Assembly (NCBI GenBank): GCA_041394905.1
Contig: JAWKHJ010000013.1
Location: forward strand, 49,306-113,305
DNA: 64,000 nucleotides
Source of the DNA: Bryobacterales bacterium
GTDB lineage: Bacteria; Acidobacteriota; Terriglobia; Bryobacterales; UBA6623
Reading direction: 5' to 3'
Positions 1 through 64,000 of the stretch are shown here, in pieces. Position numbers and translations under genes: made by a program. Numbering within the stretch: the stretch's first letter is position 1; every line of letters starts with the position of its first letter. Below the pieces are notes generated by a model. That model made no database searches. It worked only from the letters and a program-made list of their open reading frames with translations, and was not told where the DNA came from.

Positions 1-476
1 AGGACGTTGAAGTCGGCGGGGTCGGAAATGCGGCAGGAGAACGTGTATTGTTGGTCCGGCGTCTCATCCAAGATCATCTCGCCGTCGGCGACGAATGCGC
101 TCGCGCTGCCCGCGGACGATCCGTTGTCCACGCGGATCGCGAATGCGCGGCCCGGCTCGTCAGGGAACTGCGGGATGGTGAACTGGCAGGACAGGATCGC
201 GCCGCCTGTCGTTTGACGCTGCAAGTCGAAGCTGTAGTCGACTTTGGCCGATACCTTCGCGGTGCGGTGCCTAGAGTCCACCGGCGCGTTGACGACGAGT
301 GTGTTGTCCGCTCCCGGCGTGAAGGTTTGGGACTTTCCCGCGAACGAGCGGAACCGCTCTCCCTCCGGCGTAATCGTGATCTCTCGCAGCGTGATCGAGC
401 CAACTTGTGCGGAAATTACAGACGCAAAGCTGAGGCAGAGAGGGATGGCGAGCAGCCCCTTGCCGGAAAACAACAT
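1..476 (-). CDS. secreted hypothetical protein, N-terminal part only (gene runs off the left edge)
   Basis: Manual minus-strand translation from ATG 476..474 gives MLFSGKGLLAIPLCLSFASVISAQVGS..., a signal-peptide-like start. The frame stays open to position 1. It is absent from the ORF track because no stop lies in the window. No family recognised. Confidence 0.5.
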   Translation of the reverse strand, partial: MLFSGKGLLAIPLCLSFASVISAQVGSITLREITITPEGERFRSFAGKSQTFTPGADNTLVVNAPVDSRHRTAKVSAKVDYSFDLQRQTTGGAILSCQFTIPQFPDEPGRAFAIRVDNGSSAGSASAFVADGEMILDETPDQQYTFSCRISDPADFNV

Positions 477-532
477 GCCTGGACCGTATCATGCGGCCCA
501 GGGCGGGCTCTCTAAGGTCTTTGCCCCGAAAA

Positions 533-2883
533 TCAGCTCGGGCGGTTTGTATTCTCGCTGGGACGGAGGGTGATGCGGACACACTTCTGCGCGGGTTGAT
601 TGCTGTCGGCGTCCACTGAGCCGATCGCGACGAGCACGTTGGTTTCTGGGAAGTAGCCGGCGGCGGATTTGCGCGCGATGGGATAGGCGACGATGCGGAA
701 ACGGCGGGCAGTGCGCGTCTCGTCGCGGAAGCGGCTGGTGATGTCGACCCATTGGCCGTCGGCGAGGCCAAGCTCGCGCAGGTCTTCGGGATTGACGAAG
801 AGGACGCGCCGTCCGCCCCAAACGCCGCGGTAGCGGTCGTCCAGCCCGTAGACGGCCGTGTTGAACTGATCGTGGCTGCGGACGGTGGTCATCATCAGTT
901 CCCCTGGTTTGAGGTCATGTTTGGGGATGCCGCAGACGGAGAACTTCGCCTTTCCGGTGGAGGTGCGGAACACGCGCTCCCGCGCTGGGTTGGGCAGGTA
1001 GAAGAAACCTTTGTGCAGGCGCTCGTTGAAGTTTTCGAAGCCCGGGATGACGCGCGCGATGTGGTCGCGGATGCGGTCGTGGTCGAGCAGGGATTCCCAG
1101 TCGACCGGGCTGTCGCCGTCGAACGTGGCTTGCGCGACGCGCACGAGGATCTCGGTGTCGCTCATCAGGTCGTCCGACACGGGCTTTTCGCGACCGCGCG
1201 ACGGGTTGACGATGCCCATCGAGTCTTCCGCGCTCGAGAGCTGGGGCTTGCCGTCCTGCACGGCGCTTTCTGCGCGGCCGAGACAGGGAAGAACGATCTG
1301 CTCCTTGCCGCCAAGCAGGTGGCCGCGGTGCAGTTTGGTCGAAACGTGGACGACCAGCGGACAGCGCGCGAACGCCTCGGTCGTGAAATGGACGTCGGGC
1401 GCGGCCGAGAGCAAGTTGCCGCTGATGGCGAAGAAGACCTTGGTCTTGCCCTCGTGCATCGCATGCAGCGATTCGACGACGTCGCTGCCTTCCTGGCGTG
1501 GCGAGCGGATGCCCATCTCTTGGTCCAACGCGGCCAGGAAGGACTCCGGCGGCCGCTCCCAGATGCCCATCGTGCGGTCGCCCTGCACGTTGCTGTGGCC
1601 GCGTACGCAGCAAGGGCCTGCGCCGGGGCGGCCGATGTGTCCGCCCAGCAGCAACAGATTGATGACCTGCCGAACGTTTTCCACGCCGTTCGGATGCTGC
1701 GTGAGCCCGAGACACCACAGCACGATCATTCCCTTGGCCGCGCCGATGGTGTCGGCGAGCTTTTCGATCGTGGCGCGGTCAACGCCGCTGCTTTCGAGGA
1801 TCTCGGACCAATTCGTGCGCTCGAGACCGGCCGCGAAGTCCTCGAAGCCGCTCGTATGTTGGGCGAGGAACTCCCGGTCGACAACCGTGCCCGGCGCTTC
1901 GCGGTCGCGCTCGACGAGCAGCTTCATTACGCCTTGCAGCAGGGCAGCATCGCCGTTGACGCGCACGGGCACGTAGAGGTCCGTCCGCGCCGTGCCTTGC
2001 CCGAGTAGCTTGAAGGGCAGCGCGAGCGGGTTTGCGTAGTCCTGCGGGTTCGGTTGATCACCCGCATGAGCCCGGTCTCAGGCATTGGGTTGATCGAGAT
2101 GATGCGGGCGCCGCGATGCTTGGCCGCCTCGAGGGTGGTGAGCATGCGCGGGTGATTGGTGCCGGGGTTGTTGCCGATGATGACGATCGTGTCGCAGTGA
2201 TCGAAATCCTCGAGAGTCGCCGTGCCCTTGCCGATGCCGATCATGTCCCGCAGCGCCGTGCCGCTGGCTTCGTGACACATGTTCGAGCAGTCGGGCAGGT
2301 TGTTCGTCCCGAGCTGCCGCGCGAGAAGCTGGAACAGGAACGCGGCCTCGTTGACGGTCTTGCCGGAGGTGTAGAAGACCGCCTCATCGGGGTCGGAGAG
2401 CTCACGCAGCCGTTTGCCGATGCGTGTGAAGGCGTCGCTCCACGAGATGGGCTCGTAGTGGGTAGCGCCTTCGCGCTTGATCATCGGGTGCGTGAGTCGG
2501 CCCTGTGCGTTGAGCCAATAGTCGGACTGCTCGAGCATGTCGGCGATCGAGTGTTGGGCGAAGAACTCCGGCCCAGCTTTGCGCCGGGTCAGCTCGTCCG
2601 CGATTGCTTTCGCACCGTTCTCGCAAAACTCGGCGATTTTGCGGTGTGCGTCCGGGCTCGGCCACGCACAACTCTGGCAGTCGAACCCGTCCTCTTTGTT
2701 GACGTAGAGAAAGGCGCGAACCGAACGCAGCGGTCCGGCCTCGAGCAGGCCGTACCGCATGGTTTGCATGATCGCTGGGATGCCGGCGGCCTTGCGCGAA
2801 CGGCGGTCTACGTCAACCTCGCGCGGCGCCCGCTCCTCGGGGGTTTCGCCTTCGAGCAGCGGGTTGCGGGGCGCGTCCGGCAT
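533..2883 (-). pseudogene. YdeP/FdhF-like molybdopterin oxidoreductase, one frame change near 2045-2060
   Basis: ORF 1927..2883 (..DGFDCQSCAWPSP.., NNLPDCSNMCHEASG, IIGNNPGTNHPR) and ORF 533..1972 are the N- and C-terminal parts of one protein. A third frame reads ..QPNPQDYANPLALPFKLLGQGTARTDLYVPVRVNGD.. and bridges the two ORFs. Confidence 0.8.
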
Positions 2884-2903
2884 TGCGCCATGAGTGTAGC
2901 GAA

Positions 2904-4583
2904 TTACTTCTGGCGCTTCTGCATGCGCGCCCAGGTGTCGCGTAGCTCTACGGTGCGATTGAAGACAAGCTTGTCCGCTGTGGACGTCTTGTCGGCACAG
3001 AAGTAGCCCATACGCTCGAATTGAACGCGGTCACCGGGCTTGGCGGCCGCGAGCGCAGGCTCGGCCTTACCCTCGATCACTTCGAGCGAGTTGGGATTCA
3101 GGTTCGCCGTGAAGTCCTGGCCCTCTTCCACCTCGTTTGGGTTCTCTTTGTCGAAGAGCTTGTCGTAGAGGCGAATCTCGATGGGAACGGCCTGCGCCGC
3201 CGAGACCCAGTGGATGGTCGACTTGACCTTGCGCGTTTCGTGGCCGCTGGCGGTCTCCGGGTCGTAGGTGCAATGGATCTCGATGATCTCGCCCGTGGCG
3301 GAATCCTTCACGAAGTCTTCGCACTTGATGATGTAGCCGTAACGCAGCCGCGCCTCGTTGCCCGGGTAGAGCCGGTGGTAGCCCTTAGGCGGCTCTTCGC
3401 GGAAATCGTCCTGCTCGATCCACAACTCTCGCGTGAAGGGAACTGAGCGCGTACCGGCGTCCGGATCTTCCGGGTTGTTGACGGCCTCCTTGATCTCGAC
3501 TCGGCCCTCGGGGAAGTTCGTCAGGACAAGCTTGAGCGGACGCAGCACGGCCATCACGCGCGGCGAGGTGCGGTTGAGGTCGTTGCGAATGTGGTGCTCG
3601 AGCTTCTCGAGCTCGGTGACGCCGTTGGTCTTCGAGACGCCCAGGTCGCGGGCGAAACTGCGCAGGCCTTCGGGCGAATAGCCGCGGCGACGCATCCCGC
3701 TGATAGTCGGCATGCGCGGATCGTCCCAGCCTTCCACCGCGCCCTGCTGCACCAACTGCAACAGCTTGCGCTTGCTCATCACGGTGTAGGTCAGGTTGAA
3801 GCGGTCGAACTCGATCTGCTGCGGATGGAAAACTCCGAGCTGATCGAGGAACCAGTCGTACAGCGGGCGGTGATCCTCAAACTCGAGCGTGCAGATCGAG
3901 TGTGTGATGCCTTCGATCGAGTCGCTCTGCCCGTGCGCCCAGTCGTACATCGGATAAATGCACCACTTGTTGCCGGTGCGGTGATGTTCGGCGTGCAGGA
4001 TGCGGTACATCACCGGATCGCGCATGTTCAGGTTCGGCGACGCCATGTCGATCTTGGCGCGCAGCGTGCGCGACCCGTCGGCAAACTCTCCGGCTTTCAT
4101 GCGCGAAAACAGGTCGAGGTTTTCGTCGACGCTGCGGTCGCGGTAGGGACTGTTCGTTCCCGGTTGGGTGAGCGTGCCGCGCGACTGGCGCACTTGCTCG
4201 CCGTTCAGGTCGCAGACGTACGCCTTGCCCTTCTGGATCAGCTCGACCGCCCAATCATAGAGCTGCTGAAAGTAGTCGGAAGCGTAGAAGATGCGGTCGC
4301 CGAAATCGCCGCCCAGCCACTTGACGTCTTCGATGATCGACTGGACGTACTCGGACTCTTCCTTGGTCGGGTTCGTGTCGTCGAAGCGCAAATTGCACTT
4401 ACCGCCAAACTCTTCGGCCAAACCGAAATTGACGGTGATGCTCTTGGCGTGGCCGACGTGCAGGTAGCCGTTCGGTTCCGGCGGAAAGCGAGTGTGGACG
4501 CGCCCCTGGTAGCGGCCGCTGTCGGTATCGGCGCGCACCATGTCGCGCAAAAAATTCGAACGGGGCAGATCGGCGTCCGTCAT
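2904..4583 (-). CDS. glnS: glutaminyl-tRNA synthetase
   Basis: 559 aa intact ORF. Class I signatures [17 protein letters not shown] and VMSKRKL, with full-length GlnRS-like sequence. Confidence 0.95.
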
Positions 4584-6010
4584 AGCAGGGCTCCCAAAGC
4601 AGAATCGAGGCGGGCGAGGACGTCTTCGCGTCCGACAGCCTCGAGCGTTTCAAAAAGAGGAGGCGCGTTCTTGCGTCCGCACACGGCCACGCGAATGGGC
4701 TGGAACATCTGTCCGGCCTTGACGCCGAGCGCGTCGGAGGCGTCGCGCAGCACGGTCTCGAGCGTGGCGTGGTCGAAGGCGGGCGCGGCGGCGAGAGCCT
4801 CTTTGGCCTTGCGCAGCGCGTCAGCCGCCATCGCGGCGTCGCCCTTCTTCGGGATCAGCTCTTCGACGTCGTAGCTCTGCGGCGCAACGAAGAAGAAGTC
4901 CGCGACGGAGGCGACCTCTCCCAGCAGGCGGATGCGCTCCTGGATCAGCGGCGTGATCGTGCGCAGCTTCTGCTCGGTCGCCCCCTCGAAGCCCGCTTGC
5001 TCTGCGTAGGGCTGCAGCCGGCGAGTCAGTTCGTCGAGATCGAGCGAGCGGATGTGCTCGGCGTTCAGCCAGAGCGCCTTCGGGTCGAAGGGCTCTTCTT
5101 CGGTGAAGTTGATGATCGCGTTGGCACGATTGATGCCGTCGAGTGAGAAGAGCTCGGTGAGCTCGCCGAGCGACATCTTCTCGCGATCGTTCTTGGGCGA
5201 CCAGCCCAGCAGACACAAGAAATTGACGAAGGCGTGCGGCAAGAAGCCGGCGTCGCGGTAGGTGGTCACACTGACCACCGGACCGTGGATGCGCTTGGAA
5301 AGCTTCGTGCCGTCGGGCGCCATCAGCAGCGGCAGGTGCGCCATGCGCGGGGCCTGCGCGCCGAGGGCCTCGAAGATGAGCATGTGCTTGAAAGTGTTCG
5401 CCAGATGCTCTTGGCCGCGCAGAATGTCCGTAATGCGCAGGTCGGCGTCATCGGCGCACGAGGCCATGTGGTAGGTCGGCACGCCGGAGGAGCGCAGCAG
5501 CGCGAAGTCCTCCAGGTCGCCCGTCGACTTGGTCACCCTGCCATAAACGCCGTCGTCGACCACAACCTCTTCGCCCGCCCCGCGCGGCACGCGGAAGCGC
5601 AGCACGAACGGCTCGCCCGCGTCGGCGCGGCGGTCGCTCTCTTCGCGTGTCAGCTCGCGCATGCCGGGGTTGAACAGCCACCCGCCGGTCTGATTCTCCG
5701 GCTGCGCGTCGGCCGGCGTGAAGTCGCGGTACGCCAGCCCCTTCTCGAAGATCGACCAGGCGGCCTGGCGATGCAGATCCAGCCGGTCGGACTGGCGGTA
5801 GAGCTCGTCCCAGCCCAGCTCGAGCCACTCCAGGCCCTCAAAAATGGAGTCGAGAGACGCCTGTGTGTTGCGCTCCACGTCAGTGTCGTCGATGCGCAGG
5901 ACGACCTGACCGCCTTGGCGGCGGGCGTGGAGCCAGTTGAAGATGAACGTCCGGGCGCCCCCGATGTGGAGGTAGCCCGTCGGCGACGGCGCGAAGCGAA
6001 CACGAATCAT
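4580..6010 (-). CDS. gltX: glutamyl-tRNA synthetase
   Basis: 476 aa intact [20 protein letters not shown] and KLSKR motifs. Its stop overlaps the glnS start (ATGA at 4580-4583). Confidence 0.95.
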
Positions 6011-6084
6011 AGCTGGAAATTTAAGAGTAGCTCAGGCCCGTGGCGCCACGGGCGGCTCTTGCAGTGCGAGGCGGGTGATCTATT

Positions 6085-6110
6085 GTGATATTCAGGATGC
6101 ATCTTTATAG
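6085..6110 (+). promoter_or_regulatory. operator-like motif ATGCATCTTTATAG overlapping the start of the CxxCH paralog A / Rrf2 unit
   Basis: Core ATGCATCTT at 6097-6105, preceded by TGTGATATT (extended -10-like). The same 9-mer plus (T)ATAG recurs at 8579-8590 in front of the truncated hemoglobin. The reverse complement AAGATGCAT resembles the NsrR half-site as I recall it (AAnATGCATTT). Confidence 0.35.
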
Positions 6111-7425
6111 GTCGCGTTGGATCGTCCTGGCGCTTGGGGCGCTGGCGGGTGCGGTACTGCTGTCAGGCCAACCGGCTAGCCTGATCGACGAGACGCGCAC
6201 GCTGCCTTCCGAGCATCCCGCCATTGACTACTGGAGCGCGGAGCCGGACGACGCCATCGCGCGCTTGCAGCGTCGCCTGGAAAGCGGCGAGGCGACGCTC
6301 GAGCATGACGCCCGTTTCGGCTATCTGCCGGCGGTTCTGGAAGCGCTCGACGTTCCGGTCTCGTCGCAGATCCTCGTGTTCTCGAAAACCAGCTTCCAGG
6401 CTGTGCGGATCTTCCCGCGAATGCCGCGCGCGATCTATCACAACGACACCATTTCAGTCGGCTGGGTGCGTAGCGGCGACGTCGTAGAGGTAGCCTCGCT
6501 CGACCCGAAGCTCGGCGTCGTCTTCTACACGCTGGACCAAGCTCGCCGCTCGCAACCGCGCTTCCAGCTACGCACCACCGAATGCATCTCCTGCCACGCC
6601 GGCCCGGCGACACTCGGCATTCCGGGCCTGCTGGTGCGCTCGGTCCACCCCGATCGCAGCGGCGCTCCCTTGCGTGCTCCCACCTTCATCACCGACCACC
6701 GCAGCCCGATCGAGGACCGCTGGGGCGGCTGGTACGTCTCTGGCGAGAGCGGCGCGCGACGGCACTTGGGCAACGTGATCTACGAGGTCGGCCGCCAGCC
6801 GTCGAGTCTGCTCGACGGCAAGCCGGGAATGACTTCGAGCCTCGAGCCTTACGTCAGCGACGTCAACTACCTGCGCGCGACCAGCGACGTCGTCTCCCTG
6901 ATGGCGCTCGAGCACCAGACGCGCATGACTAACCTGATTGTCCGATTGGGCTACGAGACGCGCATCGCACTGCATGACCAGCCAGGCGTCGATTCGCTCG
7001 CCCATCTCGGCGAGGGAAGTCGCGAGACGATCCGCAACACAGCCGAGGAACTACTCCGCTACACACTCTTCATCGACGAGGCGCCGCTCGATGAACCTGT
7101 TCGCGGTAGTGCCGACTTCGCACGCGACTTTGAGGCTGCTGGCAAGCGCGACCACCAAGGCCGCTCGCTGCACGAACTCGACCTCGACGGTCGCCTGCTG
7201 CGCTATCCGTGCAGTTATATGATCGAGTCCGACGCGTTTGAAGCGTTGCCCACCCTTGCCAAGGCCTATCTCTACGAGCGCCTGTGGGCCGTGCTCAGCG
7301 GGAAGGATCGCTCCGAGCCTTATGCGGGGCTCGCGGCGGAAGACCGTCAAGCGATCGCGGAGATCTTGGCCGACACTAAGGACGATCTGCCCGACTATTG
7401 GATGAAGAGCGCCGCTGGGCGATGA
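6097..7425 (+). CDS. uncharacterised secreted protein with a single heme-c motif (CISCH), paralog A
   Basis: The ORF track starts at GTG 6085. ATG 6097 gives MHLYRSRWIVLALGALAGAVLLSG, which is signal-peptide-like. Contains TECISCHAG. It aligns block by block with ORF 9087..10202 (FSKTSFQAVRIFPRMPRAIYHNDTISVGWVRSG vs FSKTSAQFRLISPRSPRAVYFNDDVYVGWVRGG). Confidence 0.7.
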   Translation: MHLYRSRWIVLALGALAGAVLLSGQPASLIDETRTLPSEHPAIDYWSAEPDDAIARLQRRLESGEATLEHDARFGYLPAVLEALDVPVSSQILVFSKTSFQAVRIFPRMPRAIYHNDTISVGWVRSGDVVEVASLDPKLGVVFYTLDQARRSQPRFQLRTTECISCHAGPATLGIPGLLVRSVHPDRSGAPLRAPTFITDHRSPIEDRWGGWYVSGESGARRHLGNVIYEVGRQPSSLLDGKPGMTSSLEPYVSDVNYLRATSDVVSLMALEHQTRMTNLIVRLGYETRIALHDQPGVDSLAHLGEGSRETIRNTAEELLRYTLFIDEAPLDEPVRGSADFARDFEAAGKRDHQGRSLHELDLDGRLLRYPCSYMIESDAFEALPTLAKAYLYERLWAVLSGKDRSEPYAGLAAEDRQAIAEILADTKDDLPDYWMKSAAGR

Positions 7426-7432
7426 GAAGCGC

Positions 7433-7912
7433 ATGCACCTGACCTTTCACACCGACTACGCTCTGCGCGTTCTGCTTTATCTGCGTCTGCGCGGAGAAGA
7501 GAAGTCGACCGTGCAAGAGATCGCCGACGCCTATGCGATCTCGAAGAACCATCTGATGAAGGTCGTGCAACGGCTCGCCGGGTTGGGTTACGTGGACGCG
7601 AGCCGCGGTCGAGGTGGCGGGCTGCTGCTGGCGCTTGCGCCGGAGCAGGTGAACCTGGGCCGTCTGGTCGAGCAGATGGAGCCGAGCCTCGACTTGGTGG
7701 AATGCTTCGACATGGAGACGAACACATGCGCGATTGCGCCGGTGTGCGACTTGAAGGGCGTGCTGGGCGAGGCGCAACGGGCCTTCTTGCGCACGCTGCA
7801 CGGTTACACACTGGCGGACCTGGGGCAGCGCAAGAAGAAGCTACAAACGATTCTGGGAATCCCAACGGCTGAGGCTAGTGCGGCTGAGGCGCACGCATCC
7901 GGAAGTGCGTGA
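7433..7912 (+). CDS. Rrf2-family transcriptional regulator (NsrR/IscR-like, three-Cys cluster site)
   Basis: MHLTFHTDYALRVLLYL.. is a winged-HTH N-terminus typical of Rrf2. Cys triad ECFDMETNTCAIAPVC (C-x7-C-x5-C). Starts 7 nt after paralog A. Confidence 0.85.
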   Translation: MHLTFHTDYALRVLLYLRLRGEEKSTVQEIADAYAISKNHLMKVVQRLAGLGYVDASRGRGGGLLLALAPEQVNLGRLVEQMEPSLDLVECFDMETNTCAIAPVCDLKGVLGEAQRAFLRTLHGYTLADLGQRKKKLQTILGIPTAEASAAEAHASGSA

Positions 7913-8521
7913 TCGTCCCGATCGCGAGCTCGCGCGTGCGCAGCGCCTCGAGCTGTTCCGCGCCCGTTGCCGCGAGCAGCTCCTCGAAGCCGCCATCGGC
8001 GTGGTCCTCGGTTTCAGCGAAGCCGTCGACCAGGCGGACGATCACGAAGCCCAGCCGCGCCGAGCCTTTGGGTTCGGTCCAGTCGGTGACGAACAGGCGT
8101 CCGCCCGGACGCAGCACCCGCAGCGCCTCGGCCAGCCCGGCTTGCTTGGTTTGACGCTTCATGTGGTGCAGCATCAGCGTCATCGTCACGCGGTCGAATG
8201 TCGCGTCAGGGAAGGGAAGAGCCTGCGCAAAACCCGCCACCCAGGAGGCTTTACCCGCCGTCTGCGTGTGGGCGTGGCGCAGCATGGAGACGTCCGGGTC
8301 GAGGCCCACCATGCGCGCTTCGGGCTCGATAGTGAGCGCGGCTTGCGCCAGCGTTCCCGGGCCGCAGCCCAGGTCGAGCGCGCATCCCCGGCTGCAGCTC
8401 GAGGTCGCGCGCGATCACGTGCGGCAGATCGGTGAGCGAAAACCAACGCACAACACGGACATAGAGCGACACGGACCGCCAACGGCCCAGCGCGGGAACC
8501 CATTTCTTCGAGGCTGCTCAT
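7875..8521 (-). pseudogene. class I SAM-dependent methyltransferase (UbiE/COQ5-like), two frame changes near 8380-8390 and 8465-8480
   Basis: ORF 7875..8312 holds the C-terminal part (FDRVTMTLMLHHM, LRPGGRLFV). Another frame reads ALDLGCGPGTLAQAALTIEPEARMVGLDPD (motif I). The N-terminal pieces lie in ORFs 8251..8472 and 8186..8521. Confidence 0.7.
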
Positions 8522-8564
8522 CGAAAGGCTCCGTTCTGTTGACGATCCATCAGCCGCATGCTTA

Positions 8565-8587
8565 AAGTAGTATTATGAATGCATCTT
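8565..8587 (+). promoter_or_regulatory. imperfect 11-1-11 inverted repeat AAGTAGTATTA-t-GAATGCATCTT at the truncated hemoglobin start (NsrR-type operator candidate)
   Basis: Read directly from the sequence. The right half matches the E. coli NsrR half-site as I recall it (AAATGCATnTT) at 10 of 11 positions. The left half is self-complementary to it at 7 of 11. It overlaps ATG 8575. No Shine-Dalgarno sequence lies upstream, and TTGACG at 8539-8544 is a possible -35. Confidence 0.35.
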
Positions 8588-9011
8588 ATAGCCTTCGTCC
8601 ACCCCTGAGCGTCATAGGCCGCCCCGGCGGCGTCTCTGACCAGGTCGATCCCGGCGTGATCGGTGCGGTCGTCGACGATTTCTATCGCTCTGCGCGGCAG
8701 GATGCGGATTTGGGGCCGGTTTTCGATGCGCATGTGCAGGACTGGGACTCGCATTTGGCGACCATGCGAAGGTTCTGGGCTTCGGTGCTGCTGGGCGAGC
8801 GCAGCTATTCCGGCAACCCGTTCGTCAAGCATGCGGCCGTGCCGGAGCTGAGCGCCGATCATTTTCGCAAATGGCTTACGCTTTTTCTAAGACGTTGAGT
8901 CGGCACTGCGCCCCCGACGACGCCGCCGCCTGGGAGCGCACCGCCCGGCGGATGGGGTTTGCCATGTCGTCGCGCCTTGGATTCGGTGAGATCGAGGATC
9001 TGCTGCCGTGA
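8575..9011 (+). pseudogene. group III truncated hemoglobin, one frame change in a T5 run (8882-8886)
   Basis: ORF 8575..8898 (..VIGAVVDDFYRSARQDADLGPVFDAHVQDWDSHLATMRRFWASVLLGERSYSGNPFVKH..) looks like a trHb III. One extra T would give WLTLFSKTLSRHCAPDDAAAWERTARRMGFAMSS..LLP, with the stop at 9009-9011. Confidence 0.75.
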
Positions 9012-10202
9012 AACTGCTGCGCCGCTCTCTGTTGGGCCTCTCTGCTCACCGCCGCGCTCGGCCTCGGTGCGAACCCGGTCGAGCGGTTGCAGCAGCGCAT
9101 CGACGCGGGCGAGGTCCGGCTCGAGTATACGGCGCCGCGCGGCTATCTCGATTCGCTGCTGGAGGCCTTTGGCATCGATCCACAAACGCAGACGCTGGTC
9201 TTTTCGAAGACGAGCGCGCAGTTTCGGCTGATCTCTCCACGCTCGCCGCGCGCGGTCTACTTCAACGACGATGTCTACGTAGGTTGGGTGCGCGGCGGTC
9301 CGATCCTCGAAATCTCGACGGCGGACACGGAGCGCGGCGCGGCATTCTATGTCCTACTGCAGGACGCCAACGCAAAGCCCAAGCTCATGCGCGACGTGGG
9401 CGGGCAGTGCCTGCAATGTCACGAGTCGGGACGTACGGGGCGTGTTCCCGGGCACCTGACACGTTCGCTCTACGTCGCGCCCGACGGCCAGCCGGAGCTG
9501 CGCCTGGGCAGCGTGGACGTCGACCAGACGACTCCGCTTTCCGAGCGTTTCGGCGGCTGGTTCGTCACCGACGCCGTGTTCGATCATCGCGGCAACCAGC
9601 TGTTGACGTCCCCCAACGACACGGAGACGACGACGCCGGTGTGGTTTGAGGACGTTCCTCGCAACGAGGAGTACCTGCGCCGCGACAGCAGCGTGCTGGC
9701 GCACCTGCTGCTGGCGCACCAGACGCAGACACACAACCGCATTGCGCGCGCGGGGCTGGAGGCGCGGAAGGCGATTGAATATCGCGACGAGATGCGACGG
9801 CTCTTCGGTGGCCCGAGCGAAGAGACCGAGGCGTCGGTGAAACGCCGCATCGCCGCGCCAGCCGAAGAACTGCTCGACTACCTGCTCTTCTCCAAGGAAG
9901 CCGCGCTACCGCCCGGCCGATACGCCGATACGCCGTTCGCCAGGTCGTTCTCGCAACGCGGTCCGCTCTACGCGCTCGACCTGCGAACACGCCTGCTGCG
10001 CGTTCCGCTCAGCTACCTGATCGCCTCGGAGTCTTTTGACGCGCTGCCGCCGGAGACGCTGGATTATCTGCGGGGCCGCTTCGTGCAGATCCTCGAAGGT
10101 GAAGACAAGAGTGGACGCTTCGCCCACCTCACGCCGGCCGATCGCGAGGCGGTCCGGCGGCTTCTACAAGCCGAGAAGCCAGGGTTCTTGCCCGCAAATT
10201 GA
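9008..10202 (+). pseudogene. uncharacterised secreted protein with a single heme-c motif (CLQCH), paralog B, frame change near 9026-9044
   Basis: ORF 9087..10202 carries GGQCLQCHESG and is paralogous to 6097..7425. GTG 9008 overlaps the trHb stop (GTGA) and gives MKLLRRSLLGLS. The next frame continues ..LLTAALGLGANPVERLQQRID, so the signal peptide is split across two frames in a CT-repeat context. Confidence 0.7.
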
Positions 10203-10233
10203 GAAGCACGTTCCCTGATGCAATCCGTCAGTG

Positions 10234-10257
10234 CCGCACCTGTGAAGGTGCGGTTTT
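10234..10257 (+). terminator. intrinsic terminator after paralog B
   Basis: CCGCACC-tgtgaa-GGTGCGG followed by TTTT, 32 nt after the stop at 10202. Confidence 0.6.
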
Positions 10258-10312
10258 CGGAGGCTTCCAAGGTCGTGAATCCCCCTCTTTGTGGCGCAGG
10301 CCGCCTTGCGTT

Positions 10313-10527
10313 CACCTGGTCTCAGAGAGCGTCGAGCACAGCAGCGATTCGCCGCAAGCGAGAGCATGCGAGCCCCTGAACGGGGGCGGCGCAGCAACAG
10401 CCCCGCATGGAATACGGGTAAGAAGGGGGCGAACTGGCTGTCCCGTACGCGGGCTTCGCCCGTCTGATTTGTACCGCGCTCCTACGGGGCGCAATCGGAC
10501 AGAGGCTCGTCTTTCAGGAGGGCGGTG
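10313..10527 (+). ncRNA. candidate structured ncRNA (rod-like closing stem, 6S-like architecture), family unassigned
   Basis: Colinear long-range helices are visible. These are 10313-16/10524-27 (cacc/ggtg), 10321-23/10518-20 (ctc/gag), 10325-29/10511-15 (gagag/ctttc with one G-U), 10333-37/10505-09 (cgagc/gctcg) and 10345-53/10488-97 (cgattcgcc/ggcgcaatcg with one bulge). There are also internal hairpins such as gcccc-tgaac-ggggc. No credible ORF on either strand. Confidence 0.3.
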
Positions 10528-10537
10528 GAAGTGTAAA

Positions 10538-10614
10538 TGGTCGGGCCGCCGAGATTTGAACTCGGGACCTCTTCCACCCCAAGGAAGCGCGCTACCAGGC
10601 TGCGCTACGGCCCG
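10538..10614 (-). tRNA. tRNA-Pro (anticodon GGG)
   Basis: The minus strand reads CGGGCCG TA GCGC AGCCTGGTA GCGC G CTTCC TTGGGGT GGAAG AGGTC CCGAG TTCAAAT CTCGG CGGCCCG A CCA. This is 77 nt with a full cloverleaf, G37 and an encoded CCA. Confidence 0.9.
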
Positions 10615-10725
10615 ACTTCTGCCATTGTACCTTGAAGAGAGAAGTTCGCGCCCAGGTGAACTTTTTGCCGTGCGACCGCGTCTTTCCGATTTGCGCCCGC
10701 TCTCTGGAACTGTTTGCTACCAAAC

Positions 10726-11565
10726 ATGCCGTGTGATATTGTTTTGAAGTGCGTCCGGTTGACGGCGCTCTGCGGGTGTCTTGCCTTAGCGGGTCAGGCG
10801 CTGGCTGAAGTGACCGTTCTCCGGGAGGAAGGCGAAACTTGGGTGATTGCCCGGGAGACGCCGGCTCTCGACGACCTTCCGCGAAAGCAGTCTGTCGTTA
10901 CGCGGCGTTACCAGATTCGTGAAGACCCCCAAAGCGGGCGACTCGTTCGAGTCGCGCGTGTGGCGGGGAGATCGGAGCGGATTGTGAGAGCGCAAGCGGA
11001 TGCGGCCGGTTTGGGACAAACGGTTGTCCAAGGCGGGTCGGCGGACACGGGGTCGGTGAACGGCTCCGGGAAAGTTGACCTAGACGTCCTGATTCGGCGG
11101 CTGAGCGAGCGCTACGAGTTGGCTCCGGAGCTTGTCCGGGCCGTGATTCGGCAAGAGAGTGCATTCGATCCATTCGCGGTTTCCGTCAAAGGAGCGCAGG
11201 GGTTGATGCAGTTGATGCCGGAGACGGCTCGGCGTTTTGGGGTGCAGGATGTTTTCGATCCCGCCGAGAACGTCCTTGGAGGCGTAAAATACCTCCGGCT
11301 TTTGTTGGACCGTTATGAAGGTGACACACGGCTCGCGCTGGCAGCTTATAATGCCGGCGAGGGAGCGGTGGACCGGTATAAGGGGGTTCCACCCTACGCC
11401 GAGACCCGCGACTACGTGCAGCGCATCACCGGAAGCGAGCGGTCCGTGGACGAAATCGCCGCAGGCGGCGAAGTGAAACCGTCCGAGATGGCAGGGGGCG
11501 CAACGCGCATCACCTCCACCTTGGGCGACGATGGCTCGATTCGGTTCGAGCTCGAGCGCGAGTAA
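10726..11565 (+). CDS. lytic murein transglycosylase (SLT domain), secreted
   Basis: VIRQESAFDPFAVSVKGAQGLMQLMPETARRFG and LALAAYNAGEGAVDRY motifs. N-terminal signal MPCDIVLKCVRLTALCGCLALAGQALA from ATG 10726 (ORF track starts at TTG 10714). Confidence 0.85.
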   Translation: MPCDIVLKCVRLTALCGCLALAGQALAEVTVLREEGETWVIARETPALDDLPRKQSVVTRRYQIREDPQSGRLVRVARVAGRSERIVRAQADAAGLGQTVVQGGSADTGSVNGSGKVDLDVLIRRLSERYELAPELVRAVIRQESAFDPFAVSVKGAQGLMQLMPETARRFGVQDVFDPAENVLGGVKYLRLLLDRYEGDTRLALAAYNAGEGAVDRYKGVPPYAETRDYVQRITGSERSVDEIAAGGEVKPSEMAGGATRITSTLGDDGSIRFELERE

Positions 11566-11605
11566 GCGGCACGGACGCAGACTCGCGACTCGTCTAGGCG
11601 GGAAC

Positions 11606-13681
11606 GTGAGAAGGATCGTCTTTCGAACGGGTGTGATGGTCCTGCTGGCCGGGTGCCTGGCTGGGCTTGTCGCCAAAAGTTCGCGCGAAGTCGCCGGCGA
11701 GCGCTATCGGCATGCCCGCGTCTTGCTCGACGACCTCTCGGCCGTCCCGAGCGACGAACTGGGTCAAAAGCAATACCTCCTCGTCATCGACGCCCTGAAA
11801 TCCGTCCATCGCGCCAGCCCCGCAAGCTCGTATTGCGACGATGCCTTGTTGGCGGTGGGCGATGTCTACGCGGCGATGGTGACCCGATTCGGGGCTGACC
11901 CGTGGCGCCGCAAAGCCGTCGAGGCCTACAACTACGTCATCGAACAGTATCCGCACAGTCATCTGTTAGACAAGGCGCGTGCGGCGATAGCCGAGCTCGA
12001 TTCTGGGCGCGGCGCATCTCTGGCGCAAGCGCGCCGGGATCCCGAACCTGAAGATGAAGACGAGGAGGCCGAACAGGCCGAGCAGGCGCAAGTGGCCGAG
12101 CTGGCTCCGGCAGAGCGCGCCCCCACGGCGCCTGTTCGCGTCTCACCCGCGCGCATTTCGCCTGCCGAGGCGATTGTCAGCCCTGTCTCGCACTTGACCG
12201 GCGCTCCAGACGACGCGGGCAAGAGCCACGCCGAGCCTGCTCCAGGGCGGATGAAATCCGGCACGGTGACGATCAGCGCCGTACGCCACTACACGCACGA
12301 CGACTTCACGCGCATCGTCATCGACGCGGACGACTACGCCCCCTACAAATTCGACTTCCTCTCGCGGCCCAGCCGCATGTATTTCGATCTCTTCTCCGCG
12401 AAGCTCGGCTCAGACATTCGCCTCGGCGTCGAGATCGAAGTAAACGACACACGGATCAAGCGCATCCGCGCCGCGCAGAACCGCGCGAACAAGACTCGCG
12501 TCGTGCTCGACCTGACCACGGACGTCTTCTACGAAATCGCTTGGATTGCCGACCCGCCGCGGCTGGTGATCGACCTTCGGGAGGAGAAGCCCGGCGCAAC
12601 GCCGCCGATGACTCTGACGAAGGCGGCCGACGCGCCGACGCCGGTCCCTGCTCCCACTGCGGCGGAGCCTGCGCCGGTCCGGACGCAAGCGGTGGCGAAG
12701 CTCGAGCCGCAACAACCGGATAGCTTCGAAGACGCCTTCCGCGCCCTCACCAAAGACGGAGCGCCTAAGCGCGCGTCCGCCGACAGCGAGGCGGAGCCCA
12801 AGCCTGCTCCCGAGCCCGAACGCGAACCTGCCCCGGCCGCCGAGGCCGAAGTCCACTTGGCGAAGGCGACTTCACCTTCGCCGGAGGATTTGGCCCCGCC
12901 GCGACCGGCTGAAGCCACTTCGCGCGGCAGTCAGAGCTTGATTCGCGCACTTGGCCTGAAGATCGGCCGTGTCGTCATCGACGCCGGCCACGGCGGCCAT
13001 GATCCGGGCAACATCGGGCCGACGGGCCTACAGGAAAAAGACGTCGTGCTGGACGTGGCCATGCGGCTGGGCAAGTTGATCGAGTCCAAGCTTGGGGCCG
13101 AGGTGCTCTACACCCGGCAGGACGACCGCTTTCTCGAGCTGAGCCAGCGCCCCAAAGTGGCCAATGACTCCGGCGCCGACCTGTTTATTTCGGTCCACGC
13201 CAATGCCTATTCCGGCGCGAGCGTACGCGGCATCGAGACGTTCTACCTCAACTTCACGACCGATCCGTGGGCGTTGAAGGTGGCCTCGCGTGAAAATGCG
13301 GCGTCCGATCACAGCGTCCATGAACTTCAGGACCTGCTTGGCAAGATCGCGCTCAAGGAAAAGATCGACGAGTCCCGCGAGTTCGCGCTCAAGATGCAAG
13401 GCGCGCTCTATGGCGGGCTCTCCAAAGAGACCTCCGGGCTGCGCAATCGCGGCGTGCGCCAGGCTCCGTTGATCGTGTTGATCGGCGCGAAGATGCCGGC
13501 GATTCTGGCCGAGATCGGCTTCTTGAGCAACCCGACGGACGAGAAGCTTTTCAAATCCAGCGCTTATCGCGCGAAGGTGGCCGAGAAGTTGTTTGACGGC
13601 ATCGAGGGCTATGTGAACACGCTGAGCTCGCACTCGCTCACGATGACCGAGAAAGGTTCGGCGTCCGCGTCGCTCGACTAG
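11606..13681 (+). CDS. N-acetylmuramoyl-L-alanine amidase (Amidase_3, AmiC-like) with N-terminal TPR-like and AMIN-like regions and a Pro/Ala-rich linker
   Basis: VVIDAGHGGHDPGNIGPTG..DLFISVHANA..ETFYLN..GFLSNP catalytic-domain motifs. GTG 11606 (VRRIVFRTGVMVLLAGCLAG) lies just after the upstream stop. The ORF track starts at 11531, overlapping the previous gene. Confidence 0.85.
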   Translation: MRRIVFRTGVMVLLAGCLAGLVAKSSREVAGERYRHARVLLDDLSAVPSDELGQKQYLLVIDALKSVHRASPASSYCDDALLAVGDVYAAMVTRFGADPWRRKAVEAYNYVIEQYPHSHLLDKARAAIAELDSGRGASLAQARRDPEPEDEDEEAEQAEQAQVAELAPAERAPTAPVRVSPARISPAEAIVSPVSHLTGAPDDAGKSHAEPAPGRMKSGTVTISAVRHYTHDDFTRIVIDADDYAPYKFDFLSRPSRMYFDLFSAKLGSDIRLGVEIEVNDTRIKRIRAAQNRANKTRVVLDLTTDVFYEIAWIADPPRLVIDLREEKPGATPPMTLTKAADAPTPVPAPTAAEPAPVRTQAVAKLEPQQPDSFEDAFRALTKDGAPKRASADSEAEPKPAPEPEREPAPAAEAEVHLAKATSPSPEDLAPPRPAEATSRGSQSLIRALGLKIGRVVIDAGHGGHDPGNIGPTGLQEKDVVLDVAMRLGKLIESKLGAEVLYTRQDDRFLELSQRPKVANDSGADLFISVHANAYSGASVRGIETFYLNFTTDPWALKVASRENAASDHSVHELQDLLGKIALKEKIDESREFALKMQGALYGGLSKETSGLRNRGVRQAPLIVLIGAKMPAILAEIGFLSNPTDEKLFKSSAYRAKVAEKLFDGIEGYVNTLSSHSLTMTEKGSASASLD

Positions 13682-13748
13682 CGGGCGCCTCGGACGCATT
13701 TGGCCTTCGCTCGCTTTTTGAGCGAGGGTTTGTTTGCGCGGAGACTCA

Positions 13749-16541
13749 ATGTCCGACTGGAAATCGTACCTACCCCCAATTCTTTTCGTTTTTTTTATTG
13801 CTCTCTTGCCCACACACCTGCCGCGCCACGCGAACCGGCGCGCAAACCCAACGGCGGCCCCGCTTTCGAGCGTCAGGCCGCCGTTGCTCTTCCAGGCCAA
13901 CCGCGGTCAGGCGCCTTCGCAGAACAAGCTGCTCGCGCGCGGCGCCGGCTACTCGTTGATGCTGACCGACCAGCACGCCACGCTCGCCTTGCGCGGCGGC
14001 GCGGCGGTGCGTATGCGCTGGCTGGGCGCGAACCCTTCCGCGACCGTAGAGGCGAATGCGCCGGTCCAGGCGCGAACGCACTATTTGAAAGGCTCGCAGG
14101 CGGATTGGATCACCGGCGTCGAGAACTTTGAGCGTGCTGTTTACCATGATGTCTACCCGGCCACGGATTTGCTCTTCCACGGCGCTCGCGGCGGCCTCGA
14201 GTATGACTTCCGGCTGCGCCCCGGCGCGGATCCGCTTGCTGTAAAGCTGCAGTTTGAGGGCGTCGATCGGTTTGAGATCGCTAAAAACGGCGACCTGATC
14301 CTCCACGTGGGCGACGCTGAGCTCGTGCAGCGCAAGCCCGTCGCTTGGCAAGACGGTCCCCACGGTCGCGAGCTTGTCCAGGCGCGCTTCCGCCCACTGG
14401 GTCAGGGGCGTTTCGGCTTTGATCTTGGCCGCTACGACCGCAGCCGCACGCTGATCGTCGATCCCTTCATCGACTATGCCACTTACCTGGGCAAGGGTGA
14501 TGTGGACGTGTTGAGCGATGTCGCCGTCGATTCGGCCGGTAATGCCTACGTGGTCGGCTATACGGCGTCGAGCGATTTTCCGGTCAACGTGGGCGACCAG
14601 AGCCAGGGCGGACAAGAAGACGCCTTCCTGGCGAAGCTCTCACCGGATGGCGTCACCCTGATCTACGCGACCTTCATCGGCGGGGGAGACCTCGACCGCG
14701 CCTGGGGCGTTGCCGTGAACGATGCAGGCGAAGCATTTGTCGTCGGAGAGACGCGTTCTGATGATTTCCCGACCAGCGTGAACGCGTTTCTGCAGCGCTT
14801 CGGCGGCGGAGCGCGTGATGGCTTCGCCGTTAAGGTGAGCGCGTCGGGATCGAGCCTGGCCTGGTCGACCTACTTGGGCGATACCGATGACGACTGGGCC
14901 AATGGCGTCGCGATCGACGAGCAGGGATCTGCGTACGTTTGCGGCGGCACTTGGTCGAGCCGATTCCCAACCACGGCCGGCGTGGTGCAAGAGGGTTTTG
15001 GCGGAGACGATTCTGACGCGTTTGTCATCAAGCTCGACCCAATGGGTTCGCGGGCCGAGTTTTCCACCTTCTTGGGCGGCAGCCGCGACGACGAAGCGCG
15101 CTCCATCGCCCTGGGGCCTGCGGGGGACGTCTACGTCACCGGCTTTACAAGATCGAACAACTTTCCCCTTTCGGCTGGGGCCTTTCAATCTTCCCGCAGC
15201 GGCGGCGAGGACGCCTTTGTCTCCAAGCTCAACCCGACCGGCTCGCGCTTTGGTTTTTCCACGTTGCTGGGCGGCGGCGAGTCCGACTACGGTAACGCCA
15301 TTGCGGTCGACCTGTTCGGCGACGTCTATGTGGCCGGCTCGACGGCCTCGGACAACTTCCCCACACGCACGCCGGGGCTGTATCCGAACTATGCGGGCGG
15401 CATTGATGCCTTCGTTACCAAGTTCGATACTAGCGGTGGCACGCCCTTGTACTCCACCTACCTCGGAGGCCGGCGCGAGGATGTGGCCAACGGGGTCGCC
15501 GTCGACCCGAACGGCTTCGTCTCCGTCGTCGGTCATACCAAGTCCGAGGACTTTCCTGTCTCCGACGCGAACGTGATCCAGGGGCAGCGCGCCGACGAGA
15601 GCGGCGATGGGTTCTGGTCCAGGCTGAGCGAAGACGGCCGCTATCTGCTCGATTCGACCTACCTCGGCGGCGACCGGCTTGACGAAGCGCGCGCGGTCGC
15701 ACTGGGCGACAACGGGTCAGTTTACGTTGGCGGCCGGACGCTGTCGAACAATTTGGCTGTCACGACGGGATCTTATCAGCAGAAGCGCAGTGGCGAGGAC
15801 GATGGGTTCTTGTTCCGCATCGTCGACAATCTGCAGATCGCAACCACTTCGGCCGCGAGCTATTCCGCGACCGCGCCTGTCGCGCCGGAGTCGATCGCTT
15901 CCGCGTTCGGCCGTGGATTAGCGACCGTCACGCAGGCGGCTACGAGCACGCCTTTGCCTGCGCAGATCGGCGGTACGCGCGTTGTGGTCACCGATGCGGC
16001 TGGGTTCGACCGCACCGCGGCTTTGTTCTTCGTCTCGCCGACGCAACTCAATTTCGAGGTGCCTCCCGGGACAGCGGCCGGACTTGCGCAGGTCACCGTG
16101 TTTCTCAATGGCAGTGAAATCGCGCGCGGAACGGTCCGCGTGCGGACAGCGTCGCCCAGTTTGTTCTCGGCAAATGCGACCGGGCTCGGGGCCGCCGCCG
16201 CGCAGATCGCCCAAGCTGAGGGCGGCCAGACCACGACCACATTGGCCTTCACTACCGGGCCGATCGGCCAGCGCGTGGCGATCCCCATCGACCTGGGTGG
16301 ACCGGCGCGCGAATCCGTGCTGATCCTCTATGGAACCGGCATCCGCGGACGCCGCTCGATCGAGGTTTTGGTCGACGGAGAGCCGCAGTTGGTGCTCTTC
16401 GACGGCGCGCAGAGCCAGTTCATCGGGCTCGATCAGGTGAACGTCCAGTTGAGCCGCACGCTCGCTGGGGCGGGGCTGGTGGACGTTGTCGTGCTCGTCG
16501 ACGGCTTCCCGTCGAACGTGGTGCAGGTGTTCATCCAGTAA
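13749..16541 (+). CDS. large secreted beta-propeller-repeat (SBBP-like) protein with TIGR03437-type (Solibacter) C-terminal domain
   Basis: Repeated units of the form D.A.GVAVD..G..YV.G.T.S.DFP.. occur about 8 times. The C-terminus reads SAASYSATAPVAPESIASAFGRGLA..GGTRVVVTD..FFVSPTQLNFEVPPG..ASPSLFS..ILYGTGIRG. The N-terminus has a TM/signal segment. Confidence 0.75.
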   Translation: MSDWKSYLPPILFVFFIALLPTHLPRHANRRANPTAAPLSSVRPPLLFQANRGQAPSQNKLLARGAGYSLMLTDQHATLALRGGAAVRMRWLGANPSATVEANAPVQARTHYLKGSQADWITGVENFERAVYHDVYPATDLLFHGARGGLEYDFRLRPGADPLAVKLQFEGVDRFEIAKNGDLILHVGDAELVQRKPVAWQDGPHGRELVQARFRPLGQGRFGFDLGRYDRSRTLIVDPFIDYATYLGKGDVDVLSDVAVDSAGNAYVVGYTASSDFPVNVGDQSQGGQEDAFLAKLSPDGVTLIYATFIGGGDLDRAWGVAVNDAGEAFVVGETRSDDFPTSVNAFLQRFGGGARDGFAVKVSASGSSLAWSTYLGDTDDDWANGVAIDEQGSAYVCGGTWSSRFPTTAGVVQEGFGGDDSDAFVIKLDPMGSRAEFSTFLGGSRDDEARSIALGPAGDVYVTGFTRSNNFPLSAGAFQSSRSGGEDAFVSKLNPTGSRFGFSTLLGGGESDYGNAIAVDLFGDVYVAGSTASDNFPTRTPGLYPNYAGGIDAFVTKFDTSGGTPLYSTYLGGRREDVANGVAVDPNGFVSVVGHTKSEDFPVSDANVIQGQRADESGDGFWSRLSEDGRYLLDSTYLGGDRLDEARAVALGDNGSVYVGGRTLSNNLAVTTGSYQQKRSGEDDGFLFRIVDNLQIATTSAASYSATAPVAPESIASAFGRGLATVTQAATSTPLPAQIGGTRVVVTDAAGFDRTAALFFVSPTQLNFEVPPGTAAGLAQVTVFLNGSEIARGTVRVRTASPSLFSANATGLGAAAAQIAQAEGGQTTTTLAFTTGPIGQRVAIPIDLGGPARESVLILYGTGIRGRRSIEVLVDGEPQLVLFDGAQSQFIGLDQVNVQLSRTLAGAGLVDVVVLVDGFPSNVVQVFIQ

Positions 16542-16547
16542 CAAACG

Positions 16548-16568
16548 GCCCCGGTAGACAACCGGGGC
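16548..16568. terminator. hairpin between convergent genes (GCCCCGG-tagacaa-CCGGGGC)
   Basis: 7-bp GC stem located between the stop at 16541 (+) and the stop at 16577 (-). No clear U-tract. Confidence 0.45.
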
Positions 16569-16576
16569 TGCGGGGA

Positions 16577-17948
16577 TCACGTCAAGATTTCCTCTACTAC
16601 CCGTCCGTGGACGTCCGTCAGGCGGAAGTCGCGGCCGGAGTAGCGGTAGGTGAGCTTGGTGTGGTCCAAACCGAGGATGTGCAGCATCGTGGCATGTAGG
16701 TCGTGCAGGTGGACCTTGCCTTCGACCGCCGCGCCCGTGGCGTCACATTGACCGTGGCGAATGCCGCCCTTCACCCCGCCGCCGGCGAGCCACATGGTGT
16801 ACCCGCGGTTGTTGTGCGCGCGTCCGTCGCCTTGGTTGTTCTGCTCGTAGCTGGTGCGGCCGAACTCGCCGCCCCAAACGAAGAGCGTGTCGTCGAAGAG
16901 CCCACGCTGCTTCATGTCGGTCAGCAAGGCCGCGATCGGCTTGTCGATGGCGGTGGCGTTCTCGAGGATCTTCTTGCGTAACTGTTGGTGCTGGTCCCAG
17001 CCGTTCTTGCCGAGCCTCGATGAAGCGTACGCCGGACTCAGCCATGCGCCGCGCCAGAAGGCATTGCGTGCCGAACTCCTGGGTGGCCGGGTCGTTCAAG
17101 CCGTACATCTCGCGCGTGGCGTCGCTCTCCTGGCTTAGGTCCATCAGCTCGGGCACGGACGACTGCATGCGGAAGGCGAGCTCGTAGGATTGGATGACGC
17201 CTTCGACCTGGTTGTCGACCTTGGAGCGCTCGAGCATCTCCTGATTCATCTCTTGGATGAAGTCGAGCTCGGCGCGTTGCGCTTGAGAGCTGAGACGCGC
17301 GTTGCGGATGTTCTCGATCGGGTCCTTGCCCTTCTCGATCGTGATGCGCGTGCCCTGGTAGCTAGCCGGCAGGAAGGCTGAGCCGTAGTTGAGCGCGCCG
17401 CCGACCGGAGGCGGGTTCATCGTGATGAAGCCGGGCAGGTCCTGATTTTCCGTACCTAGACCATAAAGCGCCCAGGCGCCCATTGAGGGGCGCACGAAGG
17501 TGATGTTGCCGCAATGCGTGAAGATGGAGGCCTGTGGATGCGCCGGCGTGTCGGTGACCATGCCGTTGAGCAGGCACAGGCTGTCGGCATGCTTGCCCAG
17601 GTGCGGGAAGACTTCCGAGATGGGCAGGCCGCTTTCGCCATGGCGTTTGTACTGATAGACCGGCGCGAGCACTTTGCCCTTACGCTTGTTGCCGTTGACC
17701 TCGGACTCCGCCGTGGCGCCGGCCGCCGCGACGATCTCTTCGTTGTAGTCGAAGGTTTCGTGCTGGCTGGGGGCGCCCTGCATGAACAGGAAGATCACAC
17801 GTTTGGCGCGCGGGGCGAAGTGCGGCTGCTTGACGGTGAGCGGATTCTCGAATCCCGCCGTGGAGGCCGCGTTGGCCATGCTCGCAAAGGCAAGCGCGCC
17901 GAACCCGCAGGCCGTGCTCTCCAGGAATTTGCGGCGTGAATACGACAT
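16577..17948 (-). pseudogene. DUF1501 family protein (sulfatase/phosphatase-like fold, Tat-type signal), one frame change near 17008-17020
   Basis: ORF 16743..17948 starts MSYSRRKFLESTACGFGALAFASMANA. ORF 16577..16927 holds the C-terminus ([28 protein letters not shown]). A bridging frame reads [37 protein letters not shown]. Confidence 0.85.
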
Positions 17949-17972
17949 GACGGTCCCCTTTATCCCCTCTTG

Positions 17973-20459
17973 CTAACCCCTGTAGCGAAACTCCGCGCTG
18001 TTGAGCAGCGCATGGTAAAGCCTGGCCCACGCGGCTTGGCGCGCGTTGGCTGGCATGGGCGTCTGTGCGGCTTGTTTGCGCGCCTTGGCCCGGCGCGCCT
18101 TGCGCACTCGCGGTCCTTCGTCAGTGGCGGGTGGCTCGTAGCTTGCTGCGGCAGCCTTGACGAAGCGCAACGCGCTGTCGAGCTCCTTCGTCGTCGGTTC
18201 GCGCGAAAGGGTCTGCAAATACGCACGGCGCACGCGGTCGCGGGCCGACGTCTCACGCGCCATTAAGCGCTCCGCCGCCACCAGCGTGTTACGTGCCACG
18301 AACTCGTTATTCATTAGGAACAGCGCTTGCGGCTTCACCGTGGTCACCTCGCGCGCCCCGTGAGTTTCGCTCGGCTCGGGGAAGTCGAACGTCTCGTAGA
18401 AACGGTTGACCATGTTGCGCACCACCGGCACGTACACGCTGCGCAGGGTCGACTCGGTCTCCCAGGGCTCCACTTGCCGATTGTTGAGCTGCACCAGCTT
18501 GTTGCGGTTGAACTCGTAGACGGGCGACGCTTCAGGCCGCGCCAGACTCAGCTCGCCGCTGACCGCGAGCACGGCGTCGCGCAAGGCCTCGGCCTCGAGC
18601 CGGCGGCGGTTGGCGCGCCAGTAGTAGTCGTTGTTCGGCTCGATCTCGAAGCTCTTCGCGTCGAAATCGGTGGAGAGTTGGTACGCGCGGCTCAGGGCGA
18701 CTTCGCGGATGAGCGACTTGACCGACCAGCCGCTCTCCATCAGGCGGACGGCGAGGTAGTCCAGCAGTTCAGGGTGGGTCGGCGCCTCGCCCATCTTGCC
18801 GAAGTTGTCGACGGTCTTGACGATGCCACGGCCAAACAGGTGATGCCAGACGCGATTCGCCATCACGCGCGCCGTCAGCGGGTTGTCCTCGCGCGTCAGC
18901 CACTCAGCCAATTGCAGCCGGCCGCTGGCCTTGCGCGGGATGGCTGGAACTTCGGCGTCCGGTGCGTAGACCGCTTGGACAAAACCGCGCGGCGCTTCGT
19001 CACCAAGCTCGTGCGGATCGCCGCCGATGTTGACGCGGCAGGTCTGCGGCCGGCGCGCCTCAGCCACACCCATGGCCAAGTTGCGCGGGATCGGCAGCTT
19101 GTCCAGCTCCCCGGCGATGCGGCGCACTTCGGTGCGGTTGCGGTCTTTTTCGGCCTGCGCGAGTTCCTCCCACAGCGCGGCGCGCTTGGCGTTGAGCTCG
19201 TCAGCGTCCTGGCCCTCATACGCGGGCAGACCTTCGAGCTCGATCAGTTGCTCGCGGTGAAAGTAGACGGCATTGAAGATGGGCCTCTGGCGCATGCCGG
19301 CCATCAGCTCAGTTGAGCGGAAAATGCCGGCCATGGCGTAATAGTCTTTCGTCGGGATGGGGTCGAACTTGTGGTCGTGGCAACGGGCGCAACCCACGGT
19401 CAGAGCCAGCACGCTGCGCGTGGTGACGTTGATCATCTCGTCCGCCACATCCATCGGGAAGAGCTTGCGATCGGGCTCGTTCAGATCGTGCGCGCCGAGC
19501 GCGAGAAAGCCGGTGGCGATCACCTGCTCGCGGTGTTGCGCGGCATCTGAGTAGGCAGCAGGTCGCCGGCGATCTGTTCGCGGATGAACTGGTCGAGGGG
19601 CTTGTCCGCGTTGAACGAGTCGATCACGTAGTCGCGGTAGCGCCGCGGCGAGCGGGAAGGGGGCGTTGCGCGTACGGCCGATTGTCTCGGCATAGCGCGC
19701 CACGTCGAACCAATGCCGCCCCCAGCGCTCGCCGAATTGCGGCGACGCCAGCAGGCGGTCAACGACCTTGGCAAAAGCCTCTTGTGTTGGCGCCGGATCG
19801 TTGACGAAGGCTTCGAGGTCTTCGACGCTTGGCGGCAGGCCGGTCAGGTCGAAGCTTACTCGCCGCAGTAGCGCCCCCCGGTCGGCGTCGGCGACCGGAT
19901 GGAGACCTTTTTCTTCGAGCTTGGCCAACACAAAGCGGTCGATGGCTCCGCGCGGCCAGTCCTTCTGCTGGACTTTGGGCGGCTTTGCAGACTTCGGGGC
20001 TTGAAAGGCCCAAAATGCGCGTCCCTTTTCGACGTCGATCGTCGACGCGGCCTGCGTCTTGCCCTCGCGCGGATCCGGCGCGCCCATCTCGATCCAGCGC
20101 GCAAAGTCCGCGATGACTTCCTCGGAGAGCTTGCCCTGCGGCGGCATCTTGAGCTTGCCGTCCTGCCGCAGCGCCTGCATCAGCAGTGAGCCCTCGGGGT
20201 CTCCCGGCACGATCGCTTCGCCGCGCGCGCCGCCGGAGAGCAGGCCGTGCTTGGTATCGACCGAAAGACCGCCCATGCGCGTCTTGTATTTGGCTGAGTG
20301 GCAGCCGTAGCAGTTCTTGGCGAGCGCAGGCCGGATCTTTGATTCGAACAGCTCGCGCTGCTCTTGGGTTAGCGTGTCGGCGGCGAAGGTGGGAGGGAGC
20401 GACAGCCCACCCGCCAGGACGACCGCGAGCCAAATGGGCGACAGTCTACGGGAGGTCAT
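17973..20459 (-). pseudogene. PSCyt1/DUF1549/DUF1553 protein (planctomycete-type cytochrome c domain), two nearby frame changes (near 19550-19560 and 19650-19662)
   Basis: Likely start MTSRRLSPIWLAVVLAGG at 20459. CYGCHS heme motif. The 862-aa ORF stays open, but the DUF1549 signature ([30 protein letters not shown]) is only readable in ORF 19520..19774. This implies a shift out of frame and back. Confidence 0.85.
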
Positions 20460-20729
20460 CTCTCTTCCTGGAGGATCAAAAATCCGTGTCAAGGTTAGCA
20501 GGAGAACAACTGGCTGTAAAGCATGGATGTATCTCCTCTGTAGTGCGGCTCTGGTTTCCATATGAGCCCTTTCGCACTAGCTCTCCGAAATTCCTTTGAA
20601 GGCGTTCATTTTTTCAATCTCTTTCCTCCTTAACTGGAGTACTCTATCCGCGCGGGTTTTTTTGTGGGGTTACACATCCGGGGCCCGCACCTGTAAATCC
20701 AAGCAAAGCGCTCTGAGGGAGGTATCCTC

Positions 20730-23700
20730 ATGGTTCGGCTTGTGGCGTTCGTCCCTTCGTTCGCGAGGCGTTCTGTTCTCTCCGCCTCGCTTGCAGTTTG
20801 CACAGCCTCTTTTCTGCCTGCTCAAACCGGGCAAGGCGTTCTCACCGGCATCGTCGCCGATGCATCCGGCGCCAGCATCCCTGGCGTCAACATCACTATC
20901 ACCAACCAAAACAGCGGGGTTTCTGCCACCACTGCAACCAACGAGACCGGTGTCTACTACACGCCCTATCTCAACCCGGGGTTCTATGACGTGTCCTTCG
21001 AGGGCGATGGGTTCAAGCGCATGGTGCGGACGGGGATCCAAATCCGCTCCACGGAAACCCAGCGTGTCGACGTGACTCTTGAAGTTGGCGCGGTCGTCGA
21101 GTCTGTCGAAGTCTCCGCCGCCGCGCAGATGCTCGAGACGGAATCCGCAGCAACCGGTCACCTGGTCACCGGACAACAACTCAACCGGCTGCCTACGCCT
21201 CAAATGAAAATCGAGTCGATGCTGTTCTATGTGCAAGGCGTTACCTCGCAGCGCGGAACTGGCCATGCGGCCGGCGGACGCACGCGTTGGTTCCAGATGA
21301 CAGGCGACGGCGTCTCCACCATGAATCCCGGCAACGGGACGATTGGCACGGGCCGCAACCTCTCGACCTCCGAGCACGCGATGGAAGAGGTCAAAGTGCT
21401 CACCACGTCACTGCCCGCCGAGTACGGCCATTCGGGCGGCGGCGTCATGAGCATCACCTATAAAAGCGGAACCAACCAGTTGCATGGCCTGGCCGAAGAG
21501 CGCTACGTCGCCAAACAAATGATCCATCGCAATTGGCAGGACGCTTCCGTTCCTCCGGGCAGTTTCGGTTTTCATTTGATGTCGGGTTCGCTCAGCGGGC
21601 CGATCAGGAGGAACAAAACATTCTTTCTTTGGGCCTTCCAGCGCCACCACGAGAAAGCTTCGGAAAACAACGATCGCGACGTTCCGACTCAGGAGATGAT
21701 GAACGGCGATTTCAGTTTTCCCGGCTCACCCGTTACACCGGACGTCATCTACGACCCGGACACGCTCGTGAGGGCCGCCGATGGCAGCTATTCCCGGACG
21801 GCTTTCGTGAACAATCAAATCCCCAAGAGCCGCTTCGATCCCGTGGCTTTGAATTTTCTTGCGCTGGACCCGTACCGCGATCCAAACAATCGCAACAACC
21901 AAACCTATTTCGATTCCACCGGGCCACGCAACAACTTGAGCGCGGATACGACCTACCGCTCGTATCGCACCAGCTTCGACCACAAGATCGACCACAACTT
22001 TTCGGACAAGCACCGCATCTTTGGGCGCTACTCCTACCATCGGCACCGGTCGTTCAACGGCCGTTGGCAAGTCCAGGTCGAGAACAAAATCTTCGACTAC
22101 AACTACACGCCACAGCCGATCGACCAACATCAGGTCGTTTTGTCCGATTCGTATACCATAAGCCCGACAACCATCAACGAGGTTCGCATAGGCTTCAACC
22201 GGCGCTTCCTACGTCGCATTCCGGAAAGCCTCAATAACGACTGGGCGGCGCAACTCGGCATTCCCGGCGTCGATCCGACAACCATGCCCTCGTTTCTCAA
22301 CGCGACCGGCGGACAGTTCTACTTCCGCTTCCCCGAAGGCCGCTCGACCGACGTCAACGAGAACATGAGTCTGCAGGAGAACCTGACGATGGTGCGCGGG
22401 CGCCATACGTTCAAAGTCGGCGTCGAACTGCTCAAGACGCGCATCAACTCCTATGTCGCCGCTCAGCCCTCGGGACGCTACAACTTGGCGGGCACGGAAT
22501 TTCCCTTCCGGCCGAACACCGGCCATCCTTTCGCATCACTGTTGCTAGGGACGGTCGGCAGCGCGCAGTTCACGAGCGACCTTGCGTCGTGGCTGCCTCA
22601 GTGGTTCAGTACCGCGGCCTATGCGCAGACCGACTGGAAGGTGACGCCGAAGTTGACGCTGAACCTGGGCGTGCGTTGGCAGACCGAGACGCCGTTCAAC
22701 ACCAAGTGGGGGCAGCAAAGCCAGTTCGACCCCACTGCCATCGACCCGCTTACCGGCAAGCAGGAGCGTTACTGCACCCAGCGCAGCCGCTCGCCTCGCA
22801 AGACTACAACAACTTCCAGCCCCGTGTAGGCGTCGCGTATAACTTCTCGCCGGAGTGGGTCTTCCGCGCCGGCTTCGGCCTCAATACGCTCGACCTGTGG
22901 TCGAACGGATTGCAGGAGAACTTCGAGGAATACCTCGCGACGGCCAACGTCGCGCGCGCACCTGGAGATCCGGCCTACGCCTTCAAGCTCTCACAAGGTC
23001 CGGGTCCGGTCGCCTTCGACATCCAACCTGACGGCTCCGCGCCGTTCAAAGGGACGAACTACTCGCAACGCAACATCTCGTGGTTCGACCCCAACATGCG
23101 TCTGCCCTACGTGATGAACTGGAACGCCGGATTCCAGCACCAGCTCAGCTCCAAGTGGCTCGTCGACCTGAGCTACCAGGGCTCGGGCGGCGTGGGCTTG
23201 CTCAACCGCTGGGACGTCAACGTCGTACCGCTCGACTATTCGAACGATTTTGCCGAGCTCGAGCGCGTGCGGCGTTCCTACCAGAACTTCAAGCCCTGGA
23301 ACCAGTTCGGCTCCATCAACCACTACGCCAACTACGGCCACAGCACCTACCACTCCGGCACGTTCAAAGTGGAGCGGCGCATGTCATCCGGTTTGCAGAT
23401 CACCTCGTTCTACACCTGGAGTAAGGCGATCGATCAGGACTCGGACGATGGCGCAGCCGGCGGCGTCACCTACTACAACCGCAGCCTCGAGAAGGGCCGC
23501 GCGGACTTCGACGTCCGGCACCGCTGGGTCAGCTACGCTATCCTCGACCTGCCGTTCGGCAAGAGCCGGCGCTGGTTGCAGAGCGGGGTCGGGGGCGCGG
23601 TCCTCGGCGGATGGCAGCTAGCGGCGATTCAGACGCTCGAGAGCGGAGCGCCGTTCAGCTTCACCCATGGCGGACGTTTGGCCAATGGCACGACCAACGT

Positions 23701-24130
23701 CTATCTGCCCGGCACTCGGCGGCCCGACATGGCCGATGGCAAGACCTACGACGACATCCAGCTCGAATGGGATCGCCGCGGGCCCTGCCGCCACATCCTC
23801 GCCTGCGCTTTGCCGTGGGCGGACATCAACGCCTTTGCCATTCCGGCTTCTTACGCCGTCGGCCAAATGGGCCGCAACGTCATCAACCAGCCGGGCATGG
23901 TTTGGCACCAGATCTCGCTCTCGCGCGAGATCCCGATTCGGGAACGGGTGAAGTTCTCAATGCGGTTTGACATGAACCAACCGTTCAAGATCCCGTTCTT
24001 CAACCCGCCTGGAAACAATGTGGATTTCCGCAATCCGCAGAGCTTCGGCAAGATCACGGGCACGATCGGCAGCTTCTCCGGCCAGGGAGGGCGAACCTAT
24101 ATGCACGTGATCTTCAAACTGGCTTTCTAG
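20730..24130 (+). pseudogene. TonB-dependent receptor with N-terminal carboxypeptidase-regulatory-like domain, one frame change near 22755-22765
   Basis: ORF 20730..22829 (GVLTGIVADASGASIPGVNITITN.., plug region) and ORF 22589..24130 (..DYNNFQPRVGVAYNF.. ending in ..VIFKLAF, a terminal-Phe barrel end) join as ..IDPLTGKQ/GALLHPAQPLASQDYNNFQPRVG. GGGAGG lies 9 nt upstream of ATG 20730. Confidence 0.85.
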
Positions 24131-24312
24131 CGCGAATCTCGCCTGACTCGCCCGCGCTTCCGGTCTCTGGGGCGCGGGCGACCCCATGGATTCGTCCCCA
24201 AAACCCCCCTTTAGAGCCCTAACACATTTCGCGGCCTGCCAGCGTCATAGCAAGCAAGGCCACAGCGAAACCATTCGAGGGTGGCTGAGGCCTCCTAGGA
24301 GGAAAGCGAACC

Positions 24313-24552
24313 ATGTTGTTGCATCGCATCTCTCGTTCGATTGGCGGACTGGCTTTGGCCGTTTGCCTCTCAGGTACTGCGCTGACGGGCATCGCTGCCG
24401 CGGCCGACAAGGCCAAGGACGCGAAACAAGAAGCGCGGGCCGAGGCGAAGGCTAAGAAGCACGAGAAAAAGGTCCACCAACGCGAGGCGAAGTATAAGAA
24501 ACACAATGGCGACGTCCATGTTCCCGCGTCCGAGAGGACGCCGAACCGCTAA
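24313..24552 (+). CDS. small secreted Lys-rich hypothetical protein
   Basis: 79 aa with signal-like SIGGLALAVCLSGTALTGIAAA followed by a KAKDAKQEARAEAKAKKHEKK tail. AGGAGG lies 10 nt upstream. Followed by a strong terminator. Confidence 0.45.
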   Translation: MLLHRISRSIGGLALAVCLSGTALTGIAAAADKAKDAKQEARAEAKAKKHEKKVHQREAKYKKHNGDVHVPASERTPNR

Positions 24553-24564
24553 CGGCGCTGTGAA

Positions 24565-24610
24565 CGAAAAACGTTCGGGCCGGCTGTGCCGGCCCGAACG
24601 CGCGTTTTTC
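24565..24610. terminator. bidirectional intrinsic terminator between 24313..24552 (+) and alaS (-)
   Basis: GAAAAA-CGTTCGGGCCGG-ctgtg-CCGGCCCGAACG-cgcgTTTTT. 12-bp GC-rich stem flanked by an A-tract and a T-tract. Confidence 0.7.
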
Positions 24611-24621
24611 CTGATCGGCTT

Positions 24622-27258
24622 CTAACCCGCCGTTTCCACGATCGAATAGACGCTCTCGATGGCTCCGGGTAGGGCTTTAGAGACTTTACAGCCTGACTCG
24701 GCCATATCCGGCAGCCCGCCGCCACGTCCGCCGACTTTCTCCGCCACCGCGCCCACGATCTTTCCCGCGTGGAACTTCTTACCGGCGAGGTCCTTGGTCA
24801 CACTGCACACCAGCGCGACGTTACCCTCTTCGGCTGAGCCGAGCACGATGACACCCGAGCCGATCTTGCCGCGCAGGGAATCGACGAGTGAGCGCAACTG
24901 GCCGCGGTCGAGCCCGTCGACCACTGCCGCGATAACCTTGACGCCATTCACATCCTTCGCCTGGGACGTCAGGTCCCCGGCGCCGGATTGCGCCAGCTTC
25001 GCCTTCAGCCGCTCGATCTCTTTCTCCGCCTCGCGCCGTTCGGCCAGGGCGCGCTCCACTGCGTCCACTACTTCCGGATCCGCCGCCTTCAGCAGACCGC
25101 CGATGCGGCGCACTTTCTCGAGCGCATCGCGGTAAAGCTCATACGCCCCCTCACCGGTCACGGCCTCGAGCCGCCGCACGCCGGCCGAGACGCTGCCTTC
25201 GCTGGTGATCTTGAAGACGCCGATGTCGCCCGTGCGCCCGACGTGGGTGCCGCCGCAGAGCTCCTTCGAGAAGTCGCCCACTTGCACCACCCGCACTTTG
25301 TCGCCGTACTTCTCGCCAAACAAGGCCATGGCGCCGGTCTGCACGGCGTTGTTCAGGTCCATCACGTCGGTGGTCACCGGTGTGTTGACCAGGATCTCGC
25401 GGTTGACGATGCGCTCGATCTCCTCGAGCTCGCCCGGTTCCACAGCGGCGTAGTGCGTGACGTCGAAGCGCAATCGGCCCGGGTCGACCACCGAGCCGGC
25501 CTGCTTGACGTGCGTGCCGAGCACTTGGCGCAGCGCGGCGTGGAGCAGGTGAGTCGCAGTGTGGTTCCGGCGCGTGGAATCGCGCAGATGCGCATCCACG
25601 CGCGCGTCAACAGGGTCGCCCATCGTCAGCTCGGCCAGCGCCTTGGCTTTGTGGACGTTGAGGCCTTTGACAGGCGCTTGCGTGTCCGAAATCCGTGCGA
25701 CCTCTTCGGCGCCCTTGAGCAGGAAACCCTTGTCGCCCACTTGGCCGCCCGATTCGGCATAGAACGGCGTGCGGTCGAGGACGATCTCGCAATCCTGTCC
25801 TGCTTCCACCCGCTCAACCGGCTGTCCGTCCACGAGCATGCCGACGATTTCGCAGCCCTTCTCATCGGTCTCCTCGTAGCCGAGGAACTTTGTCGGGTGC
25901 TGCTCGAAGATCTCCTTGTAGATCGGGGAAACCTTGGCCGCGTCACCGCCCTTCCACGAGGCGCGGGCGCGCTCGCGCTGCTGCTGCATCTCAGTCTCGA
26001 ATCCCTCGAGATCGATCGCCAGCTCGCGCTCGCGCGCCATTTCCATCTGCTCGTCCAGAGAGAGGCCGAACGTATCGTAGAGCTTGAAAGCGGCCGCGCC
26101 GGGGATCTTGCCGTCGACCACCTTGTCGAGCGCCGCTTCAAACTCGCGCTCAGCGGTGGCGAAGGTGCGCTGGTAGCGCAGCTCCTCTTCGCGGACGACG
26201 CGTTGCACACGCTCGATCGAGTCTTGCAGCTCGGGGTAGCCCGGCTTCATCAGGTCCGCGACGAATTGCGTCAGCTCGTAGAGGAATGGCTCCTCGCGTC
26301 CGGCCAACCGGGCGTGGCGCAGAGCGCGGCGCATGATCTTGCGCAGCACGTAGCCGCGGCCTTCGTTCGACGGCACCACACCGTCGTGGATCAGGAACTC
26401 CGTTGCGCGGGCGTGGTCGGCGATGATGCGCAAGGTCGCGCTGGTCTTCAGCCGCGGATCGTAGGGAACGCCAAGCATCTCGCCGGCGCGGTCGATGATC
26501 GGCCGGATCAGGTCCGTCTCGAAGTTCGACAGCTTGCCTTGCAGTACAGCCGCCGTACGCTCCAGGCCCATGCCCGTGTCAATCGAGGGGCGGGGAAGAG
26601 GCGTCAGATTGCCTTCCTTGTCCCGGTCGAACTGCATGAAGACCAGGTTCCATATCTCGACGTAGCGCGAGATGTCGGACGGGAAGGGCTCATCCTTCTC
26701 ATAAGGTTCGAGACCCGAGGGTCCGAAATCGTAGAAGATCTCCGAGCAGGGCCCGCACGGACCTGTGTCCCCCATCTGCCAGAAATTGTCTTTCGCGCCG
26801 CAGCGGAAGATGCGGCTGCGGCCGATGTCGGTGTGCTTGACCCACAGCTCCTCGGCCTCGTCGTCGTCCTCGAAAACGGTGACGTAGAGGCGGTCCTTGG
26901 GCAGGCCGTAGACCTCGGTGACGAGCTCCCAGGCGAACTGGATGGCATCCTTTTTGAAGTAGTCGCCAAAGGAGAAGTTGCCCAGCATCTCGAAGAACGT
27001 GTGGTGCCGGCGCGTGTAGCCGACGTTCTCGAGGTCGTTGTGCTTGCCGCCGGCACGGACGCATTTCTGCGACGTAGTCGCGCGGGAGTAGTCGCGCTTT
27101 TCCGCCCCGAGGAAGACGTCCTTGAACTGGTTCATCCCCGCATTGGTGAACAGCAGCGTCGGGTCGTTCGCGGGCACGAGCGAGGAGCTCGGAACGATGC
27201 GGTGGCCTTTGGACTCGAAGTAGCGGAGAAACTTCTCCCGGATTTCGTTGCCAGTCAT
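24622..27258 (-). CDS. alaS: alanyl-tRNA synthetase
   Basis: 878 aa intact ORF. FTNAGMNQFKD, RRHHTFFEMLGNFSFGDYFK and HTATHLLH..GGTHV editing-domain motifs, plus a C-terminal DHHA1-like region. Confidence 0.97.
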   Translation of the reverse strand: MTGNEIREKFLRYFESKGHRIVPSSSLVPANDPTLLFTNAGMNQFKDVFLGAEKRDYSRATTSQKCVRAGGKHNDLENVGYTRRHHTFFEMLGNFSFGDYFKKDAIQFAWELVTEVYGLPKDRLYVTVFEDDDEAEELWVKHTDIGRSRIFRCGAKDNFWQMGDTGPCGPCSEIFYDFGPSGLEPYEKDEPFPSDISRYVEIWNLVFMQFDRDKEGNLTPLPRPSIDTGMGLERTAAVLQGKLSNFETDLIRPIIDRAGEMLGVPYDPRLKTSATLRIIADHARATEFLIHDGVVPSNEGRGYVLRKIMRRALRHARLAGREEPFLYELTQFVADLMKPGYPELQDSIERVQRVVREEELRYQRTFATAEREFEAALDKVVDGKIPGAAAFKLYDTFGLSLDEQMEMARERELAIDLEGFETEMQQQRERARASWKGGDAAKVSPIYKEIFEQHPTKFLGYEETDEKGCEIVGMLVDGQPVERVEAGQDCEIVLDRTPFYAESGGQVGDKGFLLKGAEEVARISDTQAPVKGLNVHKAKALAELTMGDPVDARVDAHLRDSTRRNHTATHLLHAALRQVLGTHVKQAGSVVDPGRLRFDVTHYAAVEPGELEEIERIVNREILVNTPVTTDVMDLNNAVQTGAMALFGEKYGDKVRVVQVGDFSKELCGGTHVGRTGDIGVFKITSEGSVSAGVRRLEAVTGEGAYELYRDALEKVRRIGGLLKAADPEVVDAVERALAERREAEKEIERLKAKLAQSGAGDLTSQAKDVNGVKVIAAVVDGLDRGQLRSLVDSLRGKIGSGVIVLGSAEEGNVALVCSVTKDLAGKKFHAGKIVGAVAEKVGGRGGGLPDMAESGCKVSKALPGAIESVYSIVETAG

Positions 27259-27327
27259 GTTGGGTGTTGGTAAAACCGCCGCTGCGGACCAGCGGCATTG
27301 GCGCTTGGAGCCGTAAGCCTCAGCTTA

Positions 27328-28509
27328 TCAAAGACCTTTGCCGCTCACCGCAGCCGCCGCGGCGCGAATGATCCCGGCGCCGAACGCTTGCCAGTCCTCG
27401 ATCGAGCGGAATCTTCCACCGAGCTTGGGGTGTCGCGAAACGCGCGATTCCATCAGCATGGCCGGGATTCCGAAGTCCGCGAAAAGCCCTTGGTTCACCG
27501 TCATGCGGCCCTTCATCCCGGGTGTGCTCGAGATGGCGGCGTCCTGCGGCTCTTTGCGGGTTTCTTCGAAGTTGCTGATGGCGGTGAGGTTGCGCCGGAA
27601 CAGATTGACGAGATCGCGATACTTCTCCGGTCCCTCGACATACTCACCCGTTTCCGTGTTGTGGAGTGAGAGGAAGAAGTCGATGCGGCCTCCCCGCTTC
27701 AGCCAGCGCTCGATGGCGCCGTGTTGCGCCGCAATCTCGGGCATGAGCTTGGGGTCGATGTTGTCCCAGTTGCGGTTCAGGTCGTAGCCGTTGACGTTGA
27801 AGCGCACGCCGCCGATCTCGATGCCGTCCGGGTCCGCGACGGGGAACACCTTCCAGAGGAACTGCTTGCGCAACTGGGCGGCTTCGTCGGAGTCGCCGAG
27901 CAGAAACCGCATCGCCCCGTCGCCTGCCCACGACGTGCCGGACTCCCAGGAGTGTTGCCGGAACATCAGCCAGATCACTGGCGCGTCCGCCGGGGCTTCG
28001 CTGATCGTCCAGAGCGGCATCGGACGTCCCTCGACGGTCCAGCCGGCCGGCGCGCGGTCGAAGTAGGGCTTCTTGTAGAAATCGGCCTCGAGTCTGGCGA
28101 GGTTCCCAAGGGTGTAGGGCGGTGTGTGGGCGATCCAGAGCGTGTCGCTCTCGGGCGTGATGTGGAAGCGCAGCTCCTTCTTGTCGTCGTCCCACTCGAT
28201 GGTTTCGACGTTGGTCCAGGTCGCGTCGTCGTAGCTAAAGACGGGGTGAGTGTCCTTGCTGACGGCGTGCGAGCCGGGCTTGTAGTTGTATTCGCCGACG
28301 ACGTCGGTCAGCTCGATCGTGAGCGGCCGGCCCTTCACGCCGTCGAGCCGAAAGTAATACCAGTTAGCTTGGCGATTGCGGCCATCCTGGTCCGCCTGGC
28401 CCTCGACGTGGACGCGCAGGTGGTCGGGCGAGACCCAGTCCGCCTTGCCGACGGTTCCGCCTGGGAAGTCGGCGATGAGTGCGGCGGCGAAGAGGGCGAG
28501 GTGCAGCAT
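27328..28509 (-). CDS. M14-family zinc carboxypeptidase-like protein (cytosolic-carboxypeptidase-type with N-terminal beta-sandwich)
   Basis: FRQHSWESG (HxxE), ADPDG..NGYDLNRNWD and FFLSLHNTE motifs. Short signal-like N-terminus. Confidence 0.7.
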   Translation of the reverse strand: MLHLALFAAALIADFPGGTVGKADWVSPDHLRVHVEGQADQDGRNRQANWYYFRLDGVKGRPLTIELTDVVGEYNYKPGSHAVSKDTHPVFSYDDATWTNVETIEWDDDKKELRFHITPESDTLWIAHTPPYTLGNLARLEADFYKKPYFDRAPAGWTVEGRPMPLWTISEAPADAPVIWLMFRQHSWESGTSWAGDGAMRFLLGDSDEAAQLRKQFLWKVFPVADPDGIEIGGVRFNVNGYDLNRNWDNIDPKLMPEIAAQHGAIERWLKRGGRIDFFLSLHNTETGEYVEGPEKYRDLVNLFRRNLTAISNFEETRKEPQDAAISSTPGMKGRMTVNQGLFADFGIPAMLMESRVSRHPKLGGRFRSIEDWQAFGAGIIRAAAAAVSGKGL

Positions 28510-28642
28510 GGCGCTAGGGTCTCAGAAACCGAGCCGCGCTCGCCAGGGCGTGGATGGATTCCGTTGCTGTGTATGCCCCTAACGCCGAACCGCGCCATTG
28601 CTGGCGCGGCTCTGTTTGCTAATGCCTGTACCAGACCGTTTG

Positions 28643-29578
28643 CTACACCATTGTCAGCCAGCCAAAGCGGTCTTCCACTTCGCCGGTGATGATGGCCTGG
28701 AAAGCCGCCTGCACCTTTTCGGTGATCGGCCCGCGCTTGCCCGCGCCCACCTGGATACGGTCCACCGAGCGGATCGGAGTCACTTCCGCCGCCGTGCCGG
28801 TGAAGAACAGCTCATCGGCGATGTAGAGCCACTCGCGCGGAATTGCCTGCTCCACAACGGGGATGCCCGCTTCCTTCGCAAGCGTGATCGCGGTGTTGCG
28901 CGTGATGCCGGGCAGCGCCGAAGTTCCGAGCGGCGGCGTGTAGATGACGCCGTCGCGGATCAGGAATACGTTTTCGCCCGAGCCTTCGCTCACATAACCC
29001 GACGCGTCGAGTGCGATGCCTTCGGCGTAGCCGTTGACCTTCGCTTCCATCTTGATGAGCTGCGAATTCATGTAGTTCGCTGCCACCTTCGCCATCGCCG
29101 GCAAGGTATTGGGCGCGATGCGCGTCCACGAGCTCACACACACGTCCACGCCCTGCTCGAGCGCTTCCGGACCAAGATACTTGCCCCACTCCCAGCAGCA
29201 AATGTAGATCTCGATCGGGTTGCCCGTCGACAGCACGCCGACCTCCCCGTAGCCACGAAAGACGATCGGGCGGATGTAGCACGACTTGAGGCCGTTCTTC
29301 CGCACGAGCTCAACGCAGGCGTCGGCGATCTGCGACTGCTCGAATTTCTGGATCTCCATGCGGTAGATCTTCGAAGAGTCGTACATCCGCCGTACGTGTT
29401 CGGGAAGTCGAAAGACGGCAGGGCCTTTCTTGGTTTCGTAGCAACGAATGCCTTCGAAGACGCTCGTGCCGTAATGCAACGCGTGAGTCAGGATGTGGAC
29501 TTTCGCGTCATCCCACGCGATCCACTCCCCGTTGCGCCAGATCTTGCTGGTGGGGGTAACCATAACGAATTTTACCAT
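28643..29578 (-). CDS. ilvE: branched-chain amino acid aminotransferase
   Basis: 311 aa intact [19 protein letters not shown], ..EGSGENVF.. and GITR motifs typical of IlvE (fold type IV). Confidence 0.93.
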
Positions 29579-29645
29579 TATGCCCGAAGCGAAACGGGCC
29601 TTCTCGAAGTGTAACCCGACGCCTCGCGCTTGTCTGCGGGGCGGC

Positions 29646-30458
29646 TCAGACGGCTACGCCGAAAACTCCTTTCAGCGCATAGGCCGTGACGATCGAGACG
29701 AGTAGAAACCAGACCAGCCAGTGGAGCTGAAACCCAAATGCATCGATTTCCGCCGCCGGATAGGCCACATCCACGGCCTGCACACCCGCCACGTCCAGTA
29801 GGGGCTCGCCCGGCGAAGCGAACTGGTCCCACGTTGAGCTGACCCGGCGGTGTGAGACGTAACGCAACCCTTCGCCCGCGTCGATCGACTTGGTCCACTG
29901 CTTGTCTGGCCAGTCAAACCCGAGCTCGCCGTGCTCTGGCGCGGCGGCCCGCACGCGCCAGTTGATTTGGCCGAGCTCCGGTGCGCGCACGGCCGGAGTC
30001 TCCACCGCTACGCCCTGGGGCGCGGTCACGGTTGGCGGAGCTTCCGCTGCCGCGTCGGCCGTCTCCACTGTGACGACAGCCGCCTCGCCCGGCCGCAGCG
30101 CTCGGATGCCGTAGATTGCATCCAGGTGGAACAGTAGAACGATCATCGGGATGGTGAGGATGAGCGCCGGCTTGAACATGTGGGCCATGTACTTGAGGTT
30201 GGCCACGATCAAGTTCCCCTGCGCGCGGAACAGCAGCCCCGGGTCGTCGCCGTAGAGCCGCAGTTCAAGCAGGTAGGCCTGCATCTTCTTCTTGGCTCGC
30301 TCGATCGCTTTCTGGTTGGAAGTCTTGCCGAACACCCACAGCATCGCCACCCCGATCAGCGCGGAGAGCGGGATCAGGCTGGCTAACGGGTGCGCGTCGC
30401 CGAACAGGCCGATATAGGCCTCCAGGACGCCGCGAATGAGCGAGTGAAAGAAGCTCAC
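29646..30458 (-). CDS. three-TM membrane protein with DUF106/EMC3-like (Oxa1-superfamily) layout and a large insertion of about 130 aa
   Basis: TM1 is [20 protein letters not shown] basic coiled region [46 protein letters not shown] contains TM2. After a long soluble segment comes TM3, [26 protein letters not shown]. The similarity to DUF106 is from pattern memory, not a search. Confidence 0.55.
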
Positions 30459-30476
30459 GGCAGACGCAAAGGGAAT

Positions 30477-30674
30477 CTACTCGATGTAGCCGAGGCCTTG
30501 CAGCTTTTTGAGGATCTCTTCGTCCGATTCACCCTCTTCAATCGACGAGAGCTCCTTCTCGAGCACGTGCTGCACGAATTCCTGCGGCGAGGAGTATCCC
30601 GCCGCGTCGGCGCAGCGCTTGACGCGTTCAAACATCTCTTTGTCGAGCTTGATCGTGGTGGAAGATCCGAGCAT
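30477..30674 (-). CDS. small ribbon-helix-helix (CopG-like) protein
   Basis: The internal ATG at 30674 gives MLGSSTTIKLDKEMFERVKRCADAAGYSSPQEFVQHVLEKELSS.., a beta strand followed by two helices. It fits the gap between fcl and the membrane protein. The longer ORF start (30749) would overlap fcl. Confidence 0.5.
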   Translation of the reverse strand: MLGSSTTIKLDKEMFERVKRCADAAGYSSPQEFVQHVLEKELSSIEEGESDEEILKKLQGLGYIE

Positions 30675-30685
30675 ATGCCTTTCCG

Positions 30686-31657
30686 CTACCCCCGGTATTG
30701 TACCGGTTCGATTGCGGCTTCCGCGCCGGGGCCTTCGCTGAGGTACCAACGGTAGAGCGTCCGTATGCCATGCTCGAGCGGAATCTTCGGCTTCCAGCCG
30801 AGCGCTCGCAGACGTGAGATGTCGAGCAACTTGCGCGGCGTCCCATCCGGCTTGGAAGAATCGAACTCGATGGCGCCCTGGTAGTCGACGACCCCGGCCA
30901 CGATCTCCGCAAGCTCTCGAATGGTCACGTCCTCACCGCAGCCTACGTTGACGATCTTGTCGCTGTCGTACTCGCGCATCAGCAGCAGCGCGGCGTCGGC
31001 CAAATCGTCTACGTGCAGCAACTCGCGCCTGGGCAGGCCCGTCCCCCACAGCGTCACGCTCGTGCGTCCATCGCGCTTAGCTTCGTGGAAGCGCCGCAGC
31101 AGCGCCGGCAGAACGTGCGAAGTTTCGAGATCGAAGTTGTCTCCCGGCCCATACAGATTGGTCGGCATGAGGCTGATGCCACGGAAGCCGTATTGTCGTC
31201 GGCAGGCCTCGACCAGCTTCAGGCCGGCGATCTTCGCCACAGCGTAAGGCTCGTTGGTCGGCTCGAGCGGCCCGCTCAACAAGGCGTCCTCGTGGATGGG
31301 CTGCGGCGCCATCTTGGGGTAAACGCACGACGAACCCAAGAAGAGCAGCTTCTCAACGCCCGAACGCCGGGCCGCCTCGATCACGTTCGTCTGGATCTGC
31401 AAGTTCTCGAGCAGAAAGTCGGCCGGCCGGTTCTGGTTGGCGCGGATCCCGCCCACCCGCGCCGCCGCCAGGAAGACGTAGGCCGGACGCTCGTCGGCAA
31501 AAAAGGCTTCGACGTCAGCTTGGCGCGTCAGATCGAGCTCGCGGCGGGCGCGTGTGATCAGGCGAGTCGCTCCGTCCGCCTGCAACCGGCGCAGGATCGC
31601 GCTTCCGACCAGCCCGCGGTGGCCGGCGACGAATATGGGCGCGTGAAGATCCATCAA
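30686..31657 (-). CDS. fcl: GDP-L-fucose synthase
   Basis: 323 aa. IFVAGHRGLVGSAI, LGSSCVYPK, YAVAKIAG and NLYGPGDNF motifs. Confidence 0.92.
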   Translation of the reverse strand: MMDLHAPIFVAGHRGLVGSAILRRLQADGATRLITRARRELDLTRQADVEAFFADERPAYVFLAAARVGGIRANQNRPADFLLENLQIQTNVIEAARRSGVEKLLFLGSSCVYPKMAPQPIHEDALLSGPLEPTNEPYAVAKIAGLKLVEACRRQYGFRGISLMPTNLYGPGDNFDLETSHVLPALLRRFHEAKRDGRTSVTLWGTGLPRRELLHVDDLADAALLLMREYDSDKIVNVGCGEDVTIRELAEIVAGVVDYQGAIEFDSSKPDGTPRKLLDISRLRALGWKPKIPLEHGIRTLYRWYLSEGPGAEAAIEPVQYRG

Positions 31658-31658
31658 A

Positions 31659-32711
31659 TTAATACGTCGGTACGCCGGCGCCGCGGCCGGCTTGCTCGGA
31701 GCGCGCCTCTCGTTGCGCCAACTCCAAATCGTGGTCGCACATCATCTTGACGAGGCCCGTAAAATCGACCTGCGGAGTCCAGCCAAGCTCGCGCCGCGCC
31801 TTGGTCGAGTCGCCGCACAGGCTGTCCACCTCGGCTGGACGCAGGTAGCGAGGGTCGGTCTCGACCACCTCCCTCCAGTCCATCCCCAAGTGCTCGGCCG
31901 CCGTCTCGAGGAACTCGTGGACGGAATGCTGTTCGCCGGTTGCGATTACGTAGTCTCCCGGCTTTTCCTGCTGCAACATGCGCCACATCGCTTCCACGTA
32001 GTCGCCGGCGAAGCCCCAGTCGCGCTTGGCGTCACGATTGCCCAGGTAGAGCTTCTGCTCGAGCCCGGCCTTGATGCGGGCCAGCGTGCGGGTGATCTTG
32101 CGAGTCACGAACGTCTCGCCACGCTTGGGCGACTCGTGGTTGAACAGGATGCCGTTCGAGACAAACAGGCCGTGCGCCTCGCGGTAGTTCACACTGAACC
32201 AGTGCGCGGCGACCTTGCTGACGGCGTATGGGCTTCGCGGGTGGAACGGCGAATCTTCGTTCTGCATCGGCGGTGTCGAACCGTACATTTCGCTCGATCC
32301 CGCCTGGTAGACCTTCGTGCGTTTGCCAGCCTGTTGTTCGAAATCACGCACTGCTTCGAGCAGACGCAGCGTGCCCAGGCCCACGATGTCCGCCGTGTAT
32401 TCCGCTTGCTCGAAGCTGACCATGACGTGCGATTGCGCGGCGAGATTGTAGATCTCGTCCGGGCGCACGCGGCTGAGCACGCGCCGCAGGCCCGCGCCGT
32501 CGGCCAAATCGCCGTAGTGCAGGCGCAATCGCACGTTTGGCTCATGCGGATCGCGATAGATGTCGTCTAGGCGCGCGGTGGAGAAGCTGCTCGACCGGCG
32601 CATGATGCCGTGAACCTCGTAGCCCTTCTCGAGCAAAAGGCGCGCGAGGTAGGAGCCGTCCTGCCCGGTGATGCCCGTAATGAGCGCGATTTTGCGTGTT
32701 TCCGGCGGCAA
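31659..32711 (-). CDS. gmd: GDP-mannose 4,6-dehydratase
   Basis: 350 aa. [33 protein letters not shown] and [19 protein letters not shown] motifs. Stop is 1 nt before the fcl start. Confidence 0.95.
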
Positions 32712-32733
32712 GTTACTATCCTAGCGACTACAG

Positions 32734-33888
32734 ATGCGGATTGTTTTCCATCTGAAATACTTCCGTGCAGGGCGTATCGGGGGACAGGAGTCGGTCATCC
32801 GCCAGCTTGCCGCCGGGCTGGAGCGGAACCCGCTTGCAACAGGCCAACGGTTGGTTGCTCTATGCCCATCTGAGGAGAGCGCCGCCGTCGAGGGTATCTG
32901 CCACTGGGACGCCGTCGAACTCATCGCGGCCGACGGAGGCGATCGTGGCATGGCGCAGGCGTTATCCAAGGTCGCGCCCGACCTCTACGTCTGCCCGATG
33001 GCGATCGTCGAGCCCCCCGATCCACGCTGCCCGACCGTGGTGGGCGTACCGGATTTGCAGCACGAAACTTACCCCGAGTTCTTCCCCGTGGATGTCCTCG
33101 CCAACCGCCGCAAGAGCTATGGCAACGCGATCCGCCGTGCCGATCTCGTACTCACTTTGTCCGAATATGCGCGAGGTACGATCCGCGCTTGCTATCCCGA
33201 GGTCACGCCGGATCGCGTGATTGCGGCCCACCCCGGGCTCGCGCCGTCCTTCGCCGCCGCGTTGGCGTCTCCGGATGCAGATACGCCCCACAAGCTGGCG
33301 CTACCCCCCAATTACCTGCTATTCCCAGCAAACTTCTGGCCCCACAAGAACCACTCGACGCTGCTGCGGGCTCTGGCGAAGCTGCGCGGTCAGGGCTGCA
33401 CGCCCTTTCTCGTGTTGACGGGCGATCCAGGTTCGGGCTTCGAGCGCATCGAGAACGAGATCCGCTCATTAGGGCTCGAAAGTCAGGTACGCTTCCTTGG
33501 GCGGGTCGAGACGCGAGAATTCGTCTCCCTGCTGCGAGGCGCGCGGGCGCTCGTGTTTCCGAGCCTGTATGAGGGCTTCGGGCTGCCGATTCTCGAGGCG
33601 TTCCACTGCGATACGCCCGTGCTTTGCTCCAACGCGGCGAGTTGCCCGGAGGTGGCCGGGGACGCGGCGCTGCTCGTTAATCCGCATTCGCTCGACGAAT
33701 TGGCGGACAAGCTGCGGCACATCTGGGAAGACGCCGAGCTACGCGCCGATTTGGTCGTGAGAGGCCGCCGCCGCAGGGAAGAGCTCGCTGCCGCGAGCAG
33801 CTTCGAGAAGATTCGTGCGGCGCTGCTGTGGGCGCTCAACAATCCCAAACCACGCCCGGGCATTCTGAGACGCCTATTCGGCGGCTAA
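32734..33888 (+). CDS. glycosyltransferase family 4 (GT-B)
   Basis: 384 aa. C-terminal ALVFPSLYEGFGLPILEAFHCDTPVLCSN motif (the E-x7-E region). Confidence 0.85.
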   Translation: MRIVFHLKYFRAGRIGGQESVIRQLAAGLERNPLATGQRLVALCPSEESAAVEGICHWDAVELIAADGGDRGMAQALSKVAPDLYVCPMAIVEPPDPRCPTVVGVPDLQHETYPEFFPVDVLANRRKSYGNAIRRADLVLTLSEYARGTIRACYPEVTPDRVIAAHPGLAPSFAAALASPDADTPHKLALPPNYLLFPANFWPHKNHSTLLRALAKLRGQGCTPFLVLTGDPGSGFERIENEIRSLGLESQVRFLGRVETREFVSLLRGARALVFPSLYEGFGLPILEAFHCDTPVLCSNAASCPEVAGDAALLVNPHSLDELADKLRHIWEDAELRADLVVRGRRRREELAAASSFEKIRAALLWALNNPKPRPGILRRLFGG

Positions 33889-33920
33889 CCCATACGGACT
33901 GCCCGCAATACAATGAACAC

Positions 33921-34805
33921 GTGGCCCGTCCGGTCTCCATCTCGATCGTCACTCCGACGCTGAACCAAGCGGCGACCATCGAAGAGACCATCCTTTCCGT
34001 GCGCGACCAAGGCTATGAGCGCGTCGACCACGCCGTCATTGATGGCGGCAGCACGGACGAGACCGTCAGCATCCTCGAGCGCTACCCACATTTGCTGTGG
34101 GTCTCCGAGCCCGATGGCGGCCAGTCCGACGCCATCAACAAAGGTTTGCGACGCGCCGGCGGCGACGTCGTGGCGTACCTGAACTCTGACGACGTCTACC
34201 GCCCCGGCGCCTTCGAAGCCGTCAACCAGGCCTTCCAGGACCCCGAATGTTTCGTGCTTGTCGGCGAGTGCGACGTGATTGACGCCGCCGGCAAAACCAC
34301 CGGCGTCTACCTCGCGCAGCTCGACGCGCGCGAAGACCTGTTGCGCTGGTGGAAGTGGAACCAGGGCGTCTGCATCCCGCAACCGTCGGTGTTCATCCGC
34401 CGCACTGCGCTCGAATCCGTCGGCCTGTTCGATGTGGACTACCACATGGCGATGGATCTGGAAATGTGGATGCGCCTCGCCAAAGTCTTTCCCTTCACCA
34501 TGGCGCGCAAGACCCTCGCCGGCTTCCGCGTAACGCCGGAGACCAAGACCAGCCGCCGCCGTGCTGACAAGGTGCTCGAATGCGACCGCGCAGCGCGCGC
34601 CCACATCGACCTCGCCCCCGCCGAGGCGCGCGACGAGCTGCTCGAAGAGCTCGACCGCGAGGCCGCCGGCCACTTGTTGACCATCGCCGACGAGCTGGGC
34701 GACCGCTCCGTGCTGCGCAAGGCGTTCTCGTTCTCGGGCGCCGTAGCCGGTTCGGGCCGCTTTTGGAAGACCCTGGTGGCGCCCAGACCGCGACCGACAG
34801 CATAA
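33921..34805 (+). CDS. glycosyltransferase family 2
   Basis: GTG 33921 gives VARPVSISIVTPTLNQAATIEETILSV..VIDGGSTDET..YLNSDD (DxD region). The ORF track starts at 33828, overlapping the upstream gene. Confidence 0.85.
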   Translation: MARPVSISIVTPTLNQAATIEETILSVRDQGYERVDHAVIDGGSTDETVSILERYPHLLWVSEPDGGQSDAINKGLRRAGGDVVAYLNSDDVYRPGAFEAVNQAFQDPECFVLVGECDVIDAAGKTTGVYLAQLDAREDLLRWWKWNQGVCIPQPSVFIRRTALESVGLFDVDYHMAMDLEMWMRLAKVFPFTMARKTLAGFRVTPETKTSRRRADKVLECDRAARAHIDLAPAEARDELLEELDREAAGHLLTIADELGDRSVLRKAFSFSGAVAGSGRFWKTLVAPRPRPTA

Positions 34806-34816
34806 GGTTCTACCCG

Positions 34817-36850
34817 ATGTCCAATCCACTGACCGAAATTCGCTTTCGCATCCCCTTCGACGCCATACAGGCCGAGCATGTGGAGCCTGCCGTAGACGAG
34901 CTGCTCGCCGAAGCCCAACAGCGCCTCGAGACGCTCGCCTCGTCCGATGCGGTGCGCACGTTCGACAACACATTGCTCGAGCTCGAGCGGGTCACGGAGA
35001 AGCTCAGCTTCGCAATGGGCGTCGTCGGGCACCTCGAGTCCGTGCGCACCACGCCCGAGCTTCGCGCCGCCTATAACGCGGTGCAGCCCAGAGTCAGCGC
35101 CTTCTACACTGGCATCGCGCTCAATGAGGGTCTCTGGAACCAGCTCAAGCGCTACGCTTCGACGGACGAGGCCGCCGCGCTCAGCCCCATCCGCAAACGC
35201 TTTCTCGACAAGACCATGGACGATTTCCGGCGTTCCGGCGCCGATCTCGACCCCGCCGGCAAGAAGCGTCTGGAAGAGATCAACATCGAGCTCACCAAGC
35301 TGACGACCAAGTTCAGCGAGAACGTGCTTGACTCGACCAACTCCTTCGAGCTGATCCTCGACGACGAAGCGCGCCTCTCCGGCCTGCCCCCGAGCGCCCG
35401 CGAGCAAGCGCGCGAGAGCGCCAAGGCAAAGGGCAAGGAAGGCTGGCGCTTCACTCTGCAAGGCCCAAGCTATATCGCGTTGATGACCTATCTCGACGAC
35501 GCGAACATCCGCGAGGAGGTCTGGAAGGCGCATTCCACGCGGGCAACGTCGGAGAAGTACGACAACCGGCCCTTGATCGCACGCATTCTCGAGCTGCGCC
35601 GCGAGAAGGCCAACCTGCTCGGCTACGACAACTTCGCCGACCTCGTGCTCGAAGATCGCATGGCCAAATCCGGCCGCCGCGCGCAGGAGTTTTTGAACGA
35701 CCTGCACGAGCGCACGCAGAAGGCCTTCCACGACGAAAACGAGAGGCTACGCGGCTTTCGCATGACGCTCGAAGGCGCCTCCGCCGTCCACATGGAGCCG
35801 TGGGATGTCGCCTACTACGCCGAAAAGCTGCGCAAGGCCGAGTACGACTTCGACGAAGAGGACTTGAAGCCTTACTTCTCCTACGAGGAGGTCAAGAAAG
35901 GCCTGTTCGAAGTTGCGCAGCGGCTGTTCGGCATCGAAGTACGCCGCGAGGAAGGCGCGCCCGTCTGGCATCCCGACGTACAGTACTACGGCGTCTACGA
36001 TGCGGACGGCTCGCAAATGGGCTGCTTCTACGCCGACTACTTCCCGCGCGAGGACAAGCGCGGCGGCGCCTGGATGGACAGCTTCCTCACCGGCCGTCAG
36101 CTGCCGAGCGGCTGGGAGCCCCTCCTCGGCCTGTTGTGTGGCAATCTCAACCCGCCCACCTCGGACAGGCCCGCGCTGCTGAGCCACCGCGACGTCGAAA
36201 CGCTCTTCCACGAATTCGGCCACCTGCTGCATCATCTGCTCAGCAGGGTCGAGATCCGCTCGATGAGCGGAACCAGTGTCGCCTGGGACTTCGTCGAGCT
36301 ACCCAGTCAGATCATGGAGAACTGGTGCTGGGAGCGCGAAGCGCTCGACCTGTTTGCGAAGCACTACGAGACCGGCGAGCCCATCCCCGACGAGCTGTTC
36401 GAGAAGATGAAGCGCGCGCGCACCTTCCGCGCCGCCAACTTCCAGATGCGCCAGCTCAGCTTCGGCGTGCTCGACCTCAACCTGCACATCGACTACAACC
36501 CCGAGCGCGACGGCGACGTCATGAAGTACGCCTTCAAGATCCACCGCGAGTTCGCCTCGGCGCCGCTGCCCAAGGACTACGCCATGATCGCGGCCTTCAC
36601 CCACCTGTTCGCGAGCCCAGTGGGCTACGGGGCGGGGTACTACTCCTACAAGTGGTCGGAAGCCCTGGACGCGGACGCCTTCAGCCGCTTCGCGCACGAA
36701 GGCGTCTTCAACCGCGAGACCGGCATGGCCTTCCGCCAGTCGATCCTCGCCCGCGGAGATAGCGAGGACCCGGAAGCGCTGTTCCGCGAGTTCATGGGTC
36801 GCGACCCGGACCCGCAGGCGCTTTTGCTGCGGTTGGGCCTGGCGGCGTAG
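34817..36850 (+). CDS. M3-family oligopeptidase (oligopeptidase A / dipeptidyl carboxypeptidase-like)
   Basis: ATG 34817 gives MSNPLTEIRFRIPFDAIQAEH. HEFGH zinc motif (TLFHEFGHLLHH), followed by ..ELPSQIMENW. Confidence 0.9.
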   Translation: MSNPLTEIRFRIPFDAIQAEHVEPAVDELLAEAQQRLETLASSDAVRTFDNTLLELERVTEKLSFAMGVVGHLESVRTTPELRAAYNAVQPRVSAFYTGIALNEGLWNQLKRYASTDEAAALSPIRKRFLDKTMDDFRRSGADLDPAGKKRLEEINIELTKLTTKFSENVLDSTNSFELILDDEARLSGLPPSAREQARESAKAKGKEGWRFTLQGPSYIALMTYLDDANIREEVWKAHSTRATSEKYDNRPLIARILELRREKANLLGYDNFADLVLEDRMAKSGRRAQEFLNDLHERTQKAFHDENERLRGFRMTLEGASAVHMEPWDVAYYAEKLRKAEYDFDEEDLKPYFSYEEVKKGLFEVAQRLFGIEVRREEGAPVWHPDVQYYGVYDADGSQMGCFYADYFPREDKRGGAWMDSFLTGRQLPSGWEPLLGLLCGNLNPPTSDRPALLSHRDVETLFHEFGHLLHHLLSRVEIRSMSGTSVAWDFVELPSQIMENWCWEREALDLFAKHYETGEPIPDELFEKMKRARTFRAANFQMRQLSFGVLDLNLHIDYNPERDGDVMKYAFKIHREFASAPLPKDYAMIAAFTHLFASPVGYGAGYYSYKWSEALDADAFSRFAHEGVFNRETGMAFRQSILARGDSEDPEALFREFMGRDPDPQALLLRLGLAA

Positions 36851-36853
36851 CGT

Positions 36854-37969
36854 CTACGCCACCCGATACTTCGCGATCGCCTCTTCGTCCAGGTCCACGC
36901 CCAGGCCCGGCGCATCCGGCATCTTCACCATGCCGTCCACCGCCTCGATGCGTTGCCGCGTCACGTGGTCGCGCAGCGTCGTCTCTTCCTCGGCCACGAA
37001 CTCCAGAATCAGCGCGTTCGGGATCGAGTTGAGGAAGTGCAATGCCGCGGCCACGTTCACGTACGTCGTGAACCCGTGGTTCGCCACCGGCAGCCCGCGG
37101 TCGCGCGCCAGCGCCGCAATCTTCACCGCCTCGGTAAAGCCGCCGCAGCGCGTCAGGTCCACCTGAACGACATCCACCTTGCCGCGGTCCATCAGCTCGA
37201 GGAACGACTTGCGCTCCGACTCCTCTTCACCCGCCGCAATGCGCACGTCCACAGCCTCGCTCAGCCGCCGATAGCCGTCGTAGTCGTCCGGCAACAGCGG
37301 CTCTTCGAGCCAAAAGATGTCGTAGTCTTCAAAGGCCCGCGCCCGCCGGATCGCCGTCTTGGCATCCCACACCAGACCCGCGTCCACCAGCAGGTCCGCC
37401 TTGCCCAGTCCCTTGCGCGCCTCGCGCACCAGCGCAACGTCGGTCTCTTCGTCCTGGCCCATCGGGTCCCAGCCGAACTTGACCGCCGTGAAGCCCCTGT
37501 CGACGTAGCGCTGGGCAAGCTCGCGCGTGGCCTCCGGCGTCGGCCCCCACAGCGAGCTCGCATACGGCCGGATCGCCTTGTGAAAGCCGCCGCCCAGCAG
37601 CTTCCAGATCGGCATGCCGAGCGCCTTGCCTTTGATGTCCCACAGCGCGATGTCGATGCCGCTCATCGCGTGCAGCCCCACTCCACGGCGGCCGCCGTAG
37701 ATGTTGCCGCGGTACATCTTGTGCCAGATCTTTTCCGTCTCGAAGGGGTCTTCGCCGATGACGAGCTCGCGGAGCCCGGCGGCGGTTGTGTGCGAGAACG
37801 GCCCTTCGATGGCGCCTTTCACCGCCATCGGGTTGGAGTCGACTTCGCCGATGCCGGTGATCCCGGCATCCGTCTCCACGCGCACGATCAGCGCATCCTG
37901 GCCGGAATCGCACTGCTCCTTGACCTGAGGCAGCCGCAGGTAGATCGCTTCGACGTTGGTGATTTTCAT
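36854..37969 (-). CDS. enolase-superfamily enzyme (mandelate racemase/muconate-lactonizing family, acid-sugar dehydratase-like)
   Basis: 371 aa. MKITNVEAIYLRLP.., ..AVKFGWDP.., LLVDAGLVWD, FWLEEPL and VDVVQVDLTRCGG motifs. Confidence 0.85.
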   Translation of the reverse strand: MKITNVEAIYLRLPQVKEQCDSGQDALIVRVETDAGITGIGEVDSNPMAVKGAIEGPFSHTTAAGLRELVIGEDPFETEKIWHKMYRGNIYGGRRGVGLHAMSGIDIALWDIKGKALGMPIWKLLGGGFHKAIRPYASSLWGPTPEATRELAQRYVDRGFTAVKFGWDPMGQDEETDVALVREARKGLGKADLLVDAGLVWDAKTAIRRARAFEDYDIFWLEEPLLPDDYDGYRRLSEAVDVRIAAGEEESERKSFLELMDRGKVDVVQVDLTRCGGFTEAVKIAALARDRGLPVANHGFTTYVNVAAALHFLNSIPNALILEFVAEEETTLRDHVTRQRIEAVDGMVKMPDAPGLGVDLDEEAIAKYRVA

Positions 37970-38049
37970 AGGGCCGAGGACCAGTAGAGCACAACGCGAC
38001 GCACGCGCTCACGCACGCGCCTCGGTCTCTCCGCTTCCGCGCGCGCCTG

Positions 38050-39572
38050 CTATCGCGGGAATGCCGCGCGCTTCTGCTCGTAGACTTCGCGCGCCTGGCG
38101 GTACAAGCCCAGCATGGCTTCGCGCTCGCGGTCGTTCGCAAAGCGCTTCTCGTCCTGCTCAGTCTGCCGGATCAGCTCGTCGATCCAGTTGATGAAGAAT
38201 TCCGCGTCGCTGCGTACGCCGAACGGCGCGTCCACCCAATAGGGCTGCGAATGCGCCATCCGCACCGTGTCGGCGCTCTGCTCGAACGCCCGCACGGCGA
38301 TCCACGAATAAAGCCCTCCCGCGACGCTCAGCTCCGTGCGGAACGAACGCTTGCCCGGAGGCGCGCCGAAGGTCTGGATGACCACGCCGTTCGCCACGAC
38401 TTCCACGCGGTCGAGCGGATCGCGCGAGCGGACGTCTACCAGCACGCGAATGCTGCCTCCGGGCTGCTCGAACGCCTCGAAGAACAGCATCGGCCCGTTG
38501 GTAACGAAGCTCTTGCCCTGGCGCAACTCGCGGTAGACTCGCCCACCCCTGAACGGCTCGTTGAGCTGCACGTAGATGCGGTTGTAGCCCACCGGGTTCG
38601 GCAGCACGCCGGACGCTGGAGCCCGCCGAAGCCGGCACGCGGAAGCCCAGGTCCTCCAGTAGCGTAGCTGAGCTCGATGAGCTCGGCGAAGCCCGACGCT
38701 CCCGGGCGCTTCTCCTCGTCGCGCGCCCGTCCCCAGGCCTCGTTCGCCAGCACGCCGTACTGGTTGAAGTGGTTGTGCAACAGTCCCAGCGAGTCGGGCT
38801 GTTCGAGCGCCATCACCACCGGAACTTCCCACCAGAACGGTTTCTCGACGTCGATCCAGGGCATGCCGGTCGGCACGTAGCGCTGCGCCTTGGCCTTCTG
38901 GATGAAGCCGACGCCTGGCGGACAGCGGCCGTCGACCGCCAGCCCCAGCTTCTCGCGTAGCCCGTGGAACATCCAGGCCCCGCCACCGCGCTCATCCTCG
39001 GCGTTGTTCACCGTGTAAATGTGCGTTGGGTCTACCTTGAGCGCCGAGTTGCGCGGGATCTTGCGGCCTTCGAACAGGTCGCGCTTGTTCCACATGGTGA
39101 AGACCACGCCCAGGTTCAGGCCTTCGGCTTGCAGCAGCGCCGGCAAGTCGTCGGGCGGCCGGTGGACGTGAAAGTCTCCCGAAAACCAGCCCATCTCGTT
39201 CATGTCGATCCAGCGCTCGTTTTCGAGCTTGACGAACGCGGTGACTCCGTCCTTGACCGTAACCGGCACTTCCAGGCGGTTGAACTCCGGTCCGCGCTCG
39301 GAGACCACCCGGTAGTCGCCCGGCGGCACGTCGAGCTTGATCTCCCCCTGGGCGACGAAGGAGCCGACATACCACGGTCCGCCCATCGGTACGTTGCGCG
39401 CCGTTTTGTCGCGCAACGGGAACTGCGGTTGGAACATGGCCCCCTGTGAATTGCGCACCTCGATGCGCGACCACACGGGGTTACCTTGCATGTCCACGCT
39501 CTCCAGGCGCAGCTCCGCGGCCACGCCCGGCAATGCGGACAGGATGAGCACTAGGGGGACAAATCTCCGCAA
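38050..39572 (-). pseudogene. secreted PHP-type (CehA/McbA-like) metallohydrolase, two frame changes within 38615-38665
   Basis: ORF 38436..39572 (signal peptide, WFSGDFHVHR) and ORF 38050..38832 (..ASGVLPNPVGYNRIYV..) are bridged by a third frame reading ATLLEDLGFRVPASAGS. Confidence 0.65.
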
Positions 39573-39615
39573 AACGCCTCCGGGCAGCCTAAACGCAGGT
39601 ATAGGCTGCCCGGAG
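39571..39615 (-). terminator. strong hairpin (12-bp perfect stem) with U-tract on the minus strand, after the Spy-like gene
   Basis: CTCCGGGCAGCC (39578-39589) pairs with GGCTGCCCGGAG (39604-39615), with a 14-nt loop. The minus strand continues GCGTTTTGCGG. The U-tract contains the predicted TTG start (39572) of the downstream hydrolase. Confidence 0.55.
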
Positions 39616-39695
39616 TATATCGGCGATTCAGCCTTTCTCGTACTCGGGGATTCGGCCCAGATTTCCGCAGGGCTGGGCCTGACGCTGCATCCGGA

Positions 39696-40223
39696 CTAGC
39701 GTCCGCCGCGCCCTGGTCCCCTGCCGCCGCCCGGCCCGGGTCGTCCTCCGCCGAAGCCGCCGGTGTGCTCTTCGGTCGATTCGAGCAGCAGCAGGCCGAT
39801 GCCCTCGCGGACTTCCTTCATCAGGGTTTCAGCCGCGACCAATTCACCCAGTTGCGCCTGTTGGGTGCTGTCCAGGCAGCCTTTGGCGCTGGCAATGTAG
39901 GTGGTCCGCAGCGAGCTGAGCTGGGCGACGAGCGCGTCGACGGCGGCCTGTTGCGAGCTGGTGTCTTCTCCGTTTCGCGTGGCGTCGCGCAGAGCCCTCT
40001 GCGCAGTGCGCAGCTCGTCCACGGTGGGAGCTGCGGCGTCGCGCAGGGCGCTCACGTTGTCTTGCAGGCAGGTCACTTGGGAGTCGGTCAGGTTCAGGTG
40101 GGCGACGATGTCGTCGAACCGGGAAGAGGGGTCCGGCATGTCTTCCGTTTGCGCCAGAAGCGCGCCGGCGGCGAGCATGGCCGCACAAGTAAGGGTCAGT
40201 AGCTTTCGCAATGTATCCTCCAA
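39696..40223 (-). CDS. secreted helical protein with LTxxQ-like motifs (Spy/CpxP-like) and Gly/Arg/Pro-rich tail
   Basis: Signal-like N-terminus. NLTDSQVTCLQ and LDSTQQAQL motifs. The C-terminus is GGFGGGRPGPGGGRGPGRGGR. Confidence 0.5.
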   Translation of the reverse strand: MEDTLRKLLTLTCAAMLAAGALLAQTEDMPDPSSRFDDIVAHLNLTDSQVTCLQDNVSALRDAAAPTVDELRTAQRALRDATRNGEDTSSQQAAVDALVAQLSSLRTTYIASAKGCLDSTQQAQLGELVAAETLMKEVREGIGLLLLESTEEHTGGFGGGRPGPGGGRGPGRGGR

Positions 40224-40367
40224 ATGGGGTTCAAGAGATTCGGCGTTTTTGCGCCGTTAGAACCATGAACGCGCCCTTGCACCAGTGAGTTGCGGAGGCT
40301 TGTAAACCCCCGGTAAAGCTCTTGTAAACCCTTGCAGAAGCGCCTGCGCGCTACAATTCGAAAGCCC

Positions 40368-41441
40368 ATGCGACTCCCCGTTTTCGCTCTTCTCGCGGCC
40401 CTCGCCGCGCCGCTGGCCATGTCCGCAGCCAAACCCACCATCGCGTTCGTCGGCCTGCGCCACTCGCACTGCTGGCGCCAGCTCCAAAACGTCAAGGACC
40501 GCGCCGACGCCATCGAGCTCGTGGGTATCGCCGAGTCCATCCCCGAGCTCGTCGCCGAGGCGAAAAAGCTTCACCCGGGTCAGTACTTCACCGACGACTA
40601 CAAGCTACTCGTGGAGGAGCGCAAGCCCGACATCGTCTGGGCCTTCGTCGAGAACAACCGCCACCTCGAAATCCTCGAATACATGGCCCCGCTCGGTATC
40701 CACGTCATCTTCGAGAAGCCCCTCGCCTCCAACTACGCCGAGGCCAAGAAGATGCAGGCGCTCGCCAAGAAATACGGGGTGGAGGTGATGACGAACTACC
40801 AGATGGCCTGGTGGCCGACCAACCAGGAGATCAAGCGCCAAGCCGACGCCGGCGCCGTCGGCGACATCTGGCGCATGCACGGCATCGTCGGCCACGGCGG
40901 CCCCGGTTCGGAGGGCCCGCGTAGCAAGTACTTCTTCGCCTGGCTCACCGATCCGGTCAAAAACGGCGCCGGCGCGCTGGTCGACTTCGGCTGCTACAAC
41001 GCCATCTGGGCGCTCTGGATCAAGGGCCGGCCCCAGTCCGTCTATGCCCAGGTCGAGCATTTGCAGCCCCAGCGCTTCCCCAAGGTAGAGGACAGCTCGC
41101 TGATGGTGCTCGACTACCCCGACGGCGTGGGCATCTTCGAAGGGAGCTGGGACCTGCCTCGCAGCTTCCAGGACCTCGAGCTATTCGGCCGTGAAGGCAG
41201 CCTCCACATGAACCGCGACGCGGTCACTCTGCGCAAAGGCCGCCGTGGCGAAGCCGAGACCGTCAAGGAGACGCCGCTGCCCGAAGCGCGCCTCGACCCG
41301 CTGCTCTACATCGCCGACGTCGTTGCCAACCATAAGCAGGTCGACAATATCATGGCGATCGACATCAACGCCGCCGCCGTCGAGATCCTTGACGCCGCCA
41401 AGCAATCCATCGCCACCGGAAAGCCGGTGAAGCTCCAGTGA
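40368..41441 (+). CDS. Gfo/Idh/MocA-family oxidoreductase with signal peptide
   Basis: MRLPVFALLAALAAPLAMSAAKPTIAFVGLRHSH has a signal peptide followed by the Rossmann start. EKPLA motif. The ORF track starts at TTG 40332. Confidence 0.8.
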   Translation: MRLPVFALLAALAAPLAMSAAKPTIAFVGLRHSHCWRQLQNVKDRADAIELVGIAESIPELVAEAKKLHPGQYFTDDYKLLVEERKPDIVWAFVENNRHLEILEYMAPLGIHVIFEKPLASNYAEAKKMQALAKKYGVEVMTNYQMAWWPTNQEIKRQADAGAVGDIWRMHGIVGHGGPGSEGPRSKYFFAWLTDPVKNGAGALVDFGCYNAIWALWIKGRPQSVYAQVEHLQPQRFPKVEDSSLMVLDYPDGVGIFEGSWDLPRSFQDLELFGREGSLHMNRDAVTLRKGRRGEAETVKETPLPEARLDPLLYIADVVANHKQVDNIMAIDINAAAVEILDAAKQSIATGKPVKLQ

Positions 41442-42856
41442 TCGACTCAGCGCTTCAGTCCGCGAATGTCAGACGCGCGCACGTGAGTGCGCGCGTCGTC
41501 TTGGCCCTACTGCTGGCCGTCCCCCTCGCGGCTCAAACCGACCCTCTGGCCCTCGAGCTCCTCCGCGAGCTCGTCGGCGTTCGCTCGAGCGCGGCTTACC
41601 CCGAAAACACCGTCAGTCTGCTCGAGAGCATCGCCGCGCGTATGCGCCGCGAAGGATTCGCCGAGGACCAGGTCACGCTCGTGCCCATCGAGAAAGTCGC
41701 CGCGCTCGTCGTGCGCTACCCCGGCTCGGGAGCGCGCCGGCCGCTGCTCGGCATGGCGCATGTCGACGTCGTCGACGCCGACCCAGACGCCTGGAAGGCC
41801 AACCCTTTTACCCTCGCTGAAATCGACGGCTACTACTATGGCCGTGGCACGCTCGACAACAAGACCGGCGCAGTGTCGCTAATTGCCGCCTTCATCCGCC
41901 TCAAGCGTGAAGGCTTCCAGCCCGACCGCGACCTCATCCTCGTCCTCTCCGGCGACGAAGAGACCGACATGGCGACTATCGCCTATTTGAGCACCCAGCG
42001 CCGCGACCTGATCGACGCCGAGATGGCCTTCAACACGGACGTCGGCGGCGTGCAGCTCGACGCAAACGGCATTGCCAAGCTCGCCGGTATCCAGATGAGC
42101 GAAAAGCTCTACCAGACTTTCCAGATCGAGGCGACCAACGCCGGCGGGCACAGCTCGCGCCCTCGGCCCGACAACGCCATCTACGACCTCGCGCGCGCCC
42201 TCGGACGCATCGAAGAGTACGAGTTTCCCATGCGCGTGAATCCGGTCGTCCACGGCATGCTGCAAGCCATGGCCTCGAACGCGCCGCCGGACAAGGTTGG
42301 TTTGTTTCGCTCCGCCGCCGCCGAGCCGGCGGACATGAAGGCGGTTCAAACCTTGGCAAAGGAAGATCCGTCGATAAACGCAAGCGTACGCACAACCTGC
42401 GTTGCGACGATGCTCTCCGCCGGGGTGGCCGAGAACGCCCTGCCGCGCAAGGCCGTCGCGACGGTCAACTGCCGCCTACTGCCTGGCGACACTCCGAAGC
42501 AGGTCGAGACTTCCCTGCGCACCGCGCTCGGTGATGCAAATGTCACGTTGCGCCCCGTCGGCCCGGAGCGCAAGCCTAGCCCTGCATCGCCCATTCGTGA
42601 CGACGTGATGCGCCTGTTGCGGTCGCTCACCGCGGAGTATTTTGGTCCGAACGTCCCCGTCGTGCCGCAACAGTCCACCGGCGCGACGGACGGCCGCTGG
42701 GTGCGCCAGGCCGGCATACCGGTATACGGTTTCTCCGCCATCGCGACCGCTCCGGACCAATCCCGCGCCCACGGACTCGACGAGCGCATCCCGGTCGAGT
42801 CGTTCCACAAAGCTGTGCGGTTTTGGTACGAGCTGCTCAAACGCAGCAGCTCCTGA
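41438..42856 (+). CDS. secreted M20-family metallopeptidase
   Basis: The GTG start overlaps the upstream stop (GTGA). HVDVVDA, GRGTLDNKTG, SGDEET and NAGGHSS motifs. Confidence 0.85.
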   Translation: MIDSALQSANVRRAHVSARVVLALLLAVPLAAQTDPLALELLRELVGVRSSAAYPENTVSLLESIAARMRREGFAEDQVTLVPIEKVAALVVRYPGSGARRPLLGMAHVDVVDADPDAWKANPFTLAEIDGYYYGRGTLDNKTGAVSLIAAFIRLKREGFQPDRDLILVLSGDEETDMATIAYLSTQRRDLIDAEMAFNTDVGGVQLDANGIAKLAGIQMSEKLYQTFQIEATNAGGHSSRPRPDNAIYDLARALGRIEEYEFPMRVNPVVHGMLQAMASNAPPDKVGLFRSAAAEPADMKAVQTLAKEDPSINASVRTTCVATMLSAGVAENALPRKAVATVNCRLLPGDTPKQVETSLRTALGDANVTLRPVGPERKPSPASPIRDDVMRLLRSLTAEYFGPNVPVVPQQSTGATDGRWVRQAGIPVYGFSAIATAPDQSRAHGLDERIPVESFHKAVRFWYELLKRSSS

Positions 42857-42871
42857 GCACGGCCCAGGTCG

Positions 42872-43854
42872 CTATTCCGCCCGATCGGCGGCCATCTGCG
42901 CGCCGCCTTCTTCCAGCTCTTCGATCTTGCGGTCCAGCGCCTTCTGCAATCGTTCCGGCATTCGCCCGAAGCGCTGCTGGTTCTCACGCACCATTTTCCT
43001 TGTCCGCTGGAACACTTCCAGCCCTCGCTGCTTTTCTTGCGCATCCAGCAGCATCGAGCCCATTTCGAGCTGCAAAACATAGTTGCGCGGGTACTTGCGG
43101 ATTAGCTCTTCGAGCACATGTACGGCGTCCATTGGGCGGTTTTCGCGACGGTAGAGTAGCGTCAGCAGCACCTTCGCTTCGGTTTGCATGTGCGTGCCTT
43201 CGTCGGCCACGCGCTCCACCCATTCTTCGCCCTTTTCCTTGCTGCCGCGCACGCCTCCCATCGCCGCCAACACCTTAACCGCCCACGGCAGCTGCCGACC
43301 ACGTACCCTGCACGCCCGGAACCAGGTAAATCGTCCACGAACCGGGTCCCGCTCGATCAGGTCCTCTGAGTACCTTGCGCTTTCGAGCCGTTGCGCAGCG
43401 CCGCGAAGTACGACTTCTCGATCATGAATTCGTAGTTGGCCTGCAGCGCGTAGTTGGACGAGAGCGAAAACAGCGCAGACGGGTCGCCGGGGTTTTTTGC
43501 CAAGTCCGCCTCGGCCAGCCGGCGCGCCTCATAGAGCGCTCCCAAGAACTTCTTGTTGGCCTCCGGGTCGGGCTCCGGCTTGTTTTCGTCTAGGAACGAA
43601 TTGTCTCCGCGGAAGGCGCTCGTCTCGAGCTTGCCTAGGCGCGTAAGCTCCTTATAAAGCAACGCTGTAGCGATGTGGTTCCACAGCGAAGCACTGGGCC
43701 CGTTGGCCCGCATCGCGCGGTAGTAGTCCGCCAGCGCCTCGTCGTGCTCGAGGTTGAAGTAATGATCGTTGCCGCGAGCAACGAAATCTTGCGCCGGCGC
43801 CGGGGCCGCGAGCCCGCACAACACCGTCGCCAGGATGAGAATCCGAGCCTCCAC
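42872..43854 (-). pseudogene. secreted TPR-like protein, frame change(s) in 43275-43380
   Basis: ORF 43357..43854 (signal MEARILILATVLCGLAAPAPAQ, helical repeats) and ORF 42872..43273 (helical repeats, ..LLTLLYRRENRPMDAVHVLEELIRKYPRNY..) are colinear. No other coding signal lies between them. Confidence 0.55.
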
Positions 43855-43871
43855 GGTCTGTTAGACGCCTC

Positions 43872-44546
43872 TCAACGCGAAACGATTACTTCGCGTAGAT
43901 TATCACGCGTCAAGAAGAACTTCACCGAGCTGTAATCGGCGAACAAGCGCTCCAAGCTGCGGTTGTTGAACGTGTTCGGCAGCACGCGCGTGTTCTTGGG
44001 CTCGAGCGAAAGGGTGTCTAGGCCTTGGATTCTATAGCGGTAGACAGGTACGGTGGCGCCTCTACCCTGGGTGTGGAAGAGCGTCAACAGGCCTCCACCC
44101 GGCCGCAGAATCTCGTTGAGGCGGGGCGCTGTCAGGTGCAGCACGTCGATGTCGAGGAATTCGAGCGCGTCCCAGCCCAAAATCGCGTCGAACTGGTTGC
44201 GCGCGAAATTCAGGTGCTCGTCGACGAACTCTCGGGCCACATCGAGTGAGGTTTTCCCCTCGCCTGGCTGCGGCTGGAAGCGGTCGTAGCTGCCCAGCAG
44301 GTCCACGAAGTGGATCTTGCCGCCAATCTCGGCCAAGAAGTTGACGTTGGCCTCGTTGGCGCCGCCTAAGTCGAGCAGCTCAATGCCGCGCGACTTCGGG
44401 ATGGTGTCGAAGAAGTGCTTGAGCCCATTGCTCTTACGCGACTCCTCCTTGGACGGGCCGCTCGAGAGCAACGTCCCCGGCTTGCGGCGGATCGAGACCG
44501 CCTCGTCCGGTTCCGCGCCCAGCACTTTGCGTAGAAAGTCGAACAC
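43872..44546 (-). CDS. methyltransferase-fold protein with degenerate SAM motif I
   Basis: 224 aa. IELLDLGGANEANVNFL stands in place of the usual LDxGCGxG. FDAILGWDALEFL and LRPGGGLLTLF fit the class I fold. Confidence 0.5.
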   Translation of the reverse strand: MFDFLRKVLGAEPDEAVSIRRKPGTLLSSGPSKEESRKSNGLKHFFDTIPKSRGIELLDLGGANEANVNFLAEIGGKIHFVDLLGSYDRFQPQPGEGKTSLDVAREFVDEHLNFARNQFDAILGWDALEFLDIDVLHLTAPRLNEILRPGGGLLTLFHTQGRGATVPVYRYRIQGLDTLSLEPKNTRVLPNTFNNRSLERLFADYSSVKFFLTRDNLREVIVSR

Positions 44547-44583
44547 GATTTCCCGAACCGGCTTTCCGGTGCGTCAGGCGCGA

Positions 44584-45126
44584 TTAAGCGCCGCTCTTGG
44601 CGGAGTCGCCCTTACTGTTGGCGCCACTTTGCGCCGGCTCGGAGCGCTTGGCATTCGTCGCCTCGCCCGGCTTTACGATGTCGATCGAGCCGCGGAAGAT
44701 GGCGCCGTCCTCGATCACGATCCGTGTGGTTGCGATATCGCCCTCGAGAGAGCCAGTCTTGCGGATCTCGATGCGCTCGCCGGCCCGAACGGTTCCGTTC
44801 AATCGGCCGAGCACGGTGATCTCGCGCGCCTTCACGTCGGCGTTCACGTTTCCGTTCGGCCCGACGGTCAGGCTGTTTTCTTCAAGCTCGATCGTGCCTT
44901 CGATCTCGCCGTCGACGTAGAGGTCTTCATGGCCGCTGATGGCGCCTTTGACTTTGAGCGATTTGCCAATCAACGCTTGGCCTCCCTTACGTTCCACGGG
45001 CTTAGCAGGCGGAGCGACCGCCGGAGTCGACGCGGACGACGGAGGCCGCGCGATGGTTTTCGGAGCCTCGGGCTCCGGAGCAGTAGCGGCGGGGCTCATC
45101 CCGCCTTCTTCTTTGCGTCCCCACAT
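44584..45126 (-). CDS. bactofilin (polymer-forming cytoskeletal protein)
   Basis: The internal start MWGRKEE.. is followed by a Pro-rich N-terminus. The core LIGKSLKVKGAISGHEDLYVDGEIEGTIELEENSLTVGPNGNVNADVKAREITVLGRLNGTV..IEIRKTGSLEGDIATTRIVIEDGAIFRGSIDI is typical of the DUF583 beta-helix. Confidence 0.8.
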   Translation of the reverse strand: MWGRKEEGGMSPAATAPEPEAPKTIARPPSSASTPAVAPPAKPVERKGGQALIGKSLKVKGAISGHEDLYVDGEIEGTIELEENSLTVGPNGNVNADVKAREITVLGRLNGTVRAGERIEIRKTGSLEGDIATTRIVIEDGAIFRGSIDIVKPGEATNAKRSEPAQSGANSKGDSAKSGA

Positions 45127-45189
45127 AGGTGTTTTCCGTAGTCCTCGCGTTGGGAATTCTATAGTATAACCAGACCTTCGCGGCCCATT

Positions 45190-45721
45190 ATGTCGAGCGC
45201 GCCTTTTCGCACACTCTCCGCCCGAACTCTGTTTCGCAACCGCTGGATCGCGCTCGAGGAGCACGAAGTGGAGGCCGCGGCCGATGGGCACCAATTCACT
45301 TACACGTACCTCTCCGTCAAGCCCTCGGTCATGATCGTCGCCATCACCGACGAAGGCCGCATTCCGATCATTCGCCAGTACCGCTACCCGTCAAAGGCCT
45401 ACAACTACGAGCTGCCCGGAGGCGGTTCGGCCGGCCGTCCGCCTGAGGAGACGGCGCTGGCGGAGCTCAAAGAGGAGACGGGCTATACGGCTGGGAAGGT
45501 CGAAAAGATTGGCGATTTCATCACCTACTGCGCTTGGCCGACGAGGTTTGCCACGTCGTGCTCGCCACGGGAAAGTGCCGGGCTTCAGAACACCGAGCCG
45601 ACCGAGAGCATCGAAGTGCGAGGTGGAATATGCCGAATTGCTGGAGATGATCCGAAGGGGCGAGTTCCGCGATGGCATGGGCTTGGCGGCGCTGAACGTC
45701 GCGCGCGAACGGCTCGGCTAA
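45190..45721 (+). pseudogene. NUDIX hydrolase (ADP-ribose pyrophosphatase-like), at least two frame changes in 45520-45640
   Basis: Nudix-box region GGGSAGRPPEETALAELKEETGY. The C-terminal part is readable only by switching frames (..GLADEVCHVVLATGKV.. and ..EYAELLEMIRRGEFRDGMGLAALNVARERLG in ORF 45509..45721). Confidence 0.7.
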
Positions 45722-45779
45722 CCCTAGGCGTGTAGAATCTCGCCCCGCGGCGCAAGAATTACCCACGCGCCCCGAGACG

Positions 45780-46346
45780 TCAAAGACCGGAGCGCTTCTT
45801 CTTCGCCGCCTCGACTTCCGCACGCCTCCGCCGGATGATCCGCTCAGTCTGCCCCGCGTCGGTCAAAACGGCTTTTGGTAGAAGAGCAAGCGCGTTCGCA
45901 ATCTGCGTCGAATCGAACGCCGGCGAATTGTGTGCGTTGTGGATGAAGAAAGACAACTTCCCTCGAGACCACGCCTCACCCGCTGCCATCTTGCGCTTTT
46001 CCGTGAAGTACTCCGTGAGCCCCTTCTGCAGTCGCTCGTCGTACAACTCCACCCTGGAAGGTCGAACCACACCGCACAGGAAGTAGTCCGACACTCGATT
46101 CGAACCGTACCCTGTGCCGTCATTTCGCAGCACAATTGTCCGGTCGCCCGGCGCGATCCTTTTCTTCATGAGCAACACAAAGTGTGGAATGCCGCTTTCC
46201 TGCATGTAGCAGACCGCCGCCGCTTCGACAGTTTCGTCCGTGTCGTTTAGGAACATCACCGTCTCGAGGCCGCCTCTCTGGCTAACTAAGACGCGCTGAG
46301 CGTCGAGCACAGATGCTAGGGCTAGCAGGAGGATCAAAGCTCTCAT
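45780..46346 (-). CDS. secreted hypothetical protein (visibly lower GC than its neighbours)
   Basis: 188 aa. Signal MRALILLLALASVLDAQ. No family recognised. Basic C-terminal tail RIIRRRRAEVEAAKKKRSGL. Confidence 0.6.
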   Translation of the reverse strand: MRALILLLALASVLDAQRVLVSQRGGLETVMFLNDTDETVEAAAVCYMQESGIPHFVLLMKKRIAPGDRTIVLRNDGTGYGSNRVSDYFLCGVVRPSRVELYDERLQKGLTEYFTEKRKMAAGEAWSRGKLSFFIHNAHNSPAFDSTQIANALALLPKAVLTDAGQTERIIRRRRAEVEAAKKKRSGL

Positions 46347-46379
46347 CAGGTTGACTCCTTTCTAAACCCGTTCATCCTG

Positions 46380-47176
46380 TTAGCTGGATCGCGCGCCCGA
46401 GACGATGTGCGCCGGCGACTCGAAAACGAATGTGTCGTCCGGCTCGATCAAGTGGTTCAACTCCAGCTCAACCTGGAGCAGGATTTCCTCGATCTTTTCG
46501 TCGGAGAGGTGGACGCCCACTAGCGGCAACCAGCCGCGCAGGTCAGCCTCGGCCAGCGCGCGGATGCTGGGGAAGCGCGCGAGCCCGGTGCGGGTCTGGA
46601 TCTGCGGCTCGGCGACGCCGGCCTCGAGGAAGAGCTGCTTCAGCTCTCCCGCGTCGCCCAATGCGAACGGCGCAAGTAGCGCATCCGCGGCTTGGGGACC
46701 CGCCATGCGCTCGAGAATCGCGACCTCCACCGAGTAGGCCGGCGACTTTTCGAGTCGGTCCCAGACGGCGACGGCGATCCGGCCGCTGGGCTTGAGCACG
46801 CGCAGCATCTCCGCGAGAGCTTTGGCGCGGTCGGGGAAGAACATCAGCCCGAATTGGCTGACGACGGCGTCGAAGGAGGCGTCGGGGAAGGGAAGATCCG
46901 CCGCGTCGCCCTGGCGCCAGTCGACGCTTGGCGCCTGTTCAGCCGCGACAGCGAGCATTCCTGGATTGAGGTCGAGCCCCGTAACCGAGTCCGAGCGTTC
47001 GGCCGCAGCCTGCGCCAGCACGCCGGTCCCACCAGGCCACATCGAGCACGCGGCCGTCCGCCGAACTTCGGCGGCATCGAGCACGAAGAACGGCCATTCG
47101 TCGAAGATGGCCGGGACTGCATCAGGGATTCGTAAGCGCGCGCGGCGTCGATTTGGTCTTGCAGCGGCCGGCTCAT
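46380..47176 (-). pseudogene. class I SAM-dependent methyltransferase, two frame changes near 47040-47115
   Basis: ORF 46380..47084 carries GTGVLAQAAAE..LDLNPGML..FDAVVSQFGLMFF..LKPSGRIAVAVWD. The true N-terminus MSRPLQDQIDAARAYESLM is in ORF 46844..47176. Confidence 0.7.
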
Positions 47177-47225
47177 TGCGAGCTTAGGATAACCGCGTTA
47201 AGGGCCGATTCAAAGGCGGAAGGGT

Positions 47226-47259
47226 TCCAAACGCAAGAACCCTGGCATTGCTGCCAGGG
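47226..47259 (-). terminator. intrinsic terminator after fumC
   Basis: On the minus strand, CCCTGGC-agcaat-GCCAGGG is followed by TTCTTGCGTTT. Confidence 0.5.
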
Positions 47260-47293
47260 CTCGGTTCATCCTGTCCCACGAACCACGGAAAAG

Positions 47294-48676
<1,383 letters not shown>

Positions 48677-48774
48677 AACTCCCTAGAGTAGCTCAGCCAG
48701 AGGCCGCCAAACAGCGCTGAGTTGACGTCGGAAAGGCCACAACTGAGCTGCGAAGGTGTGGCGCCTGTGATGCG

Positions 48775-48800
48775 AAAAGCCCCGGCGTTGCCGCCAGGGC
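48775..48800 (-). terminator. intrinsic terminator after the RidA gene
   Basis: On the minus strand, GCCCTGGCG-gcaa-CGCCGGGGC (one mismatch) is followed by TTTTCGC. Confidence 0.5.
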
Positions 48801-48832
48801 TCAGATTGCTGAACTGTCGGCGACCCTCGCCT

Positions 48833-49211
48833 TTACGGCTTATAGGCGACGCAGTCGATCTCTACCTTCAGGCCGTGGGCCGGCAGCGTTGCCTGCACGG
48901 TGGTTCGGGCCGGCTTGGCGGCGCCGAAGTAGTCGTTGTAGACCGCGTTCATCTTGGAGAAGTCACGGATGTCGGTGAGGAACACCGAGCACTTGATCAC
49001 GTCGGCCAAGCTGGCGCCCGCGGCACCAGGATCGCCTTGATGTTCTCGATCGTCTGCCGCGTCTCCTCCTCGATGGTCCCATGCAGGAGCGTGCCCGTTT
49101 TGGGGTCGAGCGCGGCCTGGCCGGACACGTAAATGAAGCCGCCCGCCTTGACGGCGTGCGAGTAGGGGCTTGCGCGGGAGCGCCGCCCGCTGCGGTGATG
49201 CGATCGATCAT
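48833..49211 (-). pseudogene. ridA: RidA (YjgF/YER057c/UK114) family deaminase, two frame changes near 49020-49030 and 49160-49170
   Basis: The start is MIDRITAAG.. (ATG 49211). ORF 48997..49311 holds PYSHAVKAGGFIYVSGQAALDPKTGTLLHGTIEEETRQTIENIKAIL. A third frame reads ..GASLADVIKCSVFLTDIRDFSKMNAVYNDYFG..PARTTVQATLP..VEIDCVAYKP, with the stop at 48833-48835. Confidence 0.8.
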
Positions 49212-49234
49212 GTTCTCTTGCTTCCTTGTTATGT

Positions 49235-50328
49235 TTATTGGAGCTTGCCGCGGGCCTTCGCCGGCCAAATCGCTTCCACCGTTTCGCCGCGGACTCCGAC
49301 CATCTTCTCATGCATGTTCACAGCCACGCAGACGTGGTTGGGCACGATGCGCAGCCGGTCGCCGATCTTTGCCGGCCGCTCGCAGGCCGTCATGTCGAGG
49401 TAGCCGTGCTCCTCGTTCATCTTGTAGAAGCGCGCCTCGGGCGCTTCGGTCACGCGGCCATGCGTCGAGTCCTTGGCGAAGGGTACGCCGTCGGAGGTGA
49501 AGGTCTTGGAGCCTCCGTCGACGATGGCGAAGCCGGGGCGCGGCGTCGAAACCACGTCACCAGCAGCGTAGCCGCGCAGTCGTCCCAACTCGCTGTGCCG
49601 GCCTCGACGAGCGAGCGGTCGTTGTAGACGTAGGTTCCGGGGCGAATCTCGTTCTGCCCGGCGATCTCGTGCGAACGCCATAGCGTCGGGCTGGTGCCGC
49701 CGCTGACGACGTCGAGAGGCAGGCCGGCCTTCTCGAACTCCGCGCGCACCTCAGCCACGCCTTCGCCGACTGCCTTGTACTGCGCCTCAAAATCGTCTGT
49801 CGTCGGCCACAGGTGCCCGGCGTAGTACTGGAAGCCTTCGAGCCGCAGGCCGGGCAACGCGTCAGCGGCCTTGGCGAGCGCGACCAACTCCGCGCCCGGC
49901 GCCAATCCGCAGCGGTGCAGGCCCAAATCGGCCTCTACCCGTACGGTGAAGTCGACGCCCGCGGCGACGGCGGCCTCGCTGAGCTCGCGTGCGGCCTCCA
50001 GGCTGTCCAGGGCCACAGTGACGGCGGTCTTGCGCGCCACTCCGGCCAACCTGCGCAGCTTCGCGCGCCCAGCACTGGGTAGGCGACGAGCAGGATCAGC
50101 GGCTCGGCTTCCACCATCACTTCGGCCTCGGTCGATTTCGCCACCGTGAGGCCGACGAAGCCGGCGGCGAGTTGCTTGCGGCCGATCTCGGGCGACTTGT
50201 GAGTCTTCGTGTGCGGCATCAGCCGCAGATCGTGCCCGCGGGCGTAGTCGGCGGCGCGCGATGTTGCGCTCGGCGCGGTCGAGATCGATGACGAGGGCGG
50301 GGGTTTTACCGATTTCCGAGAGATGCAT
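49235..50328 (-). pseudogene. PLP-dependent D-threonine aldolase / D-serine dehydratase-like (DSD1, alanine-racemase-fold) enzyme, three frame changes
   Basis: The pieces are MHLSEIGKTPALVIDLDRAERNIAR (ORF 49450..50328), AADYARGHDLRLMPHTKTHKSPEIG..LTVAKSTEAEV (ORF 49935..50408, with the PH-KTHK PLP-lysine motif), the central part back in ORF 49450..50328, and the C-terminus ..FAIVDGGSKTF..IVPNHVCVAVN in ORF 49235..49681. Confidence 0.75.
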
Positions 50329-50373
50329 GGACTCCGCAGGGTATCGAACTCACGCCCGGTTGTGGCGCGAGGC

Positions 50374-52377
50374 CTACCGTTGCGCCGCCGCGGCGGCCAT
50401 CGCGCCACGTACCGCCTGCAACAACTGCTCCGGCCGATACGGCTTGGCTAGCAAGTGCGATTCCTCGACCGGCATTCCGTCGAAGGCGTACCCGGTCGAG
50501 AGGATCACCGGCAGTTCCGGTCTCAGCCTGCGGATCTCCTCGAAAGCGGCGCGGCCGGACTTGTTCGGCATCACGAGGTCGAGCACGACCACGCCAATCT
50601 CCTCGCCGCGCTCGGCGACGGCCTCGATCGCCTCGCGTCCGTCGGCGGCTTCGAGCGTTTCGAAGCCTTGTTCGGCGAGGATGGCCTTCGCCAGCCGCCG
50701 CACTTCCTGCTCGTCGTCGGCAATCAGCACCTTGCAGCGCTCAGATGTCTCCGGTGCAAACCAGAACTTTTGCAGGCCGGCGCGTTCGCCGTTGTAGCGC
50801 GGCAGCCAAACGCGGAAGGTTGAACCCTGGTTGGGCGAGCTTTCCACCTCGATTCCGCCTCCATGGTTTTCGACGATGCCATAGGCGGTGGCGAGCCCAA
50901 GACCAGTCCCTTTGCCCACCGGCTTGGTTGTATAGAACGGCTCGAAGATGCGCGCCCGCGTCTTCTCGTCCATGCCACAGCCATCGTCGGAGACCATGAT
51001 TTCGACGTACTCCTCCGAGCGCGCCCAGGGCCGCGTGCGCCGGAACTCCGCGTCGAGGGTACGATTCGCGGTCGCCACCTTTACATGGCCGTTCGCGCCG
51101 ACCGCGTCGCGCGCATTCAGGCAAAGATTCATCACCACCTGGCCCATCTGGCCGGCGTCGGCGGCCACTTCCCACAGTCCTTCGTCCAAGTGCGCCTCCA
51201 CCTCCACGCCGCTCGGTACGCTGTGACGGAACAGCTCGACGGCCTCGCTGAGCCGGTCATTGATCTGCACGGGACGAATCTCCGAGGGGCTCTTGCGACT
51301 GAAGCCCAACAGTTGTCGCGTGAGCTCAGCCGCGCGCTCGGCGGCGGTTTCGGCGTCGGCCAGTCCGCGCGCCGCCGGGTGGCTTGGGCCTAGGTGCATG
51401 CGAGCCAGGGCCACGTTGCCCAGGATCGTGGTGAGCAGGTTGTTGAAGTCGTGTGCGATGCCGCCTGCGAGCGTGCCGACCGCTTCGAGCTTTTGCGCGT
51501 GCAGCAGTTGCTCCTGCAGACTGACGCGTTCGGTGACGTCGTGGACCATCGAGGCCACCGCCACCACCTCGCCGTCGTCGTTGACCAGCGCCGTGTGAAA
51601 CCACTCGCATTCGACCGTTCCGCCGGATTTGGTGCGGTTGCGGCACTGTTGCCGGTTCACCGCGCGGCTGCGGCGCAACTCGCCCCAGGCCATCGCTACC
51701 GCGTCTTCGTCGGACTCGGCCATCAACTCGCTGTAGCGCTTGCGCAACGCTTCGCCCTGGCTCCAACCGAAGATTGTTTCGGCGGCCTCGTTCCAGTCCT
51801 GGACGGTGAAATCCAGGTCCCAGATGATGCAGCCCAGCGGCATCGCACGCACAAACGACTCGAGCTGACGAGCCAGCGCCCGTTGCGAAGTCTCGATCAA
51901 GCGCTGGTGCGAGATGTCGCGCAAGGCCACCAGCACACCGAGCTTTAGCCCGCCCGACTCCATCACGCTCGCGGTGCACTCTACCGGGGCCACGCCGCCG
52001 CCGGCGCGCAGGCCGCGGTATTCCACGCCCTCCACCTTTGAGGAGCGCTCGAGGCACATCTCGAGCTGGCGCCGCCACAGCCAGCGGTCGCGTTGGTCGA
52101 AGTACTCTTCGAGCGGTCCCAGATGGCGCTCATTCGGCGGCAGACGGAACAGCCGCCGGAAGCGGGCGTTCACGTACTTCGTCTGCCCGTCGAAATCACA
52201 CAGCGCAACGGCGTCATGGATGTGGTCGAGCATGCGCCGGGCGTTGACCGCTTCCATGCGCGCATCGTTCACGAGTTGGCGCTGGCTTCTGGCGCTGCGT
52301 CGCCACTTCATCGCCAGCGCCAACGCGCCCGCCGCTACAGCCGTCGCGCCGGCCGCTGTTGCGAGTCCCGGATCCAT
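50374..52377 (-). CDS. hybrid sensor histidine kinase (TM, two PAS-like domains, HisKA, HATPase_c, C-terminal receiver)
   Basis: 667 aa intact ORF. H-box LAGGIAHDFNNLL, N-box NLCLNARDA and G-boxes DDGCGM / GKGTGLGLA. The receiver domain reads KVLIADDE..VVVLDLVMP..ILSTGY..KP. Confidence 0.9.
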   Translation of the reverse strand: MDPGLATAAGATAVAAGALALAMKWRRSARSQRQLVNDARMEAVNARRMLDHIHDAVALCDFDGQTKYVNARFRRLFRLPPNERHLGPLEEYFDQRDRWLWRRQLEMCLERSSKVEGVEYRGLRAGGGVAPVECTASVMESGGLKLGVLVALRDISHQRLIETSQRALARQLESFVRAMPLGCIIWDLDFTVQDWNEAAETIFGWSQGEALRKRYSELMAESDEDAVAMAWGELRRSRAVNRQQCRNRTKSGGTVECEWFHTALVNDDGEVVAVASMVHDVTERVSLQEQLLHAQKLEAVGTLAGGIAHDFNNLLTTILGNVALARMHLGPSHPAARGLADAETAAERAAELTRQLLGFSRKSPSEIRPVQINDRLSEAVELFRHSVPSGVEVEAHLDEGLWEVAADAGQMGQVVMNLCLNARDAVGANGHVKVATANRTLDAEFRRTRPWARSEEYVEIMVSDDGCGMDEKTRARIFEPFYTTKPVGKGTGLGLATAYGIVENHGGGIEVESSPNQGSTFRVWLPRYNGERAGLQKFWFAPETSERCKVLIADDEQEVRRLAKAILAEQGFETLEAADGREAIEAVAERGEEIGVVVLDLVMPNKSGRAAFEEIRRLRPELPVILSTGYAFDGMPVEESHLLAKPYRPEQLLQAVRGAMAAAAAQR

Positions 52378-52444
52378 TCGCCGTCTCTTGACGCAAATCG
52401 GCGGATCGGGTCTGTTTTTGCAGTCGGGGGCGGTTTCCGTGTTC

Positions 52445-54137
52445 CTACCCGCTCTCGGCGTCTTTCACAGCCGAGGCGATGCCATAAGCCGCGTGTACGT
52501 CACGCAGCAGCGTGATGACGCCCAGCAATTGGTTGGAGTTCGCACGGCTGACGACGGGCAGGATGGGGTGCAGTTGCCCAACAGCCGTAGAGCCGAATCG
52601 AGCGATAGATCGGGTACAGCCGATCGACGGTCCGCAGCGGCAGCGCGCGATAGACGGTCTTGTCCGAATCGCCGCTCTCGATCGCTTTCTCGAGATCGTC
52701 CTTCTTCGCCCAGAACCAGCCCTTGCCGTAGACCGACACCAGACAGTGCTCCACGCTCTTGGTGCAGCCTCTCGAACGCCTCAGCCACGCGCATGCTGCC
52801 CGGCATCACCGCCGCCGAGCCCGAGCGCATCGCGTCCTCCACGCTCAGCGGCAAGGCTTCGCGTTGCTCTTCCACCGAAGGCAGATCGAAGCCGTCCTGG
52901 CGTCCCACGATTTGGAACAGCGACTCATGCTGCAAGTGGCGGGAGATCAGGAACGAGATCGTATTGGCGATCATCACGGGCAAGATGATCACGTAGTTCG
53001 CGCTGATCTCGAACACCATGAAGATTGACGTCATCGGCGCTCGAAACAGTCCGGCGAAGAACGTCCCGATGCCGACCAGAACGTAAGCGCCGGCCGAGCT
53101 CGTGGCAAACGGCCAGTATTCGTGCGCTAAGCCGCCCAGGCCTCCGCCGATCATGGCCCCGATGAACAGCGCCGGCGCGAACATGCCGCCCGGCGTTCCG
53201 GCCGAGACGCAGAGCGCCGTCGAGGCCATTTTCAAGCCGCCCAGCAGCAGCAGGAAGTGCCAGACGTAGCGGTCGTGCAATGCACTGTCGATCGCGCCAT
53301 AGCCGGCTCCGAAGACTTCGGGAATCCAAATTCCGACCACGCCGACGGCTAACCCTGCGAGAAACGGCATCAGGAATACGGCCTTACGCGGCAGGGATTT
53401 CGCACGTTCACGGACGTGCGCGACGAAACGCGTGAAACCGGCCGAGAGGTACCCGCTCAGCACCCCGACGAGCGCGTAAACGATCAGCTCGCGGTAGTCG
53501 GTGAGGAAGAACTCCGGCACGCTGTAAAGCGGCTCGTCGCCCAAAAACCAGCGGCTCACCACCACGGCCGAGACCGCGGCGAGCACGATAGAGCCCAGCA
53601 CGCCCGCGTTCCATGCCGCAACGACCTCTTCCATGACGAACAGCACCGCCGTAATCGTGGCGTGTTGAACGCCGCTCCGATGCCCGCCGCCGCGCCCACC
53701 GGCGCAATTAGCCGCATGTGCTCGCGAGTCAACCGGAACAGACGCCCCAACAGCGACGCAATGCCCGCGCCCATCTGCAGCGCCGGGTCCTCCGGACCCA
53801 TCGGGTTGCCGGCGCCGATCGAAAATCGTGCTGCACAGAAACTTGCCCGTCACACCGCTGAACGGCATGTATCCGTCCGAGACGTAAAAAAGCGCAGCCT
53901 TGGTGTAGTTAACTCCGCTGCCGCGGGCGGTGGGAAACAGAAAGTAGGCCAGCGCAAACGAAACCACGCCGCCCACCGCCGGCCACAGCGCTACCGCCCA
54001 CCAGGCGCGGTGGCCCAGCCCGTGGACCGTGCGCCAATTGAAGAACTCGATCGAGATGTGGAAGCACACCACGATCAGGCCCGCGAAGATCCCGATGAGA
54101 TGATCGACAGCAGCAGGAAGCGCTGCGTGTCTCCCAT
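52445..54137 (-). pseudogene. ClC-family chloride channel with C-terminal CBS pair, about six frame changes
   Basis: The 535-aa ORF 52465..54072 contains good ClC sequence (GSGVNYTKA.., GTPGGMFAPALFIGAMIGG, FRAPMTSIFMVFEI) interrupted by nonsense stretches. The missing pieces are readable in other frames. These are GPEDPALQMGAGIASLLGR..APVGAAAGIGAAFNTP (ORF 53556..53801), CBS segments in ORF 52500..52754, and the final ..HPILPVVSR..LLGVITLLRDV..DAESG, with the stop at 52445-52447. Start MGDTQRF at 54137. The same frame is open further upstream, so the true start may be earlier. Confidence 0.8.
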
Positions 54138-54402
54138 CACAGGCCCGTGCCCGCTGAGCTCACGCAGTCGCGAGGCCAGACGTTTGAGGTTGAATGCTTG
54201 GGCCGCAGCGTCATCGGTCCAGGTCTTGCATCACCCGGCGCAAGACGTCATCCTCATTCCAAACGCCGCGGCACACTTGGGCGCGCAAGGACCACAACGT
54301 GGAAGACAAAAGCAGGTTTGTTTCCGTATCGGCCGCCATGTCGCTCGTGCGACGGGTCTCGCTCAAGCGTTGGTTTGCTGTGGCGAGCAGATCGCGTACC
54401 GC

Positions 54403-54420
54403 CTGCGGCTGCGGCTGCGG
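54403..54420. repeat. hexanucleotide tandem repeat (CTGCGG)x3
   Basis: Read directly. It lies in an unresolved coding stretch between the TPR gene and the ClC gene and encodes PQPQPQ on the minus strand. Confidence 0.6.
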
Positions 54421-54533
54421 TGGGCCCGCACGCTGATCGCCCAGCGGATTTCCGCGCATTCGCCGATGTAGCGGTAAACCCGCTGCAGTACGTCACGGCT
54501 CCGGCGTAGCCGCTCCGTGCCTGAGAGTCCGCG

Positions 54534-54835
54534 TTACAGGTGCGGGTCGAGCTCCAGGACGCGCCGAATCACGTCGATCGTATTGTGCAGCGAGTCGTCC
54601 CCCGGTCGCGCGCGGTCGGCGCGCTCCAGGAAGCGATAGGCGTCCTGATAGTCGCCGATCTGCATTTTGGCCATACCGATCGCTTCGAGCACTTCCGGGT
54701 CGTTTCCGTCGGCGAGTTCGAGAGAGCTTCGAGCGCTTCGCGCGGCGCGCCGGAGTCCAGCAGGCCCAGGCCGACCCTCCGAGCCAGCGCAGGCGTGTGC
54801 GGCTCTTCCTCCCAAATTGCCAGATACTCACTCAC
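54534..54835 (-). pseudogene. TPR-repeat protein (or C-terminal part of the upstream TPR gene), one frame change near 54700-54730
   Basis: ORF 54569..54835 (MSEYLAIWEEEPHTPALARRVGLGLLDSGAPREALEAL) switches to ORF 54534..54815 (..LELADGNDPEVLEAIGMAKMQIGDYQDAYRFLERADRARPGD..). The GTG start overlaps the upstream stop (GTGA). Confidence 0.5.
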
Positions 54836-55536
54836 GACTTGCGCTGCGCCGCCATGCCGCTCGAAAGCAGATCCACGAGCTCGAATCGAGTGGCCAAGCG
54901 ATTTTGCTCAGTGTTCCGCGGCCATCGACCATAGATGGCGGTGCGATAGTAGTTCGCCGCCTGGCTGAAGCGCCCGCCGCGCGCCGCCAGCCGCGCGAGC
55001 AGACGGTTCGCCGTTGCGTCCGTAGGCTGTTGGCTGCGCAGCTCGAGCAATTGGTATTCGGCTTCCTGATAGCGCTTGCCATGGAATAGAGCCAACGCCA
55101 GCCCCAGCCGGTAGTCGAAGTTGTCGCGTTGGTAAATGAGGGCGTCGCTGAATTGGTCGATCGCCCGATCGTAATAGCCATAGTCGGCCAGAGTGCGCCC
55201 AAGCAGGTAGTGCTCATGCGCGCGCTTCAAGCGCTCCTGATCGAACGCACGGTTGTACGCGGCCGCCCCGGCCATCAGCGCAAGCATCACGATGAAGACC
55301 GCCGCCAAAACCTGCGGCGTCGCCCCGACCGAAGCGCTCGCATGGGACTTGCAGTGCGGGCACTCGGCGCCAGCATGGGGAATCGGGTTGTGGCAGATGA
55401 GGCAGACAAACCGAGATGGCGGATTACTCCTTAACAGGATAAGGCCTAACGCGCCTCTGGTCCGAACCCTGCGCCCTGAGTCCGTCTCCGCACTGATCGG
55501 ATGCGCACTCAGACGAGCCCGACCAGCCGCCGCCAA
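54832..55536 (-). CDS. zinc-ribbon / single-TM / TPR protein
   Basis: CLICHNPIPHAGAECPHC (CxxC..CxxC), TM VLAAVFIVMLALMAGAAAY, then TPR-like repeats (..YGYYDRAIDQFSDAL..GKRYQEAEYQLLEL..). The start is uncertain: TTG 55536 is the only in-frame start. Confidence 0.6.
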   Translation of the reverse strand: MAAAGRARLSAHPISAETDSGRRVRTRGALGLILLRSNPPSRFVCLICHNPIPHAGAECPHCKSHASASVGATPQVLAAVFIVMLALMAGAAAYNRAFDQERLKRAHEHYLLGRTLADYGYYDRAIDQFSDALIYQRDNFDYRLGLALALFHGKRYQEAEYQLLELRSQQPTDATANRLLARLAARGGRFSQAANYYRTAIYGRWPRNTEQNRLATRFELVDLLSSGMAAQRKS

Positions 55537-56754
55537 CCTGCCGGCCGCGCCGCGCTCATTTCCTGCATTCTAATGAAACTCGCGCCATCGAGCGAAACTG
55601 CCGCGCCGGCTGCGAGCTGGCCGACGCGAGGCTGGTCCGAGTAGGCCGAGCTGATTTCGATGTAATCGTTGTCGATCGAAAAACTCACTCGCGAGCCGAT
55701 GGCCTTTTTCCGCCGTGGCCGCCTCGATCGCGCGCTTGGCCCCGGCGCGATTCAAGGTGACGCGCAGCTTGTCCGCGCCGATCTCGAGGGCCGCGAGGTC
55801 GGCAAGACGCCGCCGCGCCAGAAACAGCGACCGCGCCTCCGGCGTGCAGACCAGGAATACCAAGTCCGCCTGCGGCAACAGCGCCCGCGAGGACGCGAAC
55901 AGCGTGGGCGGCAAGTCGAGCACGACCCAGGCATAGGTCGAAGCGGCCGCCTCGATCACCCGCCGCAAACCGGCAAGTAGTCCCTCCGAGATGTGCGTAT
56001 CTGGCGGAGGCGGCGCCAACAGGTCCAGGCCATTCCAGGACGTGGTGATCTTGCGCCAATAGGCCGGAGACGCCGATGCGCCTTCCAGCGCATCGAGCAG
56101 CGTGTAGGCCGGCCGCTTGTTCAACCAGAAGGAGGCCGAGTCAGAATGGAAGTCCAGGTCGATCAGCAATACCTGCGCCGCCGACTTGCCGCCTTCCTGC
56201 GGAAGCTCCGCCGCCAGCGCCGCGGCAAAGTGGATGGCCGCGGTCGAGGCGCCATTGCCGCCCTGCGCGGGCAGAAACGCGGCGATCTTGCCTCCTCCTC
56301 CGCCGTCATTGCGACCTTCCCCGCCCAGCAGTTGCGCCGCCGCCGTCAGGTCATACGGCGGGCTGAGCACATCGGAGGCGCCGGCGCGTAAAGCCGGCAG
56401 CAGGGCTTCGGCCCGCGGCGTCTCGCTGGTCGCTAGCAGCAGCGCGTTCGGCGTTACGCGTGCGGCGATCCCGAGGAGGGCGTTGGCTCGAATGGGGTCC
56501 TGCAAGTCGATCGTCACGCAGGCGATGTCGTCGCAATTCTCGTCCAGGAACGCCTCGAGATATTCGCACGAGGGGTATGAGTGCAGGGCGATCGGCTCGA
56601 TCGTGCTGCCCGCCCGTCCCTCTTCCTCCACCAACCGCTCGAACCTAGCAAGCACCGCATCGGGGCAGGCGATGAAAACGAAGACCGGCGGGTGGGCCAC
56701 CCGCCTTTCCGCGGAGGCCTCGGACCGAACAGCTTGGGTGGGGGCGGTCCGCAT
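55509..56754 (-). pseudogene. TadZ/CpaE-like protein (receiver-like N-domain + ParA/MinD-like domain with lysine-less Walker A), frame change at an A5/T5 run (55705-55709)
   Basis: AAFLPAQGGNGASTAAIHFAAALA stands where KGGxGK[ST] is expected. LIDLDFHSDSASFWL and VVLDLPP..ADLVFLVCTPE fit CpaE. After ..AIEAATAEK the C-terminus continues in another frame (AIGSRVSFSIDNDYIEISSAY..). Confidence 0.65.
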
Positions 56755-56903
56755 TTCTCAATTGGGAAAGTACCATGACCCGCTTTCAGCCGCCAACGGA
56801 ACTACAGTACCGTTTTGACCTCAAATTTCACTGCGCTCTTTCTAGGTATATTCACCGAGCCGGTACTATGCCCACCCGCCTCAAACGGGGGCGCCGGTCC
56901 TGC

Positions 56904-58402
56904 CTAGTCACGCCAATCATCGGTGCGAAATGGCGATGCAGGCAAACCATCCCGGTTGAACAGGCTGACTTGCGGATCGGCCGCCCAGGCGTAGCGTGCG
57001 GCGATTGGATGAGCGACGTGCGGGCTCGAAACCGTCACCGTTTTTCCGTCCGTTTCGGCGTCCGCCGCGTGGAAGCGGCCGTCGGGCCCGGCCACCTGAA
57101 AACCCTTACCTCCATCTCGCAAGACCAATCCGGACCCCACGTGATCGAACCACAGCTTTAACTTGCCATTTTCTGTCGTAAATTGACGATACATCGGTCC
57201 GGAATAGACCAGATCGCGCTCACCATAAGCGACCGAACGAGCGGCCAGCGCCAGTCGTTTCCCCACGTCCTGCTTGTTCTTCGGGTGGATGTCGGTCGGG
57301 TTGCCCACGTCGATCGAAACAGCCATGCCGGTGTCGGCCAGACCCAGGGTCTTGGTCTGTGATTCGCGGAGCTCGGGCCACTGAGAGGTCTCCGGTACGC
57401 GTCCGTAGTTAGCAAGCTGGACGAACAGGAACGGCAGCGCGCCGGACTGCCACTTGCGGCGCCAGCTTTCGATCATGGTCTTGAACAGCCGCTCGTAGAG
57501 ATATCCCTGGCGCGTGTTGGCATTGTTCTCGCCCTGGTACCAGATCACGCCTCGCACCGGGAACGGCGTCAGCGGGGCGATCATCGCGTTGTAAAGCACG
57601 GCCGGCTGGTGCTGGTTGCCGGGGCCGCGTGGCGGCTGCGGCTGGCGCGCGGGCGTCTTCCCGGCCTTGCGAGCGGCTGCGGCTTCCTCCTTCCAGCGAT
57701 CGAGAGCTTCCTCGTAGCGCACCATCGCGCGCGGGTAAGCGTCGAGCGTCTCACGCCAATGTCGATGACCTGGTGCAACGCGGGGTCGCCGTCGAGCTCT
57801 TCGTAGGGCGTCCAGGCCTGAGCAGGGGTCCCGCCCCAGGCCGACTGGATGAAGCCGATCGGCCCGCCAAGCTTCTGATGGAGGTCCCGCGAGAAGAAGT
57901 AGCCGACGCCCGAGATGTCTCCTGCGGTCTGCGGACTGCAGGCCACCCACTCGCCCTCGACATCCTGCTTGGGCTCCGACGCCGTCTCGAGCTTCACCTT
58001 GAAGATTCGAATCTCTGGAAAGCTCGCCGCCGCGATCTCCTTGTCAGCGTCGTTCGCATTCTTCACCGGGAAGACCATGTTGGACTGGCCCGAGCCGACC
58101 CAAACTTCTCCTACGAGCACGTCGTCCAGTCGGATCCGGTTCCTGCCCGCAATCTCCACCGTATCCGGACCGCCAGCGGCCTCTGGGTTTAGGTAGAGGC
58201 TCCACCGTCCGTCGGCCTCCGCCGTCGTCGAGGCGCTCTGGCCGCGAAACTTCACCTCCACCTTCTCGCCGGGGTCGGCCCAACCCCAAAAATGGAGCGG
58301 CATCTGAGCCTGCAACGCCATGTGGTCGCCCAGAATTGCAGGCAGGCGCACATCGGCTGTGGCCAACAGCGGAAAGACGAGGAAAAGGAGCAGTCTGCGC
58401 AT
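56904..58402 (-). pseudogene. secreted sialate O-acetylesterase-like (SGNH/DUF303) esterase, one frame change near 57760-57790
   Basis: MRRLLLFLVFPLLATADVRLP..VWVGSGQSNM (GSGQSNM catalytic motif) lies in ORF 57581..58510. ..VIWYQGENN..FLFVQLANY..IDVGNPTDIHPKNKQDVGKRLA lies in ORF 56904..57950. Confidence 0.8.
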
Positions 58403-58430
58403 CGGCTGGCATTGTGGCACAGTTGGATGT

Positions 58431-60998
58431 TTGCGGGAGGGCGCAACTACAGCCAAAGCCGTTGGCCGGAGCACGAGCGCGGGGGATGCGACGCTCGTCT
58501 CGGTCGTCATTCCGGCCTACAATCCTGAGGGGTTTCTGCTCGAAGCCGTCGCGAGCGTCGAGAAGCAGACTCACCCCGCGTGGGAATGCGTGATCGTCGA
58601 CGACGGCAGCGACAAGTCCGAGTCGCGCGCCATTCTCGAAGCGCTCGAAGCCCGCCGAAATCCGCGTCTCCGCGTTGTGCGTCAAGCCAACCGCGGCGCC
58701 GCGGCGGCGCGCAACACGGGCTTCCGAGTCGCCTCCGGCCGCTACATCGTGCCGCTCGACTGTGACGACCTGCTCGAGCCCGAGATGATCGAGCTCTGCT
58801 TGGCCGAGCTCGAGCGAGACCCGTCCTGCGGCTTCATTTACTTCGACTACCGCGTTTTCGGCGACGAGAACTACCTGCAGCAGCCCGGCGAGTACAACCT
58901 CTACCGCTTGCTTGATGAGAATTTTCTTCCCTCGTGCTGTCTGGTGGACAAACGCGCCTGGGAATCCGTCGGCGGCTATGACGAGTGGCATCGTTGGAGC
59001 TACGAGGATTGGAGCTTCTTCCTCAACCTCGGCAAGCGTGGCTACTTCGGCCGATACATTCCGAAGCCGCTCTACCGCTACCGCAAGCACGGCCCGGGCC
59101 TGCACGAGACCGGCGTCGAGCGACACGAGGCTAACCGTGCGCACATGGTCGAGGCCCACCCCGAGCTCCTCTCACCCCAGGGACGGCTGGCGGTCAAGCG
59201 CCGCTGGGCCCCGTCGATCTGCGTAGCCGCGGCCGGCGACGCTCCTGACTTGCGCGGCCAGACCTTGCAGGACTACCACCTCCTCGTCGACGTCAACGAG
59301 CGCGAGATTCCGTCCCAAACGACTGCCCCCGTCTTTCTCTGGCTGGAGGGCGGAGGGCGTCTGCGGCCGCAAACCCTCGAAGAGTGCGTGTGGGCCCTGC
59401 AAACCGCCGATTGGGTGAGCTGGAAGGACACAGGCGACGCGCCGCCGCCGACCTTGGCCGGCGCCGCTGGGCCGCTTGGCGTCTCGCGCGCCATGTTCGA
59501 AGCGCCCGAGCCGAAGCCCTCCGGTCATTTGCGACGTCTGCCCTGGCGCAGCCGTTCGAGCGCGCCGCCCGCGCCGCCGGCGCCGTCCGCGACTCCGCCG
59601 CTGCCTAGCCAACCCGCCGCCCTGAGCGAAACGGGCTTCTGGGGGCGCTTGCACCGCCATCTCTACAACGCCGAGGTCCTCTCCTTCGAGGCTTGGTTAC
59701 GCCATCCGCTGCGCTCGGCCGCGCGCCTCATCCCGTTGCGCCTCAAGGAGCGGATCAACCACGCCGCCGGCCGTCCTGTCTTCGACCTGTCTTTCTATCT
59801 GCGCTTTCAGCCGCGCTCGGCGTTGGTCGCTGGCGGCCTCGTTCAACGCACGGAATACCTCACGCCACAGCCCGTCCCAGGCAAGCGCAGGCTTGCGCTG
59901 TTGACGCCCCATCTCGGCGTGGGCGGCGCCGAGAGCGTCCTCCTCGAGGTCGCCGGGCAGGTCGACCGAACCCGTTGGGAGGTGCTCGTGATCGCCACGC
60001 AATCGCGCGACCGCCGCCTGCTGCCGGAATGGCTCACGGTCGCCGACTACGTCTACGACCTGGGCAAGCTCATGCCCATGGAGCATGTGCCGGGCGCGGT
60101 CTATTCGATGGCGCTCAATTGGGGGTTCGACGCGATCGTCGTGCAGAACTCGCTCGCAGCCTACAGTGCGCTGCCCGCGATCAAACAGAAACGCCCGCGC
60201 ACACGAATCGTGGATCTGCTGCATGCCGTCGATCCAGAGTGGGACTTCTTCTCCGCCACTCTCGATGTCGCCGATGCGATCGACCTACGCGTTGCGATCT
60301 CTGAGGCCGGCCGCGAACGGTTGATCGAAATGCAGACGCCCGAAGAGGCGATCCGCGTAATCCCGAACGGCGTCGATCTCGACCGCTTCGAGCCAAGCCG
60401 TTTCGACCGCGCCGAATTACGTCGCGAATGGAACATCCCTGCGCGGGCCTTCGTCGTCGCGTTCGTCGGCCGATTGGATCGCGTCAAACGTCCTTTGCTG
60501 CTGGCGGATGTCGCCCGCGAGTTGGACCGCCTCGAAGCCGACGAGGTCGTCTTCCTTGTTGCAGGGGACGGGCCTGAGCACGAGCCGCTCATCAGCCGCA
60601 TCTCCGCCATCGGCGTCGACCGCAGCTTCCGCGTCCTGGGGCATGTGGATGCGCCGGAGGAAGTCTTGGCGGCGGCGGACCTGCTCATCCTCACCTCCGA
60701 GGCGGAGGGCGTGCCTCTGGCCCTGCTCGAATCCCTCGCGATGCGGACTCCCGTGCTCGCTTGCCGGGCCGGCGCCATCGAGGAGGCTTTGTCCGAGGAT
60801 TGCGGCGTGCTGGTTGAGCCGGGCCGCGACGAAGCTGTGCGACTGGCGGAGGAGATCGTCGAGCTCAGCGCCGATTCGCAGCGGCTCGAGGCTATGGGCG
60901 AGGCTGGCAGGCGTTACGTGGCGGCCGAGCATGCGCTCTCGACCGCCCAAGCGGGCTATCGTGGCGTGCTTGCAGAATTGATTGGCGGAGAAAACTAG
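58431..60998 (+). CDS. fused glycosyltransferase: N-terminal GT2, Pro-rich linker/middle region, C-terminal GT4
   Basis: VSVVIPAYNPEGFLLEAVASV..VIVDDGSDK..PLDCDD is the GT2 part. The linker reads SSAPPAPPAPSATPPLPSQP. LALLTPHLGVGGAE..LILTSEAEGVPLALLESLAMRTPVLA is the GT4 part. TTG 58431 is the first in-frame start that does not overlap the divergent esterase gene (ORF track starts at 58320). Confidence 0.85.
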   Translation: MREGATTAKAVGRSTSAGDATLVSVVIPAYNPEGFLLEAVASVEKQTHPAWECVIVDDGSDKSESRAILEALEARRNPRLRVVRQANRGAAAARNTGFRVASGRYIVPLDCDDLLEPEMIELCLAELERDPSCGFIYFDYRVFGDENYLQQPGEYNLYRLLDENFLPSCCLVDKRAWESVGGYDEWHRWSYEDWSFFLNLGKRGYFGRYIPKPLYRYRKHGPGLHETGVERHEANRAHMVEAHPELLSPQGRLAVKRRWAPSICVAAAGDAPDLRGQTLQDYHLLVDVNEREIPSQTTAPVFLWLEGGGRLRPQTLEECVWALQTADWVSWKDTGDAPPPTLAGAAGPLGVSRAMFEAPEPKPSGHLRRLPWRSRSSAPPAPPAPSATPPLPSQPAALSETGFWGRLHRHLYNAEVLSFEAWLRHPLRSAARLIPLRLKERINHAAGRPVFDLSFYLRFQPRSALVAGGLVQRTEYLTPQPVPGKRRLALLTPHLGVGGAESVLLEVAGQVDRTRWEVLVIATQSRDRRLLPEWLTVADYVYDLGKLMPMEHVPGAVYSMALNWGFDAIVVQNSLAAYSALPAIKQKRPRTRIVDLLHAVDPEWDFFSATLDVADAIDLRVAISEAGRERLIEMQTPEEAIRVIPNGVDLDRFEPSRFDRAELRREWNIPARAFVVAFVGRLDRVKRPLLLADVARELDRLEADEVVFLVAGDGPEHEPLISRISAIGVDRSFRVLGHVDAPEEVLAAADLLILTSEAEGVPLALLESLAMRTPVLACRAGAIEEALSEDCGVLVEPGRDEAVRLAEEIVELSADSQRLEAMGEAGRRYVAAEHALSTAQAGYRGVLAELIGGEN

Positions 60999-61010
60999 CC
61001 GCCCACGGCG

Positions 61011-61877
61011 CTAAGCCGTCGCCTTCTTACGGCTGGCCGCCTTGCGCGACTTTGCCTTGGTCGTCTTCTTCGGAGCTTCGGAGGTCTCGGCTCGCTGCGG
61101 GCTTTTTTTTTCCGCCTTTTCGCCAAGCGACTTCTGCAAGGCCTCCATTAAGTCCACCACCGGAGCAAGCCGTCGCGTTGGCTCGGCTTCGGATTCACGG
61201 CCCTCGATCTTGGCGTTGATCATCTCCTGCACCTTCGTGCGGTAGGAGTCGGAGAACTCTTCCGGATCGAACGGCTTGGCGAGGCTGTCAATGAGCTGCT
61301 CAGCCAGCTTCAGCTCCTGGTCCTTGATCTCGACGTCTGTGATCGGTCCGTACTCGGAGATGTCGCGCACCTCGTCGGCGTAGAACATCGTGTGCAGCGT
61401 CATGCCGCCCTTGTAGGGCCGCACCACCACCGTGTGCTCACGCTGGTGCATCGAGATTTTGGCGATCGCGCAGTAGCCGGACTCCTGCATCGCCTTCGTC
61501 AGCAAGGCGTACGGTTTGCGGCCTGCTTCGTCCGGGGTCGTGTAGTAGGAGGAATCGAAGTAGAGCGGATCGATCTCGTCGATCTTCACGAACTCCAGGA
61601 TCTCCATCGTCGAGCTCGACTGCGGGGCGATCTTCTTGATCTCCTCGTCGTCGATCAGGATGTACTCGTCCTTGGCGACTTCGTAGCCCTTGGCCAGCTC
61701 TTTGCGTTCCACCACCCGGTCGAGCTCAGGGGAGTAAAGCTGCTGCTTGATCGGCTGCATCGTCTCCTTCACGATCTGCCGAAAGCTGATTCGCTCCGGC
61801 CGAGCGGCTGCGTAAAGCCGGATCGGGATCGAGATCAAGCCGAAGCTCAGATAACCTTTCCAAACGGTGGAAGCCAT
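61011..61877 (-). CDS. ku: Ku protein (NHEJ DNA-end-binding)
   Basis: MASTVWKGYLSFGLISIPIRLYAA.. is the canonical bacterial Ku N-terminus. Lys-rich C-terminal tail. GGAGA lies upstream of ATG 61877. No ligD in the window. Confidence 0.92.
   Translation of the reverse strand: MASTVWKGYLSFGLISIPIRLYAAARPERISFRQIVKETMQPIKQQLYSPELDRVVERKELAKGYEVAKDEYILIDDEEIKKIAPQSSSTMEILEFVKIDEIDPLYFDSSYYTTPDEAGRKPYALLTKAMQESGYCAIAKISMHQREHTVVVRPYKGGMTLHTMFYADEVRDISEYGPITDVEIKDQELKLAEQLIDSLAKPFDPEEFSDSYRTKVQEMINAKIEGRESEAEPTRRLAPVVDLMEALQKSLGEKAEKKSPQRAETSEAPKKTTKAKSRKAASRKKATA
61103..61111. repeat. T9/A9 homopolymer inside the ku tail coding region
   Basis: Read directly (gcTTTTTTTTTcc). It encodes AEKKS on the minus strand. 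Confidence 0.9.
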
Positions 61878-61965
61878 AGGGGTCTCCAGCAAGGAGATGG
61901 TACACCAACCCGCCCTGTTGCGCCCAAATGAGCCTGAAAATGTTTCAACCAGAGTCGAGTCTTTG

Positions 61966-62379
61966 CTAGTCGGAGATCAGCACGTTCGGACTCCCCGTGA
62001 TGAGTCGCCCGATCCCACCGCAGTGCTGAGCCTCGTCGCCTTGGCGGTGCGCTGGGCGGTCGTTGATGAAGACCGACCGGCTGCCGGCGATCGCTTGCCA
62101 GGTGTTCGGGCCGCAACAAGCCGCATGCGTGCCCATGTCCCCCAGGCGGAGGGCCGGCCGGTCGTTGATGAACACCGTGGGCGAACCTGTCATAGCCGGG
62201 CCCACACACATGTGCGGGCAGGCCGGGCAGCCATGCGCGTCCACTGAGGCCCGCGACAAGTCAGCCACACGCCCTGCGGGCTTGCCTATTCCGTCGCCCA
62301 CGCGCGCCGAGGGCCGGCCCTCTTCAGGGAAACGCGCGAGCGCCTTGTCCCCCGGCAACTTGATCGGGAAGCTACTCAT
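61966..62379 (-). CDS. PAAR-domain protein
   Basis: From ATG 62379 the ORF is 137 aa. Four PAAR-type motifs (RPSARVGD, KPAGRVAD, RPALRLGD, RPAHRQGD). Cys/His pattern HGCPACPH, THAACCGPN, QHCGG. GSPTVFIN / GSRSVFIN / GSPNVLI strands. Confidence 0.8.
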   Translation of the reverse strand: MSSFPIKLPGDKALARFPEEGRPSARVGDGIGKPAGRVADLSRASVDAHGCPACPHMCVGPAMTGSPTVFINDRPALRLGDMGTHAACCGPNTWQAIAGSRSVFINDRPAHRQGDEAQHCGGIGRLITGSPNVLISD

Positions 62380-62734
62380 CGCACGCCCCCTGCTCGGCGC
62401 GTTCCTCGGCTTGCTCGCAGTTGAGGAAGATCTTTTCTCCGTCCAGCCGAATCGGCCCGCTGGCTTGCAGGTCGACAACGTCCGCTTTCACTTCGAAGCG
62501 GCCGCAGTCCACGGACACCGCTTCGGCTGCGTCCACTTCCAGCCGCTGCGCCGAGGCCCGGATCACCGGCCCTTCGTCAGTGAGCAAGATGGAGACTTCC
62601 ACCTGCCCGCGTTTGGAATGGATCTCGACGGTTTCCGCCCCTTCCGCGGAGGTGATGACGAGCCGTCGCCCAGACGAGAGCTCGCGCGAAAGAGCCGGCT
62701 CGCCGCTCGTCGGCGGCAATGTTGCAGTAGCCAT
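62372..62734 (-). CDS. small beta-strand-rich protein, spike beta-helix-like, translationally coupled to the PAAR gene
   Basis: From ATG 62734 the ORF is 120 aa. It reads ..RLVITSAEGAETVEIHSKRGQVEVSILLTDEGPVIRASAQRLEVDAAEAVSVDCGRFEVKADVVDLQASGPIRLDGEKIFLN plus an acidic tail. High GC3, while the opposite-strand reading is junk. Stop and start overlap as ATGAGTAG. No Shine-Dalgarno sequence seen. Confidence 0.5.
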   Translation of the reverse strand: MATATLPPTSGEPALSRELSSGRRLVITSAEGAETVEIHSKRGQVEVSILLTDEGPVIRASAQRLEVDAAEAVSVDCGRFEVKADVVDLQASGPIRLDGEKIFLNCEQAEERAEQGACDE

Positions 62735-62812
62735 GACGGAAGTAGACCACATCTGAACGGGCGAGGTAACCCTCACAGCGCTCCCGGTCGATGCTTTGTC
62801 ATACTTCCCGCA

Positions 62813-63634
62813 ATGGACATCGTCGACACCCACGCACACATCTACTCGCCGGACGAGAAGAAGTATCCGACGATCGCCAAGCCCCTTCGTCCGCCCGACG
62901 GCGTTGGCTCGCTCGAAGATCTGAGCGAAGCAACCAAGGCGAACGGCGTCGCCGCGGCGTGCCTGATCCAGGTCTCGACGTTCTATCGCTTCGACAACCG
63001 CTACATCTGTGACAGCGCCGTCGCTGCAAAGGACTGGACGGCCGGCGTTTGCACGCTCGATCCGGACGATCCGCACAGCCCCGGTATGCTCTTGCACTTC
63101 CAGCAGAAGTACGGCTTGAAAGGGATGCGCTCGATTCCCGCGTCGGACGGGCGGCTCGACCACCCAGGCGTTCGTGCGCTTTGGAAGGCTGCCTCAGACA
63201 ACGGCTTGGTCATCAACGTCCTGGTCGGACGCGACAAAGCGCCGGAGGTTGATCGCCTGCTGGCGGACTTCCCCAATTTGCGCGTGGTGCTCGATCACTG
63301 CATGAACTTAAAGGTCGGCCCCGAGCTGGCGCCGACGCTGGACGCCGTGCGCCGGCTCTCGCGGCGCAAGAACCTGCACGCAAAGCTCACCTTCATCCCG
63401 ACCGGCAGCGCGACGGGCTACCCATGCGCGGACATGCACCAAACCTGTCTCGATGTCGTGGACGCCTTCGGCGCTGAGCGCTGCATCTGGGGCAGCGACT
63501 TCCCCAACGCCCTGTGGACGCCAAAGGTGAGCTACTCCGAGCACTTGAAGATCTTCACCGAGGATCTGCCGCTGAAGGGAGCTCAGCGAGAGCAGATCTT
63601 GGGCAAGACGGCGCGGGGCCTGTGGTTCCGCTAG
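62813..63634 (+). CDS. amidohydrolase-2 family (PF04909-like) metal-dependent hydrolase/lactonase
   Basis: MDIVDTHAHIY.. (HxH), ..VVLDHCMN.. and WGSDFP motifs. Only the last 273 codons of the 523-aa ORF 62063..63634 look protein-like. Confidence 0.85.
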   Translation: MDIVDTHAHIYSPDEKKYPTIAKPLRPPDGVGSLEDLSEATKANGVAAACLIQVSTFYRFDNRYICDSAVAAKDWTAGVCTLDPDDPHSPGMLLHFQQKYGLKGMRSIPASDGRLDHPGVRALWKAASDNGLVINVLVGRDKAPEVDRLLADFPNLRVVLDHCMNLKVGPELAPTLDAVRRLSRRKNLHAKLTFIPTGSATGYPCADMHQTCLDVVDAFGAERCIWGSDFPNALWTPKVSYSEHLKIFTEDLPLKGAQREQILGKTARGLWFR

Positions 63635-63649
63635 CTGAGCCCGAACGCC

Positions 63650-63677
63650 AAAGCCCCGCCATCGCTGGCGGGGCTTT
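63650..63677. terminator. bidirectional intrinsic terminator between the amidohydrolase gene and rpsT
   Basis: AAAGCCCCGCC-atcgct-GGCGGGGCTTT, with flanking A and T runs that serve both strands. Confidence 0.7.
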
Positions 63678-63702
63678 ATGTTGAAACCTTGATTGTGTGC
63701 CC

Positions 63703-63969
63703 TTACTGGGCGGTCTTGTTCAGACGCATCGTCAGGCGCGACTTCATGCGGTCGGCCGTGCCCTTGCGGATCACGCCTTTGCGCACGGACTTGTCGATGA
63801 AGCTAATGGTCGGGGACAACAGCTTCTTTGCCTCGTCCACTTCGCCGGCCTCGATCGCCTTCGTCAGCTTCTTCACCTGCGTGCGCATCGCGCTGCGGTT
63901 GGCGCGGTTGATTTCGGAGCGCGTCTCGATCTGACGGATGCGCTTGATTGCGGATTGATGATTTGCCAT
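63703..63969 (-). CDS. rpsT: 30S ribosomal protein S20
   Basis: MANHQSAIKRIRQIETRSEINRANRSAMRTQVKK.., 88 aa, canonical S20. Confidence 0.95.
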   Translation of the reverse strand: MANHQSAIKRIRQIETRSEINRANRSAMRTQVKKLTKAIEAGEVDEAKKLLSPTISFIDKSVRKGVIRKGTADRMKSRLTMRLNKTAQ

Positions 63970-64000
63970 CTGTGTCTCTACAAACTTTGAGGCCCAGAGG

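Follow-up and report, generated by a model that had tools for sequence, protein, structure and literature searches.

A candidate nitric oxide-responsive module in Bryobacterales combines NsrR-type operators, a group III truncated haemoglobin and two paralogous, putatively exported mono-haem c proteins

The window, by which we mean the whole 64-kb stretch of Bryobacterales DNA that was analysed, holds two members of an unnamed family of predicted exported mono-haem c proteins. Paralog A is an intact forward-strand ORF (6097..7425; ATG at 6097, stop at 7425) of 442 amino acids with the haem motif C163-I-S-C166-H167 (CISCH), just as the initial annotation had read it. Its stop codon is followed 7 nt later by the gene for an NsrR-like Rrf2 repressor (7433..7912, forward strand, 159 amino acids), probably co-transcribed with paralog A; both this spacing and the C-x7-C-x5-C triad given earlier for the protein (Cys91, Cys99 and Cys105) proved correct. 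On the reverse strand lies a SAM-dependent methyltransferase gene (7875..8521), divergent from a group III truncated haemoglobin gene (trHb; 8575..9011, forward strand, about 145 amino acids) with which it has an operator in common. The trHb stop overlaps the GTG of paralog B (9008..10202, forward strand; overlap GTGA), which bears the haem motif CLQCH and has 397 amino acids once an extra C at 9042 is removed. Metatranscriptome RNA contigs (Logan) cover paralog A at 6136-6503 and 6704-6888 and bridge the trHb-B junction, continuing from trHb to 9730; near the start of trHb, those of four metatranscriptomes begin no earlier than 8604 and leave 8400-8603 uncovered. All of this is at the level of contigs, which may include DNA and do not give 5' ends.

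The letters of the window break several of these frames between 8378 and 9042. A relative with 90% identity (L001) and an assembly with 99.8% identity (L003) served for comparison, and against them the window shows four indels that break frames: GC is missing at 8378 and at 8513 in the methyltransferase gene, which is read across three frames, one base is missing from the T-run at 8882-8886 in trHb, and one extra C stands at 9042 in the signal peptide of B. The trHb frame starting at 8575 stops at 8898 (107 amino acids), and only the C-terminus of trHb is encoded in the frame closed by the TGA of the GTGA overlap (9009-9011). Likewise, the 1195 nt of 9008..10202 do not divide into whole codons; the sole open B frame (9087-10202, 371 amino acids) lacks the signal peptide and is not the frame of the GTG at 9008. 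Intact genes are found in the relatives: the methyltransferase (216 amino acids) in L001 and L003, trHb (135-143 amino acids) in L001 and L085, and a 397-amino-acid B starting at GTG 9008 in L003, which is free of the extra C. Independent short-read Logan contigs from wastewater and soil DNA runs and wastewater metatranscriptomes restore the frame at all four positions, some of them being 100% identical elsewhere. They insert GC at 8377 and 8512 and T or C at 8881/8882, and omit one base at 9042 or 9037, the RNA contigs doing so at 9042. Because these contigs read the frame-restoring form, the four indels are most likely assembly errors. Since the contigs restore the frames and the called trHb and B genes overlap by 4 nt in L001, L002, L084 and L085, an intact trHb whose stop overlaps the GTG of B is real in the organism and its relatives. 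The earlier placement of B at 9008..10202, starting within the trHb stop, therefore stands for the organism and fails for the window letters, where indels break the frames.

The read-through trHb has as its best PDB match Campylobacter jejuni Ctb (2IG3, E 7.7e-16), the next being a different trHb at E 0.44, and the alignment retains the proximal His region (F-Y, W..H, DLGP.F, FW..LLGE..Y.G.P..KH, WL.LF). Against Pfam Bac_globin it scores 17.3 bits, under the gathering score of 21. The L085 orthologue is likewise a 'weak' match, so the Pfam model is a poor one for group III trHb. The methyltransferase is identified by a Pfam Methyltransf_11/25 match on its 3' ORF.

The shared NsrR-type operator (8565..8587) has the form AAGTAGTATTA-T-GAATGCATCTT in an 11-1-11 arrangement (whole site AAGTAGTATTATGAATGCATCTT) and overlaps the -10 hexamers of both divergent promoters as well as the ATG at 8575. 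A promoter scan places a sigma-70-like promoter of trHb-B at 8539..8568 on the forward strand (TTGACG, 18 nt, TAAAGT) and a promoter-like site on the reverse strand at 8601-8572, which overlaps the box; the TTGAC / TAAAGT layout is found again upstream of trHb at other loci. The operator matches both the NsrR consensus gATGyAT-N5-ATrCATc (PMC1274295) and the 11-1-11 arrangement of E. coli NsrR sites (PMC5320621). This trHb-promoter box is conserved across ten loci, being kept 5' of trHb in L001, L084, L085, L087, L089, L090, L107, L109 and L046, and the L046 box AAGATGTATTTACAATACATCTT and the L043 box AAGATGTATTCAGAATACATCTT fit the consensus perfectly. A matrix built from the ten trHb-promoter sites, in which the window operator scores 40.5 bits, was used to scan the window and 1.26 Mb of relatives' loci. 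It found a weaker NsrR-type box at 6083..6105 (TTGTGATATTCAGGATGCATCTT; matrix window 6081-6107), covering the ATG of paralog A. At 18.6 bits, with a poor left half, this is the only non-training match of at least 14 bits in the window, and thirty shuffles gave no match at 18.6 bits. The site is retained in L001, L002 and L003, and a stronger box (26.3 bits) lies upstream of the paralog A orthologue in L005. In the 1.26 Mb, every non-training match of at least 16 bits lies just 5' of a family gene (L005, L043, L117, L127-L141), except for a second site in L046 that adjoins the trHb-promoter box. Boxes also occur at family members just 31-39% identical and without a nearby regulator, and, counted by lineage, at least five separate groups have an NsrR-type box ahead of trHb-B or of family genes.

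Which regulator might read these sites? The protein encoded at 7433..7912 has an Rrf2 winged-helix domain (Pfam Rrf2, E 5.9e-32) and scores 102 bits with TIGR00738, whose cut-off is 73. Its best solved relative is Streptomyces coelicolor NsrR (5N07, E 3.7e-19), followed by CymR (E 1.6e-05). Residue 8 is Asp, and Cys91, Cys99 and Cys105 align, apart from 2 residues inserted between the first and the second, with three Cys of 5N07 that we take to be the cluster ligands in that protein. The C-x7-C-x5-C spacing is presumably that of the iron sensor RirA. With the curated NCBIfam models the regulator falls under the cut-off for NsrR (NF008240, 113.5 bits versus 182) and, at a near-equal score, under that for RirA (NF008886, 111.3 bits versus 193); we therefore claim no membership of the enterobacterial equivalog and call it NsrR-like only. 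The guess that this was an Rrf2 protein of the NsrR type is nevertheless strengthened by the 5N07 match, the aligned Cys, Asp8 and the consensus-matching 23-bp palindromes.

A and B are paralogs, as had been proposed: BLASTP aligns them at 37% identity over 381 amino acids (E 2e-66), and the motifs quoted for them are present (FSKTS, ERFGGW/DRWGGW and the tail LRYPCSY/LRVPLSY). Their family numbers 4,810 clusters at 50% identity. That no named family was recognised in them agrees with profile searches: neither paralog matches a Pfam or NCBIfam model, and 28 members gave no match there even at E 10. The family has no match among PDB sequences either, and Foldseek against the PDB yielded no fold match (best E 1.1 for A and 0.06 for B; TM-scores 0.10-0.17). 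The AlphaFold models (A, pLDDT 85.8, pTM 0.88; B, pLDDT 88.6, pTM 0.87) place the CxxCH in the middle of the chain, with a beta-rich domain on its N-terminal side and a long helical one on its C-terminal side, and predict hydrophobic N-terminal helices at 4-22 in A and 2-17 in B. By eye, the N-termini are positively charged and then hydrophobic (MHLYRSRWIVLALGALAGAVLL.. and MKLLRRSLLGL..LLTAALGLGA), which a cleaved signal or a membrane anchor would fit alike. Exactly one CxxCH is present in 148 of 149 cluster representatives. Among 183 diverse members, 33-48% identical to A, the motif asked about in the initial annotation is conserved almost without exception (C163 in 182, C166 and H167 in all 183), His273 and His223 are conserved in 99% and 96%, and some 35 positions spread over the entire chain reach at least 95%. 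A and B are predicted to carry one covalently bound c-type haem each and to reside in the periplasm. In one member, P0134, the family region is fused behind a membrane part resembling NnrS and a DUF1858 domain, the NnrS match being under the Pfam cut-off (E 0.008).

The family does associate with Rrf2 and trHb genes, a point raised at the outset. Of the non-duplicate family genes for which 5' sequence was available, 128 in all, 53 have an Rrf2 gene nearby. A group III trHb is the immediate 5' neighbour of B in 8 of the 10 unique loci with 55% or more product identity to B, and this trHb link is limited to a single clade. At L089, L107, L109 and L046 an NsrR-like Rrf2 gene is divergent from trHb. 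The Rrf2 neighbours are of two subtypes. An NsrR-type box is found at just 18 of the 128 family genes, at 8 of the 9 with an NsrR-like Rrf2 gene nearby and at none of the 44 with the second subtype. The latter (CPLG..H..LCPLH, without the three-Cys motif) lies directly 5' of those 44 genes, most A-type genes among them, and has an operator of its own, about TGGATA-N4-TATCCAGATAT, present in 39 of 40 operons. Neighbour clustering of 80 loci brought out no conserved redox partner, Rrf2 alone recurring, and NO reductase, hmp, hcp and ytfE adjoin none of 146 loci.

What might this arrangement do? On balance we think that the region is probably an NO-responsive module under an NsrR-type repressor, with A and B acting on NO species. 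As long as its Fe-S cluster is intact, the Rrf2 protein would bind both 11-1-11 palindromes and so repress both operons: from 8565-8587 the divergent methyltransferase and trHb-B promoters, and from the weaker 6083-6105 the A-nsrR operon, the repressor's own gene included. On exposure to NO the cluster would be damaged and the repressor would come off the DNA, so that both operons are turned on, yielding a cytoplasmic group III trHb and the exported paralogs of about 400 amino acids, B being translationally coupled to trHb. A and B would then bind, reduce or oxidise NO or NO-derived species in the periplasm, while trHb would cover the cytoplasm. The haem pocket may consist of the invariant His167 as proximal ligand and the near-invariant Arg208, His223, Asn226 and His273. 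These pocket residues fall partly within a lower-confidence part of model A (170-260).

Some observations sit uneasily with an NO module. The box at the start of A is weak, and the regulator scores nearly alike for RirA. There is no obvious physical reason for coupling a cytoplasmic globin to a periplasmic protein. The 44 genes behind a different Rrf2 subtype, and the small NsrR-boxed share of the family (18 of 128), belong here too.

Could the family's core job be a broader one in redox, iron/haem or oxidative stress, sensed by Rrf2 proteins generally, with the NsrR wiring a secondary recruitment in some lineages? The proteins might then be, for example, periplasmic peroxidases or haem/iron handling proteins, and the conserved set of His, Arg and Asn would suit this, as peroxidase distal pockets use such residues too. 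The closeness of the RirA and NsrR scores and the many genes with the second regulator, its own operator and no NsrR box lean the same way, although the signal of that subtype could itself be NO. A single late recruitment is, however, hard to reconcile with NsrR boxes in at least five separate family groups, some of them distant members with no regulator nearby, and NO is also where the coupling to trHb and the fusion to NnrS-like and DUF1858 parts point. We regard the broader role as rather unlikely. It is less likely still that A and B are plain electron-transfer cytochromes feeding or draining a redox enzyme of the periplasm or membrane: a single c-type haem and the predicted export would fit, and His223 and His273 could give bis-His coordination, but about 400 residues with so many near-invariant positions are far beyond a carrier's need, no redox partner is conserved among the neighbours of the 80 loci, and no cytochrome c Pfam family or solved fold resembles them. 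Decay of trHb, B and the methyltransferase into pseudogenes in this strain, with only A and the Rrf2 gene left functional, is very improbable: four indels do fall within 665 nt and L003 shares the one in trHb, but short-read DNA and RNA contigs restore every frame, L003 keeps the methyltransferase and B intact yet has an indel of its own in the essential gltX, which points to assembly error, two more window genes are also split, and decay shows no further sign, with no stop codons and amino-acid conservation kept.

Returning to the NO-responsive module, its parts can be set against known systems. Cytochrome c' (CycP) and cytochrome P460, both small mono-haem c proteins of the periplasm, bind NO and hydroxylamine or convert them. 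They would be the nearest functional analogy to A and B, with one CxxCH, a link to NO stress and export, which for A and B is predicted; A and B, however, are three times larger, show no sequence or fold similarity to them, place the CxxCH in mid-chain between beta-rich and helical domains and conserve other polar residues. Ctb, the best solved relative of the window trHb, is reportedly NO-induced under the Crp/Fnr-type NssR. It is not known to be coupled to a cytochrome, whereas the window trHb is NsrR-boxed and overlaps by 4 nt a gene for a putatively exported haem c protein. NnrS, which binds haem and copper and belongs to NnrR and NsrR regulons, recurs in NO regulons as an envelope haem protein, the likely setting of A and B too, and part of P0134 resembles it, but it is an integral membrane protein without CxxCH or homology to either paralog. 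The NsrR regulons of proteobacteria, Bacillus and Streptomyces (hmp, nnrS, hcp, ytfE; Legionella NsrR with glbN) likewise combine a three-Cys Rrf2 repressor, the consensus palindrome on a promoter and a globin target (PMC1274295, PMC5320621), and they include tehB-like methyltransferase genes, comparable to the methyltransferase behind the operator here (PMC1274295). Unlike in those regulons, the host is an acidobacterium, the globin is of group III and not a flavohaemoglobin or group I globin, two targets are putatively exported haem c proteins whose family is not known from any NsrR regulon, and the regulator is under the NCBIfam NsrR cut-off.

Because they lie behind operator sites that match NsrR and B is translationally coupled to trHb, A and B make good candidates for a component of the bacterial NO response that would act in the periplasm and has not been described before. 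This supports the earlier suggestion of a periplasmic component of a nitrosative or oxidative stress response, two roles that are inseparable from sequence. More tentatively, the family of A and B may be a structurally new class of haem c enzymes in the periplasm, with NO or a close derivative (nitroxyl, hydroxylamine, peroxynitrite) as substrate. In the B clade such an enzyme would pair with trHb across two compartments, itself on the outer side, and the second Rrf2 subtype would be a novel type of sensor that responds to the same signal; doubtful as this is, if true it would provide the first defined functional partner for the long-enigmatic group III trHb.

How are these genes arranged and controlled? 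The region is bordered by gltX (4580-6010) and a tRNA-Pro gene (10538-10614), both on the minus strand. Paralog A (6097-7425, plus strand) is an intact ORF of 442 residues carrying C163-I-S-C166-H167, and the plus-strand Rrf2 gene (7433-7912; Pfam Rrf2, E 6e-32), whose product has Cys91, Cys99, and Cys105, begins 7 nt past its stop, just as the initial annotation reported. A gene for a SAM-dependent methyltransferase of the UbiE/Methyltransf_11 type follows on the minus strand (7875-8521), and then, on the plus strand, the truncated hemoglobin gene trHb (8575-9011) and paralog B. A and B share 37% identity across 381 residues (E 2e-66), which establishes the paralogy claimed for them, and every motif quoted for the pair is present in their sequences. 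The methyltransferase gene occupies this position only in the closest relatives (L001, L002, and L003). Immediately past the end of B, ahead of tRNA-Pro(GGG), a stretch of about 75 nt (10228-10303) is unrelated to 10135-10231 of the otherwise 99.8% identical L003; this is a small replaced intergenic segment. Elsewhere in the window (16743-20561, minus strand) lies a gene pair encoding a PSCyt1-PSCyt2-PSD1 protein (862 aa, 'Planctomycete cytochrome C' domain) and a DUF1501 protein, also found near the locus in L001; the former shows that the organism makes further exported CxxCH proteins.

The intergenic region between the methyltransferase gene and trHb is AT-rich compared with the 64% G+C genome and contains a predicted operator, the 23-bp palindrome AAGTAGTATTA-T-GAATGCATCTT (8565-8587). 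This box overlaps the -10 elements of two promoter-like sites, one on the plus strand that ends at 8568 (TTGACG, 18 nt, TAAAGT) and one on the minus strand directed toward the methyltransferase gene. It fits the published NsrR motif, gATGyAT-N5-ATrCATc (PMC1274295), which the L046 and L043 sites fit perfectly; Escherichia coli NsrR sites are of the same 11-1-11 form, e.g., ytfE AAGATGCATTTAAAATGCATCTT (PMC5320621). A box precedes trHb in L001, L084, L085, L087, L089, L090, L107, L109, and L046, with compensating changes that maintain the palindrome. Genes for tehB-like methyltransferases are reported NsrR regulon members (PMC1274295), and the methyltransferase gene of the window, divergent from trHb, likewise lies behind an NsrR-type box.

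A symmetrized matrix built from ten trHb sites found one further match in the whole window, at 6081-6107 (18.6 bits) over the ATG of paralog A, and 30 shuffles gave none at that score. When 1.26 Mb of fetched loci were scanned, all matches of at least 16 bits outside the training set lay directly upstream of family genes, except one second L046 site beside the box at the trHb promoter. Boxed genes include an A orthologue (L005), an A-type gene labeled Blastocatellia that faces a divergent NsrR-like gene (L043, 41.8 bits), a B-like gene (L117), and distant members, 31-39% identical, that have no regulator nearby (L127-L141). Upstream sequence was available for 128 non-duplicate family genes, and the NsrR-type box is found at 8 of the 9 with an NsrR-like Rrf2 gene nearby, at none of the 44 near a second Rrf2 subtype, and at 10 of the 75 with no Rrf2 gene nearby. 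At four of the distant loci (L127, L130, L135, and L138; e.g., L127 2040-3131, minus strand), the box sits in a divergent intergenic region common to the family gene and a gene for a DUF4126 membrane protein, which may be co-regulated because it shares that region; as a clue the DUF4126 gene is uninformative. Sulfatase and recF-like genes lie further downstream at these loci.

The ATGs of A (6097-6099) and trHb (8575-8577) fall inside the right half-site (ATGCATC) of their own boxes, 4 and 6 nt, respectively, after a -10-like hexamer. The same start position is held by GTG in L084 and ATG in L087, and the ATG lies 1-3 nt past the box in L089, L107, and L109. The A and trHb transcripts may have little or no leader. 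A, the methyltransferase gene, trHb, and B are all represented in contigs of four wastewater metatranscriptomes, and RNA contigs cross the trHb-B junction and reach 9730; positions 8400-8603 are covered by no contig of these metatranscriptomes. Transcription starting at the box or slightly beyond it would fit this coverage, the contig data being coarse and possibly including DNA.

The nearest solved relative of the Rrf2 protein is Streptomyces coelicolor NsrR (5N07, E 3.7e-19, residues 1-133), followed by CymR (E 1.6e-05). Its three cysteines align with the three of NsrR, and residue 8 is Asp. Its scores fall under the NCBIfam equivalog cut-offs and are nearly equal for NsrR and RirA. The NsrR type proposed initially is strengthened by the NsrR-type boxes at its predicted targets, and with scores below those cut-offs the protein is termed NsrR-like here. 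NsrR is a [4Fe-4S] repressor that is inactivated by NO nitrosylation, and systems in which it controls a globin are already known. The product of trHb, read through the frame break treated below, is nearest among solved structures to Campylobacter jejuni Ctb (2IG3, E 7.7e-16), the reference group III truncated hemoglobin, which bears out the group III assignment; its Pfam Bac_globin match is below threshold.

The initial annotation had also linked the family to Rrf2 and truncated hemoglobin genes. The first association holds at 53 of the 128 genes, and the second is confined to one clade, that of B: of 10 unique loci encoding a product at least 55% identical to B, 8 have trHb directly upstream, and none of the more distant B-like loci has it. 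Because an NsrR-like gene is divergent from trHb in L089, L107, L109, and L046, Rrf2-trHb-B constitutes a recurring module. Around A-type genes from species-representative genomes, an Rrf2 gene is adjacent in 46 of 80 cases, nearly always directly upstream, on the same strand, and of the second subtype; clustering of neighbors at these 80 loci gave Rrf2 as the sole recurrent real neighbor, the other large clusters being shadow ORFs of GC-rich DNA. The second subtype (M[LF]SQT.EYALR..), 27-36% identical to the regulator of the window, is co-directional with A-type genes in ~44 species (L007-L083, e.g., L021 1340-1810 and L042 3443-3877) and has CPLG..H..LCPLH where the three-Cys motif would stand, with no C-x7-C-x5-C. 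One of these A-type genes behind the second subtype belongs to a cultured species, Paludibaculum fermentans (L038). Its two Cys-Pro dipeptides might suggest a heme or a 2Cys/2His metal site. A promoter-proximal element, approximately TGGATA-N4-TATCCAGATAT, is present in 39 of 40 of these operons versus 7 matches in 415 kb elsewhere, and in most of the 39 it lies 23-40 nt before the start codon of the Rrf2 gene.

Does the family instead serve a general redox, iron, or peroxide function sensed by Rrf2 proteins, with the NsrR wiring secondary? The existence of the second subtype and the near-tie of the window's regulator with RirA speak for this reading, which we nevertheless consider unlikely. 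We favor NO-responsive control through NsrR and hold this regulatory part of our proposal with good confidence. From what is known of NsrR, the holo-repressor would bind both boxes, NO would release it, and the A-nsrR, trHb-B, and probably methyltransferase genes would then be derepressed.

What are A and B? The initial annotation recognized no named family, and profile scans agree: A, B, and 28 aligned relatives all lack a Pfam or NCBIfam match, even at E 10, and a family profile search of PDB sequences returned noise only (E 0.7 or worse). An exhaustive profile search of 1.84 billion cluster representatives detected at least 4,810 clusters (50% identity) with E-values no higher than 0.001, and 1,679 with E-values no higher than 1e-30. 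Source records call these proteins only 'hypothetical protein', and the named records are mostly from Bryobacterales or Acidobacteriota; the family is common in Bryobacterales of soil, wastewater, and marine metagenomes. In 183 members 33-48% identical to A, CxxCH is kept in 182-183, His273 in 99%, His223 in 96%, and Arg208, Gly210-Gly211-Trp212, Asn226, Arg111, Glu131, and Ser373 in 96-100%. Confident AlphaFold models of A (pLDDT 85.8, pTM 0.88) and B (pLDDT 88.6, pTM 0.87) are alike: a hydrophobic helix at the N terminus leads into a beta-rich domain, CxxCH then sits on a short helix, and a loop-rich stretch, modeled with less confidence in A, comes before a long helical domain. We infer that the loop-rich stretch would wrap the heme, the model itself being heme-free. 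Foldseek found no match to either model in the PDB (best E 1.1 for A and 0.06 for B), and weak IDO1 and gyrase rows were rejected, with TM-scores of 0.10-0.17. The term 'new fold' is provisional for these models, which were compared to the PDB only.

One family member, P0134 (871 aa; L147 19-2634), has an NnrS-like membrane part (Pfam E 0.008, below cut-off) and a DUF1858 domain ahead of a complete family domain. Whether a genuine fusion or neighboring genes merged by an indel, it connects the family with two further kinds of NO-associated protein. It is a single case, since no NnrS-like or DUF1858 neighbor occurs across 146 other fetched loci. A Pfam scan of nine other over-long members gave no informative fusion, with HEAT repeats in one only.

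The CxxCH motif and a putative N-terminal signal suggest that A and B would be exported with one covalent heme each. Their role in the periplasm may be to bind NO or one of its derivatives, or to convert it, with His167 as a possible proximal ligand and some of Arg208, His223, Asn226, and His273 perhaps distal, while trHb would act in the cytoplasm. We advance this chemistry tentatively, as a possibility. That A and B are plain electron carriers seems quite improbable given the size of the proteins, the conservation throughout the whole chain, and the lack of a conserved partner among the neighbors at the 80 A-type loci.

As printed, three of the genes are broken. The GTG at 9008, from which B had been drawn to 10202, is out of frame with the sole open B frame (9087-10202), and the 1195 nt span is not a multiple of three; the trHb frame from 8575 ends at 8898; and the methyltransferase SAM motif LDLGCGPG is outside every ORF having a start codon. 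Alignment to the syntenic Bryobacterales MAG L001 (~90% nucleotide identity) and to the 99.8% identical assembly L003 located four indels: GC absent at 8378 and at 8513, one base absent in the T-run 8882-8886, and a surplus C at 9042. The methyltransferase gene and B are intact in L003, which shares the trHb indel and has its own indel in the essential gltX (L003 5861). All four positions are frame-restoring in Logan contigs, independent short-read assemblies from wastewater and soil DNA runs and wastewater metatranscriptomes, some otherwise 100% identical to the window. From these alignments and contigs we conclude that the four indels are assembly errors and that the organism itself has intact genes for a methyltransferase of 216 aa, a trHb of ~145 aa, and a B of 397 aa, with the GTG of B overlapping the stop of trHb (GTGA), as originally described. 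The overlap also occurs among called genes of L001, L002, L084, and L085. That trHb, B, and the methyltransferase gene are true pseudogenes is contradicted by the DNA and RNA contigs and hardly credible, and we rejected this reading of the frameshifts. Two further genes in the window, encoding a molybdopterin oxidoreductase (533-1972/1927-2883) and an OMP_b-brl_4 outer-membrane beta-barrel protein (20730-22829/22589-24130), are each split into two overlapping ORFs; short-read contigs show no indel at 1910-2005 in the molybdopterin gene. The apparent pseudogene cluster is thus an artifact of this assembly, and gene calls of this genome need caution because of scattered frame-breaking indels.

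Literature on group III truncated hemoglobins with cytochrome c, NsrR regulons with truncated hemoglobins, and NsrR in Acidobacteria yielded no account of the family. As far as the searched literature and libraries show, the family of predicted exported heme c proteins, the fold modeled for it, and its coupling to a group III truncated hemoglobin are undescribed, as are the second Rrf2 subtype and its operator. To our knowledge, the understanding of periplasmic NO defense is poor next to that of the cytoplasmic enzymes Hmp, NorVW, and Hcp, and the function of group III truncated hemoglobins is still an open question. Comparative genomics places a widespread family outside Pfam, NCBIfam, and the PDB in a predicted NO-type regulon. 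A further untouched regulator family is the second Rrf2 subtype, which has an operator of its own. Confident models with no solved-fold match, together with the NO-type regulon, make specific experiments feasible, and characterizing the family would provide an annotation for thousands of 'hypothetical proteins'.
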